From: Nostoc sp. DedSLP01
GTDB lineage: Bacteria > Cyanobacteriota > Cyanobacteriia > Cyanobacteriales > Nostocaceae
Direction: 5' to 3'
DNA length: 64,000 nt
NCBI GenBank assembly: GCA_034530875.2
Contig: JAVRCJ020000023.1
Location: 66,778-130,777 of the forward strand
Below are positions 1 through 64,000 of the stretch, one piece after another. The notes beneath the pieces are model-generated. The model was not told the DNA's origin. It was given only the letters and a program-made list of their open reading frames with translations, and did no database searches. Position numbers and translations under genes: made by a program. The first letter of the stretch is position 1; every line of letters begins with the position of its first letter.

Positions 1-1572
1 TATCAAACTGCACTGCGTTCTGTCACCTACCAAAACAGCAGCGATAACCCTACCACCACCCGCACCATCAGTTTTGTCGTCAATGACGGCACTTCAGATA
101 GTACCGCTGCAACTCAAGATATTAATTTAATCCCAGTTAATGATGCCCCAGTCATCACTGCTACTAATACCACCCTCGACTACACGGAAAATGACGAGGC
201 TATAGTCATTGACTCGGATATTACGATCGCTGATGTTGACTCTAACAACCTCAGCAGTGCTACAATCAACGTTCTCGATTTTGTTGCGGCAGAAGACACA
301 CTTGCTTTCACTGACCAAAACGGCATTAGTGGTAGCTACGGCAATGGTGTTTTAACTTTAACTGGTAGCGCTACTGTCGCTCAATATCAAACTGCGCTGC
401 GTTCTGTTACCTATCGCAATAACAGCAATAAACCTAGCACCCGCAGTATCAACTTTGTAGTCAATGATGGCAGCTTAGATAGTACCGTTGCAACCCGTAA
501 CATTAGTTTCAACCCAGTTGATGAGGAAATACCCAGCCGTCTAACTAACCCCGATGATGATGTCTTCAAAATTAGTGGTGAGGATATCAAAGTCAGACTT
601 GAAATCAAGCTCACTGGACACACTAGTAAGCTAATGAATGAACTGGGTTTATTTATTGTTGATGATGCTCAAGGTACGATTAACGGTATTGCTCCTGGTG
701 CTGATGGTTATGCCGCAGCAGCTTTAGAACGCTCAAAGGTAATTTTCTCTGCGATCGCTAATACTCCTAATGGCTTTGATTCCAATAATCTCACCACTCT
801 GCTGGAATTAACTTCTGGTCAGTATTTCCGATTCTTATTATTCAAAGACAGCACTTTTGATGCTGTACGCAACGATCCCAAATCCATCGGCAAATTACTG
901 TTTTCTGATGTCTCAACACAAAAAATTACAGCTTTGGGTGATGATAATTACTCTGTAGGTTGGAAGGATAGTTTTAATAACGCTGCCACCGATTTTAACG
1001 CTCTGGTGGTAAAAATTAAACAGATAAATCAACCTTTACCTTTGGGTACAAATCTCCAAAGTAAATCCCAAGGGGAAATGATTGATTTGCGAGATGTTCA
1101 ACAACCAGTTCTTGCTGAATTTAGTGTTTATAGAGAGGCAGCTTACAACAATTATGTCGGCTTCTATCAAGTAATTGATGAAAATGGTGGAATTGATACC
1201 AATGGCGATGGGGTGGCTGATGTTCTCACCGGACAGGCTGGTTATACTCAGGCTGCTGTGCGTAGTCGGGTTGGCGGTATTGATTTGGCTGTGAGCGATG
1301 GAGGTAGCGCTACTTACAGTGGTACTTTGCAACCTGGCGGAATTTTTGTTCCGTTTATTATTGTTGATGGTACTCCTGATGCACTTTTAGATAACGACCG
1401 CAATAACGATCCGGCGGTTTATTTCCCATTCTTGGGTGCTAATTCTGATGGCTCAGATCACATTCGTTTATTAGGAAATAATAGCTTTGGCTTTGAGGAT
1501 TTGGTTGGCGGTGGCGATCGCGATTTCAACGATCTGATTGTTAAAGTTAATTTGACCCAAATTAGCGTTTAG
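1..1572 (+). CDS. C-terminal part of a large secreted/surface protein with cadherin/Ig-like repeats and a C-terminal DUF4114-like domain (5'-truncated by the window)
   Basis: Frame 1 is open from base 1 (YQTALRSVTYQN...VNDAPVIT...YQTALRSVTYRN, repeated unit) into the ORF listed at 634; ends in FGFEDLVGGGDRDFNDLIVKV, typical of DUF4114. Confidence 0.85.
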   Translation, partial: YQTALRSVTYQNSSDNPTTTRTISFVVNDGTSDSTAATQDINLIPVNDAPVITATNTTLDYTENDEAIVIDSDITIADVDSNNLSSATINVLDFVAAEDTLAFTDQNGISGSYGNGVLTLTGSATVAQYQTALRSVTYRNNSNKPSTRSINFVVNDGSLDSTVATRNISFNPVDEEIPSRLTNPDDDVFKISGEDIKVRLEIKLTGHTSKLMNELGLFIVDDAQGTINGIAPGADGYAAAALERSKVIFSAIANTPNGFDSNNLTTLLELTSGQYFRFLLFKDSTFDAVRNDPKSIGKLLFSDVSTQKITALGDDNYSVGWKDSFNNAATDFNALVVKIKQINQPLPLGTNLQSKSQGEMIDLRDVQQPVLAEFSVYREAAYNNYVGFYQVIDENGGIDTNGDGVADVLTGQAGYTQAAVRSRVGGIDLAVSDGGSATYSGTLQPGGIFVPFIIVDGTPDALLDNDRNNDPAVYFPFLGANSDGSDHIRLLGNNSFGFEDLVGGGDRDFNDLIVKVNLTQISV

Positions 1573-2214
1573 GGTATAGGGTGTAGGGAAGAACAATTGT
1601 ATTTTTATATACTCTTACCAAAATTGATAAGGATACAATTTCCCACTATGATCCCACACCCTTCAATTTAAATCCTAAATTTTGTTTGGGAAAACTCATG
1701 CGTTAATAGTCACTGTCAGCCACACACATACCTTTACATTTAATACCGTTGGTAGCAGTGCGCTGACAATGATAGCATAGAATTTTTTCTTTTTCTGTTT
1801 CTTGATTTGTTTCAATATGAGTATTTGCTGTAGCAAATTCTTTTTCTGTCTCGAGTTTTACAGTCATAAAAATGAAGGTATTTTTTACAGGTTACATTTA
1901 ACTTATCAAAACTTACGCCAAAATAGCATGATTTATTTTAGGAGCAAATCATACTATTTTTGCCTGGATTGGAAGCTATATTCATAAAAATGCTATTTTT
2001 GTTAATGCAGAATTTTATATAGTAATTTGCAATTTAATAGATAATATATCAATTCTTACTATTCGTAATTTTTAGAAAGTTATTTAATAGGCTGTTTACG
2101 TTATCGCAGTAATTATGGGATTTTTTTAGTTAATTTCTTCTTGCTTGAGATGAAAAATTTCAGCAGGCTATGTTTGACGACAAGCCACTTGTGTGGAGCG
2201 ACTATAAACAGGCT

Positions 2215-2649
2215 TCATCCCTCATCTTTGTGATAACCATTTTTCTCGCGTTTGAGGCTTTCTTCTAAAGCTTGAATTTGTTCGCGTCTAGCTTCCAATT
2301 CCAGAGAACGTCGCGCTAAGTCTTGGTTTTGTAACGTCAAGGATTGTCGCCAATGTTCTGCTCGTTCGGCTTCGTGCTGCAAGAATTCTGGTGTAATGCC
2401 AGTGGTAAGGTAAGTTTGTACTAAATGGAGCACCCAATCGGTGGCTTCTTCTATTGTTTCAATATCGCCTGTGGGGGAAAGTTCGACTAAAACAAGCAAG
2501 TTCTCACTCATAGGATTTCCCTTTCCCAGGAGAATGAAAGCTTCTTCTGGAATTATCGCCCATAAGTTATCAACTTCCTGACGCGCTAATAAGCGTAACT
2601 GGTGCTGGTCTAAAAAATCGTTTTTACGCACCTGGGCTAGATATAGCAT
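2215..2649 (-). CDS. Conserved cyanobacterial protein resembling the N-terminal domain of the motility protein HmpF
   Basis: MLYLAQV...LRLLARQ...LVLVEL...WRQSLTLQNQDLARR pattern recalls the HmpF N-terminus, followed by a short coiled coil. Confidence 0.6.
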   Translation of the reverse strand: MLYLAQVRKNDFLDQHQLRLLARQEVDNLWAIIPEEAFILLGKGNPMSENLLVLVELSPTGDIETIEEATDWVLHLVQTYLTTGITPEFLQHEAERAEHWRQSLTLQNQDLARRSLELEARREQIQALEESLKREKNGYHKDEG

Positions 2650-2892
2650 GACAGTTACTCCGCTTTAATTAAACATTCCAAAAATCATTTTTAATCAATA
2701 AACAAGTATAAACATTAGTTGCCAAGTCCAAATTAAAGAATTAAAGTAAGCCGCAGTCAGAAATTTAGCTAAATGAGCTTCCCAATAATCAGAAACAGCT
2801 TATTTGCGGTTGGGTAATGGGTTATTGACAATTAATCAGTCTCCCATTACCCATTAGAGCGTTACAGTTATCCTAAACTACGCAGTCGATGC

Positions 2893-5800
2893 CTACGGCA
2901 ACGCCTGAAGGCGTGCGCGGAGAATTTCTGCTTGTTTTTCGGCTTCTGCTAAGGCATCTCTCGCTCCTTGAACCACATCGGCTCTAGCTTTATCGACAAA
3001 ATTTGGATTTTTTAATCTGCCACTCAAAGATTGAATTTCCGCTTCGACTTTGCTGAGGCTTTTTTCTAGTTTGGCACGCACAACTTCGATATCAACGACG
3101 CCGCTGAGGGGAATTAGTACCTGTATTGTACCTACTACACCAGCGATCGCATTTTCTGGTTCTTGTGCCTGTTGCACTTCTGTCTCTGGGAAGAACTGTT
3201 CCCAAAGCTTTTGTCTGGCTTCGGCTGTTAGTAAATTTTGGCTGACAAACCAAGTGGCGTAAACAAGACCAACGATTTCAAAGAAATCTCCGAAGATGGG
3301 AGTTTCATAAATCGCATTTCCTACAGCTAAACCTAATCTGCCAAAAACAATTGCCAAAATAGTTAAGCCAATTACTTTCAAACCATTGAGAGGTTTTTTC
3401 GCCGCTACAGTTTGGCTTTTTGGCTTGTCGGTAATGGTTAAAGTCTCAACCTTTGCCAAATCTTTAATATAAACTTGTCCGGCGGTGAGGATTTGTCTTT
3501 CTTTTTCACTTTCAGTTTGTAAATTAGCTGTTACCTTCACCCCTGGTTTCACATCCGCTTCTGCACGCAAGTTGCGAATTGTGCGAATAGTACCAATCAG
3601 CAAGTCAAACTGTTCTTCTAAGCCTAAATCTATCAACTTGGCATCTACCTGAGGATAAGTTTGCAAAGCTAAAGTTTGGGTAGAATCTGCTGGTTGTTGG
3701 CTGAGAGTTTGCCAGATTTCCTCGGTAATATGAGGCATAAAGGGATGAAGCAGTTTCAAAATCCCTTCTAGGACGTAGGCGAGGGTTTGTTGTGCAATTC
3801 GTCGCGATGCCGAGTCCGCATCTGGCTGGAGGCGAGATTTCACTAATTCAATATATTGGTCGCAGAAATCGCCCCAAATGAATTCATATAGTCCCTTGGC
3901 TGCTTCTCCTAGACCATAATTATCAATGTAATTGCTGGTTTGTTTGACAACTTGATTGTAGCGGGAAAGAATCCAGCGATCGTTTAATTCGAGGGATTGG
4001 GGATTAGGGATCGGGGATTGGGAATCTTTCCCAGTCACCAGTCCCCAGTCCCCAGTTCCCAAATTCATCATCACAAACCGAGCAGCATTCCACAACTTGT
4101 TTGCAAAATTGCGGGAGGCTTCTACAGATGGTGATTCATCCTTTTTGCGATCGTATTCCAAGCGGATATCTTGTCCCGCACCTGCGACTTCCTTAACTAA
4201 GGTATACCGCAGCGCATCAGTACCATATTTGTCAATTAATAACAGCGGGTCAATACCATTACCTTTGGTCTTTGACATCTTCTGACCTTTTTCATCCAGC
4301 ACTAAGCCGTGGATGTAAACGGTTTGGAAAGGCATTTTGCCAGTAAAATGCCCGCCCATCATTGTCATTCTGGCTACCCAAAAAAAGATGATGTCAAAGC
4401 CTGTCACCAAAGTAGTGGTGGGGTAGTAAGTTGTTAAATCCTGAGTTTGTTCCGGCCAGCCCAAAGTTGAAAACGGCCACAGTCCAGAAGAAAACCAAGT
4501 ATCCAGTACATCTGGGTCTTGTTCTAACTTGACATTTTCGCCAAATTGGGCTTTAGCTTTCTCCCAAGCTTCCGCTTCCGATTTTGCTACGACAAACGGC
4601 GTGTTATCGGTAATTTGCCCGTCTGTTTCGCTGACAGCGTACCAAGCTGGAATTTGGTGTCCCCACCACAGCTGGCGAGAGATGCACCAATCTTTGAGTT
4701 TTACTAACCAATCACGATAAACCTTAGTCCAGCGTTGGGGGACAAACTCCGGGGAATTTTGCCCATCGAGGAATTCTAAAGTTTTGTCAGCTAGGGGGCG
4801 AATTTTGACAAACCACTGAGTCGAAAGTAGGGGTTCAATGGGTACTTTACCGCGATCGCTGTAGGGAACGGTATGCTTATAATCCTCAATTTTCACCAAA
4901 ACGCCATCTGCTTCTAGGCGAGAAACTACATTTTTTCTCGCCACAAAGCGGTCTTGTCCTTGAAATTCTCCGGCATTGGCGTTGAGAGTGCCGTCTTTAT
5001 TCATAATGTTGATTAACGGCAGATTATGACGCTTACCCATTTCAAAATCGTTGGGATCGTGGGCGGGAGTCACCTTGACGCAACCAGTACCGAAAGTCGG
5101 GTCAACGAATTCATCGCCAATGATGGGAATTTCTCGTTGTAAAATGGGCAGAGTCAGAGTTTTGCCAATGAGATGTTTGTAGCGATCGTCATCGGGATTA
5201 ACTGCCACAGCCGTATCGCCGAGCATCGTTTCCGGTCGAGTCGTCGCTACTTCCACAAAACCAGAACCATCTGTCAGCGGATAACGGAAGTGCCAGAGAT
5301 TGCCATTAACCTCTTGATTTTCCACCTCCACGTCAGACACAGCCGACTGGGAAGCGGGACACCAGTTAACTAAATATTCACCACGATAAATTAAGCCTTC
5401 CTCGTAAAGGCGAGTAAATGCTTCAACAACGGCTTTGGATAAACCCTCATCCAGGGTAAACCTTTCCCGCGACCAGTCTGCCGAAACACCCAAGCGTCGC
5501 AATTGATTAACAATCGTTCCCTCAGATTCTGCCTTCCATTGCCAAGCGCGTTCTAAGAATTGGTCGCGCCCCAACTCATAGCGAGTCTTACCTTCAGTCT
5601 TGAGTTGCTTTTCCAGCATCGTATGCACGGCAATACTGGCGTGGTCGGTTCCAGGTAACCACAGGGTATTACGCCCCTGCATTCGGTGGTAACGGACAAG
5701 AACATCAATCAACGCACTTTCAAAAGCGTGACCCATGTGCAAACTGCCAGTCACATTAGGCGGCGGAATCACGATGCAGTAACGTTCGCCGTCTTTGTTG

Positions 5801-5904
5801 GGGTCAGCTTTGTAAACTTGGTTGTCTTCCCAGAATTTTTGCCACTTAGCTTCAGTGGAAAACGGGTCGTAGAGACTGGGAAGATTGGGAATGGTTGCGG
5901 TCAT
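2893..5904 (-). CDS. valS: Valine--tRNA ligase with inserted CAAD membrane-anchoring domain
   Basis: [13 protein letters not shown] (HIGH) and KMSKT motifs, [13 protein letters not shown]-terminal coiled coil; two-TM insertion near the C-terminus. ATG at 5904 preferred over the TTG at 5913. Confidence 0.97.
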
Positions 5905-5989
5905 GCGGAGCAAACTAAGTTATGGAAGGACTCTAATAAATTTTGCCACAGGGTTGGAGGGGGTTTTGATGAAAACGAGCTGTAAACGT

Positions 5990-6072
5990 TGCAGAGGGGG
6001 CAGAGGGGCAGAGGGGGAGGGGGGGAGCAGAGGAGGCAGAGGGGGCAGGGGAAGCAGGGGAAGCAGGGGGAG
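5990..6072. repeat. G-rich 9-nt tandem repeat tract (GCAGAGGGG/GCAGGGGAA)
   Basis: Visible tandem repeats; same family at about 11575-11655 and 20080-20150. Confidence 0.85.
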
Positions 6073-6305
6073 AAAATATTCGATAGTGACGTTGGATATA
6101 GGAATTGAGTAATTTAATTTTTGGGTGTCTGGAAGTAAAGGATACTGGAATAGACTAAAAAGTTTAACAATATTTAGTCATCTTGAGATGACTTTTGCGA
6201 TGAGCAAGGAACTTAAGTTCCTTGCGGGGCGTTTATTGTATGTTAAGTTGACACAATGTGCAAGATGTCTAATCTACAAGAATTTAGGCGTGTCAAGCTA
6301 TTACA

Positions 6306-6725
6306 TTAAATTTCAGGTTTGAGATATTCCTGTAATTGTTTGGTACGCTCTTTTGTCATATTTTCCAAGCAACCAAAATAAATCGTAGGGGCTATACTTC
6401 CCCCTTCATATTCGCTTCTTTCATATTCGCAATTAGTATCTCGAAACTTAATCCATGCTTGCTCGGCAGCAATCAATTTTTGTTTTCTACTTCTGTCTAG
6501 TTTAGCTACTAGTTTTTGATAAACTGTATTCAATTTTTTATCAGCATTTTGATAGGACAACCTACTACATTCATTAATCTCTGTTTGAGTTTGAGCATTA
6601 TTGCAGTTGAGCTTTTGAACTAAATGCATTTTCGCTAAATCCGGTGCTGTGTTTCCTGTTGTTACGGTAGGAATGTACAAACTGCTCAAAGTTAGGTTTA
6701 ATAATAAAAGCGATAAATAGTACAT
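6306..6725 (-). CDS. Lysozyme inhibitor LprI (DUF1311) family secreted protein
   Basis: Signal peptide, C-x-NAQTQTEINEC, LIAAEQAWIKFRDTNC, GGSIAP...C motifs. Confidence 0.88.
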   Translation of the reverse strand: MYYLSLLLLNLTLSSLYIPTVTTGNTAPDLAKMHLVQKLNCNNAQTQTEINECSRLSYQNADKKLNTVYQKLVAKLDRSRKQKLIAAEQAWIKFRDTNCEYERSEYEGGSIAPTIYFGCLENMTKERTKQLQEYLKPEI

Positions 6726-8015
6726 GTATTTTCCTTGCTACGTAATGAGTTTGGCAATTTTAGCCATTGTTTCGATAGGTCAAACATCCAGTACCACCAA
6801 AGCCATGAAGAAATCAAGGTTGCACAAAAGTCCTTGAAATCTTGAAATTACATAATTTGTAGTTATGGTTGGTTTGTATACTGAGTGAAGTTTTCAGATC
6901 GACTTTATCCTACGAACATGCATAAATTAGTTATTAAGTCAAGAATCTTAATTTGGCAAACATCAAAGACTAGAAGTCGCAGTTACGGCTAGGAAGATAG
7001 CGATCGCTTTTGACTGAGAATGCTGAACTAGTGAAAGTGGATAGGTGGAAAACATCAGGTTGATGCCTTAGAGGGTAGATGAAAAATAGAGCGATCGCTG
7101 TCGTGGCTTTGAAAATCTGTTCGCGAGTCGCACGAGGAATCAGGTGTAGGTTTTCGGGGATCGAGAGTACAATCAGGCGATCGCTTGTGCATATAATTCT
7201 TTGAGAAGTCAGCAAAAAAGGCAAAATTTTCCTTTGCCGTTTACCTACAAATGTGCAAAAATTACTTTTGCAAGATATATCGAGCAACTATAATTGACCA
7301 ATCGCAATGGAAATATCTCATTCTCTATTCACTAGTCCCCAGCCTCTAATCTCATGACATCCCTAATTTACGTGTTGGAATTTAAGCCTAAGCATTTGAA
7401 ACTCTAGAAAATTCAAAAGCTTAGCTTTTTTAATATCAATTCCATTTTATGGTATTGAATGCGAACTAATGTTTAGATAAAATCTAAGATTTAGAATTTA
7501 TCGTTGAAAATTGCAAGAGCGTAAACAAGATAAGATCTAGGTTTTTTGCAGAAGTATCATAATTGTGCCAGAATTATTTATCTTCAATTATGAAATTACA
7601 GCAAAACTCTTGCATTAGGGAATCAAAAAAATGTATTGTTTGTATTGTTGAGAATTGTTTCTTAATAAAGCAATAATACAACATAAGTTCAGCATCGTAG
7701 GAAAAATTATGAAGTTGGTAAATCGATAAATATCAAGCTAAACGAAAATATGTCTCCCATTGTTGGCATTATTCGTAACAGGACTAACTCTAGAAAGGAA
7801 AAATTAAATATGTTGTTGGTGTGTGTAGCGTCACAAGGAACTTCAAGTTTTTCGAGACTATAATTCCTCAAGTCTATACATCATTTTGATAGAAAACAGT
7901 ATCGGCTAGATTTTCAGGGTTTCATCTCTCTAATCGGGGCAAGAAATCTATTCTGTGCTGGCTGAATTCGAGATTTCAAGCTCACTTTATCAAGGAACGC
8001 GATCGGGAAAAAATT

Positions 8016-9068
8016 ATGACCTCTTTAGATCCTAATTTTTTTGATATTCCAGCTAAAAGCCTAATCATTATTGACCCAGCTGTTGAGAACTATAAAAAGC
8101 AGAATAACAACTTGGAAGTCACGTTACAAGATGTACCAAATACAGAAGTAGCAGCGTCCAAAACACGCAAGCTGCTAAAAATTCCACCGAAGGAACTTTT
8201 AGCGCCTCCTGGTGATTTCAATCCTACTTTACTGCTATTCTTGGCATGTGTCGGAGCGTTGGTCTTATCTAACTTTGGTTACTGGCTTTGGCAATGGCCG
8301 GACTGGGTTTGCTTTAGCATGAACGTTATTGCTTTGCATTGTGCTGGGACAGTAATTCATGATGCTTGTCATCAATCTGCCCACCGCAATCGTATAATCA
8401 ATGCGATGCTAGGGCATGGTAGCGCCTTGATGCTAGGGTTTGTTTTTCCGGTATTTACGCGAGTGCATTTGCAGCATCACGCCCATGTAAACGATCCTAA
8501 AGATGACCCAGATCATTATGTTTCTACAGGCGGGCCGCTGTGGCTAATTGCATTCCGATTTTTGTCCCATGAAGTGTTTTTCTTTAAAAGACAATTGTGG
8601 CGTAAATACGAACTGTTGGAATGGTTTATCAGCCGTTTAATTGTCGTTGCCATTTTTTATATAGCAATTCAAAATGATTGTTTAATGTACGTTCTCAATT
8701 TCTGGGTTGTACCTGCTGGAATCGTAGGACTAATACTAGGCTTCTTTTTTGACTATTTGCCCCATCGTCCTTTTAGAGAACGCGATCGTTGGAAAAATGC
8801 TCGTGTATATCCTAGCCGAATTCTTAATATCCTAATTTTAGGACAAAACTATCATTTAGTTCATCATTTATGGATTTGTGTTCCCTGGTACAAGTATCAG
8901 TCTACATACTATGTGATGAAGCCTCTGTTAGATGAAAAAGGCTGCTATCAAACTTCAGGATTGCTAAAAAAGAAAGACTTGTTAGAGTTTATTTACGATA
9001 TTTTTATAGGAATCCGCCCTCACCATCAAACCACGAAAAATAAAGACGAATCACAAACTTGTGAGTAA
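8016..9068 (+). CDS. crtR: Beta-carotene hydroxylase CrtR-like membrane di-iron enzyme with N-terminal extension
   Basis: PPKELLAPPGDFNPTL, His boxes HDACH, HLQHH, HLVHH, and DYLPHRPF; closely matches cyanobacterial CrtR from about residue 55. Confidence 0.85.
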   Translation: MTSLDPNFFDIPAKSLIIIDPAVENYKKQNNNLEVTLQDVPNTEVAASKTRKLLKIPPKELLAPPGDFNPTLLLFLACVGALVLSNFGYWLWQWPDWVCFSMNVIALHCAGTVIHDACHQSAHRNRIINAMLGHGSALMLGFVFPVFTRVHLQHHAHVNDPKDDPDHYVSTGGPLWLIAFRFLSHEVFFFKRQLWRKYELLEWFISRLIVVAIFYIAIQNDCLMYVLNFWVVPAGIVGLILGFFFDYLPHRPFRERDRWKNARVYPSRILNILILGQNYHLVHHLWICVPWYKYQSTYYVMKPLLDEKGCYQTSGLLKKKDLLEFIYDIFIGIRPHHQTTKNKDESQTCE

Positions 9069-9217
9069 GCCGTACTCTACTAACTAGAAGGCAGAAGGCA
9101 GAAGGTAAAACCCTCAACAGTAAAAGGTTTTGCTGCTTTGGATTTTACATTTAATTATGTCCGTCTACTTATAATTTGATGATTTGTCGCTTGTAACTAA
9201 TGACCAATGACCAATGA

Positions 9218-9973
9218 CTAATGACTAATCTCAGTTTGATTTTCATAATTAGGGTCTTGAGTCCCAAGCAGCTTGTCCCAAAACGTAAAATACAAACCGT
9301 AGTGTACTTTATATTTACGGTGATGTATTGAATGATGCATTGAACCAATGAGCCACTTGCCAATCCAGTGGCTCTTAGATGAAGATGGAAATACCTCAAA
9401 TCCAAGATGGGTAAACACTGCCCATACTGTCATAGTTATAAGTGCCGCAACTAAAGTAAGAAAGTGCAGCGGTACTATGAAGCTTACAGCTACAAAGAAA
9501 AGTGCTTGTATAATTGCCTCCGGCAAATCAAATGCCGAAGAACTCCAAGGTGTTGGTTCTCCAGATCGATGGTGTCCATAATGCATCCATTTAAAAATTA
9601 AAGGATGATGAAACATTCTATGGACAAAGTAAAAGTATGTATCCTGAAGAATTAGCACCAGAACAAAGCTAAATACCAGATACCATAGCCCATATTTATA
9701 GAAGTCAGTATATAACGACGTCCCTCCTAAGGTATATTCTGAAATAATAAACGCTCCAGAAATACCAAAAACCACTGCGGAGAGTACCGATAATTCAATG
9801 TCTTTTCTAATGGAAGAGTTCGTTAATGGTTTCAAACGCAAACTCTTGCTAGCGATAGATTTTTTCCAAACTGAATAAAAGAGAAAATATGCTCCTCCAG
9901 CTATCAGAAGATACCGCGCAAGAGTGATGCCGAATAAGAAGAAGGAATAATAAAAAAATGAATGATTCGTCAA
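9218..9973 (-). CDS. Sterol desaturase / fatty acid hydroxylase family protein
   Basis: DTYFYFVHRMFH, HYGHH, HHSIHH His boxes; YGLYFTFWDKLLGT terminal motif. Confidence 0.9.
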   Translation of the reverse strand: MTNHSFFYYSFFLFGITLARYLLIAGGAYFLFYSVWKKSIASKSLRLKPLTNSSIRKDIELSVLSAVVFGISGAFIISEYTLGGTSLYTDFYKYGLWYLVFSFVLVLILQDTYFYFVHRMFHHPLIFKWMHYGHHRSGEPTPWSSSAFDLPEAIIQALFFVAVSFIVPLHFLTLVAALITMTVWAVFTHLGFEVFPSSSKSHWIGKWLIGSMHHSIHHRKYKVHYGLYFTFWDKLLGTQDPNYENQTEISH

Positions 9974-10505
9974 TTATAACCGTCCGTAATCTTAATTTTG
10001 TAAAAGGAAAGTGTTGTGCTAATTATATCTACAATAGCTAAGCTTCACTTAATTTATTAATCGACAAAATCCACTGTTTATTTTACAATGTAAACTAATT
10101 AATATACTTTATATTTAGATTTCTTCATAGATTTTAACAAGAAAGAATTGAGAATTGAATTTTGTGTAAGTAATGAAAGTTTCAAATTGAGATTTATGTG
10201 AAACTCAGTGAGAAAATATTTTAATTGTTTGACATTTGAGATTTTTAATATAGAGAATTAAGGGCTTCAGAAATATTAGGAATAGTTGGAAATATCTATA
10301 TCAGGATTTGGTCAAAAAAGCAAGGACAGATAAGACTCTTAAGAGACGGTTAGAAAACTTATTGAAACTATTCAAAGACAGTTAAGTTGACTCAAAGATG
10401 GCTTGAGAGTGAGTCCAGTCAAGCCATTAGAAGGAAGTGGAAATTTTGCGATCGTGGTAAAAATAATTTGATATCTTAGCGATCGCAGCTTCTTTGTTAT
10501 TCCCT

Positions 10506-11477
10506 ATGAATCGTTCCGCCTGCCTCATCTTTAATCCAGTAGCGGGTCAGGGTGACCCAGAATTAGAACTAGCAGAAATTAGAGCAATATTAGAGCCAGA
10601 AATTGATTTAGATATTTATTTAACAACTGAGGAAATTGGTGCTGACGCCTTGGCCTCAGCAGCAGTACAGCGAGGCGTAGATGCAATTATTGCTTCAGGG
10701 GGAGATGGCACTCTCTCAGCGGCAGCGGCAGCAGTAATTGGTACTGACATTCCATTTGGTATCATTTCCAGAGGCACAGCAAATGCTTTTGCCACAGCTT
10801 TAGGAATTCCTGACACGATCGCAGGTGCATGTCAGACAATTTTACAAGCAGGAACCCGTAATGTAGACGTAGCCTATTGCAACGATCTGCCAATGGTATT
10901 GCTAGTAGGCGTTGGTTTTGAAGCTGAAACCGTAGAACTAGCAGACCGAGAAGCCAAAAATCGCTTTGGGATGATGGCTTATGTTTTGGCAGGAATTCAG
11001 CAACTAAGAAACTTAAAGAACTTTGATGTTGAAATTGAAACCGAAGACAGAATAATTAAAACGAGCGCTTGTGCAGTCACAGTTGCCAATGCCGCGCCTC
11101 CGACTTCCGTTTTGGCACAGGGGCCAGCAGGTCTGATTTATGACGACGGGCTACTCGATTTAACGATTGTAGCTCCAACGAGTAAAGCCGGAGCGATCGC
11201 CGCGACATTCCATCTGTTTCAAACAGCTTCTACAGGCAACGCCGCAGAACGCAATGACATTGGTTACCTGCGAGCCAAACAATTTAAGATCGCTACAGAC
11301 CCACCACAAAAAGTTGTTCTGGATGGCGAAATCATCGGCACAACACCAATAGAAGTTAAATGCGTACCAGCTGGCTTAAAAATTTTTGTGCCACTAATAG
11401 AAGAAGTTGAGCCTACAGAAAAACTAGAGGGACTCCCCAACTTGGTTATTGAGATGAAAAATCCACAACAAGAGTGA
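10506..11477 (+). CDS. YegS/Rv2252/BmrU family lipid (diacylglycerol) kinase
   Basis: IFNPVAG, GGDGT, GTANAFA, DDGLLD, LDGE motifs; ATG at 10506. Confidence 0.92.
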   Translation: MNRSACLIFNPVAGQGDPELELAEIRAILEPEIDLDIYLTTEEIGADALASAAVQRGVDAIIASGGDGTLSAAAAAVIGTDIPFGIISRGTANAFATALGIPDTIAGACQTILQAGTRNVDVAYCNDLPMVLLVGVGFEAETVELADREAKNRFGMMAYVLAGIQQLRNLKNFDVEIETEDRIIKTSACAVTVANAAPPTSVLAQGPAGLIYDDGLLDLTIVAPTSKAGAIAATFHLFQTASTGNAAERNDIGYLRAKQFKIATDPPQKVVLDGEIIGTTPIEVKCVPAGLKIFVPLIEEVEPTEKLEGLPNLVIEMKNPQQE

Positions 11478-11479
11478 GG

Positions 11480-11660
11480 AGATGGGTATGGGGCATTGGG
11501 CATGGGAAAGGGGAAAAGGGGAAAGGGGAAAGGGAAAAAGGGAAAGGCATTGATTTTTAATTATTCTCCTCTGCCCCTCTGCCCCCCGTGCTCCTCTGCC
11601 CCCTGCCTCCCCTGCTCCCCTGCCCCTCTGCCCCCCTGCCCCCTTGTCCTCCCATTCCCT
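11480..11660. repeat. Composite short tandem repeat region (GGGCATT/GGGGAAA heptamers facing CCCCTCTGC-type nonamers)
   Basis: Visible purine-rich then pyrimidine-rich tandem arrays. Confidence 0.8.
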
Positions 11661-11682
11661 AAAATTTAGGAGTTAGGTTGCC

Positions 11683-13257
11683 TTGAAACTAGTATCCGAT
11701 CCACCTATTGCTAAAAAAATTGGCAAAATGAATCAGCGGGTACGATGGCAAGACCCGGTGATTGTGAAACATAACATCGACCAAACTCGATTCGTGTTAG
11801 ATGACGGTCATGCAAACGATGCGGAGTTTTCGTTTTTAGTTGTAGGTGATAGCGGTTCTGGAAACCATCGGGGACAGAATCCCCAGCGGAGGGTGGCTGA
11901 ACTCATGTTGCCCCACCACAATGAATGTCGTTTTATGCTACATACCGGCGATGTAATTTATTTGGTGGGGTCGAGTGAGTACTACCAGCAGAACTTTATC
12001 CAGCCTTACCGAGAGTTTATCTTGGGTGGAGAGTATCCCAGGAAAATTATTTATGATGACATGGTTTTTAAGCTGCCAATTTTACCCGTGCCGGGAAACC
12101 ATGATTATTATGACTTGCCGATTTTGTTAGGTTTAGCGTCCGTGACAACATTACCGATTCGGAAACTGTTGCGATCGCGGTTAGATTTAGATGTAGGTTT
12201 GCATGGTTCGGGAACAGGTGACGCCTACGCACGGGCGTTTTTAGATTATCTCCAGATTTTGGATCGTCCCAAAGAATTAGAAGCTCATTTAAATCGCTAC
12301 TATACAGCAAAGACAGAAACAGGGCGTTGTCTTTGCTATCAACCAGGGCGCTTTACTCGCCTTCCCAATCGCTACTACACTTTTCGCTATGGCGGTATTG
12401 ATTTCTTTGCCTTGGATTCTAATACATTTAACGACCCACCACCCCTGCCGAAAACGAGGAAAGGTGAAGCAGACCGCAAAGTTTTAGAAAAACGCCGTCA
12501 GGATTTAGAGCAAGAAAAGCTGCGAGTCATGGAAAATTCAGCGAAGCTAAATCCTGAAAACCCCAGCGAAGCTGATGATTTAGAGGATTTCCAAGCGAAA
12601 GTATCGCAAATTGAAGAAATTATTGTTGATATTGATAAACAACTAGCCACAGACCGATTAATTCAGACTGACACCGAACAACTTGAATGGCTCAAACACA
12701 AACTAATCGCATCTTGGAATACTGAGGAAGTCCGGGGACGGGTGATTTATTTTCACCATCCGCCTTACGTGACTGAGGCGACGAAGTGGCAACAAGCGCA
12801 AACTTTGACAATTCGCAACCACCTACGTAATGTTTTGGATGGAGTGGCTAAAGAAATAGGTTCTCTAAATCAGGGGCGTCCTTTAGTAGATTTAGTATTG
12901 AACGGACACGCCCACTGTCTCGAACATCTGCAAACAATGGATACAGGACACGCTGATTCTCATATCCACTGGCTTGTGTGTGGAGGTAGCGGCTTTAGCC
13001 TGCGACGCCAGCGAATTGAGGGAGCGAATTTGATGGAAACTTTTGGGAATCTAGATAACCAGCACAATAAAATAGTAGCGCGATCGCATTTGTTCGTCGG
13101 TCGCAACGGTTTGAGTTCTCAAAAGCGACGCCCTTATTCAAGTTTACGCATTGACGTCAAAGGCGAAGGAAGCCCCAAGTTTATCGTTCGTCCCTTGGTT
13201 GCTGAATTCTATCAACGAGAATGGCATAATCGGGAACTTGATCCGTTGATAATTTAG
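11683..13257 (+). CDS. Calcineurin-like metallophosphoesterase
   Basis: GDSG, HTGDVIY, PGNHD, FHHPPY, NGHAH motifs, with an internal coiled-coil insertion. Confidence 0.9.
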   Translation: MKLVSDPPIAKKIGKMNQRVRWQDPVIVKHNIDQTRFVLDDGHANDAEFSFLVVGDSGSGNHRGQNPQRRVAELMLPHHNECRFMLHTGDVIYLVGSSEYYQQNFIQPYREFILGGEYPRKIIYDDMVFKLPILPVPGNHDYYDLPILLGLASVTTLPIRKLLRSRLDLDVGLHGSGTGDAYARAFLDYLQILDRPKELEAHLNRYYTAKTETGRCLCYQPGRFTRLPNRYYTFRYGGIDFFALDSNTFNDPPPLPKTRKGEADRKVLEKRRQDLEQEKLRVMENSAKLNPENPSEADDLEDFQAKVSQIEEIIVDIDKQLATDRLIQTDTEQLEWLKHKLIASWNTEEVRGRVIYFHHPPYVTEATKWQQAQTLTIRNHLRNVLDGVAKEIGSLNQGRPLVDLVLNGHAHCLEHLQTMDTGHADSHIHWLVCGGSGFSLRRQRIEGANLMETFGNLDNQHNKIVARSHLFVGRNGLSSQKRRPYSSLRIDVKGEGSPKFIVRPLVAEFYQREWHNRELDPLII

Positions 13258-13268
13258 GTGAAAACGAA

Positions 13269-13299
13269 TGTAGAGACGTAGCAGTGCTACGTCTCTACA
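13269..13299. repeat. 31-bp palindromic dispersed repeat TGTAGAGACGTAGC-N3-GCTACGTCTCTACA between convergent genes; probable bidirectional terminator-like element
   Basis: Perfect 14-bp arms; further copies at 35809-35839 and 37259-37289. Confidence 0.85.
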
Positions 13300-13314
13300 A
13301 CGGTTGTTTTGCAT

Positions 13315-14499
13315 TTATCGATCTACCGATCCCATCACCACATCAATACTTCCTAGAATGACGAAAATATCTGCTACTTTTTGACCCCGGATTAATTGAG
13401 GTAAAACTTGTAAATTATTGAAATCGGCCGGGCGAATTTTCCAACGCCAAGGGAAAATGCGATCGTCTCCAATAATATAGATTCCTAATTCTCCTCTACC
13501 TGACTCAATACGCACATAGTTTTCACCCTCAGGAATTTTAAATGTGGGCGAAACTTTTTTGGCAATGAACTGGTAATCAAATCCGTTCCACTCAGATTTA
13601 GCACCTGCTGACAGGCGTTTAGCTTCTAAATTTTCATAAGCACCACCAGGTAATCCCTTCAGTGCTTGCTGAATAATTTTGACTGACTCGCGCATCTCTC
13701 CAGTTCTGACAACGTACCTAGCAAAACAATCTCCTGCTGTATCCCACTGCACTTGCCAGTCAAAATCGTCGTAGCATTCGTAACGGTCAACTTTTCGTAA
13801 ATCCCACTTCACGCCAGAAGCGCGTAACATCGGCCCGGAAACTCCCCAGTTAATTGCTTCTTCGCGACTTAAAACTCCTATACCCTCTACTCGACGGCGA
13901 AAAATTGGGTTATTAGTAATCAGTTTTTCATACTCATCAATCTTGGGGACAAAGTAATTACAAAAGTCTTCGCATTTATCCACCCAGCCGTAAGGTAGAT
14001 CAGCAGCAACTCCACCGATACGAAAATAATTATTGTTGACCATGCGGTAGCCTGTGGCAGCTTCAAACAAGTCGAGAATCATTTCGCGATCGCGCAAAGT
14101 GTAAAATATCGGAGTTTGTGCGCCAGTATCTCCCACAAAAGGCCCCAACCACAGTAAATGGTTGACAATGCGAGCTAACTCCAACATGATTACCCGAATG
14201 TAGCTAGCACGTTTGGGGATGGTGACGTTTGCCAATTTTTCCACAGCATTCACCGTCACGGCTTCATTAAACATCCCGCCATAGTAGTCCCATCGGCTCA
14301 CATAAGGGACATACATCACATTGGTACGGTTTTCGGCAATTTTTTCCATACCCCGGTGTAGGTAGCCGATGACAGGTTCGCAATCAACCACATCTTCACC
14401 ATCCAAGGTGACAAGAATCCGAAAGCACCCATGCATCGAAGGGTGATGCGGGCCAAAGTTGATTGTCATTGGCTCGGTTCTGATTTGAATTCTGACCAT
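13315..14499 (-). CDS. ndhH: NAD(P)H-quinone oxidoreductase (NDH-1) subunit H, divergent copy
   Basis: 394 aa, [35 protein letters not shown]-terminal DVVMGSVDR. Confidence 0.93.
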
Positions 14500-14619
14500 A
14501 ATTAAGTTTCCCTAATCCGCAATAATTATAGATTAGAGCTTCTTAATTCCTTTGGCTTTGCTTTGTTTGTTTCGCTCTTCCTGCCGCTAGCTGCGCCTTT
14601 GTTGGAGACTGACGTTAAG

Positions 14620-17600
14620 TTAAAGCAACTGTTGCATCATCAGTTGTGCAAATAGCCCTGGTTGATTTGTTAGTTCGGCGAAACTGCCTTGCTGCACTAC
14701 TTTGCCACCTGCGAGGACGTAAATGCGATCGGCGTTTTGAATGGTACTGAGGCGATGGGCGATCGCAACTCTAGTCACCTTTAGCTTTTGTAAGCTTTCA
14801 CTGACAATTGCCTGAGTTCTATTATCTAAAGCGCTAGTAGCTTCATCAAATAGCAAAATTCTGGGTTTCAATACCAATGCCCTAGCAATCAACAACCGCT
14901 GTCGTTGTCCGCCGGACAGATTACTACCTCCCTCGCTGACGATTGTATGCATCTGCATCGGCATCGCGGCAATGTCATCCGCCAAACCCGCCATCTGAGC
15001 TGCTTCCCAAGCTTCGTCCATTGTCACCAAGGCACCACTGGCAATATTTTCAAAAATTGAAGCTGACATTAAGCGACTATTTTGCAATACTACGCCTAAT
15101 TGACGGCGCACAGCATGGACATCCAAAGAAGCTAAGTCTTGCCCATCGTAGTAAATTGTGCCAGATTTCGGGAATTCAAACCCTAAAAGTAACCTTAATA
15201 AAGTTGATTTACCGCTGCCAGAAGGGCCGACAATGGCAATAAATTCTCCTGGTTGGGCGTGAATGCTGACATTATCCAGCGTCAAGGGGCCATCGTCACG
15301 ATAGCGGAAAGTTACCCGATCTACAACTAATTTGCCCGATAACCTACCCGGATCTGTCTGAGCAGAACTAATTTCTGGTTCAGCTTGTAAAATTGGTTGG
15401 GCGCGTTGCCACAAGGGTAAGACTTGCAAAACTTCCACAACTGTGCTGCTGAGGCTAGTGGCTCCGTTAATGAAAGTACCAAAAGCAACATTGAATGCTA
15501 AAAAAGTGCCAGTGGATAAACCACCTCCTCCAGGAGTTTGTTGGGACTGCACAATTAAGCTAGTAGCAAACCAGAACAGGGCAGCAGTGGTGATTGCAGG
15601 TAATATTTGATTGATTACTACCACGCTATCTTCAATGCCTTGGGTACTCAGCATGAGTTTCAGTTGATGCGTATACTGTTTACCCCAGTAGGCAAAGGCA
15701 CGGGCTTCAGCTTTGGCAACTCGGAGTTTGGCAACTCCATTAATTAACTGCACCATGACGCCAAAGATTTGTCCTTGTAGTTCTAGTAATGGGCGAACTT
15801 TACGCACAATCAGAACGCCAGAGATGATGGTAACGGCAATATTTACCAGTGCTACTACACAAGCTATGAGAGCTAAGGAGACATTGTAGTAAAATAACAA
15901 TCCTAGATTCAGCAAGGAGAACAAACTGGAAAAGATTGTTTTTAAAACTGTGTTACCCAGCTTATGGCGAATTTGACTAATAGCTGTGACTCTAGAATCC
16001 AAGTCTCCAACTGAGAAAGAGCGAAAAAAGGAAGCCTTCAAGTTTAACAATCGATCCCAAACTGCCCCTTGGGTAGAGGAATCGGCAAAAGTTTCCAACC
16101 TAATGGTGGCAAATCCAAGGGCGAGTTGAAATAGCGTTCCGCCAAAGGCAGCAGCCACCAAAGCAACAGCAATTTGGCTCAACAACCCTCGATTCGCATC
16201 TGGGATAGCTTTGTCGATGAGAATAGCTGTAGCTTGAGGTGTCAGCATTCCTAACAGGCTGATGGTAATTCCCATTACTAAAACTAAAATTAGTTCTTTG
16301 TAATGTCCTTGGAGGGCAAACTGGAGTAAATCAAAAGTTCTCAGCTTTTTATCGGGTAAAGGTCGATAGAATGCGTAGGCAGTCTTAACTAGGGCTACTG
16401 CTATGTTGGCATCGACAGGGATAGGCGTTTTTTCACCGGGAACGTAGAGTTGGTAACGCGTGTCAGACACTGGTAATAGTGCCACTGGCAGTTTATCGGC
16501 AAGTGTAAATGCTAACATTGCGCCGCAATCTTTTTGCCACCAGTTGTCCCGCAACTGAACTCGTCGCACGCGGATACGCGAAGCCCTGGCGATCGCTTCT
16601 ACAGGATCTTGTACTCTTGATAAATCTTCTGAGGCAGCTGGCGGACAAATCTTAATTCCTAATGCTCGTCCCACAGCACCAGCAGCCATTAGTAAGCCTT
16701 GGTCTGGATCGGTTGCATCAAGACTACTACTAAATCCTATATTATTTAGCTTGTTTGACTTTGGCTGTGGCAAGACAGATGCTAATTCTGCTAACGTCTC
16801 TTGCATCACTTGGTTCTCAAGACGTTCCCTAGCTTGAAATCTGAGCAATTCTGCATCCATTTCCTGCTGTTGCAGTAGATTAACGCACTGGAGGAAGTAG
16901 GTTTGTAGTTGCGACAAACCATCTAACAAAGAATTGATATCTTTGATGTCTGCGGTGTTAATACTTTGCAATTCTACAATGTTATTTGCTTGCAACCACA
17001 TATTTGCAGCTAAAGGCAACATTCCACAGGCAGGAGTGAACGGCAGATCGTCAAATCCCATCCATCTAGCACGTCCTTGGAGAATTTGCACCCACGATAT
17101 TTGCTGCGGCTGGAAGATTTGACCTGCGGCTAAGGATAAGTGGCCGATTTCTGGCAGCGATGTTGGTGTTGTTGGCGTAGTAATACCAGCAAGTACCGAA
17201 CCAAATTGAGAAATCCAGCGTTCTATCAGAGTTAATACTTCTTGATTAGCGTCAGCAAACAACTGGTTAAAGTCAGTTCTCGATATTTTGAGAATTTCTG
17301 TCTCCTCTAGGGATACTGCCAAAATCTCTTGCTGCTTGCCGATGTTACTTGGTGCGATCGCAAACATCGCCTGTCCTGGTGTGCTGCTAAATAAATAGCG
17401 ACGGGTACCTTCGGGAACGCCATCATTAACTGCGATCGCAAATAGCGCCAAGTAACCAGATTTCACTAACCAAATTGACTCCGGATCGTCTAGCACTAGC
17501 GATTCATTGCATTGAAAACGATAGTGTTGTCCTTTAAGGTTTGAGAAGGATAAGAGGGATGAGGGGGATGAGGAAGACAAGGAAGACAAGGGGGACAAGG

Positions 17601-19980
17601 AAGATAAGTCTTCACTTCTGTCTTCTGCCTCCTGCCTCCTGCCTTCTGCCTCCTGCCTCCTGCCTCCTGCCTCCTCCCCTGCTTCCTCACTGCGAATTAG
17701 TTGTAAGTACGGCCCTTCAACTTGCCGCAATTGTTGGTGACTTCCTCGTTGAACTATCTTGCCGCGATGGAGGACAATAATTTCATCACAATCTCGGATA
17801 GTCGAGAGTCGATGCGCCACGATGATGCAAGTGCAACCGCGCAACCGCAGATTACGATTGACGTTCTTTTCTGTTTCGGCATCGAGAGCGCTGGTAGCTT
17901 CATCCATAATCAGGATACTGGGATTATTCACCAAAGCCCGCGCGATTTCTAAACGTTGCCTTTGACCGCCACTCAAATTAGTAGCACCTTCTAAAAGGTC
18001 AGCATGATAGCCTCCAGGCAGTGAAAGGATGACATCGTGAAGCGCTGCGTCTTGACAGGCTCGGACGAGATGAGTGTCAGGTATGGTAGTATCCCAAAGC
18101 GTTAAGTTGTCTCTGACACTGCCAGCAAATAACAAAATCTCTTGCTCTACAACAGAAATAGAATTGGCTAGTACCTGGCGATAAATTTGCTCTCTGGGTT
18201 TGCCGTCGAATAAAATTTCTCCCTGCCAAGGTTCGTAAAGCCCACATAAAAGTTTGGCAACAGTAGACTTACCAGAACCACTTCCACCCACCAAAGCAAC
18301 TCGCTGCCCTGGCTTGAGCGTAAGATTAAAATTTTCAATCAACGGCGGGGCTATTTGACTATAGCCAAATGTCACATTGCGTAATTCAACATAACCCTGG
18401 AGTTTGGGCAGAGGATAGGCGGATGAGGAAGTGAGGGAGTGAGGGAGAATAATTACTGATTCCTGACTTCCAACTTCTGCCTCCTGCCTTCTGCCTCCTG
18501 CCTTCTGCCTCCTGCCTTCTGCCTCCTGCAACTGCCGGTCAATGGGGTTACGCAAGACATCATCGAGGCGATTTAGATTACCTTCCATTTCTTGGAGTTC
18601 GCTTCCCAGGCTGATGAGATTATTTACTGGAGCGAAAAATCTTTGCATCATGCCGAGAAAGGCTATTAACATGCCGATGCTCAAGGCTCCATCCATGACT
18701 CGCAAACCGCCTACAGCTAAAAGTAGCATGGAAGCGATCGCTGACAGAAAAGATGGTAAAACACCTATTGTCTGGTTTGTTTCTTCTAATTCTTGCTGGG
18801 TATTGATGGCTTTGGCATAGTGACCCCCCCACCGGGAGAAGAAATCTGACTCTAAGCCAGATGCTTTTAGTGTCTCCATACTCTGAAGACCAGAAATTTC
18901 TACGCCGCGAACTTTTCCCTGTTCTTGGATGAGTTTGATATTGGCATCTACCCGCCGCCCTCTTACCCACTGCAAGGCGGCAAGGTTGATAATGACAAAG
19001 GCGATCGCAATTAAAGTTAGTACAACATCATATTGCAACATCACTATTACATATAGAAATATTGATGCTGCGGCAATTACTGTAGTTGCTAACTCACCCG
19101 AAAGCATGTCGGCGATGCTGTCGTTGAGTTGCATTCGGCTACTGATTTCCCCAGCATAACGCTGATCGTAAAAACTAACGGGTAGGCGTAAAATGTGCCA
19201 CAGATAGCGACTCTTCATGCCCACGGACAACTTAATTTTCATTTGACGCAAAAACTGCAACTGTAGCAGCGTCAAAAATCCACTGAGTCCGGCTGTGAAG
19301 ATAATGCCTAAAATTAGCGGACGCAACCACTCATAACGACGCTCAATTAATACGTTGTCTACAAATACCTGGGAAAATGCAGGTATTGCCAGCCCAGGAA
19401 TGACTAACAAAAATCCTGCCAGCACGCAGTAAAGTAATGCCCCAAGAGAACCTCGCAACCGCGACCACAAAGCTAAGATTGTGCTGGGCTTGCGTCCTCC
19501 GGGTTGAAACTCTGGACTAGGCTCTAGGACTAGCACTACACCAGTGTAAGCACCGCTGAATTCTTCTAAGGAGACGGTGCGCCGTCCAGTCGCAGGATCG
19601 TTAAGATAAACTCGCTGTTTATCGAATCCCTCTACTACTAAGAAATGGTTAAAGTTCCAAAATACAATATAGGGAGATTTTAACTGTAATAAACCAGTTA
19701 AGTTGGTTTTAAAGCTTTTAGCGGTAAGTCGATAATTTCTCGCAGCCTTCAAGATATTTAAGGCACTAACTCCATCCCGCGAGACACCGCACGCTTGTCT
19801 CAATTCCGTCAGTGGGACAATGCGATTGTAATAACCCAGAATAATTCCCAAAGCGGCAGCACCGCATTCTACTACCTCCATTTGCAGCAGAGTCGGAGTA
19901 TGACATCGCTTGTTTTTAAGCGTCGGCTTTGCCCACCGCAAGCATCGCTCTAATATATTTTGCAAATTTCGCCAGAACAT
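14620..19980 (-). CDS. Fused NHLM/NHLP-type bacteriocin export ABC transporter (C39 peptidase-permease-ATPase joined to the second permease-ATPase subunit)
   Basis: C39 triad QMEVVECG / WNFNHF / NDPA; two TM domains; two NBDs (GGSGSGKST, GPSGSGKST, LSGGQRQR twice); low-complexity linker between the halves. Confidence 0.9.
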   Translation of the reverse strand: MFWRNLQNILERCLRWAKPTLKNKRCHTPTLLQMEVVECGAAALGIILGYYNRIVPLTELRQACGVSRDGVSALNILKAARNYRLTAKSFKTNLTGLLQLKSPYIVFWNFNHFLVVEGFDKQRVYLNDPATGRRTVSLEEFSGAYTGVVLVLEPSPEFQPGGRKPSTILALWSRLRGSLGALLYCVLAGFLLVIPGLAIPAFSQVFVDNVLIERRYEWLRPLILGIIFTAGLSGFLTLLQLQFLRQMKIKLSVGMKSRYLWHILRLPVSFYDQRYAGEISSRMQLNDSIADMLSGELATTVIAAASIFLYVIVMLQYDVVLTLIAIAFVIINLAALQWVRGRRVDANIKLIQEQGKVRGVEISGLQSMETLKASGLESDFFSRWGGHYAKAINTQQELEETNQTIGVLPSFLSAIASMLLLAVGGLRVMDGALSIGMLIAFLGMMQRFFAPVNNLISLGSELQEMEGNLNRLDDVLRNPIDRQLQEAEGRRQKAGGRRQEAEVGSQESVIILPHSLTSSSAYPLPKLQGYVELRNVTFGYSQIAPPLIENFNLTLKPGQRVALVGGSGSGKSTVAKLLCGLYEPWQGEILFDGKPREQIYRQVLANSISVVEQEILLFAGSVRDNLTLWDTTIPDTHLVRACQDAALHDVILSLPGGYHADLLEGATNLSGGQRQRLEIARALVNNPSILIMDEATSALDAETEKNVNRNLRLRGCTCIIVAHRLSTIRDCDEIIVLHRGKIVQRGSHQQLRQVEGPYLQLIRSEEAGEEAGGRRQEAEGRRQEAEDRSEDLSSLSPLSSLSSSSPSSLLSFSNLKGQHYRFQCNESLVLDDPESIWLVKSGYLALFAIAVNDGVPEGTRRYLFSSTPGQAMFAIAPSNIGKQQEILAVSLEETEILKISRTDFNQLFADANQEVLTLIERWISQFGSVLAGITTPTTPTSLPEIGHLSLAAGQIFQPQQISWVQILQGRARWMGFDDLPFTPACGMLPLAANMWLQANNIVELQSINTADIKDINSLLDGLSQLQTYFLQCVNLLQQQEMDAELLRFQARERLENQVMQETLAELASVLPQPKSNKLNNIGFSSSLDATDPDQGLLMAAGAVGRALGIKICPPAASEDLSRVQDPVEAIARASRIRVRRVQLRDNWWQKDCGAMLAFTLADKLPVALLPVSDTRYQLYVPGEKTPIPVDANIAVALVKTAYAFYRPLPDKKLRTFDLLQFALQGHYKELILVLVMGITISLLGMLTPQATAILIDKAIPDANRGLLSQIAVALVAAAFGGTLFQLALGFATIRLETFADSSTQGAVWDRLLNLKASFFRSFSVGDLDSRVTAISQIRHKLGNTVLKTIFSSLFSLLNLGLLFYYNVSLALIACVVALVNIAVTIISGVLIVRKVRPLLELQGQIFGVMVQLINGVAKLRVAKAEARAFAYWGKQYTHQLKLMLSTQGIEDSVVVINQILPAITTAALFWFATSLIVQSQQTPGGGGLSTGTFLAFNVAFGTFINGATSLSSTVVEVLQVLPLWQRAQPILQAEPEISSAQTDPGRLSGKLVVDRVTFRYRDDGPLTLDNVSIHAQPGEFIAIVGPSGSGKSTLLRLLLGFEFPKSGTIYYDGQDLASLDVHAVRRQLGVVLQNSRLMSASIFENIASGALVTMDEAWEAAQMAGLADDIAAMPMQMHTIVSEGGSNLSGGQRQRLLIARALVLKPRILLFDEATSALDNRTQAIVSESLQKLKVTRVAIAHRLSTIQNADRIYVLAGGKVVQQGSFAELTNQPGLFAQLMMQQLL

Positions 19981-20012
19981 AAAAATATTTTTTAAATAAG
20001 GAGTCAGTTGTC

Positions 20013-20155
20013 AGGAGGCAGGAGGCAGAAGGCAGAAGGCAGAAGGCAGGAGGCAGAAGTTAAGACTTATCTTCCTTGTCCCCTGCCTCCGCTGCCTCTC
20101 CTGCCTCCCCTGCTTCCCCTGCTCCCCCTGCCTCCCCTACCCCCTGCTCTCTCAT
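20013..20155. repeat. Composite repeat (GGCAGAA/GGCAGGA heptamers + AAGACTTATCTTCCTTGTCCCC core + C-rich nonamers)
   Basis: Visible directly; an inverted copy lies inside the ABC gene at about 17550-17690. Confidence 0.85.
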
Positions 20156-20163
20156 CTCCAGTA

Positions 20164-21606
20164 TCAAGAAACACCGCTCCAGGATCTCAGAATTGGTAGA
20201 ACAAAGGTAATCGGGGCGCGTTCTTCCACGGTGACTTGTACGGAGGTGGTAGTTCCAGAAGTGACCTTCATCTGTGGCCCTTGGGAAGAAGACCATTTGT
20301 ACTCGCTGAAGGTGGAATTGTCTGGTTGCAGTCGTGCAGTAATTAGCATCTGTGGTCCTTGTGACATAATGGCTTCTACAAATTCAGAATTGCCGACTAC
20401 ACTTAATGCACCTTCTTTAGTCACGGGAAAGGCTGAGACTTCTGTGACGGCACCGATGATGCCACCAAAGCGTTCGCGTTGGACTGTAGTAGGCGTGACT
20501 TGTAACTTCATCCCCGGTTGAATTTGCTTACCATCGCCAACGGGAAAAAATGCCACACTGACAGGTTGAGCAGATCGCTGTTGTGCAGCGATCGTTCCTA
20601 TGGGTGTACCCTGTAAAACAATCTGCCCTGGTGTGGCGGAAATTTCTAAAACTCGTCCGGAGTAATTGCTTTTGACTAAGCTGCTACTCGATAGTTGCAG
20701 TGCTAATTGAGCAATATTCCGCTGAGCTTCCTGAATTTCTTTTCTGCGATTAGTTACGGCATCTAAGTCTTGTTGTGCCGCAGCAGCTTGTTTGCTATCT
20801 AGTTGTTTTAACTGCGCTTGCAAATCTTTAATTGCGTTCAAGTTCTCTAGGTATTGGCGTTGAGCATCTGCTTCTTTGACATCCAGTTGCTTGAGTTGGG
20901 ATTCGGCTTCATTGATTTGTGTCACGGCATTTAAGTAGTCTTGCTGTGACTGTAGGACTGAATCGCCAGAAATTGCTCCCTCTTGCAATAGTTTATTGCG
21001 GTTGTCCCATCTTTGTTTGAAGGTAGGCAACAGTTGTCGTAGTGCTTGTAAGCTTTGAGTTTGGTTGGCGCGATCGCGAGCAATCGAGTCTAGCCCTTTT
21101 TCTCTTAAAATCGGTGTTAGCTTCTGTACTGCCTGGAGATTTTGCAGCAAAGATTGGCGTTGCTGTTTAATGGCTTCTTTGTCTGCGTTTTGCCGTTGTA
21201 GTTGCACTAAGTTAGCAGCGCGATCTTGTGCTTGTAGTTGTTGTAATTTAGAGCGTACTAGTTGTAGCTGTTTCAACAGTTCGCTTTGGTCTAGCGTCGC
21301 CAGCACATCTCCTCTATTTACATAGTCACCAACTCGGACGTTGATTGTTCGCAATTTACCTGCGATCGGTGACTGAAACAAGGTAACTGTACTGGGATAA
21401 ACTATTATCCCAGTACCCGTTACTGTAATTGGAATTCGACCTAAAAAACTCCAAGTCAGCCCCGTCGCCACCAAAGAACCAACAGCGACTAGAGGTAGCC
21501 ACTTTTTCGGGCTGACTACCTGCATGATTTGATCTAGTTCTTCAGGTGAAGAAGCACGCTCTAAAGCTTCTTTGCGGAACAGGTCGCTCTTTTGCCTAAC
21601 CACCAA
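20164..21606 (-). CDS. NHLM/NHLP bacteriocin system secretion protein (HlyD-family membrane fusion protein)
   Basis: LFRKEALERASSPEELDQIMQVV N-terminus, single TM, biotinyl-like hairpin, coiled coil, RERFGGI...YKWSSSQGP...PITFVLP C-terminus. Start is TTG 21606 or GTG 21603. Confidence 0.92.
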   Translation of the reverse strand: MVVRQKSDLFRKEALERASSPEELDQIMQVVSPKKWLPLVAVGSLVATGLTWSFLGRIPITVTGTGIIVYPSTVTLFQSPIAGKLRTINVRVGDYVNRGDVLATLDQSELLKQLQLVRSKLQQLQAQDRAANLVQLQRQNADKEAIKQQRQSLLQNLQAVQKLTPILREKGLDSIARDRANQTQSLQALRQLLPTFKQRWDNRNKLLQEGAISGDSVLQSQQDYLNAVTQINEAESQLKQLDVKEADAQRQYLENLNAIKDLQAQLKQLDSKQAAAAQQDLDAVTNRRKEIQEAQRNIAQLALQLSSSSLVKSNYSGRVLEISATPGQIVLQGTPIGTIAAQQRSAQPVSVAFFPVGDGKQIQPGMKLQVTPTTVQRERFGGIIGAVTEVSAFPVTKEGALSVVGNSEFVEAIMSQGPQMLITARLQPDNSTFSEYKWSSSQGPQMKVTSGTTTSVQVTVEERAPITFVLPILRSWSGVS

Positions 21607-22473
21607 ACACCGTCCCCATTTCTATGGGAATAAAAACATAAAATACCTTTGAGTGAATACAATACTGTTGCTGCGATCGCTAGGAGTTGCAGTCTAAATG
21701 GAAAATAGGCAATACAATTGTTTGCTTATTTGACAGTATTAATATTCACAGATAGAAATTATTTTAATCATATCATTTGATGAAAAAACGAGAAATTTAT
21801 AAATTAATTTTTTTAATTATTTGATTTTTTATAGACATGAATTAAAGTTCTGAGTCAAGACCTCTTTCCTCAGAACTTTAAGACAAATCAAAATTTTTAC
21901 AGCATTTATAAAATAGTCTAATGATTTAGGAAAAATACTTTTCCACTTAAATAATCAATCCTTTACACCCTATATCGAATAGAGTTGACATAACTTAGAG
22001 TCAGTCTAATTATAAACTAAACCTAGCTAATGAATTTGGTTAATGTGAATTTCGCCATATTGATGACAATACTAACTTTTAAAACCAAAGTCAATACTAA
22101 ATTTAAAGCCTAAAACTCTTTAAAAATAAACACATATAGCTGATGTCTAAAAGTAAGAAAAGTAGGAAAAGTAAGAAAAGTAAGAATTCCTAATTATCAC
22201 TAAGGTATGCAACAAATTCCACAGCACTTATCAGATTTGTGTTTGAGTGATGCGATCGCACCACTTAATCGAGTCTCTAGCACTCATACTTGATTTGATG
22301 AAAAAAACTCAGTACACTTTTATTACTTTTTACTTGTTAAGAGTTCCCTATGTCTACAACTAGTTCTCCGAATTAAACCGGATTTCTATAGCCCTTTATC
22401 TTTTAAAATCGGTGTCAGCTTCTGTACTGCCTAGAAGTTCTAAGTAGGTCAGTGTGAATATTTATCGTTACAC

Positions 22474-22648
22474 CTAGTGGCGTGGCAAGCTTTAAATGTT
22501 GCAAAGAAATTATAGGTTGGGGAAACCCCAAATTGAGCAAGTAGCATTTGACGTAAGAAAACTCAACGCTACGCTAATATATTTGTTGGATTTCACGTTG
22601 CTCAGCCCAACTTTCTAATGCATTATTCTAGTCTTGTCGCGCCACTAG
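22474..22648. mobile_element. Putative MITE enclosing a REP-like hairpin
   Basis: Terminal inverted repeats CTAGTGGCGTGGCAAG / CTTGTCGCGCCACTAG (14 of 16 match), with CTAG at both ends. Confidence 0.6.
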
Positions 22649-22798
22649 TAGAAAAAAAAGTTTACAAAACTCGTAAAAAGTCACTTAACCGCCAGCGTTG
22701 CTTTCCATAGCAATTCGGAATCATTCGTGAGAAAAGATCATTATTTTACAAGTATTCAAGCCTGGATTAATTCTCACGTATCATTTAGGACTACTATA

Positions 22799-23053
22799 TT
22801 ATTTGTCCTTTGTTGAGATATCAACCACAATTTTATTGTCAATCTTTACGTTTATGACAATACTATCGCAAGGTAGTTGTCCTAATGGGGAATTTGGTTG
22901 GGCTGGTGGGGCTGATGGGACTGGTGGTTCCCATTTTATTGGTAGCCACTTTAATGGTTGCCAACCATTTCCTCCAACGAGGGTAAACGTTTTTTCTTCA
23001 TCTAACTCTGTAATAACTGCAACCTCTTCTCGTTCAAAAGTGATGTTGGACAT
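22799..23053 (-). CDS. Double-glycine leader precursor peptide 1 (84 aa)
   Basis: 28-aa leader ending ELDEEKTFTLVGG, GGAAGGA RBS, adjacent to the C39 exporter. Confidence 0.72.
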   Translation of the reverse strand: MSNITFEREEVAVITELDEEKTFTLVGGNGWQPLKWLPIKWEPPVPSAPPAQPNSPLGQLPCDSIVINVKIDNKIVVDISTKDK

Positions 23054-23568
23054 AACAAATCCTTCCGTCTACAAAATGACTCTGGTCTGGTGAAATTCTT
23101 TTAGTCACTTAACCAAAAATTACAGTAAGTTCCGTTAATATAACTATTCTGTAATCTTTATAAGAAAATATTGACGGGTAGGTAAGAAGTAAGAGATAAT
23201 AATTACTGGTCGCTTACCTTTGACCTTTAATCGTTATCCAGCTTACACCCGCCAATATTCACGTAATATTGTCGTGAGTTGTGATGCCAGAAATAGTCAG
23301 ACCACTATGTTATAAGATGTCACTACACTTATTCGTAAAGGTCGTCTCTAGTCCTTTGTCAGTTGTTGGTAGCAATTGGCAAAGGACTACTGGTTTATAA
23401 GGGTCTTAACGAAATAACGTGTAAGTTTCATACTTATTAGCTTAGTGTTGTCGTGATTTGTAGCGATAATACAAATCATGATAAAGAAATTTTTGGCAAT
23501 ACAAACAAACGGTTAAAGTGACTTTTGTTGAGGTGATAACTCAATTCAGAGCGTACTAGACAGACACA

Positions 23569-23853
23569 TTACCAACCAATGTACGCGCGGTCTCTACTGC
23601 TATCAGAGTAGTTTGAAGCATAAGCATTTCCACCAACTGCTACTGCGGTAGATGTTTGATTGGTTACATTAATGTCATTTTTGCCGCCTTTGACACTTCC
23701 GATCTTAACGTCATTGTCGTTTTTGACATCGATATCTATTTTTTTGGCATAAAAAGAGTAGTCTGCGCCACCACCTACAACTCCACTGATTTCTTCATCA
23801 GCTAACTCTGTCATTACTACGAGGGTTTCTTTCTCAAGTGTTACAACTGACAT
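23569..23853 (-). CDS. Double-glycine leader precursor peptide 2 (94 aa)
   Basis: 28-aa leader ending ELADEEISGVVGG, AAGGA RBS; leader and 5' region homologous to precursor 1. Confidence 0.82.
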   Translation of the reverse strand: MSVVTLEKETLVVMTELADEEISGVVGGGADYSFYAKKIDIDVKNDNDVKIGSVKGGKNDINVTNQTSTAVAVGGNAYASNYSDSSRDRAYIGW

Positions 23854-24808
23854 AAGATTATTTCCTTCTACAAAATGATATTTGCATAGTGCAATTCTTT
23901 CTTTGACTTAACCAACAACTGTAGATAACAAAAGAACTTTTATACTTGAAAAATAGTATTTACTGTTTTTTTGTTAATATCTTTAGATATTCTTAAATGA
24001 ATATATCTAAAGATGAATTTTGTTGGTTGCATCGTTGAATTCACTATATTTATAGAATACAACTATTTAAAAAAAACTATATAAAGAAATGATGAAGTTA
24101 ATAACAAATTTTTTTAAAGATTAATTTTTTTAAGCGATTAAAATTCGATAAAATTTAGTATAAAAAAGTAAGAAAAGTAAAAAGTAAAAGTAAGAAAAGT
24201 ATGAATATTTAAAATAATATTTCCATCATTTAAATATCAAGAATATTGTAAACAGCAAATATAAAAATATTTTTTAATAAATTAAATATATATATTAAAG
24301 TATATTTAATAAATTTAAAATATTTAATAGCATTTACTAATAAATAATTGCTGCAATGCTTATTCAACAGGGATTACAAAAAAATAAAATAATAAATATT
24401 ATCGGAATTAAATAGAATTGCTATGTAAAAACATATAGCTAATATCAAAATTTAAAATTATATTTTTAAATAGTAATTCTCTCAAGTTTTAAAAGCCATT
24501 TACAGTAGTATGTCTATTGTTTTTCATAAAAATGATAGCTCTAAATTATTTATAAATAATAAGATTTTCAACCGATACGTATCAGTCGAAAATCTTAGTA
24601 TTATCTAGTTTAAAAACTTATATTTTACATACTATTTAGTTAAAAAATACTGCAAATTATAGTTAGAAAAATAAAATTTACTACTAGAGAAATAGACTTC
24701 ACGTGACTTATACTCAAACTCACTCGAAGTAGTACTAACGCCAAAGTCGGAACGTAAAAATTAAAACAAAATGTGCGATTAATCGTGTCTAGTACTTAAT
24801 GAGTTATT

Positions 24809-25031
24809 GGAGGATGTTTGCAAAGTATCAGACGAATATAATCCGTCACTACACAAGCGTAGACACGTTAGCAGGTTATTGATTCCTCGAAAAGGGTTTT
24901 CACAGGATGGAGTACGCTAACAAAAAAGCAAAGTTTTTAAACGGTACAAACAGGTTTGGTTTACGTGTAAAATGAACCGCAATTTATATTCGCCAAAACT
25001 AATGATAAATTAGATTTCACAAACATCCTCC
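24809..25031. mobile_element. Putative MITE
   Basis: Perfect 12-bp terminal inverted repeat GGAGGATGTTTG / CAAACATCCTCC; related ends at about 29369-29526. Confidence 0.65.
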
Positions 25032-25097
25032 TTAATCGCACTTCTACAACCTACCCACACCTACATATCCTTATCTGCTTGCTTTAGCTGTATGTAG

Positions 25098-25385
25098 CTA
25101 GGAAGCCTGAACAACTCCATTCACAAACTTCAAGATATTTGTTGTTGCCTCTGTTACTCCATTCACAGTTTTATTTGTCTTTGTTGTGACTGTTCTTTGA
25201 TTTCCAGTCTGTTTGTCTTCAATGGATTGCTCAATGATAATTTGAGTTGCATTGTCTACATTTGAAGCTGAATAAGATATTGTTTCACCACCAACTATTC
25301 CTTTCAATTCGCCATCTCTTAGCTCCTCGATAATAACTTTTTGTTTATGGTTAGATTTGAAGCTAACTCGATTGATATTAGCCAT
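25098..25385 (-). CDS. Double-glycine leader precursor peptide 3 (95 aa)
   Basis: ATG at 25385 after GGAGG; 33-aa leader ending EELRDGELKGIVGG; T/N/V-rich core. Confidence 0.8.
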   Translation of the reverse strand: MANINRVSFKSNHKQKVIIEELRDGELKGIVGGETISYSASNVDNATQIIIEQSIEDKQTGNQRTVTTKTNKTVNGVTEATTNILKFVNGVVQAS

Positions 25386-25430
25386 AATTTCCTCCAAAAA
25401 TGTGTACACAATTTGCGTTTTACATGTCTT

Positions 25431-25475
25431 TACAAATAACAGTTTTTTTAATAGCTTGTCAACAGTTAATACAAA
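25431..25475 (-). promoter_or_regulatory. Putative promoter of precursor 3 (TTGACA -35), duplicated upstream of precursor 4 at 26311-26353
   Basis: Both read TTTTGTAT-n-AACT-n-TTGACAAGCTATTAA..AAACTGTTATTT on the - strand; the -10 match is weak. Confidence 0.6.
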
Positions 25476-26064
25476 ATATCGTACCTTTCAAACTTAACTT
25501 ACTTTTCCTAAATTTATTGTTTCCATTTTTATTTTTTTTAAATAATTGGTATTCACCAATTATAAACAAACAATATTTTTATACTTAAAAAACTTAAATA
25601 CTTTGTGTTTTACCATTATTTAATATTAGCAAAAACTATATAATTGTTTGTTAGCTACTTGCAGAGCTACTGCTAATATGAGCAAAACTACAAATTTTAA
25701 TTGGGATATTGAACCTCTTAGGTTTCAAATCTTTAATTTCAATTTAAACTTTATACTTATAGCACCGATAAAAGTCAGAAGTCAGAATATTCCGACCTCT
25801 GACTAATGTATTAAACAGATAATGAGGAATGCATAACTGGCGTTATACAAGGGATTGAGCGATAACTAAGACGAAATTATAGCAATTTTTTGGTTCAATC
25901 AACTTTTATAAAAATACTAGTTTATCGAGGCTAATATTTTTATATTGGTTGGTTTACTGCTTAATTTTCAAGAATTATCTTGAATTGCTTTATGATGTTA
26001 GTTAGCTCAATCCACCTTATATTTTATAAATTACGCTTTGCTTGTGGATTAGGCAAATCAATTA

Positions 26065-26259
26065 CTATTGAATAGACCCAATACCTGTTAATAATTCATC
26101 GAGAGCATCGGTAGCTCTTACAAGAAAAGTACCCAATCCTCTACCTAGCAAGCCTAATATCCCTATTCCTCCGACTACTGCTTCTAATTCTTCCTCATTA
26201 ATTTCTTCCACAATAACTTCTTGATTGATGGATTGTGCCAAGTTTTCATCGTTAACCAT
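26065..26259 (-). CDS. Double-glycine leader precursor peptide 4 (64 aa), class II bacteriocin-like amphipathic core
   Basis: ATG at 26259 after GGAG; leader ends EEINEEELEAVVGG; core IGILGLLGRGLGTFLVRATDALDELLTGIGSIQ. Confidence 0.82.
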   Translation of the reverse strand: MVNDENLAQSINQEVIVEEINEEELEAVVGGIGILGLLGRGLGTFLVRATDALDELLTGIGSIQ

Positions 26260-26755
26260 GATTTTCTCCAAAAAATTTGTTGTTAGGTGTTTATACCCTT
26301 GATGTAATTAGAAATAACAGTTTGATTAATAGCTTGTCAATAGTTTATACAAAACAACTTACTTTTATGGCTTAACCCACTTTTATTGCTTTTCCTATTT
26401 TTTAGAATCTCACTTTTATTACTTTTATTAATAACATTTTCGCGATTTCCAAAAGTTAAAAAACTTTTAAATATCCTACTTTAGTAGGATGTCTTATACC
26501 AAATTTTGCTTATCTGGTTGATATGCTTGGAGTTTTTCTATGAGACGGTAAATCCATAGATAAGCTTTGTAGAAGTTACTTGCATAGTCCATATAAAAAG
26601 AAATATAGCTTATATCAAAAGGCTGATTTATGAAGTTTAATCATCAATTCATATCATTTCCTTTAATAAGGATATAAATACGTTAATAGGCGCACAGCTA
26701 GCTGTGCACCCTTACCAAATGTTGATATTTAACTGAGTTTGCGTGAGTTTATATC

Positions 26756-26917
26756 AGGACTTACGCACTCAGATCCCCCAACCCCCTTAAAAAGGAGAGC
26801 CACTGTGCCCTTGCGGGTTCCCCGACTTGTAGCAAGTGGCGTGGCTTTAGAGGTTCCCCTCAATTTATCAGGGGGTAGTGGGGGGATCTATCTTTCAGGC
26901 TTCAGTGCGTAAGTCCT
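26756..26917. mobile_element. MITE with nested smaller repeats
   Basis: Perfect 14-bp TIR AGGACTTACGCACT / AGTGCGTAAGTCCT; interior has CCCCCAACCCCCTTAAAAAGG and AGCCACTG...CAAGTGGCGT elements. Confidence 0.75.
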
Positions 26918-26921
26918 ATAT

Positions 26922-27365
26922 ATTAGGTTGTTTGACGTCTTATCCCACAGACTTAACTGATATGGAGCCAGGATTTCCGGCTCCCTTGATTCCACCAGCT
27001 AAAGAAGGAGGATATCCACGCAACAATATGCGAGAAGTATGCAATGCAATCTACTATCACTTGAAAATAGGATATGCTTTCAGGCGATTTCCCACTCCTC
27101 TTAACGGTATAGAGCTATTACAGAAAATGGCAATGCAAGGAAGTGTAGGAAAAATTAAACCATACACTGTGTAGTCAAGCTCGCTATTTCACTAGCTAAA
27201 TCAACACAAACAAGTACGTTAGAAAAGCTCACCGCAGATACTCAGTCAGTAAAAACGCTTGAAAAAAGGAGCCACTGCGTTCGATCGCAGACTTGTTCGC
27301 TGTTGAGAGCCATATATGCTACATCGTCTTGTATCCTAAAGAATTACTTTATAAATAATCTCTAA
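26922..27365 (+). pseudogene. Degraded IS5-family (IS1031-like) transposase remnant
   Basis: SYPTDLTDME..APLIPPAK.GG.PR..MREVCNAIYYHLK followed by frameshifts, a DTQSVKT-like fragment, large deletion, IS-like right end TTACTTTATAAATAATCTCT. Confidence 0.8.
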
Positions 27366-27432
27366 GAGTTCCCTATTCGCTTGAGATCGAAATATGATGT
27401 CCTAACCAATATGTCCGTTGCTATAAATTTTG

Positions 27433-27567
27433 TATTTACAGCAGATTGAAAGTAAGTGAGAACAGGACTGATTCATCAAAGATAAAGAGTTTCTTTCTAA
27501 CTCCTACCTCCTCCGGCCTCAAAACCCGTAATTTTATACTTCATGTAAATGAAAACTGCTGTAAATA
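27433..27567. mobile_element. Putative MITE
   Basis: Perfect 12-bp TIR TATTTACAGCAG / CTGCTGTAAATA. Confidence 0.6.
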
Positions 27568-27717
27568 TAAGAAAAGTAGAGACACTACCATTGCATCTCT
27601 ACAGACTTACTCATTAAAATTTTTACATGAAATTACACCCAGGAAAAAGTAAAACTATTTTGAATTTAAGATTGTACAAATTAATTTGAAAATCTAAAAT
27701 TCAGTGATTTTTTTTAA

Positions 27718-28125
27718 TTAAACTATTCCTGAACCTTTACCGCGTCGGTCATCGTTTTCTCTCAATTCACCTTCTCGATCCTCGTTAATTTCTTCGAGTT
27801 CTTCAACGCGTTCTGCGGTATCTTCTACTGTTTCTTGGCGTGCATCACCTGGTTCTTCGTAGTACATTTCAGGTTCTACTGCATAGTTATTTAACAAACC
27901 TTCTCTGTCTACGGTGTAACCATCAGTGGTACGTATACTTTCCGGATCGGTTTGGTCATCGGTAGCCGAATTTGCTTCTCTTTCTTCTGTGGGACGTGTT
28001 TTAAATTTATCTCCTTCTCTTTCTCTGCGAGCAGCTGTTTCAGCGGGAATAATACCGCGATCGTAGGTATCTACTTCTGCGCGCTCGTGTGAATCTATAC
28101 CTTTTTTAACTGATTCATTAGTCAT
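27718..28125 (-). CDS. Acidic hydrophilic hypothetical protein
   Basis: 135-aa ORF, GAGGA RBS, GYTVDREGLLNNYAVEPEMY motif, coding-like composition. Confidence 0.8.
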   Translation of the reverse strand: MTNESVKKGIDSHERAEVDTYDRGIIPAETAARREREGDKFKTRPTEEREANSATDDQTDPESIRTTDGYTVDREGLLNNYAVEPEMYYEEPGDARQETVEDTAERVEELEEINEDREGELRENDDRRGKGSGIV

Positions 28126-28604
28126 AAATTATGTCCTCGTTAAAGATGTATTGAATAACTTCGAGAACTAGATTAGGCTGTTTTTTATTTACAATCTACT
28201 ATCTTGAGAAGTGATTTAACTTTAACAATTTATACTTTCCTCTATCTTGAGATGTATTCAAAAGACTAGTATTAAAAGTAATTCAATAATGTGAATCGAT
28301 TTAGTTTGAGGCAAACACTCTTTTTCACTTTTCTTGCTTCCCCGACTTTCCATCTGTATCAATCTTAAGGTGAAAGGATATCATCCTTTTCACTCACTTC
28401 TGTAAGAAGCCCAATGCAACGCAAGCATTTAAATCCCACCCTTTTTCAGGAGTGGGATTGCAAGAGATTGAGAAAATGAGGATAGGACTAACTTACAGCA
28501 ATTGTCACGTAAATAGTCCACGTTGTAGGGGCGCACAGCTAGCTGTGCTTCTTTATAAGGATTGTGGTTTAAATAGATGAAAAACGCCCTAATAAATTAG
28601 AAAT

Positions 28605-29033
28605 TTATTCACCTACCATTTGATTCTTCAGTAATTGAATTTCATGGGCTAATTCTTGCCGCGTTGAAGCCTTAATTAGATAACGGAAAATAAACCAGCC
28701 AGCATAAGAAATTCCAATTAATTCAAAAATTGGTGATATTAGCGGAATATCATTGATGGCATCCAGAATTGTTAGCGCTACTTTGGCTGTAACGAACGCT
28801 GACAAAATTAAAAGAACAGTTATCAGAGACTGCTGGTAGTCCTTAAAAAAGTTACTTAAGTATTCTGGTAAGTGCCCCAAAACTTCAAAAATTTGTCTAG
28901 TAATTCGTTGCCATTCCGGTTCTGATGCTGGTGGAAGCTTGGGCAAGTTTGTAGTATTTGTACCTTGAAGTGCTAGAGTGCCTTCTAATGAAGAGGAGTT
29001 AATTGATTCGTGTTGCTGTTGTTGGGTTTCCAT
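28605..29033 (-). CDS. Stand-alone CAAD/CurT-like (CURT1) domain protein
   Basis: LDAINDIPLISPIFELIGISYAGWFIFRYL...STRQEL is the CAAD signature; ATG at 29033. Confidence 0.88.
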   Translation of the reverse strand: METQQQQHESINSSSLEGTLALQGTNTTNLPKLPPASEPEWQRITRQIFEVLGHLPEYLSNFFKDYQQSLITVLLILSAFVTAKVALTILDAINDIPLISPIFELIGISYAGWFIFRYLIKASTRQELAHEIQLLKNQMVGE

Positions 29034-29368
29034 AGTTTTAGTTTTCAGCAATTACAGGAGTTTTAATAACTGACCAAGACGGGGAAAGGGATATAAGCCC
29101 TTAATTTCTTTTTATGGAGACGCAAAGCGCAACAGTTGAAGCGTCCTTACTTCAAGGTCTTAACTGTAGTTAGGGGTTTACTTTCCCCTTTTCGCTTTAA
29201 CCTTTTCTCCGACAAAATCGCTATGACTCAGCGTCAATAATATATAATTATTAAAGTTGTCAGTTGTCAATTATTTGTTTTTAGTAATTAAGTATATCAC
29301 TCATCGTTGATTTGTAAATTGGCTTTTTTGGACAAGTAATAGACTCTGAATGATTTACTCTTAACCTA

Positions 29369-29526
29369 AGAGGTTGTTTGAAAAGTGTTATGTTGTGATT
29401 TGAATTAATCCCCTCAGTCTATTGGGGGAAACAAGAAAATCCCGTTCCTTCCCTTTTATAAGGGCAGGTTTAGGGAGGGGTAAAAAAATATTTTACACAA
29501 TAATCATCAATTTTCAAACATTTTCT
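29369..29526. mobile_element. Degenerate MITE of the AGAGG(A/T)TGTTTGAAAA family
   Basis: Imperfect TIR AGAGGTTGTTTGAAAA / TTTTCAAACATTTTCT around a CCCC..GGGG hairpin repeat. Confidence 0.5.
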
Positions 29527-29711
29527 AAGGCGGAAAAATTTTCTCAATTAACTCCTGTTGTTAGAAAGCTGAAAACTAAAACATAGTAGGAGCATTTACA
29601 GCAGAATTGCTACTAGACATAGTTGAGGTCATCGAATTTAGCAAATTCCCAAAATTCCAATCTGCTGTAAATTTATTTATGGCTGCCTACTTGATTGAAT
29701 TGTTGTTACCT

Positions 29712-30176
29712 TTATTGGTTTTTTGGTGGAGCAACAACAGTTTTCACAACTACACTTTTAACACCTTTAATTTCCTTGGCCAATTTTTCAATCTTAGCAA
29801 GTTGGTCTTTATTGTTTACAGTTCCTCCGACAGTAACAGTTCCATTTTCTGCGGCATCAACTGTGATTTGACCGTTAGGTATATTAGCTTCTAATTTGGA
29901 ACGCACTTCACTTGCTAGGTCTTTTGGATCTCTCTGGGTATCGCCACCAGTGGCATTATTGCGTTGTTCGCGAGCGCGAATATCTTCATTGAGTTGTCTT
30001 CGACGGACATCACTTTGTGCGTCTTTTTGAGAAGCTTCTGTTGTTTGGGCTGTAGGTGCTTGTGCAGCTTCGTTAGGATTAGCAGGTGCAGATTCACTTG
30101 TTTTGGATACGTTATCGCAAGCAGCAGCACCAAAAACTAAAAGGCAACTAATTACGAAGGGAGTTAGTTTTTTCAT
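29712..30176 (-). CDS. BON domain lipoprotein
   Basis: Lipobox GAAAC; C-terminal BON motif ITVDAAENGTVTVGGTV...AKEIKGVKSV. Confidence 0.88.
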   Translation of the reverse strand: MKKLTPFVISCLLVFGAAACDNVSKTSESAPANPNEAAQAPTAQTTEASQKDAQSDVRRRQLNEDIRAREQRNNATGGDTQRDPKDLASEVRSKLEANIPNGQITVDAAENGTVTVGGTVNNKDQLAKIEKLAKEIKGVKSVVVKTVVAPPKNQ

Positions 30177-30350
30177 ACGTTTAATTTTTGATTCGAGGGT
30201 AAAATTTGTTGAAATTTACGGCAGAGGTGTGAGGAGCAAGGATTTAGAATTTAGGAGTCAGAATCCAGAATTCGCGAGTAGAGATTTGATGATTGCATCT
30301 ATATCTATATAGATGTACAGCATGTAGAATTCTAGATTCTGAATTCTCTA

Positions 30351-31658
30351 TTAGATTGTTTCTTCACGACGGTCAACAATCACTACAGCAGGATCGTCTC
30401 TATTTACTTCTGTTGAGTAGTTAGTACGATCGCGATCCAAAACTCCCGTGCCTTGATGGGTTCCTTGGCCGAAACGCGAGTGATATTCCCTTAAATCTGT
30501 AGCATCATAAGTGGCGAATTCTTCAATACCCCGACGTCTGAGGATAGCTTCAGCCTGGTGAATTTCAGCTTCAGTACCATCGACAATTACCAAGTAATCA
30601 CCTCTTTGGAAGCGATCGTTATAAACTCTGGCTCTGTCTTCGGGAATTCCTAAACCAGCCAACGCACCAACAATACCGCCAGCTGCTGCACCGATCGCAC
30701 CACCAGTCAGTGCTGTTGCGATCGCGGTAGCTGCTGCACCACCTGCAATTACCGGGCCGATTCCTGGAATTGCTAGGCTTCCAAGACCAACTAATAAGCC
30801 AGTTAAGCCACCCAAGACGCCGCCTGTAGCTGCTCCAGCTTTTGCACCTTCGTCTGCTTTGTTACCTGCACCGATGTTTTTATTGTCTACACCAGCGATA
30901 CCATGAGTATCTGTATGTTTGGCAATGATTGAGACTCTACTCATGGGGAAACCAGCATCCCGCAATTCTGTCAGTGCTGCTTCTGCATCTCGACGATGAG
31001 AAAATACACCGATTGCGCGTCTGGTTGCTTGCACTGAGGTTGTTGCAGGGGTATATGTACCTGAGCCACTAGTTACATCATGATGAGCAACACCTGTAGT
31101 CCGAGATGTGCTTTCTGGATGGTCGAAAATACCAAACTCTTCAATACCACGGTGACGTAAAATTGCTTCTGCTCTAGCAATTTCTGCGTCTGTACCATCG
31201 ATAATGACTAAATACTGTCCTCGTTGAACGCGTTCGTCGTATACTCTGGCTCGTTCTTCAGGAATTCCTAAACCAATCAATGCACCAAGCAAGCTACCAG
31301 CTACCGCACCGATACCTGCTCCAGCAAGAGTGGTAGCCAAAGCGGTTGCTGCGGCACCAGCCAGCATAATCGGCCCGATTCCGGGAATTGCCAAAGTACC
31401 AAGACCAACTAATAAGCCAGTCAATCCTCCCAAAGCACCGCCGGTAAGCGCTCCCGTCGCAGCGCCTTCATCAGATTTATCGCCGACGCGATCGCGTACA
31501 TCAGCACCAGCTATATCATTACGTTCTCCATCCCGCGTAATGACAGATACTCTGTTCATATCAAAGCCGGCATTTTTCAATTCATGTAGCGCATGTTCGA
31601 CATCTCTACGATTAGAAAATACGCCTACAGCACGTTTATCATGTACACCTACAACCAT
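30351..31658 (-). CDS. General stress protein with two YflT-like/glycine-zipper repeats
   Basis: Twice-repeated RA(V/I)GVFS...ELxxAGF...GLLVGLG.LAIPGIGP...GLGIPE.RARVY unit. Confidence 0.85.
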   Translation of the reverse strand: MVVGVHDKRAVGVFSNRRDVEHALHELKNAGFDMNRVSVITRDGERNDIAGADVRDRVGDKSDEGAATGALTGGALGGLTGLLVGLGTLAIPGIGPIMLAGAAATALATTLAGAGIGAVAGSLLGALIGLGIPEERARVYDERVQRGQYLVIIDGTDAEIARAEAILRHRGIEEFGIFDHPESTSRTTGVAHHDVTSGSGTYTPATTSVQATRRAIGVFSHRRDAEAALTELRDAGFPMSRVSIIAKHTDTHGIAGVDNKNIGAGNKADEGAKAGAATGGVLGGLTGLLVGLGSLAIPGIGPVIAGGAAATAIATALTGGAIGAAAGGIVGALAGLGIPEDRARVYNDRFQRGDYLVIVDGTEAEIHQAEAILRRRGIEEFATYDATDLREYHSRFGQGTHQGTGVLDRDRTNYSTEVNRDDPAVVIVDRREETI

Positions 31659-32434
31659 TATTTTTTCTTCTCCACAGAAAAATCAATTAGTCAAAAATTT
31701 ATAGCTCGGTTATACCTCGTAATAATCCCTATTTATACATGTTTATTTTTATTTTTCCTCAATCGCTTGGAAGAATTTTTTACTCTACCAACAGGCATAG
31801 GCGTTATTATCTAAATAAGTAAAAAAATGATAAGAGAATTTAGACTTTTGATTCAATACTAAAAAACAATTGTTAATTGTATTGATAAATAATTAGAAAA
31901 TTTCTTTATCCAAGAAGTTGCATTTTGCGATGTACGGTTGATGGTATATTTCCATCTCGATAAATCAAACAAGCTTCATGCTTGGGTTTCAGAATAGAAT
32001 TGTTAATTATTTGACTTGAGTTTTGCTGTATAAAAATAATATTTTAGGAGATTGGTACAGATAAATACCTTTAATCTAAAATAGAAATAACTGAATTTTT
32101 TATTAATTCGATAAAATTAAATACTTTCTCCAAATAATTATATTTTCTTTATTGTTTAACTATTTTTACTTATGAGTATACGACTTTTGACAAAAGCCTC
32201 TATTCCCTAAGAAGGTGTAAGCTTGGTCAATTCAAGGTCTAAACTAGGAAATAGACGATTTTATCAAAAAATGTCTATAGGAATCTATTTGATTTGCGAA
32301 CGAGACTCAGTAGGCATCTATCCTATATATCGTCTTCCCTACTATCCGCTGGCGCTGTGCTTGGCGCACTGCACAAATAAATTCATTAATCAACCGGATT
32401 CCTATATTTGATTAAGTAAAAGTGAGATAATAGT

Positions 32435-35400
32435 ATGTTTGCAGGAATTTTATCCATACTAGGGTGGGATTCGCTATCTTTTGGATTAGCACCTATAACT
32501 TTCGCTCAACAACTACTAACTCCAGAAGAAGCATCAGTTCTTTTTGCCGGGCCTAAATTCTTAGTAGCATTGGTGGCTGGGGTTTCAATGGCCTTAGCCT
32601 TTCAATTATTATTGACAAACTTTTCACTTGCCTTAGGTATTTCATCTTGGGAAATTGACTCAGATGATGATGATGAGTCAGTCAAGCTGGGTACTAAAAT
32701 TCGTAAAGTTCAAAGTAAAGTCGGTTTTTGGGCATTAATAACCGCTAGTATTGCCTTATTTATTGCTTGTTTTCTAGCGGTAAAACTTAGTTTAGTCGAA
32801 AATGCATTTTTAGGATCGGTTATCGGTGTAGTCATCTGGTCTATTTATTTTGCACTGATAATTTGGTTTGGTTCATCCGCTGTCAGTTCTTTAATTGGTT
32901 CTATTGCCAATACTGTTAGTTCTGGTTTTCAAGCTTTATTTGGTACAGCAACCACTGGCATTAATGCTAATATTGCGAAACAACAATTGGTCTCTACAGC
33001 AGAAGAAGTTACAGCCGCAGTCCGCCGAGAATTAACTTCAGGCTTTGACCCGGAAATTATTAGAAATACGTTGCAAAGTTCTTTGGCTGCTGTGCAATTA
33101 CCAAAGTTGGATATCAAAGAAATTCGCTCTCAATTTGACAAACTGATTCAAGATACAGATTTACAATCTGTTGTTAATAGCGATTTGTTGCAAAATGTCA
33201 ACCGACAAACCTTTGTCGATTTAATTAGCGATCGCACTGATTTATCTAAAGAAGATATTAATCGGATTGCCGACCAATTACAAGCTGCTTGGCAACAAGC
33301 TTTAAATGGCAAAAATCCCACACAGCAAGTAATTAATTTACTTAAATCTGCCACTCCTGAAGAACTAAATTCTGAAAACTTAGGTGAAAGACTCCAGGAA
33401 TTGGTTACAGTTGGAGGTGGTAATGGCAAGCAAAGCAATGGTGTCATGAAGCAAGCTGTTCAATATGGCTTGACTGCTGCCGTACCAGCAGTTTTGGATA
33501 GAATGAACCTTTCTCATATCGATGTCAACAAAATTACCAATCAGTTACAAAAACTGAAAGAGAAAGTTCAAGATGTCGATGTCGAGCAAATTACAGAACA
33601 ATTACAAAAGTTTAGCGATCGAGCAACAGCAAAATTGCCAATCTCGCTGGATAATACAATCAAAGCAGATGTAGAAGACTATATTTTGAATTCATTTCCT
33701 TGGCACTTTAACCGTATAAGCTTAAGAGAAGAATTCAAAGAAGTCATCTATGATGTGAATGCAGATCCGAAAACTGTCAGACGAGAGTTAGAAGAACTGA
33801 ATCGAGATTATTTTACCGACTTGCTCAACCAAAGAGGCGATATTAGCGAAGCAAGGGTAAAAGAAATTTCCGAACAAATGGAAAGCGTTCGTCTGGAAGT
33901 TTTAGAAACTGTCAAACAGACCGAAGTAAAAGAAAAAAGTCAAGATTTCCGTTCCCAAATTGAAAATTATCTGCGTTCAACTGGTAAAGAAGAACTTAAT
34001 CCTGAAGGGATAGAAAGGGACTTTGCTAGATTAGTGGAAGATCCGGAAGCTGGCCTTGAAGAATTAAGCGATCGCTTCAGTCAATTTGACCGCGATACTT
34101 TCATCCAATTGCTGCAACAGCGTCAAGATATCAGCGAAGAAGAAGCTAATAATATTGTTAGCCAACTTGAGAACAACCGCGATAATATCTTGAATCGTGC
34201 TAGAGAATTGCAAGAACAAGCAACAGCAAAAGCCGATGAATTACGGCAAAGAGTTGAAGATTATTTGCGCAATACTAACAAAGAAGAACTCAACCCCGAA
34301 AGTATCAAACGCGACTTTAGAGTTCTATTAGAAGACCCGGAAGCCGGAATTAAGCTTTTGCGATCGCGTTTATCGCAATTTGACCGCGATACCTTGGTAC
34401 AATTCCTCAGCCAACGCCAAGATTTAAACCAAGAACAAATTAATCAAATTCTCGATGGATTAGAAGCCGTCCGAGATAGTATTTTGCAGATACCGCAGCA
34501 GGCGAGAGAACAGTACGAAAAAACTACACAAGCCATTGCAGAATATCTCCGCAATACTAACTTGGAAGAACTCGATCCCGAAGGTATTAGAAGAGATTTG
34601 GAAAAATTGCTAGATGACCCGAAAGCGGGTGCATTAGCATTGCGCGATCGCCTTTCTCAAGTAGATCGAGAAACCTTAGTTAAACTGCTAATTCAGCGTG
34701 GAGATTTGAGCGAAGAACAAGTTAATCAAATCATCGATCGCCTACAAGATGCGATTAGCGATATCGTGAAAGCGCCGCGACGTTTAGCAAAGCGTACCAC
34801 TCAACAAATTTTAGATTTTGAAGCGAATCTCGAAGACTACCTGCGCAATACTAACAAAGAAGAACTCAATCCCGAAGGAATCAAACGCGATTTGCAATTG
34901 CTGTTGTCTTCTCCCCGTGCTGGAATTGATAATTTAAGCGATCGCGCTGCCAAAATTGACCGTTCGACAATTGTGGCGTTGCTATCCCAACGCGAGGATA
35001 TTTCGGAAGAAGAAGCTAACCAAATTGTGGATCGAATCGATACCGTTCGCAGTTCCATTGTCGAACAATTCCAGCAGATTCAACAAAGAATGCGATCGGT
35101 GTTGGATACAATTTTTGCCAGAATTCGCAACTATCTCAACTCTCTCCAACGTCCCGAACTCAACTATGAAGGAATCAAGCAAGACTTTGCCAAAGTCTTT
35201 GACGATCCCCAAACTGGATTTGAAGCCTTGCGCGATCGCTTGAGTCAATTCGATCGCAACACCTTAGTTGCAGTCTTGAGTTCTCGCGAGGACATTTCCC
35301 AAGCAGACGCCAACCGCATTATCGACCAAATAGAAGCAGCGCGGGATGGCGTACTGCAACGAGCCGAACGCATCCAGCTAGAAACACAAAAACGCCTGCA

Positions 35401-35554
35401 AACAATCAAAGAACAAGCTAAAAAGCAAGCTGAAGAAACTAAAAAAACCGTTGCTAATGCAGCTTGGTGGATATTTGGTACGGCATTGACTTCCCTTGCT
35501 GCTAGTGCAATTGCAGGTGCGATCGCGGTTACTGGGTTACCTCTACTTGGCTAA
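32435..35554 (+). CDS. Large membrane-anchored helical repeat protein
   Basis: N-terminal TM bundle, about five ~95-aa repeats (YLRNTNKEELNPEGI.RD...SQFDRDTLV), C-terminal TM. Confidence 0.85.
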   Translation: MFAGILSILGWDSLSFGLAPITFAQQLLTPEEASVLFAGPKFLVALVAGVSMALAFQLLLTNFSLALGISSWEIDSDDDDESVKLGTKIRKVQSKVGFWALITASIALFIACFLAVKLSLVENAFLGSVIGVVIWSIYFALIIWFGSSAVSSLIGSIANTVSSGFQALFGTATTGINANIAKQQLVSTAEEVTAAVRRELTSGFDPEIIRNTLQSSLAAVQLPKLDIKEIRSQFDKLIQDTDLQSVVNSDLLQNVNRQTFVDLISDRTDLSKEDINRIADQLQAAWQQALNGKNPTQQVINLLKSATPEELNSENLGERLQELVTVGGGNGKQSNGVMKQAVQYGLTAAVPAVLDRMNLSHIDVNKITNQLQKLKEKVQDVDVEQITEQLQKFSDRATAKLPISLDNTIKADVEDYILNSFPWHFNRISLREEFKEVIYDVNADPKTVRRELEELNRDYFTDLLNQRGDISEARVKEISEQMESVRLEVLETVKQTEVKEKSQDFRSQIENYLRSTGKEELNPEGIERDFARLVEDPEAGLEELSDRFSQFDRDTFIQLLQQRQDISEEEANNIVSQLENNRDNILNRARELQEQATAKADELRQRVEDYLRNTNKEELNPESIKRDFRVLLEDPEAGIKLLRSRLSQFDRDTLVQFLSQRQDLNQEQINQILDGLEAVRDSILQIPQQAREQYEKTTQAIAEYLRNTNLEELDPEGIRRDLEKLLDDPKAGALALRDRLSQVDRETLVKLLIQRGDLSEEQVNQIIDRLQDAISDIVKAPRRLAKRTTQQILDFEANLEDYLRNTNKEELNPEGIKRDLQLLLSSPRAGIDNLSDRAAKIDRSTIVALLSQREDISEEEANQIVDRIDTVRSSIVEQFQQIQQRMRSVLDTIFARIRNYLNSLQRPELNYEGIKQDFAKVFDDPQTGFEALRDRLSQFDRNTLVAVLSSREDISQADANRIIDQIEAARDGVLQRAERIQLETQKRLQTIKEQAKKQAEETKKTVANAAWWIFGTALTSLAASAIAGAIAVTGLPLLG

Positions 35555-35595
35555 GCTGGTTGCTGCGTAGGTAAGGTACATAAAACCACACATTA

Positions 35596-35753
35596 ACGTG
35601 AATTCGACGAACCTCTCCCCAACCCCTCTCTGACACGGAGAGGGAGGGGCTTTAATATTTTGAGTTGGGCACGAAAAATGACAGTTTCTAAGCCTCTCCC
35701 CGAAACGGGGAGAGGTTTGGAGAGGGGTTATTTGGAATGTGTCGAACTCACGT
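35596..35753. mobile_element. MITE with intact target-site duplication
   Basis: TIR ACGTGAATTCGAC / GTCGAACTCACGT (12 of 13), flanked by direct repeat CACATTA at 35589-35595 and 35754-35760. Confidence 0.85.
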
Positions 35754-35849
35754 CACATTAACACGGTAGGATACCACACCTGTACAATTCTGCATTACCC
35801 GAAACCCTTGTAGAGACGTAGCATTGCTACGTCTCTACATTCGTTTTCA

Positions 35850-36350
35850 CTACCTATCCGCAGGAGGAGGTGCTTGGCGATCGCCTTGAGGACGAGGCGG
35901 AATACCCAAAGCGTTTATCAACTGTTGTTCTGTGACTCCCAGTTTTGCCGCAGCCGCTTTCAAATCGGGACGAGGTGGACGCTGGCCTTCACTAGGAGGA
36001 TTCGCAGGGACTCCCAATGCAGATTTTAACTGAGCTTCTGTAACTCCCAACTTCGCCGCAGCAGCCTTAAAATCAGGACGAGGGGGACGCTGGCCTTCAC
36101 CAGGAGGATTCGCAGGGACTCCCAATGCAGATTTTAACTGAGCTTCTGTGACACCCAACTTGGCCGCAGCAGCCTTAAAATCAGGACGAGGCGGATGTTG
36201 CCTTTCTGACTGTGGTTGGTTAGGACTATCTGGTGCCTGTGCAATTTGCTGGAATTTATTTGCAGCATTTGCGCGATCGAGTGACATAAAACCAAATGTA
36301 CCAAACCAAACAGGGATTGCTGTTAGAACTAATATTTGACGAATATTCAT
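35850..36350 (-). CDS. Exported protein with three RPPRPD(F/L)KAAAAKLGVTExQL..ALG repeats
   Basis: Signal peptide (ANA), three 29-aa repeats nearly identical at DNA level; ATG at 36350. Confidence 0.85.
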   Translation of the reverse strand: MNIRQILVLTAIPVWFGTFGFMSLDRANAANKFQQIAQAPDSPNQPQSERQHPPRPDFKAAAAKLGVTEAQLKSALGVPANPPGEGQRPPRPDFKAAAAKLGVTEAQLKSALGVPANPPSEGQRPPRPDLKAAAAKLGVTEQQLINALGIPPRPQGDRQAPPPADR

Positions 36351-36423
36351 AATCAACACCTAAAAGATAGATTGTTTACATTTCTGATTGAACTAACCAA
36401 AAATTACAGTTCGCCGTGCTTGT

Positions 36424-36443
36424 AAATTACAATTTTGTAATTT
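36424..36443. promoter_or_regulatory. Palindromic operator AAATTACAA-TT-TTGTAATTT, candidate site for the adjacent response regulator
   Basis: Perfect 9-bp arms; second copy at 37653-37670 in the same context. Confidence 0.7.
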
Positions 36444-36474
36444 TTATAACTTAGGCATAACCACTGCACTCAAA

Positions 36475-37212
36475 TTACGCAATCTTCAGTCCGACATCAA
36501 AAGTTGCTGTGTAACCTTCCTCATTTTTGGCAAGCTTGAGTAACATTTGTTCGCCACCATCAGTAAAAATTTGGTCATCAGCATTTTTCTGGGTGCGCTG
36601 TCCCTTGCTGGCGTAAGGAGTCTGACTGTGTACTTTGTCAGTAGTTAAGTCATCAAAGTATAGCTGTGACGTAAACTCATAACTCTGCCCTGATGCCCCA
36701 TCTGTGCGAACCTTAAAATGGATATGAACGGTTCTACCTGGATACCAACCAGGATAAATGGTTGTAAACTTCACAGTTCCATTAGCGTCGGTGACTTGAT
36801 AGCCGCGCAAGAACTTTTGACCGACAGTATTAAAACTTCGGTCTGCCACGTCTGAATAGACACCTAATGCATCACAGTGCCAAATATCTACGATCGCACC
36901 TGAAAGCGGCGTACACCCAGTATTGCCAACTTGAGAAATGTGCAGTGTTAAATCAAGCCGCGTTCCTGCTTTCACCGAACCATTCGTAGGATCGGCACGG
37001 ATATCCGAGCGCTTGAGCTTTTCATCCACAAAATACGGGCCTTCGGTCTGTTCTGGGCTGACGACACACGCAGAGGATGTAGCAGAAACAGCTACACTCG
37101 GCTTTTTGGGGATGCATCCAACCACAAGTATTGTTGTTCCAGCTGCCCTAAATAAAGCAAGTACATCTCTGCGTCTGAAAATGCGAGCTAATTGGCGATC
37201 GTTGTATTTCAT
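36475..37212 (-). CDS. Tat-exported intradiol ring-cleavage dioxygenase-like protein
   Basis: FRRRDVL twin-arginine signal; TEGPYF, DIWHCDALGVYS, FLRGYQ, YPGWYPGRTVHIH motifs. Confidence 0.9.
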   Translation of the reverse strand: MKYNDRQLARIFRRRDVLALFRAAGTTILVVGCIPKKPSVAVSATSSACVVSPEQTEGPYFVDEKLKRSDIRADPTNGSVKAGTRLDLTLHISQVGNTGCTPLSGAIVDIWHCDALGVYSDVADRSFNTVGQKFLRGYQVTDANGTVKFTTIYPGWYPGRTVHIHFKVRTDGASGQSYEFTSQLYFDDLTTDKVHSQTPYASKGQRTQKNADDQIFTDGGEQMLLKLAKNEEGYTATFDVGLKIA

Positions 37213-37306
37213 GATTCTCTTTTAAAGAAAAATTCAGGAATCAGTTATCCGAAACCCTTGTAAAGACGTAGCATTGCTACGTCTTTACATTGATGAATTT
37301 TTGTTG

Positions 37307-37579
37307 TTAACGGTTATTGTGTGGAATTCGGTTTTGATTTACACCCTGATTCTGAGGTTGGGGAGGTTGTTTTTTCTGCTGTGAGTGTCGTTGCTGATGC
37401 TTGATTTGGGGTTTTTTATTGGGTTTTTGTAGTTCATTTTGCGGTCTTGGGCGTTGTTTTGAAATCTCTGCTCTGGGGTTGGCTGGAGATTGAGCATTTG
37501 CTTGATTGGGTGCAACAAAACCAAATGTACCAATTACAAGAGGAATTGCTGCTAAAGCTAAGACTCTACGAATATTCAC
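37307..37579 (-). CDS. Small exported Gln/Pro/Lys-rich protein
   Basis: GTG start after GAGG; signal peptide paralogous to that of 35850-36350. Confidence 0.7.
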   Translation of the reverse strand: MNIRRVLALAAIPLVIGTFGFVAPNQANAQSPANPRAEISKQRPRPQNELQKPNKKPQIKHQQRHSQQKKQPPQPQNQGVNQNRIPHNNR

Positions 37580-37652
37580 GATAATTAACCTCGAAACTGT
37601 TGCTTACATTTACGATTAAGTCACCTCAAAATTACAGGTTGCTTGGTTGTTG

Positions 37653-37670
37653 AATTACATTTTTGTAATT
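37653..37670. promoter_or_regulatory. Palindromic operator AATTACA-TTTT-TGTAATT in the divergent promoter of the two-component system
   Basis: Perfect 7-bp arms plus an extra AAAATTACAG half-site about 25 bp away, as at 36400-36443. Confidence 0.7.
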
Positions 37671-37731
37671 TCAACTCAAAGGTAATGAATTTACAATGGG
37701 GTAATGATTATCGAGTAATTAATATTGATTT

Positions 37732-38445
37732 GTGAACATTTTGTTTGTCGAAGATGAAGCCAAAATTGCTAACTTCGTTCGGGCTGGATTGAAGGAACAG
37801 GGATTTGTCGTAGACTACTGCGACAATGGCGATGAAGGATATCTGCGGGCGTTAGATAACGAATACGATGCGATCGTACTTGATATTATGGTGCCGGGTA
37901 AGGATGGGCTATCGATTCTCAAACAACTACGGCACTCAGGGCGCAATACACCAGTGATTTTATTAACGGCTCGTAACGAGCTCGACGATCGCCTATCTGG
38001 TTTAAATTTGGGAGCCGATGATTACATAGCCAAACCGTTTTTTGTGGAAGAACTAGCGGCTCGAATTCATGCGGTTGTGCGGCGCAGTGTGGGCGATCGC
38101 CAAAATTTGCTTGTGGTAGGGTCGCTCAAGCTCGATCGCATCGCGCGGGAAGTCACCTACAATCAACGAGCGATCGAACTTACCAGCCGCGAGTTTAATC
38201 TGCTGGAATATCTCATGCGCTCTCCCGGACGAGTTTTCACCCGTACTCAAATCCTAGAACACGTTTGGGGCTACGACTTTAACCCCAACACCAATGTCGT
38301 CGATGTGTGTATCCAGCGAATTCGCAAAAAAATTGAACCCATTGATGAGGCAGACCCCATTGAAAGCATTCGCGGCGTTGGATATCGGTTTCGCAAACCA
38401 GACGATGAATCAATTCAAAATTCAAAATTAAAACTTCAAAATTAA
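37732..38445 (+). CDS. OmpR/CusR-like response regulator
   Basis: VEDE, LDIMVPG, GADDYIAKPF, winged-helix VVDVCIQRIRKK...RGVGY. Confidence 0.95.
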   Translation: MNILFVEDEAKIANFVRAGLKEQGFVVDYCDNGDEGYLRALDNEYDAIVLDIMVPGKDGLSILKQLRHSGRNTPVILLTARNELDDRLSGLNLGADDYIAKPFFVEELAARIHAVVRRSVGDRQNLLVVGSLKLDRIAREVTYNQRAIELTSREFNLLEYLMRSPGRVFTRTQILEHVWGYDFNPNTNVVDVCIQRIRKKIEPIDEADPIESIRGVGYRFRKPDDESIQNSKLKLQN

Positions 38446-38497
38446 ATACAGCCACGCCACTTGGGCGAGGTTTTGAACCTAGCTTTTTTCATAAACT

Positions 38498-39976
38498 ATG
38501 AAGCGCCCCTCGTTTCGATTGCGAATTGCCTTGTTGTCTGCGGCTTTAGCTGGAGGTGCATTAGTTGGGTTTGGTGCAGTCTCTTGGTTTCAGATTTACG
38601 AAGCTAAGATCAGCCGCCTTGATGCAGAACTGTTAAATCAATTAATGCGGGCAAGCCGTCCGCCAGAACCTCTACCCGAACCAGAACGATGGCAGCGCTA
38701 TGAAGGTTCATTAACCCATATTTTAGGAACAAATACAAAAACTCACATTGTCCTGTTAGTGCTTGATGCCAACAGTAACACAGTTTATCAATCTGACGAA
38801 GTGCAAGCTGACCTCGACTTGAATCGTCTGTTGCTTCGGCAGATTGACTTGGCACCTCTGCCACCGCCCTTAAATAGAGGACGACCCCCAATACCCGAGA
38901 ATCCAAATCCACCTTTTCCTCGTCCACGCCCACCTCAAATTATCTCCCAGCAGACAGCAACAGGAACTTGGCGGATTGGGGGAGCGAGATTTCCCAATGC
39001 TCAGGTTGCCATTGCTGTTAACCTCGAAGCCGTTAATCAAGAGATGGCAACCATTCGCAATATCTTTCTTATATCAATTCCAGGAGCGCTTTTACTCGTT
39101 GCCGTCGGTGCATGGGTGGTTGCTGGTAGTGCCTTGCGTCCCATCCATGAATTAACAGGCGTCATTCAACAGGTAACCGTCCAAGGATTAGATCGGCGCA
39201 TTCCCATTGGCACAACAGATGTTGAATTTGTCGAATTGATTCGCGTGTTTAACCAAATGCTGGAACGCCTGGAACGCAGTTTTACACAAGCTTCTCGCTT
39301 CAGTGCTGATGCTGCTCACGAACTCAAAACCCCACTAACCATTCTCCAAGGCGAACTAGAACGAACCTTACAACAAGTCGAACCTGGATCGGAAGTGCAA
39401 CAGCGCTTAAGCAACCTCTTGGATGAAGTAGGCCGATTAAGCGGCATTATGCGGAAACTTTTGCTGCTGTCTTTGGCAGATGCAGGACAAATGAGCTTGT
39501 ATTTAGTTGAAGTGGATATGTCACAGTTGCTGATGGAGATGGTAGAGGATGTAGAAATGCTGGCTCCCCATTTGAGCGTGCAAAGCGATATTCCTAACGG
39601 TTTAAAAGTACAAGGCGATCGCGATTTGTTAATTCAAGTTCTGCAAAATCTTTTGAGTAATGCCATCAAATATAATCTCTCCAACGGTTGGATAAAAATC
39701 CAGGCTCGTCAAGCTCAAACAAAGCTCTACGTTACAATTACCAACGCATCAAAAGATATTCCAGCAAGCGATCGCTCGCGGCTTTTTGACCGCTTTTATC
39801 GTGGCGATCGTGCCCGCACCCGCAAAGTAGAAGGAATCGGACTCGGACTCAGCCTAGCGCGGGAAATTGTCAGGGCACATCGTGGCGACCTCACCCTTGA
39901 ATCAACAACATCTGTTGGTCAAACAGCATTTACTCTCACTTTACCGTACAGTGGCAAATTTGTATCATCAAACTAA
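38498..39976 (+). CDS. HAMP-domain sensor histidine kinase
   Basis: Two TMs, Pro-rich periplasmic loop, AAHELKTPL H-box, NLLSNAIKY, GIGLGLS. Confidence 0.95.
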   Translation: MKRPSFRLRIALLSAALAGGALVGFGAVSWFQIYEAKISRLDAELLNQLMRASRPPEPLPEPERWQRYEGSLTHILGTNTKTHIVLLVLDANSNTVYQSDEVQADLDLNRLLLRQIDLAPLPPPLNRGRPPIPENPNPPFPRPRPPQIISQQTATGTWRIGGARFPNAQVAIAVNLEAVNQEMATIRNIFLISIPGALLLVAVGAWVVAGSALRPIHELTGVIQQVTVQGLDRRIPIGTTDVEFVELIRVFNQMLERLERSFTQASRFSADAAHELKTPLTILQGELERTLQQVEPGSEVQQRLSNLLDEVGRLSGIMRKLLLLSLADAGQMSLYLVEVDMSQLLMEMVEDVEMLAPHLSVQSDIPNGLKVQGDRDLLIQVLQNLLSNAIKYNLSNGWIKIQARQAQTKLYVTITNASKDIPASDRSRLFDRFYRGDRARTRKVEGIGLGLSLAREIVRAHRGDLTLESTTSVGQTAFTLTLPYSGKFVSSN

Positions 39977-40124
39977 ATAATTCTAGCTTTGTAAATGTAT
40001 CACTAACAACATCTTGATTCATGTTCTTAGATTACATCTTATGCCTCCTTGTTGCTTAAGTTGACACCAATGCACAGCTGTGCGCCCCTACTGTATTCTA
40101 AAAGGAGGATTTATCTATTACTTT

Positions 40125-40988
40125 ATGTCTGCTTGCCAAAAACTACGGCAATTACTAGCGCGTCCAGAAATTATTGTAATTCCTGGTGTTTATGATTGTT
40201 TGGGAGCTAAGTTAGCCGAACAACAAGGTTTTGAAGTCGTGGCTACTAGTGGCTTTGGAATTGCGGCTTCTGTTTTGGGTTTACCAGATTACGGCTTTGT
40301 CACGGCTACGGAAATGCTTTATAGTGTGGGGCGGATTGCTCAATCGATTGATATTCCCCTAATTGCTGATTTAGACACGGGTTATGGTAACGCTTTAAAT
40401 GTAATTCGCACGATTAAAGATGCCGTACAGTTGGGCGTTGCTGGGGTGTTGTTGGAAGATCAGGAATGGCCGAAAAAGTGCGGACACTTTGAAGGGAAGC
40501 GAGTGATTCCCCAAGGCGAACATGTGGGAAAAATTCGCGCCGCAGTAGAAGCGCGTGGCGATAGCGGTTTAGTAATTATTGCGCGGACTGATGCGCGTGC
40601 GCCGCTGGGTTTAGAAGAAGCGATCGCTCGCGGTCGAGCTTACATTGCAGCGGGAGCAGATATACTGTTTGTGGAGGCTCCGCAATCTGTTGATGAGTTA
40701 AAAGCGATCGCTGCTGCTTTTCCTGATGTACCACTAGTAGCTAATATCGTTGAAGGTGGCAAAACTCCAGAAATTTCCACAGATGAATTACAAAAGTTAG
40801 GCTTTAAAATTGCATTTTTTCCCCTAACTGCTTTACTCGCTGTCACACAAGTAATGAATAGCTGTTTGAAGCATCTCAAAGAACAAGGAACCACAGCTAA
40901 TTTGCCCAACTTGGTTAACTTTAAAGACTTTCAAGAACTCGTCGGCGTTCCTAGATATTTGCAAATGGAGCAAGATTTTACATCATGA
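40125..40988 (+). CDS. Isocitrate lyase/PEP mutase superfamily enzyme (PrpB/oxaloacetate decarboxylase-like)
   Basis: GLPDYG, IADLDTGYG, EDQEWPKKCGH, ARTDA motifs; ATG at 40125. Confidence 0.9.
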   Translation: MSACQKLRQLLARPEIIVIPGVYDCLGAKLAEQQGFEVVATSGFGIAASVLGLPDYGFVTATEMLYSVGRIAQSIDIPLIADLDTGYGNALNVIRTIKDAVQLGVAGVLLEDQEWPKKCGHFEGKRVIPQGEHVGKIRAAVEARGDSGLVIIARTDARAPLGLEEAIARGRAYIAAGADILFVEAPQSVDELKAIAAAFPDVPLVANIVEGGKTPEISTDELQKLGFKIAFFPLTALLAVTQVMNSCLKHLKEQGTTANLPNLVNFKDFQELVGVPRYLQMEQDFTS

Positions 40989-41024
40989 CCAACTTTAATT
41001 AGTCAACAACTTTTACAATATTAT

Positions 41025-41372
41025 TTACAGTGGTAAATAATAGACGCAATTAGCAAAGTCTTCAATATTGGCAGCTTTAGCAATAAACTCTAAATCTCTT
41101 ACACAATCGCCGATAGAGACAAGCAGTTGATGACCATAAATAACACCAGAGAAATTTATATCTTCACTCTGGCGACAAGCAGCTTCAGCCAAAAAATCCG
41201 CATCTTGGGAAAAGATAACTCGCCCAAGCTCACCAGCGCGATCGAGTATCAAAGTATCAGGAAAACCAGTCTTTTCATCTTCTTGAACTGTGAGAACATC
41301 TACACCTCGCAGACGCAACCCAGCAGTAATAGCTCGGTGGACATGTTCATCCATATAGAGTGTGATACTCAC
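41025..41372 (-). CDS. DUF5615 PIN-like protein (putative toxin)
   Basis: LYMDEHV...LRLRGVDV...D..IL..A....RVIFSQDADF; GTG start overlaps the upstream stop (GTGA). Confidence 0.85.
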   Translation of the reverse strand: MSITLYMDEHVHRAITAGLRLRGVDVLTVQEDEKTGFPDTLILDRAGELGRVIFSQDADFLAEAACRQSEDINFSGVIYGHQLLVSIGDCVRDLEFIAKAANIEDFANCVYYLPL

Positions 41373-41686
41373 TTCACAAGTTTCTGCGCCCGAAGTTTTG
41401 CTGCTAGAGGTGAAGGGCCTGCTTCCTTTCGCATTCGTTCTGCATACTCGAACCGTCTTTCCATATCAGCATCAATTTCTTGTTTACGATCCCAGTAGTA
41501 AGCTAAAGCAGAATGAATTTGGCTCATTGAGAGATAAGGATGTTGAAAATGAATTTCTTCAGGACTCCAACCATAAGCAAATTGAGAAGTTACCAATTCA
41601 ACAACTTTCATCGTTGTACCTGCAATGATGGGTACACCACGTTCATCAAGTTGTACATATTTATGTTCCGTGGCTGTGAATGTCAT
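41369..41686 (-). CDS. DUF433 protein (putative antitoxin)
   Basis: GVPIIAGT...GWSPEEI..QHPYLSMSQIHSALAYY. Confidence 0.88.
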   Translation of the reverse strand: MTFTATEHKYVQLDERGVPIIAGTTMKVVELVTSQFAYGWSPEEIHFQHPYLSMSQIHSALAYYWDRKQEIDADMERRFEYAERMRKEAGPSPLAAKLRAQKLVK

Positions 41687-41760
41687 GATGTTTGCCTCTT
41701 TGTATTTTGAATTTTTGATTTTTAAATAATTATACTATTTATTATTAGTTATGGACGATT

Positions 41761-44112
41761 TTACTTTACCTGAGAATTACTAATAGAAAATCCTCGACGC
41801 GTAGGCTTAATACTAGCTAACTCTACCTGAAAACTTACCTTATCTTTCATTTCGCCACTTTTCGCTTCCAAAGTCCATTTACCAGGACGTAAATTCCAAA
41901 ATAAATAATTATCTGAATTTGTATCTAACTTTTCCCCATTTAACCACCACTCTACAGGTGCAGATTTATTTCCTGCCAATTTGAATTCTAATTTTTGCTG
42001 TCCTGCTTCACCTGGATACAATAAAAATACATCGCCATGATGGGGAGATAGAATTCTCAAATTATCAGAAATTAAATGCGATCGCTGTTGTTTTGCCAAC
42101 CATTCATCATACTCTGGCGGCAAATCAAATTTATTTTCAGCTTCGTAATTATTTTTATCTTCTGGATAGAAATATTCTTGCACCACTGAGTTACAATCTG
42201 GCGTTGGTTTTAAACCAGAAATCGCACAAATAGGCAGTTGAATTAAACCTTCTGGAGATGGAAAAGCTGCTGGTTCTTGATGTTCGTGCAGATGTAACAT
42301 AATTCGATTCCACAGAGGCGCTGCACCCGTAACACCTGAAACCTGACGCATGGGTTCGCCGTTGAAATTACCTACCCAAGTAGCGACGGTGTAATCTGTA
42401 GTGAAACCAACTGTCCAAGTATCACGAAAATTAGAAGAAGTACCAGTTTTAACAGCAGCAGGAAAGCGCAAATTTAACACCGAGTCTACACCAAAAGCTG
42501 TTGCACGAGCATGATTATCGCTGAGCATGTTGATAATTAATTGCCAAATTTTCTGGTTCGGGAGTGGGGAGTGGGGAATGGGGAGTAGGGAATTAGAAAA
42601 TGTGGTTACTAAAGGAATCGCATCTCCTTGTCGTGCTATTGTTAAATATGCTCTGGCTAATTCCCAAAGACTGACTTCGCCGCTACCCAAAGTCAAACCT
42701 AAACCATAATGTTCTGGTGTTTGATTTAAATGTTCAAACCCCAGTTGATGCAGACGTTCTAAAAAAGTTTCCACGCCTACTTTTTCTAAAACGCGCACTG
42801 CGGGTACGTTGAGAGAATTTGCTAAAGCGATTCGCACCCGCACCGGGCCAAGAAAACTTTCAGTATAATCAGTTGGGCTATAAAGTTTCGCGCCGGGAAT
42901 GGCATAACGAGCTGGTACGTCTGCCAAAATGGTGTTTGGGCGAATGAGATTTTTTTCTAAAGCAAGTTCGTAGACAAAAGGCTTGAGGGTAGAACCCGGT
43001 TGACGTAGCGCCTGTACTCCATCATTGCGTCCGAGTTGGGCTTCATTAAAATAATCAGGCGAACCGACATAAGCCAAAACTTCACCAGTGTGGTTGTCTA
43101 TTACCAACGCAGCTGCATCGTGGACGTTGTTAGCAGCCAGAGAAGAAATTACCTGTTGTACCTGTGCTTCGACAAATTGCTGCAAAGGACGATTTATAGT
43201 TGTGCGAATCACAGACTGATCCCCCCTAACCCTCCTTAAAAAGGGGGGAATTGAATCTTTCTTTGAAGGAACTAAGCCCCCCTTTTCAAGGGGGGTTGGG
43301 GGGATCTGATTTGCTAACCAAAATAAAAAGTGTGGTGCGGCGATAATTCCTTTTTGGCGAGATTGAAAGACTACTTTTTCGGTGGATGTTCGTTGTGCGA
43401 TCGCCTCACTCACATACCCTTCTAGTACCATACGATTAAGCACATATTTTTGCCGCTGCTTTAACCGTTCCCAATGTTCGTAAGGATTAAAATAAGTGGG
43501 ATTATTAGGAATAGCAGCTAACAAACTCGCTTGGGCAAGATTCAAATCGCTGGCTGGCATAGAAAAATAAGTCCGCGCCGCAGCTTCTACACCATATATA
43601 TTCCCTCCCATTGGCAAGCGATTGATGTATGCAGAGAGAATTTCATCTTTATTCATCCCTGCGACTAACCGCCAAGACAGCCAAATTTCTTGCATTTTAC
43701 CTGACAAAGTACGCGGCACGGGTTCTAACATCCGCGCTAATTGCATAGTAATTGTGGAAGCACCGGAAACAATTCGTTTGGCGTGGATAGCTTCTTTCAT
43801 AGCGCGAACAACTGCTTTCATATCCAACGCGCCATGTTGGTAAAAGCTAGCATCTTCCGCCGCTAAAATTGCCTGGATAAACTGGGGCGAAACTTGATTT
43901 AGCCCAACTACTGATGTATGCTCTTGGTCGCGAGTCAGTAACGTACCTAATGGTAAATTATTGCGATCGCTAAATTGCATTGCCAATTGATTCTGCGCTA
44001 TATCTGCCGCACGAATTGGTGCAAAATAAGGCAACAAACGCACCACCAAACATATTACCAGCACAGCCAGGATAACTTTAGCGTGCTTAATTCGTAAAAT
44101 TCCTTTCATCAC
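41761..44112 (-). CDS. pbpC: Penicillin-binding protein 1C
   Basis: AEDASF, GASTITMQLAR, PGSTLKPF (SxxK), SLN, KTGTS, C-terminal BiPBP_C-like domain; next to an alpha-2-macroglobulin gene. Confidence 0.92.
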   Translation of the reverse strand: MMKGILRIKHAKVILAVLVICLVVRLLPYFAPIRAADIAQNQLAMQFSDRNNLPLGTLLTRDQEHTSVVGLNQVSPQFIQAILAAEDASFYQHGALDMKAVVRAMKEAIHAKRIVSGASTITMQLARMLEPVPRTLSGKMQEIWLSWRLVAGMNKDEILSAYINRLPMGGNIYGVEAAARTYFSMPASDLNLAQASLLAAIPNNPTYFNPYEHWERLKQRQKYVLNRMVLEGYVSEAIAQRTSTEKVVFQSRQKGIIAAPHFLFWLANQIPPTPLEKGGLVPSKKDSIPPFLRRVRGDQSVIRTTINRPLQQFVEAQVQQVISSLAANNVHDAAALVIDNHTGEVLAYVGSPDYFNEAQLGRNDGVQALRQPGSTLKPFVYELALEKNLIRPNTILADVPARYAIPGAKLYSPTDYTESFLGPVRVRIALANSLNVPAVRVLEKVGVETFLERLHQLGFEHLNQTPEHYGLGLTLGSGEVSLWELARAYLTIARQGDAIPLVTTFSNSLLPIPHSPLPNQKIWQLIINMLSDNHARATAFGVDSVLNLRFPAAVKTGTSSNFRDTWTVGFTTDYTVATWVGNFNGEPMRQVSGVTGAAPLWNRIMLHLHEHQEPAAFPSPEGLIQLPICAISGLKPTPDCNSVVQEYFYPEDKNNYEAENKFDLPPEYDEWLAKQQRSHLISDNLRILSPHHGDVFLLYPGEAGQQKLEFKLAGNKSAPVEWWLNGEKLDTNSDNYLFWNLRPGKWTLEAKSGEMKDKVSFQVELASIKPTRRGFSISNSQVK

Positions 44113-44371
44113 TGCCCAACCAAACTTACCTTAATTCTGACGCACCAATTACCTCGACATCAGGAAATATATCAAACCCTTAATAATTAACTTCTAATTC
44201 CTTAGAAATATAAATTAATATTCACAAACCTTCAACACTTCTTAATAGTTAAGAATTGTACTCATTTCTTGGAACAATCCCACTGAAGTAGTTATCAATA
44301 TAAATAAACTCTCCTCTAACTCCTCTCCGCACCTGTGCGTCTCTGCGCGATTATTTTAAATTCCTAAAAAT

Positions 44372-47300
44372 ATGATTATCAAATTAATCCAATATCTTCT
44401 TATCCTCACACTTTCACTAACCATATCAGCCTGTAACTTTTTCAATATCACCTCAACCAAAGAACAACTCCCAACAGTCTCCCCCCTCACCCCCCCAAAA
44501 CTACCAGACTGGATTGAACAAATAAGTCCCATCGGAGAAGCCAAACCCCTCAACCAAATCCGCATCCGCTTCAAAGAAGCCTTAATTCCAGTAGAAAATC
44601 TAGACAGTCCAGAACAACAAAAACTATTACAAAAATTTGCCCTTTGGCCGCCTTTACCCGGAGAATTTCGCTTTCTAACACCGCGCATGGTAGGATTTCA
44701 AACCCAAAAAGCACTACCAAAAGCTACCCGATTACAAGTTACTCTTAAATCAGGTTTAGCCGATTTAAAAAATCATCGCCTAGATAAAGATTTAGCTTGG
44801 ACATTCAATACCGAATCTATCAAATTAACTAATTTACCGGGCGTCAACCCTATTGAAAAAGCTGATGCCCAACCAATAGACTTACAAGAAAAATTACAAT
44901 TTACTTCCAACGTAGAATTAGATTTAAATTCCGTACAAGAACATTTACAGCTAATTCCTGAAGGCAAAAATCAAGGTGTAAGCTTCAAAGTCGAATTAAA
45001 CAAAGAAGAAAAACCACCAGAAGACGAAGAACCTTTAGAACAATTCGACCCTTCCGCCCGCAATTGGATTTACAACCTCGCCCCACAACAAAACCTTGAA
45101 AAAGCAACACGTTATCGCCTAGTATTTTCTCCTGGAATACTTCCTGCTTACGGCAACCTCTCCACAGAAAAAGAATTTGCCAGTAAATTAGCAACTTATT
45201 CGCCTTTAGCATTTAAGCAAATCAACTTTTACGGACAGCCAGATGCAAGTGGAACTTACGGAAGATTTCTAAAAGGCAGTCCCCAATTAGAATTTAATAA
45301 TATTTTAGTAGCAGATTCCGCCAAACAAAACATTACCATTAATCCCGCACCAAAAGATATTGCCAGACTTCTTCAAGTCAGCGAGGAAGATACAATCGTC
45401 GGCATCAATCCTTACGCACTAGAACCAGCGAAAACCTATACAATTACTATTAACGGCAACCTCAAAGATAAATTTGGGCAGACTTTAGGTAAACCCGTCA
45501 CGCTTAAATATGATACTGGAGATTTAGCCGGGGATATCTGGGTGCCATCAGATTTAAATATTTTCCCTTCAGGTAAAGATTTACAGTTAAATATTACTAC
45601 GGGAAATCTACCAGAATCGAAATACAAAGCATCTTATCGAGTAGTTAAACCAACAGATTTAGTTTATTTTAACTATAGTAATGATTTCTTACCCCAACCA
45701 TCTGAATGGCAAAGTTTCAAAGTATCAGGTAAGAAAAATCAATCAGTTGATGTTACCGTTCCTCTGCGAGAAAAAATAAATGCTCCTACAGGAATGTTAG
45801 CTTATGGAGTGCAAGCCCGCACGAATAAATATCAAGAGAATGGAAAAGAATTGTGGCGGGAACCTACTACTTATGGCATGGTTGAATTAACAAATTTGGG
45901 TGTATTTACTCAGTGGTTTCCAGAGTCAGGCTTAATTCGCGTTAATCATCTTGATAATGGTTCGCCAGTGAAAGCAGCTAATATTGAAATTTATCAATCG
46001 CAATTACAAGCAAAATCGCGTCCAGAACCCGTACCTTGTGCCACAGGTGCAACTGATGAAAATGGTACTTTTAGAGTTAATCGCGAACAATTACAGCAAT
46101 GTAATACTGAAAATCAAAGTTCTGTTAAATCACCACAAGTATTAGTAATTGCCCGTGAAAATCAAGATTGGGCATTTGCCAGAACTGAAGAATATAGCGG
46201 CGTTTATGGCTATGGCATTGATGCAGGTTGGCAAGATAACAAACCAGAATCACGCGGCATAATTTTTTCAGATAGACAATTATATCAACCAGGCGAAAAA
46301 GCTTGGTTGACTGGTTTTGCTGATTATTTACAAAATGGTGCAATTCAGCAAGATAAAAATGCTGTTTATCAATTAACTCTCCTCAACCCCGATGGACAAA
46401 AGACAAATTTAGGAACGCAAACCACAAATGAGTTTGGTACATTTTCTCTAGAATTACCCATCGCAAAAACTCAACGCTTAGGCTACTATACAATCCAAGG
46501 CAAAGGAAAGAATGGGCAAGAAATTTCGGGAGAATTTCGAGTAGCTGAGTTTAAACCACCTAATTTTAAAGTGGAACTCAATTTAGATAAAGAATTTGCT
46601 CTCATTGATGAGAAAGTCAATATTAATGCCACCAGTAATTATTTATTTGGCGCACCAGTAGAAGGCGGAGAAGCAAAATACTTTATCACTCGCCAACAAG
46701 CCAATTTCATCCCTAAAGGTTGGGATGAATTTAGTTTTGGTAGACAATGGTTTTGGCCGGAAGAATCACCTACTATATCTAGTGATGTATTGCAAACTAA
46801 TGCCCAACTAGATGCGAATGGTAAAAGTAGTCAAACTTTGATTGTGGCTAAAGATTTACCATATCCCATGACTTACCAAGTTGATGTACAAGTTGCAGAT
46901 GTTTCCAATTTGTCTGTAGCGAATTCTCAAACTTTTACAGCCTTACCAAGTAATCGGCTGATTGGGTTAAAAAGTAATTTTATTGCTGATGCTGGTAAGG
47001 CTTTACCCATTGAAGTAATTGTCACTGAACCTACAGGAAAATTAATTACAGGTCAACGGGTGCGGGTAGAATTACAACAGATAAAATACAGCAGCGTCAC
47101 ACAATTAGTTGAAGGTAGCCGCACGCCAAAAAATCAAGTTGAATATAAAACACTGGCACAAGCAGAAATTACATCTAATACTAATCCACAATCGCTAAAT
47201 TTAACACCTCCCGAATCTGGTTCGTATCGTATTAGAGCTAATTTTAGCGATGATAAAGGCGAATTAAGCGCCACAGATTTACAAATTTGGGCAACTGGAG

Positions 47301-50086
47301 AAAATCCAGTATTTTGGGGTTCGAGAGAGAAAGATGTTTTAGAAGTTAAGCTGGATAAAAAAGAATTCAAACCAGGCGAAACTGCTACCGCATTAATTCA
47401 ATCTCCCTATCCAGATGCAGAATTATACTTTGCTGTCATCAAAGATAAACCCCTTTATCAGCAAATAACTAAAGTTCAAGGAGGCGCACCACAAATTAAA
47501 TTTCAAGTGACGCCAGAAATGTTACCCAATGCAGCCGTCGAAGCTATATTAGTAAGGCAAGGTAAACCGATTAATCAAGTGGAAGCTGGAAGTTTAGATA
47601 ATTTGGTGAAAATTGGTTTTACACCTTTTAAAGTTAACTTGGAAGATAAATATTTAAAACTGCAAGTTAAGCCATTACAAGCATCGTTAGAACCTGGCGC
47701 AGAGGAAACAGTACAACTAGAATTAAAAGACAACCAAGGAAACCCCGCCCAAGGACAGTTTACAGTTATGGTGGTGAATGAGGCGGTGTTACAACTTTCT
47801 GGTTATCGTCCGCCGAATTTGGTAGATACAGTTTATGCAGAACAACCGATTTCTACTCGTTTTAGCGATAATCGACCAGATGTCATCTTACAACCACAAG
47901 ATGTAGCGAAACCAAAAGGTTGGGGTTATGGCGGTGGTTTCTCAACTGGCGCAGCAAATACTCGCACTCGTACTGATTTTCAAGCTTTAGCTTACTACAA
48001 CGGTTCCGTTCTCACCGACGTTAATGGTAACGCACAGATAACCTTTAAATTACCGGATGATTTAACGACATGGCGGGTGATGGCTGTGGCGACTGATGGA
48101 AATCTGCGTTTTGGTAATGGGGATGCGACATTTATCAGCACCAAACCACTGCTAACTAATGCCATCTTGCCACAGTTTGCCCGTCCAGGCGATCGCATTC
48201 TCGCTGGCTTATCCGTCACCAACAACACCGGAAACACCGGAAATCTCTCAATTAATGGCGAAGTTGGCGGTACAGTTAAATTTGCTGATAAAAATCCCAC
48301 AGTTGCTTATTTACAAACCAAAACTGAATCTGCAACTCAAGCTTATCGCTTTCCAATGGTTGCTGATAGTGTGGGAGTCGGTAAAGTTCGCTTTACCACT
48401 CAGCTAAATAATACCGCCGCAGACGCTTTTGAAGTACCTTTAGAAGTTAAGCCAATTGAAATTACAGAACAAGTTGTAGAAACTGGCGTCACTACAAAAC
48501 AAGTAAAAATTCCCCTCAATGTTGATAAAAATACCTTCCCAGATGCAGGAGGTTTAGATATTCAATTGGCGAGTACTTTGATTCCCGAAATTAAAGCACC
48601 AGCAAAACAGGTTTTGGAAGATAATGATTTACCTTTTGCAGAACCAGCAGCAAGTCAATTAACAATTGCTGCAAATCTCCAAACTCTTTCCAAAAAATGG
48701 GGACTGGGGACTGGGGACTGGGGACTGGGGAATGTAAATCAATATGTTGAAAAATTACAAAAACTGCAAATTGCCGATGGTGGTTTCGCTGCTTTTCCGG
48801 GACAAGAAAAATCCGATCCTTGGGTTTCTTCTTATGCTGCTGAATCTCTGGTAAAAGCAAATCAGGCGTTCCCGAATTTAGTTGATGCTGGAATATTGCT
48901 TCGCCTCAAACCTTATTTACAAAAAGTTTTAGCTAACCCTGGAGAATACGATTTTTGCAAACAACTACTATGTAAAAGACAACTGCAACTAAAGGCTTTA
49001 ATTGCCATATCAGAACTAGGTGAAAAGCGCAATACTTTCCTGGCTGATATTTACGAACAGCGCAATAATTTTGATTTAGTCACTCAAATTAAACTAGCGC
49101 GATACTTATCTCAATTCCCAGAATGGCAAGACGAATCTCAACAATTAGTAAATAAACTGCAACAAAACATCTATGAAACTGGCCGCACAGCAGTTGTAAG
49201 TTTGCCAAATAGTTGGGGATGGATGAGTTCATCTACTGCAACCCAGGCGGAAGCTTTACGTTTATTTATTGCCAAACAAAGTAAACCCGAAGTCATAGAT
49301 AAGTTATTCCAAAGTCTTCTCGCACTGCGGCGGAATGGAACATGGCAAACTGACTATAATAATGCCCAAGCATTAACAGCTTTGGTAGAATATAGCCAAC
49401 TGCAACCCACACCACCGAATTTTGTTGCCACAGTAAAACTAGCTGGGAAAAAGTTAGGAGAAAATCGTTTTGAAGGCTACAAAAATCCTAGCTTACAACT
49501 AAGTACGCCGATGAATCAATTACCTCGCGGGCGTCACGATTTAACGCTCCAAAAATCAGGTAATGGAAGTTTACATTATTTGGTTGCTTATAATTATCGC
49601 TTGCAAGGAAATCAACCAGGCAGATTTAATGGTTTACGCATAACACGAGAAATTAGTCAAGTAAATGAAGAGAAAGTTCTACAAAAAACAGGGCTTTATG
49701 CTTTCGATAAACCCTTGACTTTAGCCGCTGGACAAGTGTTTGATATTGGTTTAGAAATTATCGCCGATCGCCCCGTAGACCATATAGTAATAAAAGACCC
49801 ACTACCAGCAGGTTTTGAAGCGGTGGATGCGAGTTTTCAAACTGCTACGGCTGCATTGCAAGCAAAAGCCGATAGTTGGCAACTTGGGTTTAGGAATATA
49901 TATCGCGATCGCATTATCGCCTACGCCGACCACCTGGAACCAGGAGTTTATAGCCTGCATTATTTAGTCCGTTCTGTGACGCCTGGAACATTTTCCTGGC
50001 CTGGTGCCCAAGTGCATTTGCAATATGCACCAGAAGAATTCGGGCGCACTGCTGAGTCTACATTAATATTGGAGAGTAGAAAGTAA
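44372..50086 (+). CDS. Bacterial alpha-2-macroglobulin family lipoprotein
   Basis: Lipobox ISAC, SDRQLYQPGE, FRVAEFKPP, LPDDLTTWRVMAVA, DPLPAGFE, YAPEEFGRT; 1904 aa. Confidence 0.93.
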   Translation: MIIKLIQYLLILTLSLTISACNFFNITSTKEQLPTVSPLTPPKLPDWIEQISPIGEAKPLNQIRIRFKEALIPVENLDSPEQQKLLQKFALWPPLPGEFRFLTPRMVGFQTQKALPKATRLQVTLKSGLADLKNHRLDKDLAWTFNTESIKLTNLPGVNPIEKADAQPIDLQEKLQFTSNVELDLNSVQEHLQLIPEGKNQGVSFKVELNKEEKPPEDEEPLEQFDPSARNWIYNLAPQQNLEKATRYRLVFSPGILPAYGNLSTEKEFASKLATYSPLAFKQINFYGQPDASGTYGRFLKGSPQLEFNNILVADSAKQNITINPAPKDIARLLQVSEEDTIVGINPYALEPAKTYTITINGNLKDKFGQTLGKPVTLKYDTGDLAGDIWVPSDLNIFPSGKDLQLNITTGNLPESKYKASYRVVKPTDLVYFNYSNDFLPQPSEWQSFKVSGKKNQSVDVTVPLREKINAPTGMLAYGVQARTNKYQENGKELWREPTTYGMVELTNLGVFTQWFPESGLIRVNHLDNGSPVKAANIEIYQSQLQAKSRPEPVPCATGATDENGTFRVNREQLQQCNTENQSSVKSPQVLVIARENQDWAFARTEEYSGVYGYGIDAGWQDNKPESRGIIFSDRQLYQPGEKAWLTGFADYLQNGAIQQDKNAVYQLTLLNPDGQKTNLGTQTTNEFGTFSLELPIAKTQRLGYYTIQGKGKNGQEISGEFRVAEFKPPNFKVELNLDKEFALIDEKVNINATSNYLFGAPVEGGEAKYFITRQQANFIPKGWDEFSFGRQWFWPEESPTISSDVLQTNAQLDANGKSSQTLIVAKDLPYPMTYQVDVQVADVSNLSVANSQTFTALPSNRLIGLKSNFIADAGKALPIEVIVTEPTGKLITGQRVRVELQQIKYSSVTQLVEGSRTPKNQVEYKTLAQAEITSNTNPQSLNLTPPESGSYRIRANFSDDKGELSATDLQIWATGENPVFWGSREKDVLEVKLDKKEFKPGETATALIQSPYPDAELYFAVIKDKPLYQQITKVQGGAPQIKFQVTPEMLPNAAVEAILVRQGKPINQVEAGSLDNLVKIGFTPFKVNLEDKYLKLQVKPLQASLEPGAEETVQLELKDNQGNPAQGQFTVMVVNEAVLQLSGYRPPNLVDTVYAEQPISTRFSDNRPDVILQPQDVAKPKGWGYGGGFSTGAANTRTRTDFQALAYYNGSVLTDVNGNAQITFKLPDDLTTWRVMAVATDGNLRFGNGDATFISTKPLLTNAILPQFARPGDRILAGLSVTNNTGNTGNLSINGEVGGTVKFADKNPTVAYLQTKTESATQAYRFPMVADSVGVGKVRFTTQLNNTAADAFEVPLEVKPIEITEQVVETGVTTKQVKIPLNVDKNTFPDAGGLDIQLASTLIPEIKAPAKQVLEDNDLPFAEPAASQLTIAANLQTLSKKWGLGTGDWGLGNVNQYVEKLQKLQIADGGFAAFPGQEKSDPWVSSYAAESLVKANQAFPNLVDAGILLRLKPYLQKVLANPGEYDFCKQLLCKRQLQLKALIAISELGEKRNTFLADIYEQRNNFDLVTQIKLARYLSQFPEWQDESQQLVNKLQQNIYETGRTAVVSLPNSWGWMSSSTATQAEALRLFIAKQSKPEVIDKLFQSLLALRRNGTWQTDYNNAQALTALVEYSQLQPTPPNFVATVKLAGKKLGENRFEGYKNPSLQLSTPMNQLPRGRHDLTLQKSGNGSLHYLVAYNYRLQGNQPGRFNGLRITREISQVNEEKVLQKTGLYAFDKPLTLAAGQVFDIGLEIIADRPVDHIVIKDPLPAGFEAVDASFQTATAALQAKADSWQLGFRNIYRDRIIAYADHLEPGVYSLHYLVRSVTPGTFSWPGAQVHLQYAPEEFGRTAESTLILESRK

Positions 50087-50136
50087 TATCAGTTCAAAAT
50101 TCAAAAAAAAGAAAGTAGGGTTGTATCTGTCTTATA

Positions 50137-50280
50137 TCTTGCACGCCTGCGACTGGAAGTCGCGGCTACACAGGCCAATCCCGCCTGCCTTGGGTTTGAA
50201 ACCCTTGATTTTGCGTTAGTTCGCGCACCATCCGGACTTCGTTTGTATAGCCGCGATTTCTAATCGCTAGGGCTAGGTGC
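50137..50280. repeat. Dispersed palindromic repeat element
   Basis: GCGACTGGAAGTCGCGGCTACACA ... TGTATAGCCGCGATTTCTAATCGC inverted arms. Confidence 0.6.
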
Positions 50281-50309
50281 TTCATAAAGCATCACTTCTC
50301 CCCAAAAAG

Positions 50310-50348
50310 CTGTGGTGCGCTTCGGCTTTCGGCTTTAGCGCACCACAG
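50310..50348 (-). terminator. Probable intrinsic terminator downstream of infC
   Basis: 12-bp perfect stem CTGTGGTGCGCT/AGCGCACCACAG followed on the - strand by a T run. Confidence 0.65.
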
Positions 50349-50373
50349 AATTTAAAATATTTGGAAAATTAAT

Positions 50374-50865
50374 TTAGGCTGGAACGACTTGAGCAATCAA
50401 TGAGCGTTTATCAAGGGTGTGAACTTTACCTACTTTGCTGAGAGCATTTACAATTCGCTCTAGCATTTCTCCAGCCTGTTCGCGGTATTGATTTTCGCGG
50501 CCTCGTAAACGAATAACAAACTTAACTGAATCGCCTTTACTCAACCAACCAACCGCTTGTTCGATACGTAAATTGTAATCAGCTACTCCCACATTGGGAC
50601 GCAGCCGCACTTCTTTTACCGTTGGTCTAGCGCTCTGTGTCTGACGCTTTTTCTTTTGATACTGAAACTTGCCATAGTTGAGGATCTTCGCTACTGGAGC
50701 TTCTTTGCCTTCGGAGACTACAACTAAGTCAAGTTCTACGCTCTGTGCTAGCTGTAGAGCCTCGCGGGTATCGATTATACCACGATTGTTATTCTCATGG
50801 TCAATCAAGAACACTTGAGGTGACTTGATTTGTGAGTTAATTTGTTGCTTTTGGATTGCGATAAT
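50374..50865 (-). CDS. infC: Translation initiation factor IF-3 (divergent copy), probable ATT start
   Basis: QINSQIKSPQV..DLVVV..PVAKILNYGKFQY..KEVRLRP..KGDSVK..RGRE; no ATG near the expected start, ATT ATC preceded by GAGAG. Confidence 0.85.
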   Translation of the reverse strand: MIAIQKQQINSQIKSPQVFLIDHENNNRGIIDTREALQLAQSVELDLVVVSEGKEAPVAKILNYGKFQYQKKKRQTQSARPTVKEVRLRPNVGVADYNLRIEQAVGWLSKGDSVKFVIRLRGRENQYREQAGEMLERIVNALSKVGKVHTLDKRSLIAQVVPA

Positions 50866-51365
50866 GTTTTTCTCTCTATTGTTCAATTTTCTGCTTTGCA
50901 AGCACTCAAATTCTAACACAAGCTTCGTATGAAGACATGACGCCCTATTGTCAACCTTCCACAATTCTTTCACGAGCGCCGCCCATATTGCCCACGCAGC
51001 CTAAGTGAATACCGCGTCTCTTCACCATCACTTGAAATTTGCCACTACTGTGAGTTTTTTACTATATCAAAAGCAACTTATGCTCCAAATCGTCACTTAA
51101 TGCTAGCGTAGGAGATGAATTCCGCAACAGCTAGCCGCTACGTAGGAAAACTCCTCATAGTTGAGCTGTGAATATAATCGGTTGTTTGGGATACTACCCA
51201 GGACATAGACTCGGCTAAAAACTAGTCAATAAACTTAAAAGGGAGCCGAGACAAGAGAAAACAAATTAATCAATAAAGAATAAATCAAAAATTACCCGGT
51301 AGCAGTTCTCGACTTTATGAAATAAAAATTGTATAAAAGGCTTAAACAGTAAAGGATGTAAGCTA

Positions 51366-51803
51366 ATGGCTCGAAAAGCAAACAAAGTTCTGAAACAGTC
51401 TGGAGTTATTCCTTATAGATTTAACAACGGTAAAGTCGAAATCTTGTTGATTTCAACTCGCAACCATCAGTATTGGGTAATTCCCAAAGGTGATATTCCC
51501 AATGGAATGAGTCCACCCGATTCCGCAGCCAAAGAAGCATGGGAAGAAGCAGGAGTAATTGGACGGGTGGACGCGAATCAACTGGGGACTTACAAGTACC
51601 GCAAACAAGGCAAAGCTTACCAAGTCAAGATGTATTTATTACCAGTCGATGTCCTGAGTGAAGATTATCCAGAAGCAACTAAAAGAAAACGCCAGTGGGT
51701 AGAAGTAAATCAAGCTATCAGACGAGTAAAGTTTAATTCGCTCAAACGAGTCATGAAAAATTTTTTTCAAGTCAAATCTTCCTCTTGTGTATTTCGATGC
51801 TAA
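51366..51803 (+). CDS. NUDIX hydrolase (DIPP/Ap6A-like)
   Basis: WVIPKG...SAAKEAWEEAGV Nudix box. Confidence 0.9.
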   Translation: MARKANKVLKQSGVIPYRFNNGKVEILLISTRNHQYWVIPKGDIPNGMSPPDSAAKEAWEEAGVIGRVDANQLGTYKYRKQGKAYQVKMYLLPVDVLSEDYPEATKRKRQWVEVNQAIRRVKFNSLKRVMKNFFQVKSSSCVFRC

Positions 51804-51970
51804 AGAAGAACTCAGAATTCAGAATTCAGAATTCAGCATCAAAAAGGTCGCAGATACTCTGTCGGAAATCAAGTACAAAAATGTTACCGAGAAGCACCAC
51901 CAAATTTTAAATTTTGCGTGGTGTTTCAATTTATATTCACATTCGCCAGTCGCTAACTTTCACCTGAATT

Positions 51971-52921
51971 TTATCCCCAATTTGCAAACTTATCTGTTGC
52001 TTCAATCAAAGCACTAAGAATTCCTGGTTCGCTCATGGAATGACCGGCATCAGAAATTACAATAAATTCGGCTTCCGACCAAGCACTATGTAATTCCCAA
52101 GCTGATATCATCGGGCAGACTACATCATAACGTCCTTGAACAATTACCGCTGGAATATGGCGGATGCGGTCAATATTTAAAAGTAACTGTTCTTCGGTTT
52201 CAAAAAATCCCTTATTGATAAAATAATGGCATTCAATGCGAGCAAAAGCTGAGGCAAATTCATTTTCACCAAACTTTTGCATGAGTTGTGGATCGAAAAA
52301 AAGTCTACTCGTACTAGCTTCCCAAACTGACCAAGCACGGGCTGCTGTTAATTGAATTTCTAAATCTGGACTCGTCAAGCGTTTATAATATGCTGCAATT
52401 AAATCATCACGCTCATCTATAGGAATTGGTTTTAAATATTCTTCCCAAGCATCAGGAAAAAGATAGCTAGTGCCTTCTTGATAGAACCATCGCAACTCTT
52501 TTTGTCTCAGCAGAAAGATACCGCGAAGAATTAATCCCGTGCATCGAGAGGGATGGGTTTGACTATAGGCTAATGATAAAGTACTACCCCAACTCCCACC
52601 GAAGACTGTCCATTTTTCTATATTTAAATGTTGGCGCAGTTTTTCGATATCGCTGACTAAATCCCAAGTAGTGTTTTCTCGTAATTCAGCATGGGGTTTA
52701 CTTTTACCGCAACCGCGCTGATCGAACATTACCAGCCGCCATTTTTCTGGGTGGAAATATTGGCGATAAAAAGCTGGACATGCACCACCAGGCCCTCCAT
52801 GTAGCAAAACTACAGGTTTACCTTCAGGATTGCCTGATTCTTCAAAATGGATAGTATGCAGGTCAGAAACCTGTAAATTGCCTTCTCGGTAAGGTTCGAT
52901 CGCCGGGTAAAGTTCTCGCAT
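51971..52921 (-). CDS. pip: Proline iminopeptidase
   Basis: HGGPG, DQRGCG, GGSWG nucleophile motif, GRYDVVCP, AGHS. Confidence 0.95.
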   Translation of the reverse strand: MRELYPAIEPYREGNLQVSDLHTIHFEESGNPEGKPVVLLHGGPGGACPAFYRQYFHPEKWRLVMFDQRGCGKSKPHAELRENTTWDLVSDIEKLRQHLNIEKWTVFGGSWGSTLSLAYSQTHPSRCTGLILRGIFLLRQKELRWFYQEGTSYLFPDAWEEYLKPIPIDERDDLIAAYYKRLTSPDLEIQLTAARAWSVWEASTSRLFFDPQLMQKFGENEFASAFARIECHYFINKGFFETEEQLLLNIDRIRHIPAVIVQGRYDVVCPMISAWELHSAWSEAEFIVISDAGHSMSEPGILSALIEATDKFANWG

Positions 52922-53160
52922 TTTAGATATCCTATGACCAATATAATCATAGCGATCGCTATGATTTTAGGTAACTTCCAAAGAATAAATTGCCACGCAT
53001 TTAAGTAATAATAATTATTATTATATTTTATGAAATATTTTATTTTCTTGAAAATTAATTTCACATTTCAACGAAAGCAATTCCAGAAAAGTTTTGTAAT
53101 ATTTAGAGTGACTAAAGTATGGTTAAACTACGATATACCATCACTTTGGGGTGCCGATAG

Positions 53161-54534
53161 ATGCATAGAAATACTAAAAGATTTGCTGCTATTTTTTTGT
53201 TGGTGTTTACTCTAATTATTTCTCTCAACTTTCCTGTCATCGCTCAAAATACTCCAGATGTTCCTTCCGTGAATTTAGCACCATCTCGAGCTTGTTCGGT
53301 TCCTGCGAATCTCAGAACTCAACAAGTCATTGCTGACAATGGTAGTAGAGAAGCTCAGATGGGCGATATCATTAAGGTTAGAGTCGAAGGATTAGAAGCA
53401 GCCACAAATTCGGCAGCTAAGGGAAATTTATTCGATCCTCGACAATTAGTCTTGTATTTGAATGGCTATGAGTTAAGGAATCTATACGCACAACCAACCA
53501 TAGTTATTGTTAAGGATGGAGATAAAAAAATAGTTGATGAAAATTGGTTAGCCTTTCGGCTCGAGCGTAATGACTCATCTGAAGAAGTATGGAATGCCCT
53601 CATTACCGGAGCCAGATATAGTATTAATCCAATCGTCGGGGTAGGCTGTCCTAATAAAATTGCGATTCCAGTCAGCGATCCTCTATTACCTCCTCAAATC
53701 AAAATAGTTTTATTATCGTGGCGCTTCTGGCTGTGCCTGCTTCTACTTTCGGCTGTTATTTTATTGTTCACTAGGTATTGCCGAAACGCTCTGCGGAGTA
53801 CTGGAATAGAAGGAGTTTACTCGAAAAAAGAGGTAATTGATGGTCAAGAACTATTAATTCCACAACAAGTTAATATTCAACCTCAACCACGGAAATCGAA
53901 AATTGCTCAGTTTTTTCTTGGCAGAAAAAAAATTAATCAGAATCCGTTTAGTTTATCAGTTTCTCAACTTGCTTTCTGGACATTTATAATTTTTGGCTCT
54001 TACATGATTATCTACGGAATCACAGGAGATTATACTAATGTTTTAAACCAACAATCTCTAGTGTTATTAGGAATTAACTCCGTTACTGCTTTTGGTAGCT
54101 CGTTAATTGATGGACAGGGAGATGAGGCAAAAAGAAAGGGAACTCAAAGAGTTTCTCAAGGATTTTTAATGGATATATTATCGGATATTAATGGAGTTAA
54201 TTTCCATCGATTCCAGACATTCATTTGGACAGCTGCGATCGGAGTATTTTTTATTTGGGAAGTTGCGAAAAATCTAGCAATGCCGGAATTTGATGAAACG
54301 CTGCTGACGCTACAAGGAATCAGTTCCGCTACATATCTAGGACTCAGAGGACAAGAGCAGCACGGAATGGTTAAAGACCCAGAACAACCTGTATCTGTCA
54401 AAGATAAATTTCTCGAACAACAGCCTATACCAGCAACAGACAACCCATCCCAAAATGCAGAAACAGACTATCCACCACAAAATGCAGAAACAGACCATCC
54501 ACCAGAGAGCGATTATTCAAATACTTCTAGCTAA
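53161..54534 (+). CDS. Hypothetical membrane protein (signal peptide, exported N-domain, C-terminal TM bundle)
   Basis: 457-aa ORF; FSLSVSQLAFWT, LVLLGINS, HRFQTFIWT, MPEFDETLLTLQGISSATY hydrophobic motifs. Confidence 0.8.
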   Translation: MHRNTKRFAAIFLLVFTLIISLNFPVIAQNTPDVPSVNLAPSRACSVPANLRTQQVIADNGSREAQMGDIIKVRVEGLEAATNSAAKGNLFDPRQLVLYLNGYELRNLYAQPTIVIVKDGDKKIVDENWLAFRLERNDSSEEVWNALITGARYSINPIVGVGCPNKIAIPVSDPLLPPQIKIVLLSWRFWLCLLLLSAVILLFTRYCRNALRSTGIEGVYSKKEVIDGQELLIPQQVNIQPQPRKSKIAQFFLGRKKINQNPFSLSVSQLAFWTFIIFGSYMIIYGITGDYTNVLNQQSLVLLGINSVTAFGSSLIDGQGDEAKRKGTQRVSQGFLMDILSDINGVNFHRFQTFIWTAAIGVFFIWEVAKNLAMPEFDETLLTLQGISSATYLGLRGQEQHGMVKDPEQPVSVKDKFLEQQPIPATDNPSQNAETDYPPQNAETDHPPESDYSNTSS

Positions 54535-54668
54535 ATAATGAAAAGCTGTTTGTATTAGGATTTAGATCCCCGACTTCTTTAATAAGTCGGGGATATTTTG
54601 TTTCAGCAATAATTAATAATTTTAGATATTCTTTGAAATATACAGTCATATTTGCAATTCTATTTTGT

Positions 54669-56324
54669 ATGGTAATTCTGCACGCTGTTTCCGATTTCCT
54701 AGACTCGGATTTTCCCGTCAGTGATTCATCTCCTAATTATTACTATGAAGGGCATTGTCCCCAAAGTGGCGACTGCTTAAAATTACCCCGTACCCCATTG
54801 TCCGAAGCCATCGCCCAAGGACTCATGCAATACCTTACCAAAGACGACTGTTATTCTCAAGAAGGCAAAATGTATGGAATATTATTAGTTGAATTGCCCA
54901 ATAGCGAACAAGGAGTACTCAAAGCTTTCTCTGGTCTTTTGCATGGTTGCAATATGGTTGAGGGCTGGATGCCACCAATACCAGGAAGGGACGAAGTAGC
55001 TTTCCAGGAAACCCGCACTTTGGCACAGTTAGACGCCATCAAGGAAGAAATCCTCAGCTTGAAGCAACTCAACAAACACCAGCAATACAAAGCATTGTCT
55101 GGTGAGTTTGAGCAGCAACTACAAATAATGAGCGATCGCCATCGTGATTGCAAACATCAACGCCAACAAAAACGCCAGCAAATCTGCAATACTCTCACAC
55201 CAGAAGCCCTGGCTATTGCCCTTGAAGAACTCGACGCCGAAAGTCGCCAACAGAAAATCGAACGACGACAACTGAAACGCCAGCAAAATCTAGTATTGCA
55301 ACCCCTCCAGCAGATAATTGCAGCCGCAGATACACGAATTCGAGAACTCAAACAACAGCGCAAAGAACTGTCACGGGAATTACAAACTCAAATGCACGCT
55401 AGCTACAGCCTGACTAATTTTGCTGGGCGATCGCAATCTTTACAACAATTAATGCCAGAAGGCTCACCCACCGGCACAGGAGACTGTTGTGCCCCGAAGT
55501 TACTACATTATGCCGCAACACATCACCTCAAACCGTTAGCAATGGCAGAATTTTGGTGGGGAGCGTCTTCAGCAAATCAAGATAAAATCCAGGGACAATT
55601 TTATGGAGCCTGTGCCGAACGATGTCAGCCATTAATGGGGTTTTTGCTCTCAGGCTTGGGGATGGAGGGGACACGGCGACACTCTGAAACGTCCTCTTCA
55701 CTGCCCATCATTTATGAGGACGAATGGCTGATTGCTGTAGACAAACCGGCTGGGCTACTTTCGGTGCCTGGGCGTTATCGCGATCGCCAAGATAGTGTTT
55801 GGAGTCGCTTGTGTAATCTGTTACCTGATGGCATGAGACTTGGATCTGTGCATCGATTAGACCAAGAAACATCTGGTATTTTGTTGTTGGCACGCGATCG
55901 CCAAACTCATCGACAACTCAGCCAGCAATTCCAGCAGCGGCAGGTTCGCAAGGTTTATGAGGCTTTACTTTCAGGTTTTGTAAAAGTCGAGCAAGGTACA
56001 ATTGAATTGCCATTGTGGGGAGATCCTGAAAATCGTCCTTATCAGCAAGTTGATTGGCAGCGCGGTAAACTCAGTTTGACAAAGTTTCAGGTGATGGGAA
56101 GGGAAGGAGATAACACCCGCGTAGAGTTTACGCCATTAACAGGACGTACCCATCAATTGAGAGTTCATGCGGCAGATGTGGGAGGATTGGGGGTGACTAT
56201 TTTAGGCGATCGCCTTTATGGATGCCGTGCAAATGCAAATCGGTTACATCTACACGCTAGGGAACTTTGTTTCGAGCATCCGCATTCAGGACAAATGCAT
56301 TTAGAAGTAAAAACGCCGTTTTAA
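54669..56324 (+). CDS. RluA-family pseudouridine synthase, long form
   Basis: KPAGLLSVPG, HRLDQETSG, TGRTHQLRVH; N-terminal GKMYG, coiled coil and GDCCAPKLL extension; ATG at 54669. Confidence 0.92.
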   Translation: MVILHAVSDFLDSDFPVSDSSPNYYYEGHCPQSGDCLKLPRTPLSEAIAQGLMQYLTKDDCYSQEGKMYGILLVELPNSEQGVLKAFSGLLHGCNMVEGWMPPIPGRDEVAFQETRTLAQLDAIKEEILSLKQLNKHQQYKALSGEFEQQLQIMSDRHRDCKHQRQQKRQQICNTLTPEALAIALEELDAESRQQKIERRQLKRQQNLVLQPLQQIIAAADTRIRELKQQRKELSRELQTQMHASYSLTNFAGRSQSLQQLMPEGSPTGTGDCCAPKLLHYAATHHLKPLAMAEFWWGASSANQDKIQGQFYGACAERCQPLMGFLLSGLGMEGTRRHSETSSSLPIIYEDEWLIAVDKPAGLLSVPGRYRDRQDSVWSRLCNLLPDGMRLGSVHRLDQETSGILLLARDRQTHRQLSQQFQQRQVRKVYEALLSGFVKVEQGTIELPLWGDPENRPYQQVDWQRGKLSLTKFQVMGREGDNTRVEFTPLTGRTHQLRVHAADVGGLGVTILGDRLYGCRANANRLHLHARELCFEHPHSGQMHLEVKTPF

Positions 56325-56334
56325 ATTTATCGTT

Positions 56335-56958
56335 ATGGATACCCTAATTACACGAGAAAAAATCGAATTGCCAGCTGGTGCGGTATTGAAACTTTTGGGA
56401 ACTTGGGAAGATTATCAAGTACTTAGTCAGCAACTTGGCGATCGCGCCATCCCTCGAATTAAATATCGCAGAGGAGAGATTTTGTTAATGACACCGCTAC
56501 CAGAACATGGAAGAGATGTCGCCTTGTTAGCCGATATTGCTAAAGTTTTGCTGGATCGTTTAGAGCAAAGATACGATTCATTTACGCCCATCACCATGAG
56601 TTTGCCAGAATTTAGCGGTATTGAGCCTGACTATTGCTTTTATATTGAAAATTGGAGAGCCTTGGTAGGTAAGAAGCGTATCGACTGGCAAAACGACCCT
56701 CCACCAGATTTAGTAATTGAGATAGATGTTACTAGTTATACGGATATTAATGATTATCTTCCTTATAAAGTACCAGAGATTTGGCTGTTCAAAAATAAGC
56801 AGTTATTAGTTTATAGATTGCAGGGTGAAAATTACGCAATTTCACAAAGCATTTACTTTCCTAACGTTACAGAAATTGTGCAGCAATGCTTACAAATTGC
56901 AAACGAACAAACAACAAGTGAGGCAATTAGGTGGTTAAGGAGCTTTTTAGTTGGATAA
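56335..56958 (+). CDS. Uma2 family (PD-(D/E)XK) endonuclease-like protein
   Basis: GIEPDYCFYI, PPDLVIEIDVTS, VPEIW motifs. Confidence 0.9.
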   Translation: MDTLITREKIELPAGAVLKLLGTWEDYQVLSQQLGDRAIPRIKYRRGEILLMTPLPEHGRDVALLADIAKVLLDRLEQRYDSFTPITMSLPEFSGIEPDYCFYIENWRALVGKKRIDWQNDPPPDLVIEIDVTSYTDINDYLPYKVPEIWLFKNKQLLVYRLQGENYAISQSIYFPNVTEIVQQCLQIANEQTTSEAIRWLRSFLVG

Positions 56959-56969
56959 ATAGAAAACTA

Positions 56970-57170
56970 TTAGATTTGCTGATAGCGCTCAGCCTTAAAA
57001 TCGGCAATGGCTTCTTGGGCTAATTCTTCCAATTTTCCATCTTTAATATCCTTCTCTAACTGCTCATCCCAACGCTGATTATCTAAATCTGAAAACCATT
57101 TCAGAAGTTTTTGGAATTCATCAGGCGTAAGCTTAAGAATGGCAGCTTCTATTTGCTCAAGTGTCATCAT
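56970..57170 (-). CDS. Small hypothetical protein, possible orphan antitoxin
   Basis: TLEQIEAAILKL...WDEQLEKDIKDGKLEELAQEAIADF, a pattern I recall upstream of RelE-like toxins; no toxin ORF follows. Confidence 0.6.
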   Translation of the reverse strand: MMTLEQIEAAILKLTPDEFQKLLKWFSDLDNQRWDEQLEKDIKDGKLEELAQEAIADFKAERYQQI

Positions 57171-57288
57171 TTCATCATTGCTTTGTTGATTGGTCACTAT
57201 AATCCTAGTCTACTCAAAATCAACCTTACATTTAATAAAAAATAGTATTTTGACACATTCCCGGCAGGAGAAAAATCTTCTCTATCCT

Positions 57289-60200
57289 TTACTTAGCGAC
57301 TGCTGCTTTAATCTGCTTACAAATTTTCACCCAGGCTTCATTCTCTTGTGCAGAGTTCAGACTGTCTAAAGGTTTATTTGGAGGGTGCGCTGATTGATAC
57401 TTTTCAATTTCTGTTTCCTCATAGCCACTATAGGTCAAAGGTATCCAAATAATCGTTAATCCTTCGGCTTCAGCTGCATCTAATAATGGCGGTAATTCAT
57501 TATCGGCAATAAAATCTGATGCTAAAAAATCGGGGCTAACCAACAATACTGCTACTTTTGCGGCTGCTAAAGCTTTTTCAATTTCTTCGCGCCACTTTGC
57601 ACCAGGTTGAATTTTAGTATCATCCCACGCAACAAAAGTTTGGTTGCGAATCATTGGTTTGAGGTGTTTCTGAAGTTTGGTAAGCCATTGTTGATCTTGA
57701 TGACTATAGCTAATGAAAACTTGATTTCTAGTTATAGCTTCGGGCATATAAATTGGGGTATTTTGTGAAGTCAAGAAAACATCATCAATTAATCTCCGAA
57801 CATCCACCATCAGACGACCTTTACGGCACTGGATTTGGTAATCACCAGTATCTTGAAATTCGTAGAGTTCGCTGAGAGGGTAGGAATAAGGCATTTGGCT
57901 ATTCTTACATTTATCGCAGTTACAGGGAACAAGTGTTTGATATTGTAGACGTTCGTAAGACTTATGGATTTTGTCCATTTCATGGGTAATAACTGTTAGC
58001 AATTCTTTCTTGCGTTTTCCTGCTACACGGACTTTAATTTCTCGTTGATTATATTGTTCAATCACTTCTGCACGAGTTTGCTCTTTACTGAGAACAACAC
58101 CTGTTCTCCAAACAAGGGTTTGTTCTTCAATTAAAGAATGCATTTCGACAATAAAGCGAGTAATAATGCCTTTGGGCATGAAATCATAAGCGTAGCGTAG
58201 GATTAGATTGTTAGATTCATCCCAGTTAAAGTCAGGTTGATTGGCAGAGAGTAATTGAGGTGCAATATAATTGCTAGGGCGATTAGGGATTTCGTAACAC
58301 AGTTTAAATTTCATCATTAGTCGCAATAGTTCTGGCCGCATATCGGCATATTTGTCTTCATACCAAATATTTGCTAAATCATTGCGGTCAAATTTACCCA
58401 GATTTTGAATAACTTGTGGATTATCTAATACTTTGTAAACGGCATTTGTACCCCAAGTTGGCTTGAGAATTACGATTTTTCTTAGGAGGTCATCATTTTG
58501 GAAGTGAAGGCATACTCCTAAATCATGCAGATAGTCACTGAGTTGAAGTTTATCCTCTTTTCTAGTAAACCCCTCTTTCTGGCAGATGCTCAAATATTCT
58601 TCAAAATTAATATATTCACGGGAGTCACTTTCTAAAGCTTCCCGCACTTTGACCCAGGTTTTGGGTAGTTTTGTTCCTACATGAGGTAGGTTACTAATAT
58701 AATGTTTAATTTTATTTAGGATTTCTGGCAGACCGCGATCGGTAGCCAGGTTTGTAGTAAGTGTTTCCTTAAAATTAGTGAATTCGTGCCGTAGCTTGCG
58801 CTCGTTTATTTCTCGTTTGCGCTCCTGCTTTTCATTTTTAATAATTAGTAAGGGACTATTACCGCTTAGTAATTCAACCACATTTAGCCAATAGTAGAAA
58901 TCTGTGTCTTCTGTGCGGGTATCAGCAACTACTAAATAAAGAGAACGTTTTGTAAGGAAAAATTGGTGTGTGGCATGATAAATCTCCTGACCACCAAAGT
59001 CCCAAATGTTGACCCGGAATTCTTTGTGATTGTCAAGCAAGAACTTCCATTGAATAATATCAATGCCTTCAGTTGAGATTTCATCCTGTTGTAAAGTATG
59101 TTTCTGGTCTTGAATTTTTTTGGCTAGCGTAGTTTTTCCTGCACCAGCTTCTCCCACAATCAGTAATTTGGCTTCGTATAGGTAATCGCTTTCTTGTTCT
59201 AGTTGTTGCCAATAAAAGTTTAAAATTGCTCTCAGTCCTTTGCTTATGATTTCTGGTGGAAGTGTTTCTAGGGTATTGTTTGATAACTCAAATAAACTGA
59301 GGTTAGTGAGTTGACCTATTTCCGCTGGTAGCGTCGTCAGTTGATTATTGCTGAGGTTAAGCTTGCTGAGATTGGAGAGCTGACCTATTTCTGCTGGTAG
59401 GGTCTTGAGTTGATTGGAATTGAGGTAAAGCTGGCTGAGGTTGAAGAGTTGACCTATTTCTGTTGGCAATGCTGCCAGTTGATTGAATTGAAGATCGAGC
59501 TGGCTGAGGTTGGAGAGTTGACCTATTTCTGCTGGCAATGCTGCCAGTTGATTGAATTGAAGATCGAGCTGGCTGAGGTTGGAGAGTTGACCTATTTCTG
59601 TTGGCAGCGTTGTTAGTTGATTGAATTGAAGATCGAGCTGGCTGAGGTTGGAGAGTTGACCTATTTCTGTTGGCAGCGTTGTTAGTTGATTGAATTTAAG
59701 ATCGAGGTGGCTGAGGTTAGAGAGTTGGCCTATCTCTGCTAGCAATGTTGTCAGTTGATTACTCTTGAGGTCAAGCTGGCTGAGGCTAGAGAGTTGACCT
59801 ATCTCTGCTGGCAGCGTTATCAATTCATTGTATGGGAGGTAAAGCTGTCTGAGGCTGGAGAGTTGACCTATCTCTGCTGGCAATGCTGCCAGTTGATTGA
59901 ATTTAAGATCGAGCTGGTTGAGGTTGAAGAGTTGACCTATCTCTGCTGGCAATGTTGTCAGTTGATTAGAGTTAAGGTAAAGCTCCCTAAGGTTGGAGAG
60001 TTGACCAATTTCTGCTGGTAGGGTCTTGAGTTGATTTGAATTGAGATCGAGCACAGTGAGGTTGCAGATTTGACTAATCTCTGCTGGCAACATTATTAGT
60101 TGATTGGAACTGAGATCGAGCTCTCTAAGGTTGGAGAGTTGACTTATCCTTGCTGGTAGGGTCTTCAATGGTTGATTCGATCTGAGCTTAAGCACATTGA

Positions 60201-60597
60201 GGTTTGAGAGTTGGACTATCTCTTGTGGTAGAACCCTGAGTTGATTTGAACTGAGATCGAGCACAGTGAGGTTGAAGAGTTGACCTATCTGTTGTGGTAG
60301 AGTCTTGAGTTGATTGGAACTGAGATCTAGCTCTCTAAGGTTGGAGAGTTGACCTATCTGTTGTGGTAGAGTCTTAAGTTGATTGGAACTGAGAGCAAGC
60401 ACAGTGAGGCTAGAAAGTTTACCAATCTCTGGTGGCAATGTTGTCAGTTGATTAGAGTTAAGGTAAAGCTGACTAAGGTTGGAAAGTTGACCTATCTCTG
60501 CTGGCAGCTTAGTTAAACCTTTGTCAGAAAGGTCTAACATTGTTGCTTTGGCTCTGACAGCTTCTTCGATGATTTCCAGCAGTTCTTCGTTGGTCAT
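57289..60597 (-). CDS. LRR-Roc-COR-TIR (prokaryotic Roco) protein
   Basis: About 18-19 23-aa LRRs; GEAGAGKTT, WDFGGQEIYHATHQFFLT (Roc); COR region; VFISYSHQD...WDD..I.PG..W..EI...VSPDFLAS...EL (TIR); ATG at 60597. Confidence 0.93.
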   Translation of the reverse strand: MTNEELLEIIEEAVRAKATMLDLSDKGLTKLPAEIGQLSNLSQLYLNSNQLTTLPPEIGKLSSLTVLALSSNQLKTLPQQIGQLSNLRELDLSSNQLKTLPQQIGQLFNLTVLDLSSNQLRVLPQEIVQLSNLNVLKLRSNQPLKTLPARISQLSNLRELDLSSNQLIMLPAEISQICNLTVLDLNSNQLKTLPAEIGQLSNLRELYLNSNQLTTLPAEIGQLFNLNQLDLKFNQLAALPAEIGQLSSLRQLYLPYNELITLPAEIGQLSSLSQLDLKSNQLTTLLAEIGQLSNLSHLDLKFNQLTTLPTEIGQLSNLSQLDLQFNQLTTLPTEIGQLSNLSQLDLQFNQLAALPAEIGQLSNLSQLDLQFNQLAALPTEIGQLFNLSQLYLNSNQLKTLPAEIGQLSNLSKLNLSNNQLTTLPAEIGQLTNLSLFELSNNTLETLPPEIISKGLRAILNFYWQQLEQESDYLYEAKLLIVGEAGAGKTTLAKKIQDQKHTLQQDEISTEGIDIIQWKFLLDNHKEFRVNIWDFGGQEIYHATHQFFLTKRSLYLVVADTRTEDTDFYYWLNVVELLSGNSPLLIIKNEKQERKREINERKLRHEFTNFKETLTTNLATDRGLPEILNKIKHYISNLPHVGTKLPKTWVKVREALESDSREYINFEEYLSICQKEGFTRKEDKLQLSDYLHDLGVCLHFQNDDLLRKIVILKPTWGTNAVYKVLDNPQVIQNLGKFDRNDLANIWYEDKYADMRPELLRLMMKFKLCYEIPNRPSNYIAPQLLSANQPDFNWDESNNLILRYAYDFMPKGIITRFIVEMHSLIEEQTLVWRTGVVLSKEQTRAEVIEQYNQREIKVRVAGKRKKELLTVITHEMDKIHKSYERLQYQTLVPCNCDKCKNSQMPYSYPLSELYEFQDTGDYQIQCRKGRLMVDVRRLIDDVFLTSQNTPIYMPEAITRNQVFISYSHQDQQWLTKLQKHLKPMIRNQTFVAWDDTKIQPGAKWREEIEKALAAAKVAVLLVSPDFLASDFIADNELPPLLDAAEAEGLTIIWIPLTYSGYEETEIEKYQSAHPPNKPLDSLNSAQENEAWVKICKQIKAAVAK

Positions 60598-60770
60598 AGG
60601 TAAAGTTTTCACCAAGGCTATGTCTTTTGGCTTGCCATTGTGCGTCTTGGCAGCAGTGAGATTGAGCTAATTAATTACTAATTTAGCTTGTATCAAGTCT
60701 TGCATCAGGCTGATGAACTCTTGCGCGTCTACACTCCCCCGCAAACCCTCACGCCTCGCCTCAACCTCAC

Positions 60771-60930
60771 AACTCAAATTGTCAAGTCAAAAAACTGATC
60801 GTCCCCCTTCTAACCCTCACCATTCGACCTAAAAACTCAATTTATCGAGTTAAAAAACCGATCGCTCGACCTCTAATCTCGGAAGTTGCACCTTTTTACA
60901 CGAACTGTCGAGCAAAAAAAGCGATCGCCT
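60771..60930. repeat. Degenerate 63-bp (3 x 21) periodic tandem repeat, non-coding
   Basis: T(C/T)(G/A)AG..AAAAAA..GATCG recurs with GATCG at 60797, 60860 and 60923. Confidence 0.65.
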
Positions 60931-61056
60931 GTTGTTGAAAATGCGATCGCTATTTAATCAAACTCTTGTAGTATGGGTATCTTGCCTGCCCCAGCTATAG
61001 AAGTTAAATATACAGCCGCTTATATTAGATTTACCGATAGCGACTAACCCCGAACC

Positions 61057-61087
61057 AGCGATGTCTGCAACGGGCTATGCCTACGCT
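61057..61087. repeat. Small dispersed repeat (AGCGATGTCTGCAACGGGCTATGCCTACGC)
   Basis: Resembles Nostoc small dispersed repeats that insert into HIP1-like GCGAT..CGC sites. Confidence 0.5.
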
Positions 61088-61144
61088 TCTTCGGCTAAAT
61101 CTTCCAATTTCCCATAGTTCAAGAATCAAAGCGGATTACTATAT

Positions 61145-61423
61145 ATGCCTTACGACGTTACTATGTGTCCAGGAGAAAGCTGCCCGGTTAAACAAAATTG
61201 TTACCGTTTTACAGCTGAAATTCTCGGTCGTCAGAATTTTTTTGGACACGCTCCCTATAATTTGACTACTAATTCCTGCGAACTTTTTATTAGCAATCGC
61301 CCAGATGAAAATAAAATCCGTTTAAAAGCTTATGAAATCTGGCAACAAATGGGTTATCCAGATGGCAAGTCCTTAGAACATTGGCTTCAGGCTGAAAAGG
61401 AATTGATAGAACGTCTAACTTAG
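61145..61423 (+). CDS. DUF2934 domain protein with Cys-rich N-terminus
   Basis: IRLKAYEIWQQMGYPDGKSLEHWLQAEKEL; N-terminal C-x4-C-x5-C...C. Confidence 0.8.
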   Translation: MPYDVTMCPGESCPVKQNCYRFTAEILGRQNFFGHAPYNLTTNSCELFISNRPDENKIRLKAYEIWQQMGYPDGKSLEHWLQAEKELIERLT

Positions 61424-61707
61424 GAATTATTGATGTTTGTCTTGGCTACAATTTTAGAGTCCTCTAGCAGAGTATCTAATGATGCCTGTACAGCTTCATT
61501 GACTACAAACGCTTTGGCATTAGTACTGTTATTCAAACTATTTGCTAATTTTCTCCGAAGTGACTCTAAAAACATAGTATTATTACCAAGATCGGAAGCC
61601 TCATCTTCATTGATATCTTCGATTTCATTAAGCCGTTCTTGGTATTTCTCAATGAGGCGATCGATGGCTTCAATGATAAACTGTATATCTTTAAACGACA
61701 GAGCCAT
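61420..61707 (-). CDS. Hypothetical protein
   Basis: 95-aa ORF with AAGGA RBS and helical composition. Confidence 0.6.
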   Translation of the reverse strand: MALSFKDIQFIIEAIDRLIEKYQERLNEIEDINEDEASDLGNNTMFLESLRRKLANSLNNSTNAKAFVVNEAVQASLDTLLEDSKIVAKTNINNS

Positions 61708-61780
61708 TTGAATTTCCTTTTTTGGTAACAGCTAATAAGTAATTTTTTAACTTTTACCTATTAACCGTTACCACATTTAA

Positions 61781-63367
61781 CTAAGCTACCGCTTCAGCTT
61801 TTTCTTTCACTGGTGGCACATAAGGTTTTTCTGCACCTTGCGCCAGATATTCTGCTAACTGACTCTCAATTTGATCGCGGACAATTTGGCGATATTCAAG
61901 AAAATGCTCGTTATGGGCACAAGCAGAAAGGTAATGTTCAACAACTCCAGGATTACGCTTGAGAATGCTAAATAAATGATGCCAGAATTTCCAACGGGTT
62001 TCGCGTTTGATTCCTTGTCGCCAAATCACAAGTAACAAGGCTTTGACAACTACCCACTCTGGCATTTTGGCTGGTGCTTTCCAACTTGGTAAACCCATCA
62101 TCAAGAAGCAGCGGTAGGTGCGATCCAAGTATTTAACTGGGTCGTATAAAGTACAAAACGCCTCAACATATTCTCTGGCAAGTTCTTCTAAAGGACGGGT
62201 GGGAAGGAAGTTCATCAATGTTGTTTGGTTGATGTTGCCATCTTGATTTTCCCGGAGTCGTCCTTCTTTTTTCAGGCGATGCCACAGGGCGGTATTGGGT
62301 AACGCTTGCAACATCGCAAAGGTAGTAGAAGGAATTGCTGCTTCTTCTGCAAAACGGACAATGCGATCGCCCGCACCTGCTTTTTCGCCATCAAATCCAA
62401 TAATAAACCCAGCCATCGGGCGCAATCCAGCTTTGATGATGGTTTGCACCGCATCAGTTAACGAATTGCGAGTATTTTGGAATTTTTTAGTAAGTTGCAA
62501 ACTGTCTTCATCTGGTGTTTCAATGCCCAAAAACACCGCCGAGAAACCGCACTCAACCATCAACTCCAACATTTCTGCGTCTTGTGCCAAGTCAACTGAA
62601 GCTTCAGTGTCAAATCGGAAGGGATATTGATGTTCAGCCATCCAAACTTTTAACTCTTTAAGCAACAATTTCACATTGCGTTTGTTGCCAATGAAGTTAT
62701 CATCCACCATGAACACACCCCGCCGCCAACCCAGTTCATAGAGGTAGTCTAATTCTGCTAAAAGTTGCGACGGGGTTTTAGTACGTGGTTTGCGACCGTA
62801 GAGAACAATGATGTCACAAAATTCGCACTGGAAGGGACACCCGCGCGAAAATTGCACGGACATCATGTCATAAGCATCCAATTCTAATAAATCAAAGCGG
62901 GGTATTGGTGTAGTTGTGACATCTGGTTTTTCTGCGGTGCGGAAAGTGCCAGAAGTTTCTCCCCGTTGCACTGCTTCCACAAACATCGGCAATGTGATTT
63001 CCCCTTCATCCAAAATCAGGAAATCTGCACCCACATTTTGCACTTCGTGAGGTACGGAAGTCGGGTAAGGGCCGCCGACTGCAACCAACTTACCGCGGCG
63101 CTTGGCTTCTTGAATTTGGTCGAGTAAATCTTGTTTTTGGACAATCATCGCTGAGAAGATGACTAAATCTGCCCACGCCCATTCTTCTTCTGTTGCTTGA
63201 CGAATGTTGCGGTCTACTAGCTTAAATTCCCATTCTTGGGGCAGAATTGCGGCTACTGTTACTAAACCCAGAGGTGGTAACAAAACCTTGCGATCGACTA
63301 ATTCCAAAATTTTTTCATACGACCAAAAGGTTTTGGGAAATATTGGATACACCAGCAATACTCGCAT
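61781..63367 (-). CDS. Cobalamin-binding radical SAM protein (DUF4070, HpnP-related family)
   Basis: N-terminal B12-binding (PPLGLVTVAA, VGGPY), SRGCPFQCEFC CxxxCxxC motif, C-terminal DUF4070-like region. Confidence 0.9.
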   Translation of the reverse strand: MRVLLVYPIFPKTFWSYEKILELVDRKVLLPPLGLVTVAAILPQEWEFKLVDRNIRQATEEEWAWADLVIFSAMIVQKQDLLDQIQEAKRRGKLVAVGGPYPTSVPHEVQNVGADFLILDEGEITLPMFVEAVQRGETSGTFRTAEKPDVTTTPIPRFDLLELDAYDMMSVQFSRGCPFQCEFCDIIVLYGRKPRTKTPSQLLAELDYLYELGWRRGVFMVDDNFIGNKRNVKLLLKELKVWMAEHQYPFRFDTEASVDLAQDAEMLELMVECGFSAVFLGIETPDEDSLQLTKKFQNTRNSLTDAVQTIIKAGLRPMAGFIIGFDGEKAGAGDRIVRFAEEAAIPSTTFAMLQALPNTALWHRLKKEGRLRENQDGNINQTTLMNFLPTRPLEELAREYVEAFCTLYDPVKYLDRTYRCFLMMGLPSWKAPAKMPEWVVVKALLLVIWRQGIKRETRWKFWHHLFSILKRNPGVVEHYLSACAHNEHFLEYRQIVRDQIESQLAEYLAQGAEKPYVPPVKEKAEAVA

Positions 63368-63549
63368 TTAGTATCAATCCTCACACTTTGATTATTATCC
63401 CAACTTTAACGAAAATTAAGACCTATTGACTTTTTACGAAAAACTAAAAAACACAGACAGATATTAAAAAGTTCAAGTTTCTCAAGCATTAGCACGGCAT
63501 TGCACCATCATTCCGGGAAGCCCACACTTTTATTAAGCTGAATTTTTCA

Positions 63550-63795
63550 TTAAAGAGTATGGTTTGGATCGACATCTGTGCCGACATTCCCAATGAGGAA
63601 TGCAAACGCCGAATCATCTCTAGTCTCAGTGGTTGTTGGCGATTCAAAACCTCCTCAACCTCTCTAAGTGATATTTGTTGGACTATTCCAGTCTGCACGA
63701 GATGCTTCATCATACCAAGCTTTTAGGGACTGCTTTGCATCGGGATATGTTTCCCAAAATTGCCGTAATACTATTTCACGAAATTATTGATACAA
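63550..63795 (-). pseudogene. Collapsed higBA toxin-antitoxin remnant
   Basis: - strand reads LRQFWETYPDAKQSLKAWYDEASRADWNSPTNIT* (HigB N-half), immediately followed in another frame by EVLNRQQPLRLEMIRRLHSSLGMSA (HigA HTH C-end). Confidence 0.75.
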
Positions 63796-64000
63796 ATCAT
63801 TCTTCTTGCTCCCCCTGCCTCCCCTGCTTCAAGAGCTTGCACGGCACTTGCTCCACTTGGGGACACCCCTACGTACCCGTCACTGCCTCCTAAATGTATC
63901 AATCTTAAAGTAAAACGGTATAACTGACGGGGTGACAAGGAGTCTGGAAGGACTGGTATATCAAGATGTGACGATTGTACGGTAGAAAAAGATAGGTCAA

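Follow-up and report, generated by a model that had tools for sequence, protein, structure and literature searches.

Within the window, i.e. the whole analysed stretch of 64,000 nucleotides from Nostoc sp. DedSLP01, four small genes for double-glycine (GG) precursors, termed p1 to p4, are combined with an HlyD adaptor and a fused peptidase-containing ABC transporter. With a probability of roughly 0.5, this cassette constitutes an EbfG-like exporter of self-assembling matrix or surface proteins, which would give rise to fibres or a surface layer outside the cell. As far as can be judged from the sequences, a role in a fibre or surface coat is more likely than an antibiotic one.

All seven co-oriented genes listed in an earlier note on this DNA are present on the minus strand. 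In the order of transcription, p4 (26065..26259), p3 (25098..25385), p2 (23569..23853) and p1 (22799..23053) are followed by hlyD (20164..21606, with an uncertain start codon), which is situated 183 nt upstream of the fused transporter gene (14620..19980). As the small genes lie 0.5-1.2 kb apart, a single operon is not established. A partial hlyD remnant of 47 nt (22389..22435, minus strand) is 91% identical to positions 21091-21137, and a similar remnant is also found in locus L016. The seventh gene, ndhH (13315..14499), had been regarded as a trailing member of the cassette, an assignment that was rejected, as it accompanies the cassette in 0 of 24 related loci; the present gene is a neighbour outside the cassette and a second, divergent copy (81% to the ndhH on contig C17).

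The transport genes conform to the three-gene set known from NHLP/Nif11 systems, all three models being matched above their cut-offs: HlyD reaches 394 bits with TIGR03794 (cut-off 156), while the 1786-aa protein scores 1450 bits with TIGR03796 and 1363 bits with TIGR03797 in a single frame. The C39 triad is intact, as noted before (Cys39/His112/Asp128), and both ABC halves feature Walker A, LSGGQ, DEATS and the H-loop. The frame joining the C39-peptidase ABC transporter to the peptidase-less one is open in 22 of the 22 loci that reach the transporter. This fusion is not new but already on record as the group VII cluster, which comprises HlyD and a short C39-ABC fused to a peptidase-less ABC (Wang, Fewer, Sivonen 2011, PMC3140520); the group derives from group V, and a maturase is not demanded by its definition (PMC3140520). 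The cassette shares with it the fusion in one protein and the hlyD gene alongside. The CAP_ED domain of the second ABC half of group VII is not among the 25 best matches listed from scans that took this region together with other sequence. The seven group VII precursors in Table S3, a table without sequences, encompass one of Nif11 type and six Trichodesmium neighbours (PMC3140520) and do not constitute a conserved four-family set such as the one found here. In contrast to the NHLP/Nif11 system (Haft 2010, PMC2887384), whose transporter models are all passed, the ABC genes are fused, the leaders of 28-33 aa belong to neither type, and no cyclodehydratase or LanM adjoins.

The four small frames are not chance ORFs, given that 17 named genomes contain p2 relatives (18 loci) and that leader dN/dS values are 0.29-0.48; purifying selection acts on the leaders. 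These span 28, 28, 33 and 31 aa in p1 to p4 and each end in E(L/I)x8VGG as read directly, in agreement with the earlier description, as is the single Cys across the four cores, located in p1. The cores comprise 56, 66, 62 and 33 aa, corresponding to computed unmodified masses of about 6183, 7067, 6672 and 3354 Da. They diverge fast, with a pooled dN/dS of 1.1-1.3 (0.4-1.8 in closer pairs), yet those of p2 to p4 remain devoid of Cys in all 76 cases. None of the four cargo families bears a name in Pfam or NCBIfam, and p1 to p4 match neither the Nif11 (PF07862) nor the NHLP (TIGR03793) leader model, the genome's Nif11 matches being situated elsewhere; of the further profiles proposed earlier, the three transporter models are matched, while TIGR01847 is passed by p4 alone (16.5 bits, cut-off 15.7). 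The description as four dissimilar peptides holds insofar as four GG frames of unnamed families are real, but the genes fall into two related pairs: p1 and p2 share 46% leader identity over 28 aa and 75% upstream DNA identity over 57 nt, and p3 and p4 share 80% upstream DNA identity over 83 nt.

The p2 family is a putative β-strand miniprotein that is tandemly amplified, with one to four copies in relatives and two to four in 16 of 23 loci. Its core here is rich in Asn, Gln, Gly and Val with an alternating pattern suggestive of β-strands; all 37 family cores lack Cys and contain 0.8% Pro, 0.4% Leu and 16% Asn plus Gln. Period-2 hydropathy amounts to 0.16, compared with -0.02 +/- 0.02 in shuffles, and to 0.23 in p1, in which a p2-type leader precedes a Pro-rich linker and a C-terminal alternating segment of predicted β type. 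Kinship of the p2 core to another tandem GG family is indicated by hhalign (86%, E 5e-6; 0 of 40 column shuffles; 20 distant members used), although this family was initially chosen with the p2 model and related members do not count as independent. It adjoins exporters of the HetP/SurA type, and 35 of its 45 members carry the motif N-x-A-x-hydrophobic-x-Q, which resembles the curli half-repeat. The strict curli-like motif is found in 0 of 37 p2 cores, a looser form defined post hoc in 28 of them. No Curlin or other amyloid Pfam model matched any of 29 p2 members or 30 further proteins, curlin giving none up to an E of 1, while AlphaFold2 of a single p2 was uninformative (pLDDT 45.8) and a search of the p2 profile against PDB sequences returned one chance row only. 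Sister NHLP-type transporters carry a true chaplin domain (PF03777) behind a GG leader, and chaplins are known amyloids.

The Ser/Thr-rich core of p3 (27% Ser plus Thr in the family) is predicted to be all-β and to form a β-meander, with AlphaFold2 strands at residues 47-60, 63-74, 77-88 and 91-93 and a pLDDT of 82-86 over residues 51-90. It lacks alternation (period-2 hydropathy -0.03); Foldseek returned no match for the predicted model at an E of up to 0.001, and the best VIA-align Z of the model, 5.7, falls short of the 7-8 usually seen between unrelated models. Several top VIA-align rows pertain to β-pore-forming proteins, a likeness that was taken as a common arrangement only. The core of p4 is hydrophobic, rich in Gly and Leu, and patterned like an amphipathic helix.

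Directly behind the last p2 copy lies an element of about 430 nt (23124..23560, no strand assigned), which was overlooked in the earlier reading. It is 75-93% identical across relatives with indels that are not in triplets, folds with a z of -4.0, and exhibits two-sided change in 8 of 82 pairs (0 of 500 shuffles), without any Rfam or plasmid match; by these measures it is a conserved, structured, covarying and non-coding element. In addition, a mismatch scan located a 26-nt element containing a TTGACA-like core upstream of p4 (26321..26346, minus strand; 83-87 nt from the start of the gene) and a second copy before p3 (25443..25468, minus strand). At no more than 6 mismatches it precedes 15 of 16 p4 and 16 of 23 p3 genes, and at no more than 4 mismatches it occurs at 3 sites in its own genome; a sigma-70 scan gave 47 sites, not clearly higher than the 35.6 +/- 6.0 expected by chance. 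No conserved ORF is contained in the sole intergenic block aligned in full, the other conserved blocks having been mapped only.

The neighbourhood comparison suggested earlier retrieved the cassette in 23 loci of 21 other genomes without a conserved maturase; locus L067, which duplicates another, is left out of the 23-locus counts and included in those of 24 and 22 loci. The frequency in a 300-genome family sample is about 3%, most relatives searched are devoid of the cassette, and the carriers are a small group of soil-type cyanobacteria. The usual order p4-p3-p2(x1-4)-(p1)-HlyD-ABC is mostly kept, with p3 in 22, p4 in 16 and p1 in 7 of the 23 loci, and a second scan with the p2 alignment recovered the same 18 loci.

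Among known systems, EbfG1-4/PteB of Synechococcus elongatus PCC 7942 is one of the closest: four unmodified GG precursors of 9-10 kDa (91-102 aa; cores of 6-7 kDa without known domains) precede a C39 exporter, EbfG1-3 form amyloid, and EbfG4 belongs to surface and matrix (PMC4997328, PMC9981879). Both share several 9-10 kDa GG precursors, a C39 exporter and the lack of a maturase, a likeness of size class and layout. By contrast, PteB is a group III exporter with a single ABC, 0 of 84 p1-p4 cores contain the amyloid hotspot of EbfG, A[FIV]N[IV][GS], and no EbfE-type peptidase is encoded among the flanking ORFs; in a 2025 study, BLAST searches of Anabaena yielded no homologue of EbfG. The cyanobacterial tandem bacteriocins (CTB, NF038167) likewise feature tandem, Cys-free cores of about 60 aa behind short GG leaders, one CTB array is associated with an unfused transporter of NHLP type that shares 73% identity with the present one, and among the named clusters of the ESM Atlas CTB comes nearest (0.88), a lead only. 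Membership was nevertheless rejected, since neither p1-p4 nor the genome matches NF038167 (threshold 32 bits; two distant p2 relatives reach 17.3 and 15.8 bits) and the core profiles differ; moreover, CTB cores are acidic, unlike the near-neutral ones of p1-p3. The CT pilus of Microcystis was dismissed as a relative, the accessible part of its description offering no C39 or leader link. The earlier proposal of an undescribed system of several unmodified peptides stands with regard to the unnamed cargo families, while the idea itself is known from EbfG1-4/PteB and from CTB arrays on an NHLP-type transporter.

According to the favoured explanation, the four genes would be translated as GG precursors, as suggested by conserved frames and selected leaders. 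By family knowledge and intact motifs, the C39 domain would cut after GG, and the cores would be exported by the fused ABC pair together with HlyD and a TolC-type channel whose gene lies elsewhere. They would probably escape enzymatic tailoring, given the lack of a conserved maturase and of Cys. Least certain is the final step, in which p2, with its up to four tandem copies and the structured RNA element behind them, might be the bulk β-strand subunit, p3 and p1 minor β-type partners, and p4 a hydrophobic anchor or membrane-active peptide. Whereas the earlier note proposed no function, the cores point to β-rich self-assembling proteins. At even odds, the matrix reading is favoured by EbfG-like size and layout, polar p1-p3 cores, p2 composition, alternation and copy number, the match of the p2 core to a second tandem GG family with a curli-like motif, predicted β structure in p3, chaplins on sister transporters and no conserved immunity ORF in the examined blocks. 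It is opposed by the lack of amyloid Pfam matches, of the EbfG hotspot and of the strict curli motif, by a transporter class unlike PteB, by fast cores that would fit an arms race, by a p4 resembling a class II bacteriocin helix, and by the missing alternation in p3.

The main rival is a multi-peptide, unmodified class II bacteriocin or microcin, a rather unlikely reading in which p4, perhaps with p3, attacks competitors' membranes and the others serve as partners or storage form. GG leaders, predicted unmodified cores and a C39 exporter constitute the classic route, leaders are conserved while cores change fast, the spread is patchy (p3 in 10 of 300 family genomes), and the p4 family combines a GRAVY of 1.1 with a helix moment of 1.62, compared with 1.31 in shuffles. 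Both roles may even coincide, since certain microcins combine killing with the formation of biofilm amyloid, as reported for Acinetobacter and for microcin E492. However, the p1-p3 cores of 6.2-7.1 kDa are polar (GRAVY -0.2 to -0.6), near neutral and weakly charged, p4 is neutral to acidic and absent from 7 of 23 loci where p2 and p3 stay, p3 is without a significant fold match, and no conserved immunity ORF was seen in the intergenic blocks examined, although one may be hidden.

Secreted signals for development or community behaviour (hormogonia, heterocysts, plant contact) are an improbable alternative. A dedicated peptidase exporter would accord with HetC, a C39 exporter reported to drive differentiation in Nostoc, with the upstream element common to p3 and p4, and with a gene for an AraC regulator that precedes the cassette in 4 of 4 genus g152 genomes; near-identical tandem 60-aa β-rich cores fit bulk output better, no sensor or receptor gene was seen conserved in the flanks, and most relatives do without the cassette. 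Ordinary RiPP precursors tailored in trans are highly improbable. In their favour, the genome search proposed earlier yielded two YcaO genes and one of LanM type, stand-alone LanM enzymes acting with group V clusters are on record, p3 offers abundant Ser and Thr, and 2 of 23 loci have an ATP-grasp/PGM1-like gene some 5 kb upstream, while 1 has a gene resembling Asn synthase. However, the nearer YcaO gene, which is on the same contig at a distance of about 57 kb, comes with a transporter and Nif11-type precursors of its own, p1-p4 fit neither leader model, the Cys-free p2-p4 cores preclude lanthionine or thiazole, and, as noted before, YcaO, LanC, radical SAM and P450 are absent from 105 flanking ORFs of at least 200 aa.

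Extending the matrix reading, it may tentatively be proposed that the cassette represents a multi-subunit functional-amyloid system of heterocystous cyanobacteria on a bacteriocin-type peptidase exporter, with p2 as a major subunit family common to exporters of unrelated classes and a structured RNA dedicated to setting p2 output. If true, many maturase-free cyanobacterial 'bacteriocin' clusters, including the GG-leader chaplin exporters, would be matrix builders and not weapons. Hundreds of GG precursors in cyanobacterial genomes are labelled 'bacteriocin', almost none with a demonstrated function, EbfG being the sole biofilm example found. The cassette offers synthesizable candidates of 33-66 aa for the protein scaffold still missing from the picture of biofilms, crusts or plant-contact surfaces in Nostocales, and its carriers include culturable Nostoc and Calothrix strains, such as Nostoc minutum NIES-26 and Calothrix sp. 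NIES-2100, so that with four peptides and one knockout the question of weapon or building material becomes directly testable.

As a group VII cluster, the cassette is real and conserved, and its four cargo families are unnamed. All seven co-oriented ORFs reported in the earlier note are present as described on the minus strand, including the genes for cargo peptides with double-glycine (GG) leaders: p1 (22799-23053; leader 28 aa, core 56 aa), p2 (23569-23853; 28 and 66 aa), p3 (25098-25385; 33 and 62 aa) and p4 (26065-26259; 31 and 33 aa). The adaptor HlyD passes TIGR03794, and the 1786-aa fused transporter passes both TIGR03796 and TIGR03797, carries the expected intact C39 triad (Cys39/His112/Asp128) and comprises two complete ATPase motif sets. 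Tandem repeats of 7 and 9 nt occur at 17575-17678, 18420-18537 and 19999-20141; those in the transporter are inserted in frame, in the linker and ahead of the first ATPase, and others lie between hlyD and the transporter gene. Pfam and NCBIfam provided no family for p1-p4 except for a marginal bacteriocin-leader match of p4. The cargo peptides, previously considered four dissimilar ones, instead fall into two pairs, the members of which are related in leader and upstream DNA. A 26-nt element is located 83-87 nt ahead of the start in 16/23 p3 and 15/16 p4 genes, and profile comparison of p2 and p3 cores gave a weak match (E 0.0015, 0/60 shuffles).

Scanning for p2 located 18 loci, spread over 17 named genomes that belong to Nostoc, Calothrix and Aulosira. 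The p3 profile yielded 10 matches in 300 family genomes, one of them weak with stops, and added four genomes from one genus (loci L062-L066), and the p2 profile matched three of 400 order genomes besides Nostoc sp. DedSLP01 itself. Across 23 related loci, p2 is present in all (18 of these by construction, being picked by the p2 scan), p3 in 22, p4 in 16 and p1 in seven, with two to four p2 copies in 16. The order p4-p3-p2-(p1)-HlyD-ABC is kept everywhere but in two loci, where a p3-p2 block is duplicated, and all 22 loci that extend as far as the fused transporter have it as an open frame (counts over 22 or 24 include one repeated locus). Flanking genes vary by lineage, and TolC-type channels are encoded elsewhere. 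The inclusion of ndhH in the cluster has to be abandoned, as the gene occurs in 0/24 related loci, 21 of 22 having at least 800 nt downstream. The window copy (13315-14499) is a second and divergent one (81% to the main ndhH), with 96% copies in two other genomes (G892, G894), and a divergent ndhK follows the same fused transporter elsewhere (L027:18841-19755); both placements are possibly due to chance. A tree was built from 17 C39-ABC halves; its outgroup has a very long branch. In it, 10 of 11 cassette rows cluster (89/89, not firm), separately from the rows linked to chaplins or YcaO.

Cysteine is absent from 37/37 p2, 23/23 p3, 16/16 p4 and 5/8 p1 cores, and the single cysteine noted earlier across the four window cores indeed resides in p1. 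Period-2 hydropathy lies well above shuffles in p2 and p1, p3 is devoid of alternation, and p4 exhibits a helical moment. AlphaFold2 predicted a beta-meander for p3, for which fold searches returned no significant match, and gave no usable structure prediction for p2. Pooled Nei-Gojobori dN/dS amounts to 0.29-0.48 in leaders and 1.09-1.32 in cores (0.24-0.57 and 0.42-1.78 in closer pairs); since pairs are non-independent and misalignment raises core values, the cores may be read as undergoing relaxed or diversifying change under compositional constraint.

Behind the last p2 copy, a non-coding block of ~430 nt (23124-23560) displays 75-93% identity with non-triplet indels and occurs in the same 9/300 family genomes in which p3 matched strongly, and one further hit spans 62 nt; Rfam contained no match. 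Its fold has a z of -4.0, and two-sided changes affect 8/82 pairs vs 2.5 in shuffles, a test favoured by deriving the structure from the same alignment. Consensus folding favours the plus strand (-64 vs -48 kcal/mol; two-sided pairs 14 vs 8), so the element may be an antisense RNA. Further intergenic blocks (25700-26000, 23800-24100) are conserved in 13-17/24 loci.

The p2 model also detected a tandem GG family adjoining group II exporters. This unnamed family, starting with MIISDL, lies next to HetP/SurA-type exporters (L032:8343-11512, L033:9525-10116), has 48 database matches (P0061-P0108) and occurs in 18/301 phylum genomes, many matches being weak or leader-only. Core-only profile comparison with p2 reached 90%, and 86% (E 5e-6, 0/40 shuffles) upon addition of 20 more distant members retrieved with the family's own profile, which matches solely p2 in the Nostoc sp. 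DedSLP01 genome (E 0.008). The family's cores feature an N-x-A-x-V-x-Q motif, which we take to be curli-like; motifs were picked for counting after inspection of the sequences, and no Curlin Pfam match supports this likeness.

A leader HMM applied to 72,988 small ORFs of the same genome matched only p1-p4 strongly, a circular recovery, followed by a chaplin domain (PF03777, E 3e-25) with a GG-type leader (C17:12340-12609, minus strand; L100:9341-9610). The start of this chaplin and the next membrane gene look truncated, and the remnant possesses the p3/p4 upstream element. The same combination of GG-type leader and chaplin domain is seen at L101, L102, L104 and L105. Intact GG-leader chaplins were found in 4/250 family genomes, in three of which the gene lies between NHLP-type HlyD and C39 ABC transporter genes, with a MauE-like membrane gene; the exporters in these three are sister NHLP-type exporters. 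The accessible text of the literature matches listed does not mention chaplins in cyanobacteria. Near one chaplin exporter, four tandem GG precursors have Asn/Gly/Val-rich cores (L106:2899-4531), and a two-repeat precursor adjoins a possible ATP-grasp gene (L106:6549-6809).

In the accessible parts of the respective sources, group VII is defined by this C39-ABC/ABC fusion, with ebfG listed in group III (PMC3140520), and EbfG1-4/PteB, biofilm proteins and exporter of Synechococcus elongatus, are described (PMC4997328, PMC9981879); likewise, BLAST found no EbfG homologue in Anabaena (PMC12267927), Subsection V yielded no group VII cluster (PMC4558948), and CTB (NF038167) genes are induced under phosphate lack (PMC9846622). 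CTB cores have no profile match to cassette cores. The likeness of p1-p4 to EbfG1-4 is drawn from published descriptions rather than sequences, and the cassette differs in two membership features, the group III transporter and the EbfG hotspot motif. A literature search, with most subscription journals beyond its reach, found no description of this cassette in the text accessible; the assertion of an undescribed system is supported in part, the four cargo families being unnamed and transporter and concept having precedents.

Genes, motifs, conservation and the lack of a linked maturase are direct observations; family knowledge suggests that C39 would cleave after GG with one-step export. Self-assembly of the exported cores into a matrix or surface layer, to which we assign a probability of roughly 0.5, is suggested by their composition and copy number, by the tandem family related to p2, by the parallel with chaplins and by the precedent of EbfG; functioning like EbfG/PteB is the best guess. 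A multi-peptide microcin, possibly dual-purpose, is a doubtful alternative; amyloid microcins and chaplins are covered in PMC13188072 and PMC7582709, as far as accessible. That the cores serve as a signal is improbable. Tailoring of a RiPP in trans is the least probable. The three-gene transport cassette is linked to NHLP/Nif11 leaders (PMC2887384, accessible part). The genome carries one LanM-type and two YcaO genes; the closer of the latter is accompanied by its own transporter and Nif11 precursors. As proposed before, no modifying enzyme lies in or next to the cluster, YcaO, LanC, radical SAM and P450 accounting for 0/105 flanking ORFs of at least 200 aa (107 listed, two overlapping hlyD excluded); sole possible tailoring neighbours are a PGM1-like ATP-grasp gene (two loci) and an Asn-synthase-like gene (one locus). 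In a separate NHLP cluster (C23:14.9-29.9 kb; L001, L002), YcaO and a dehydrogenase-like gene accompany Nif11-type precursors and transporters that are not fused. The matrix hypothesis for the cassette is testable.
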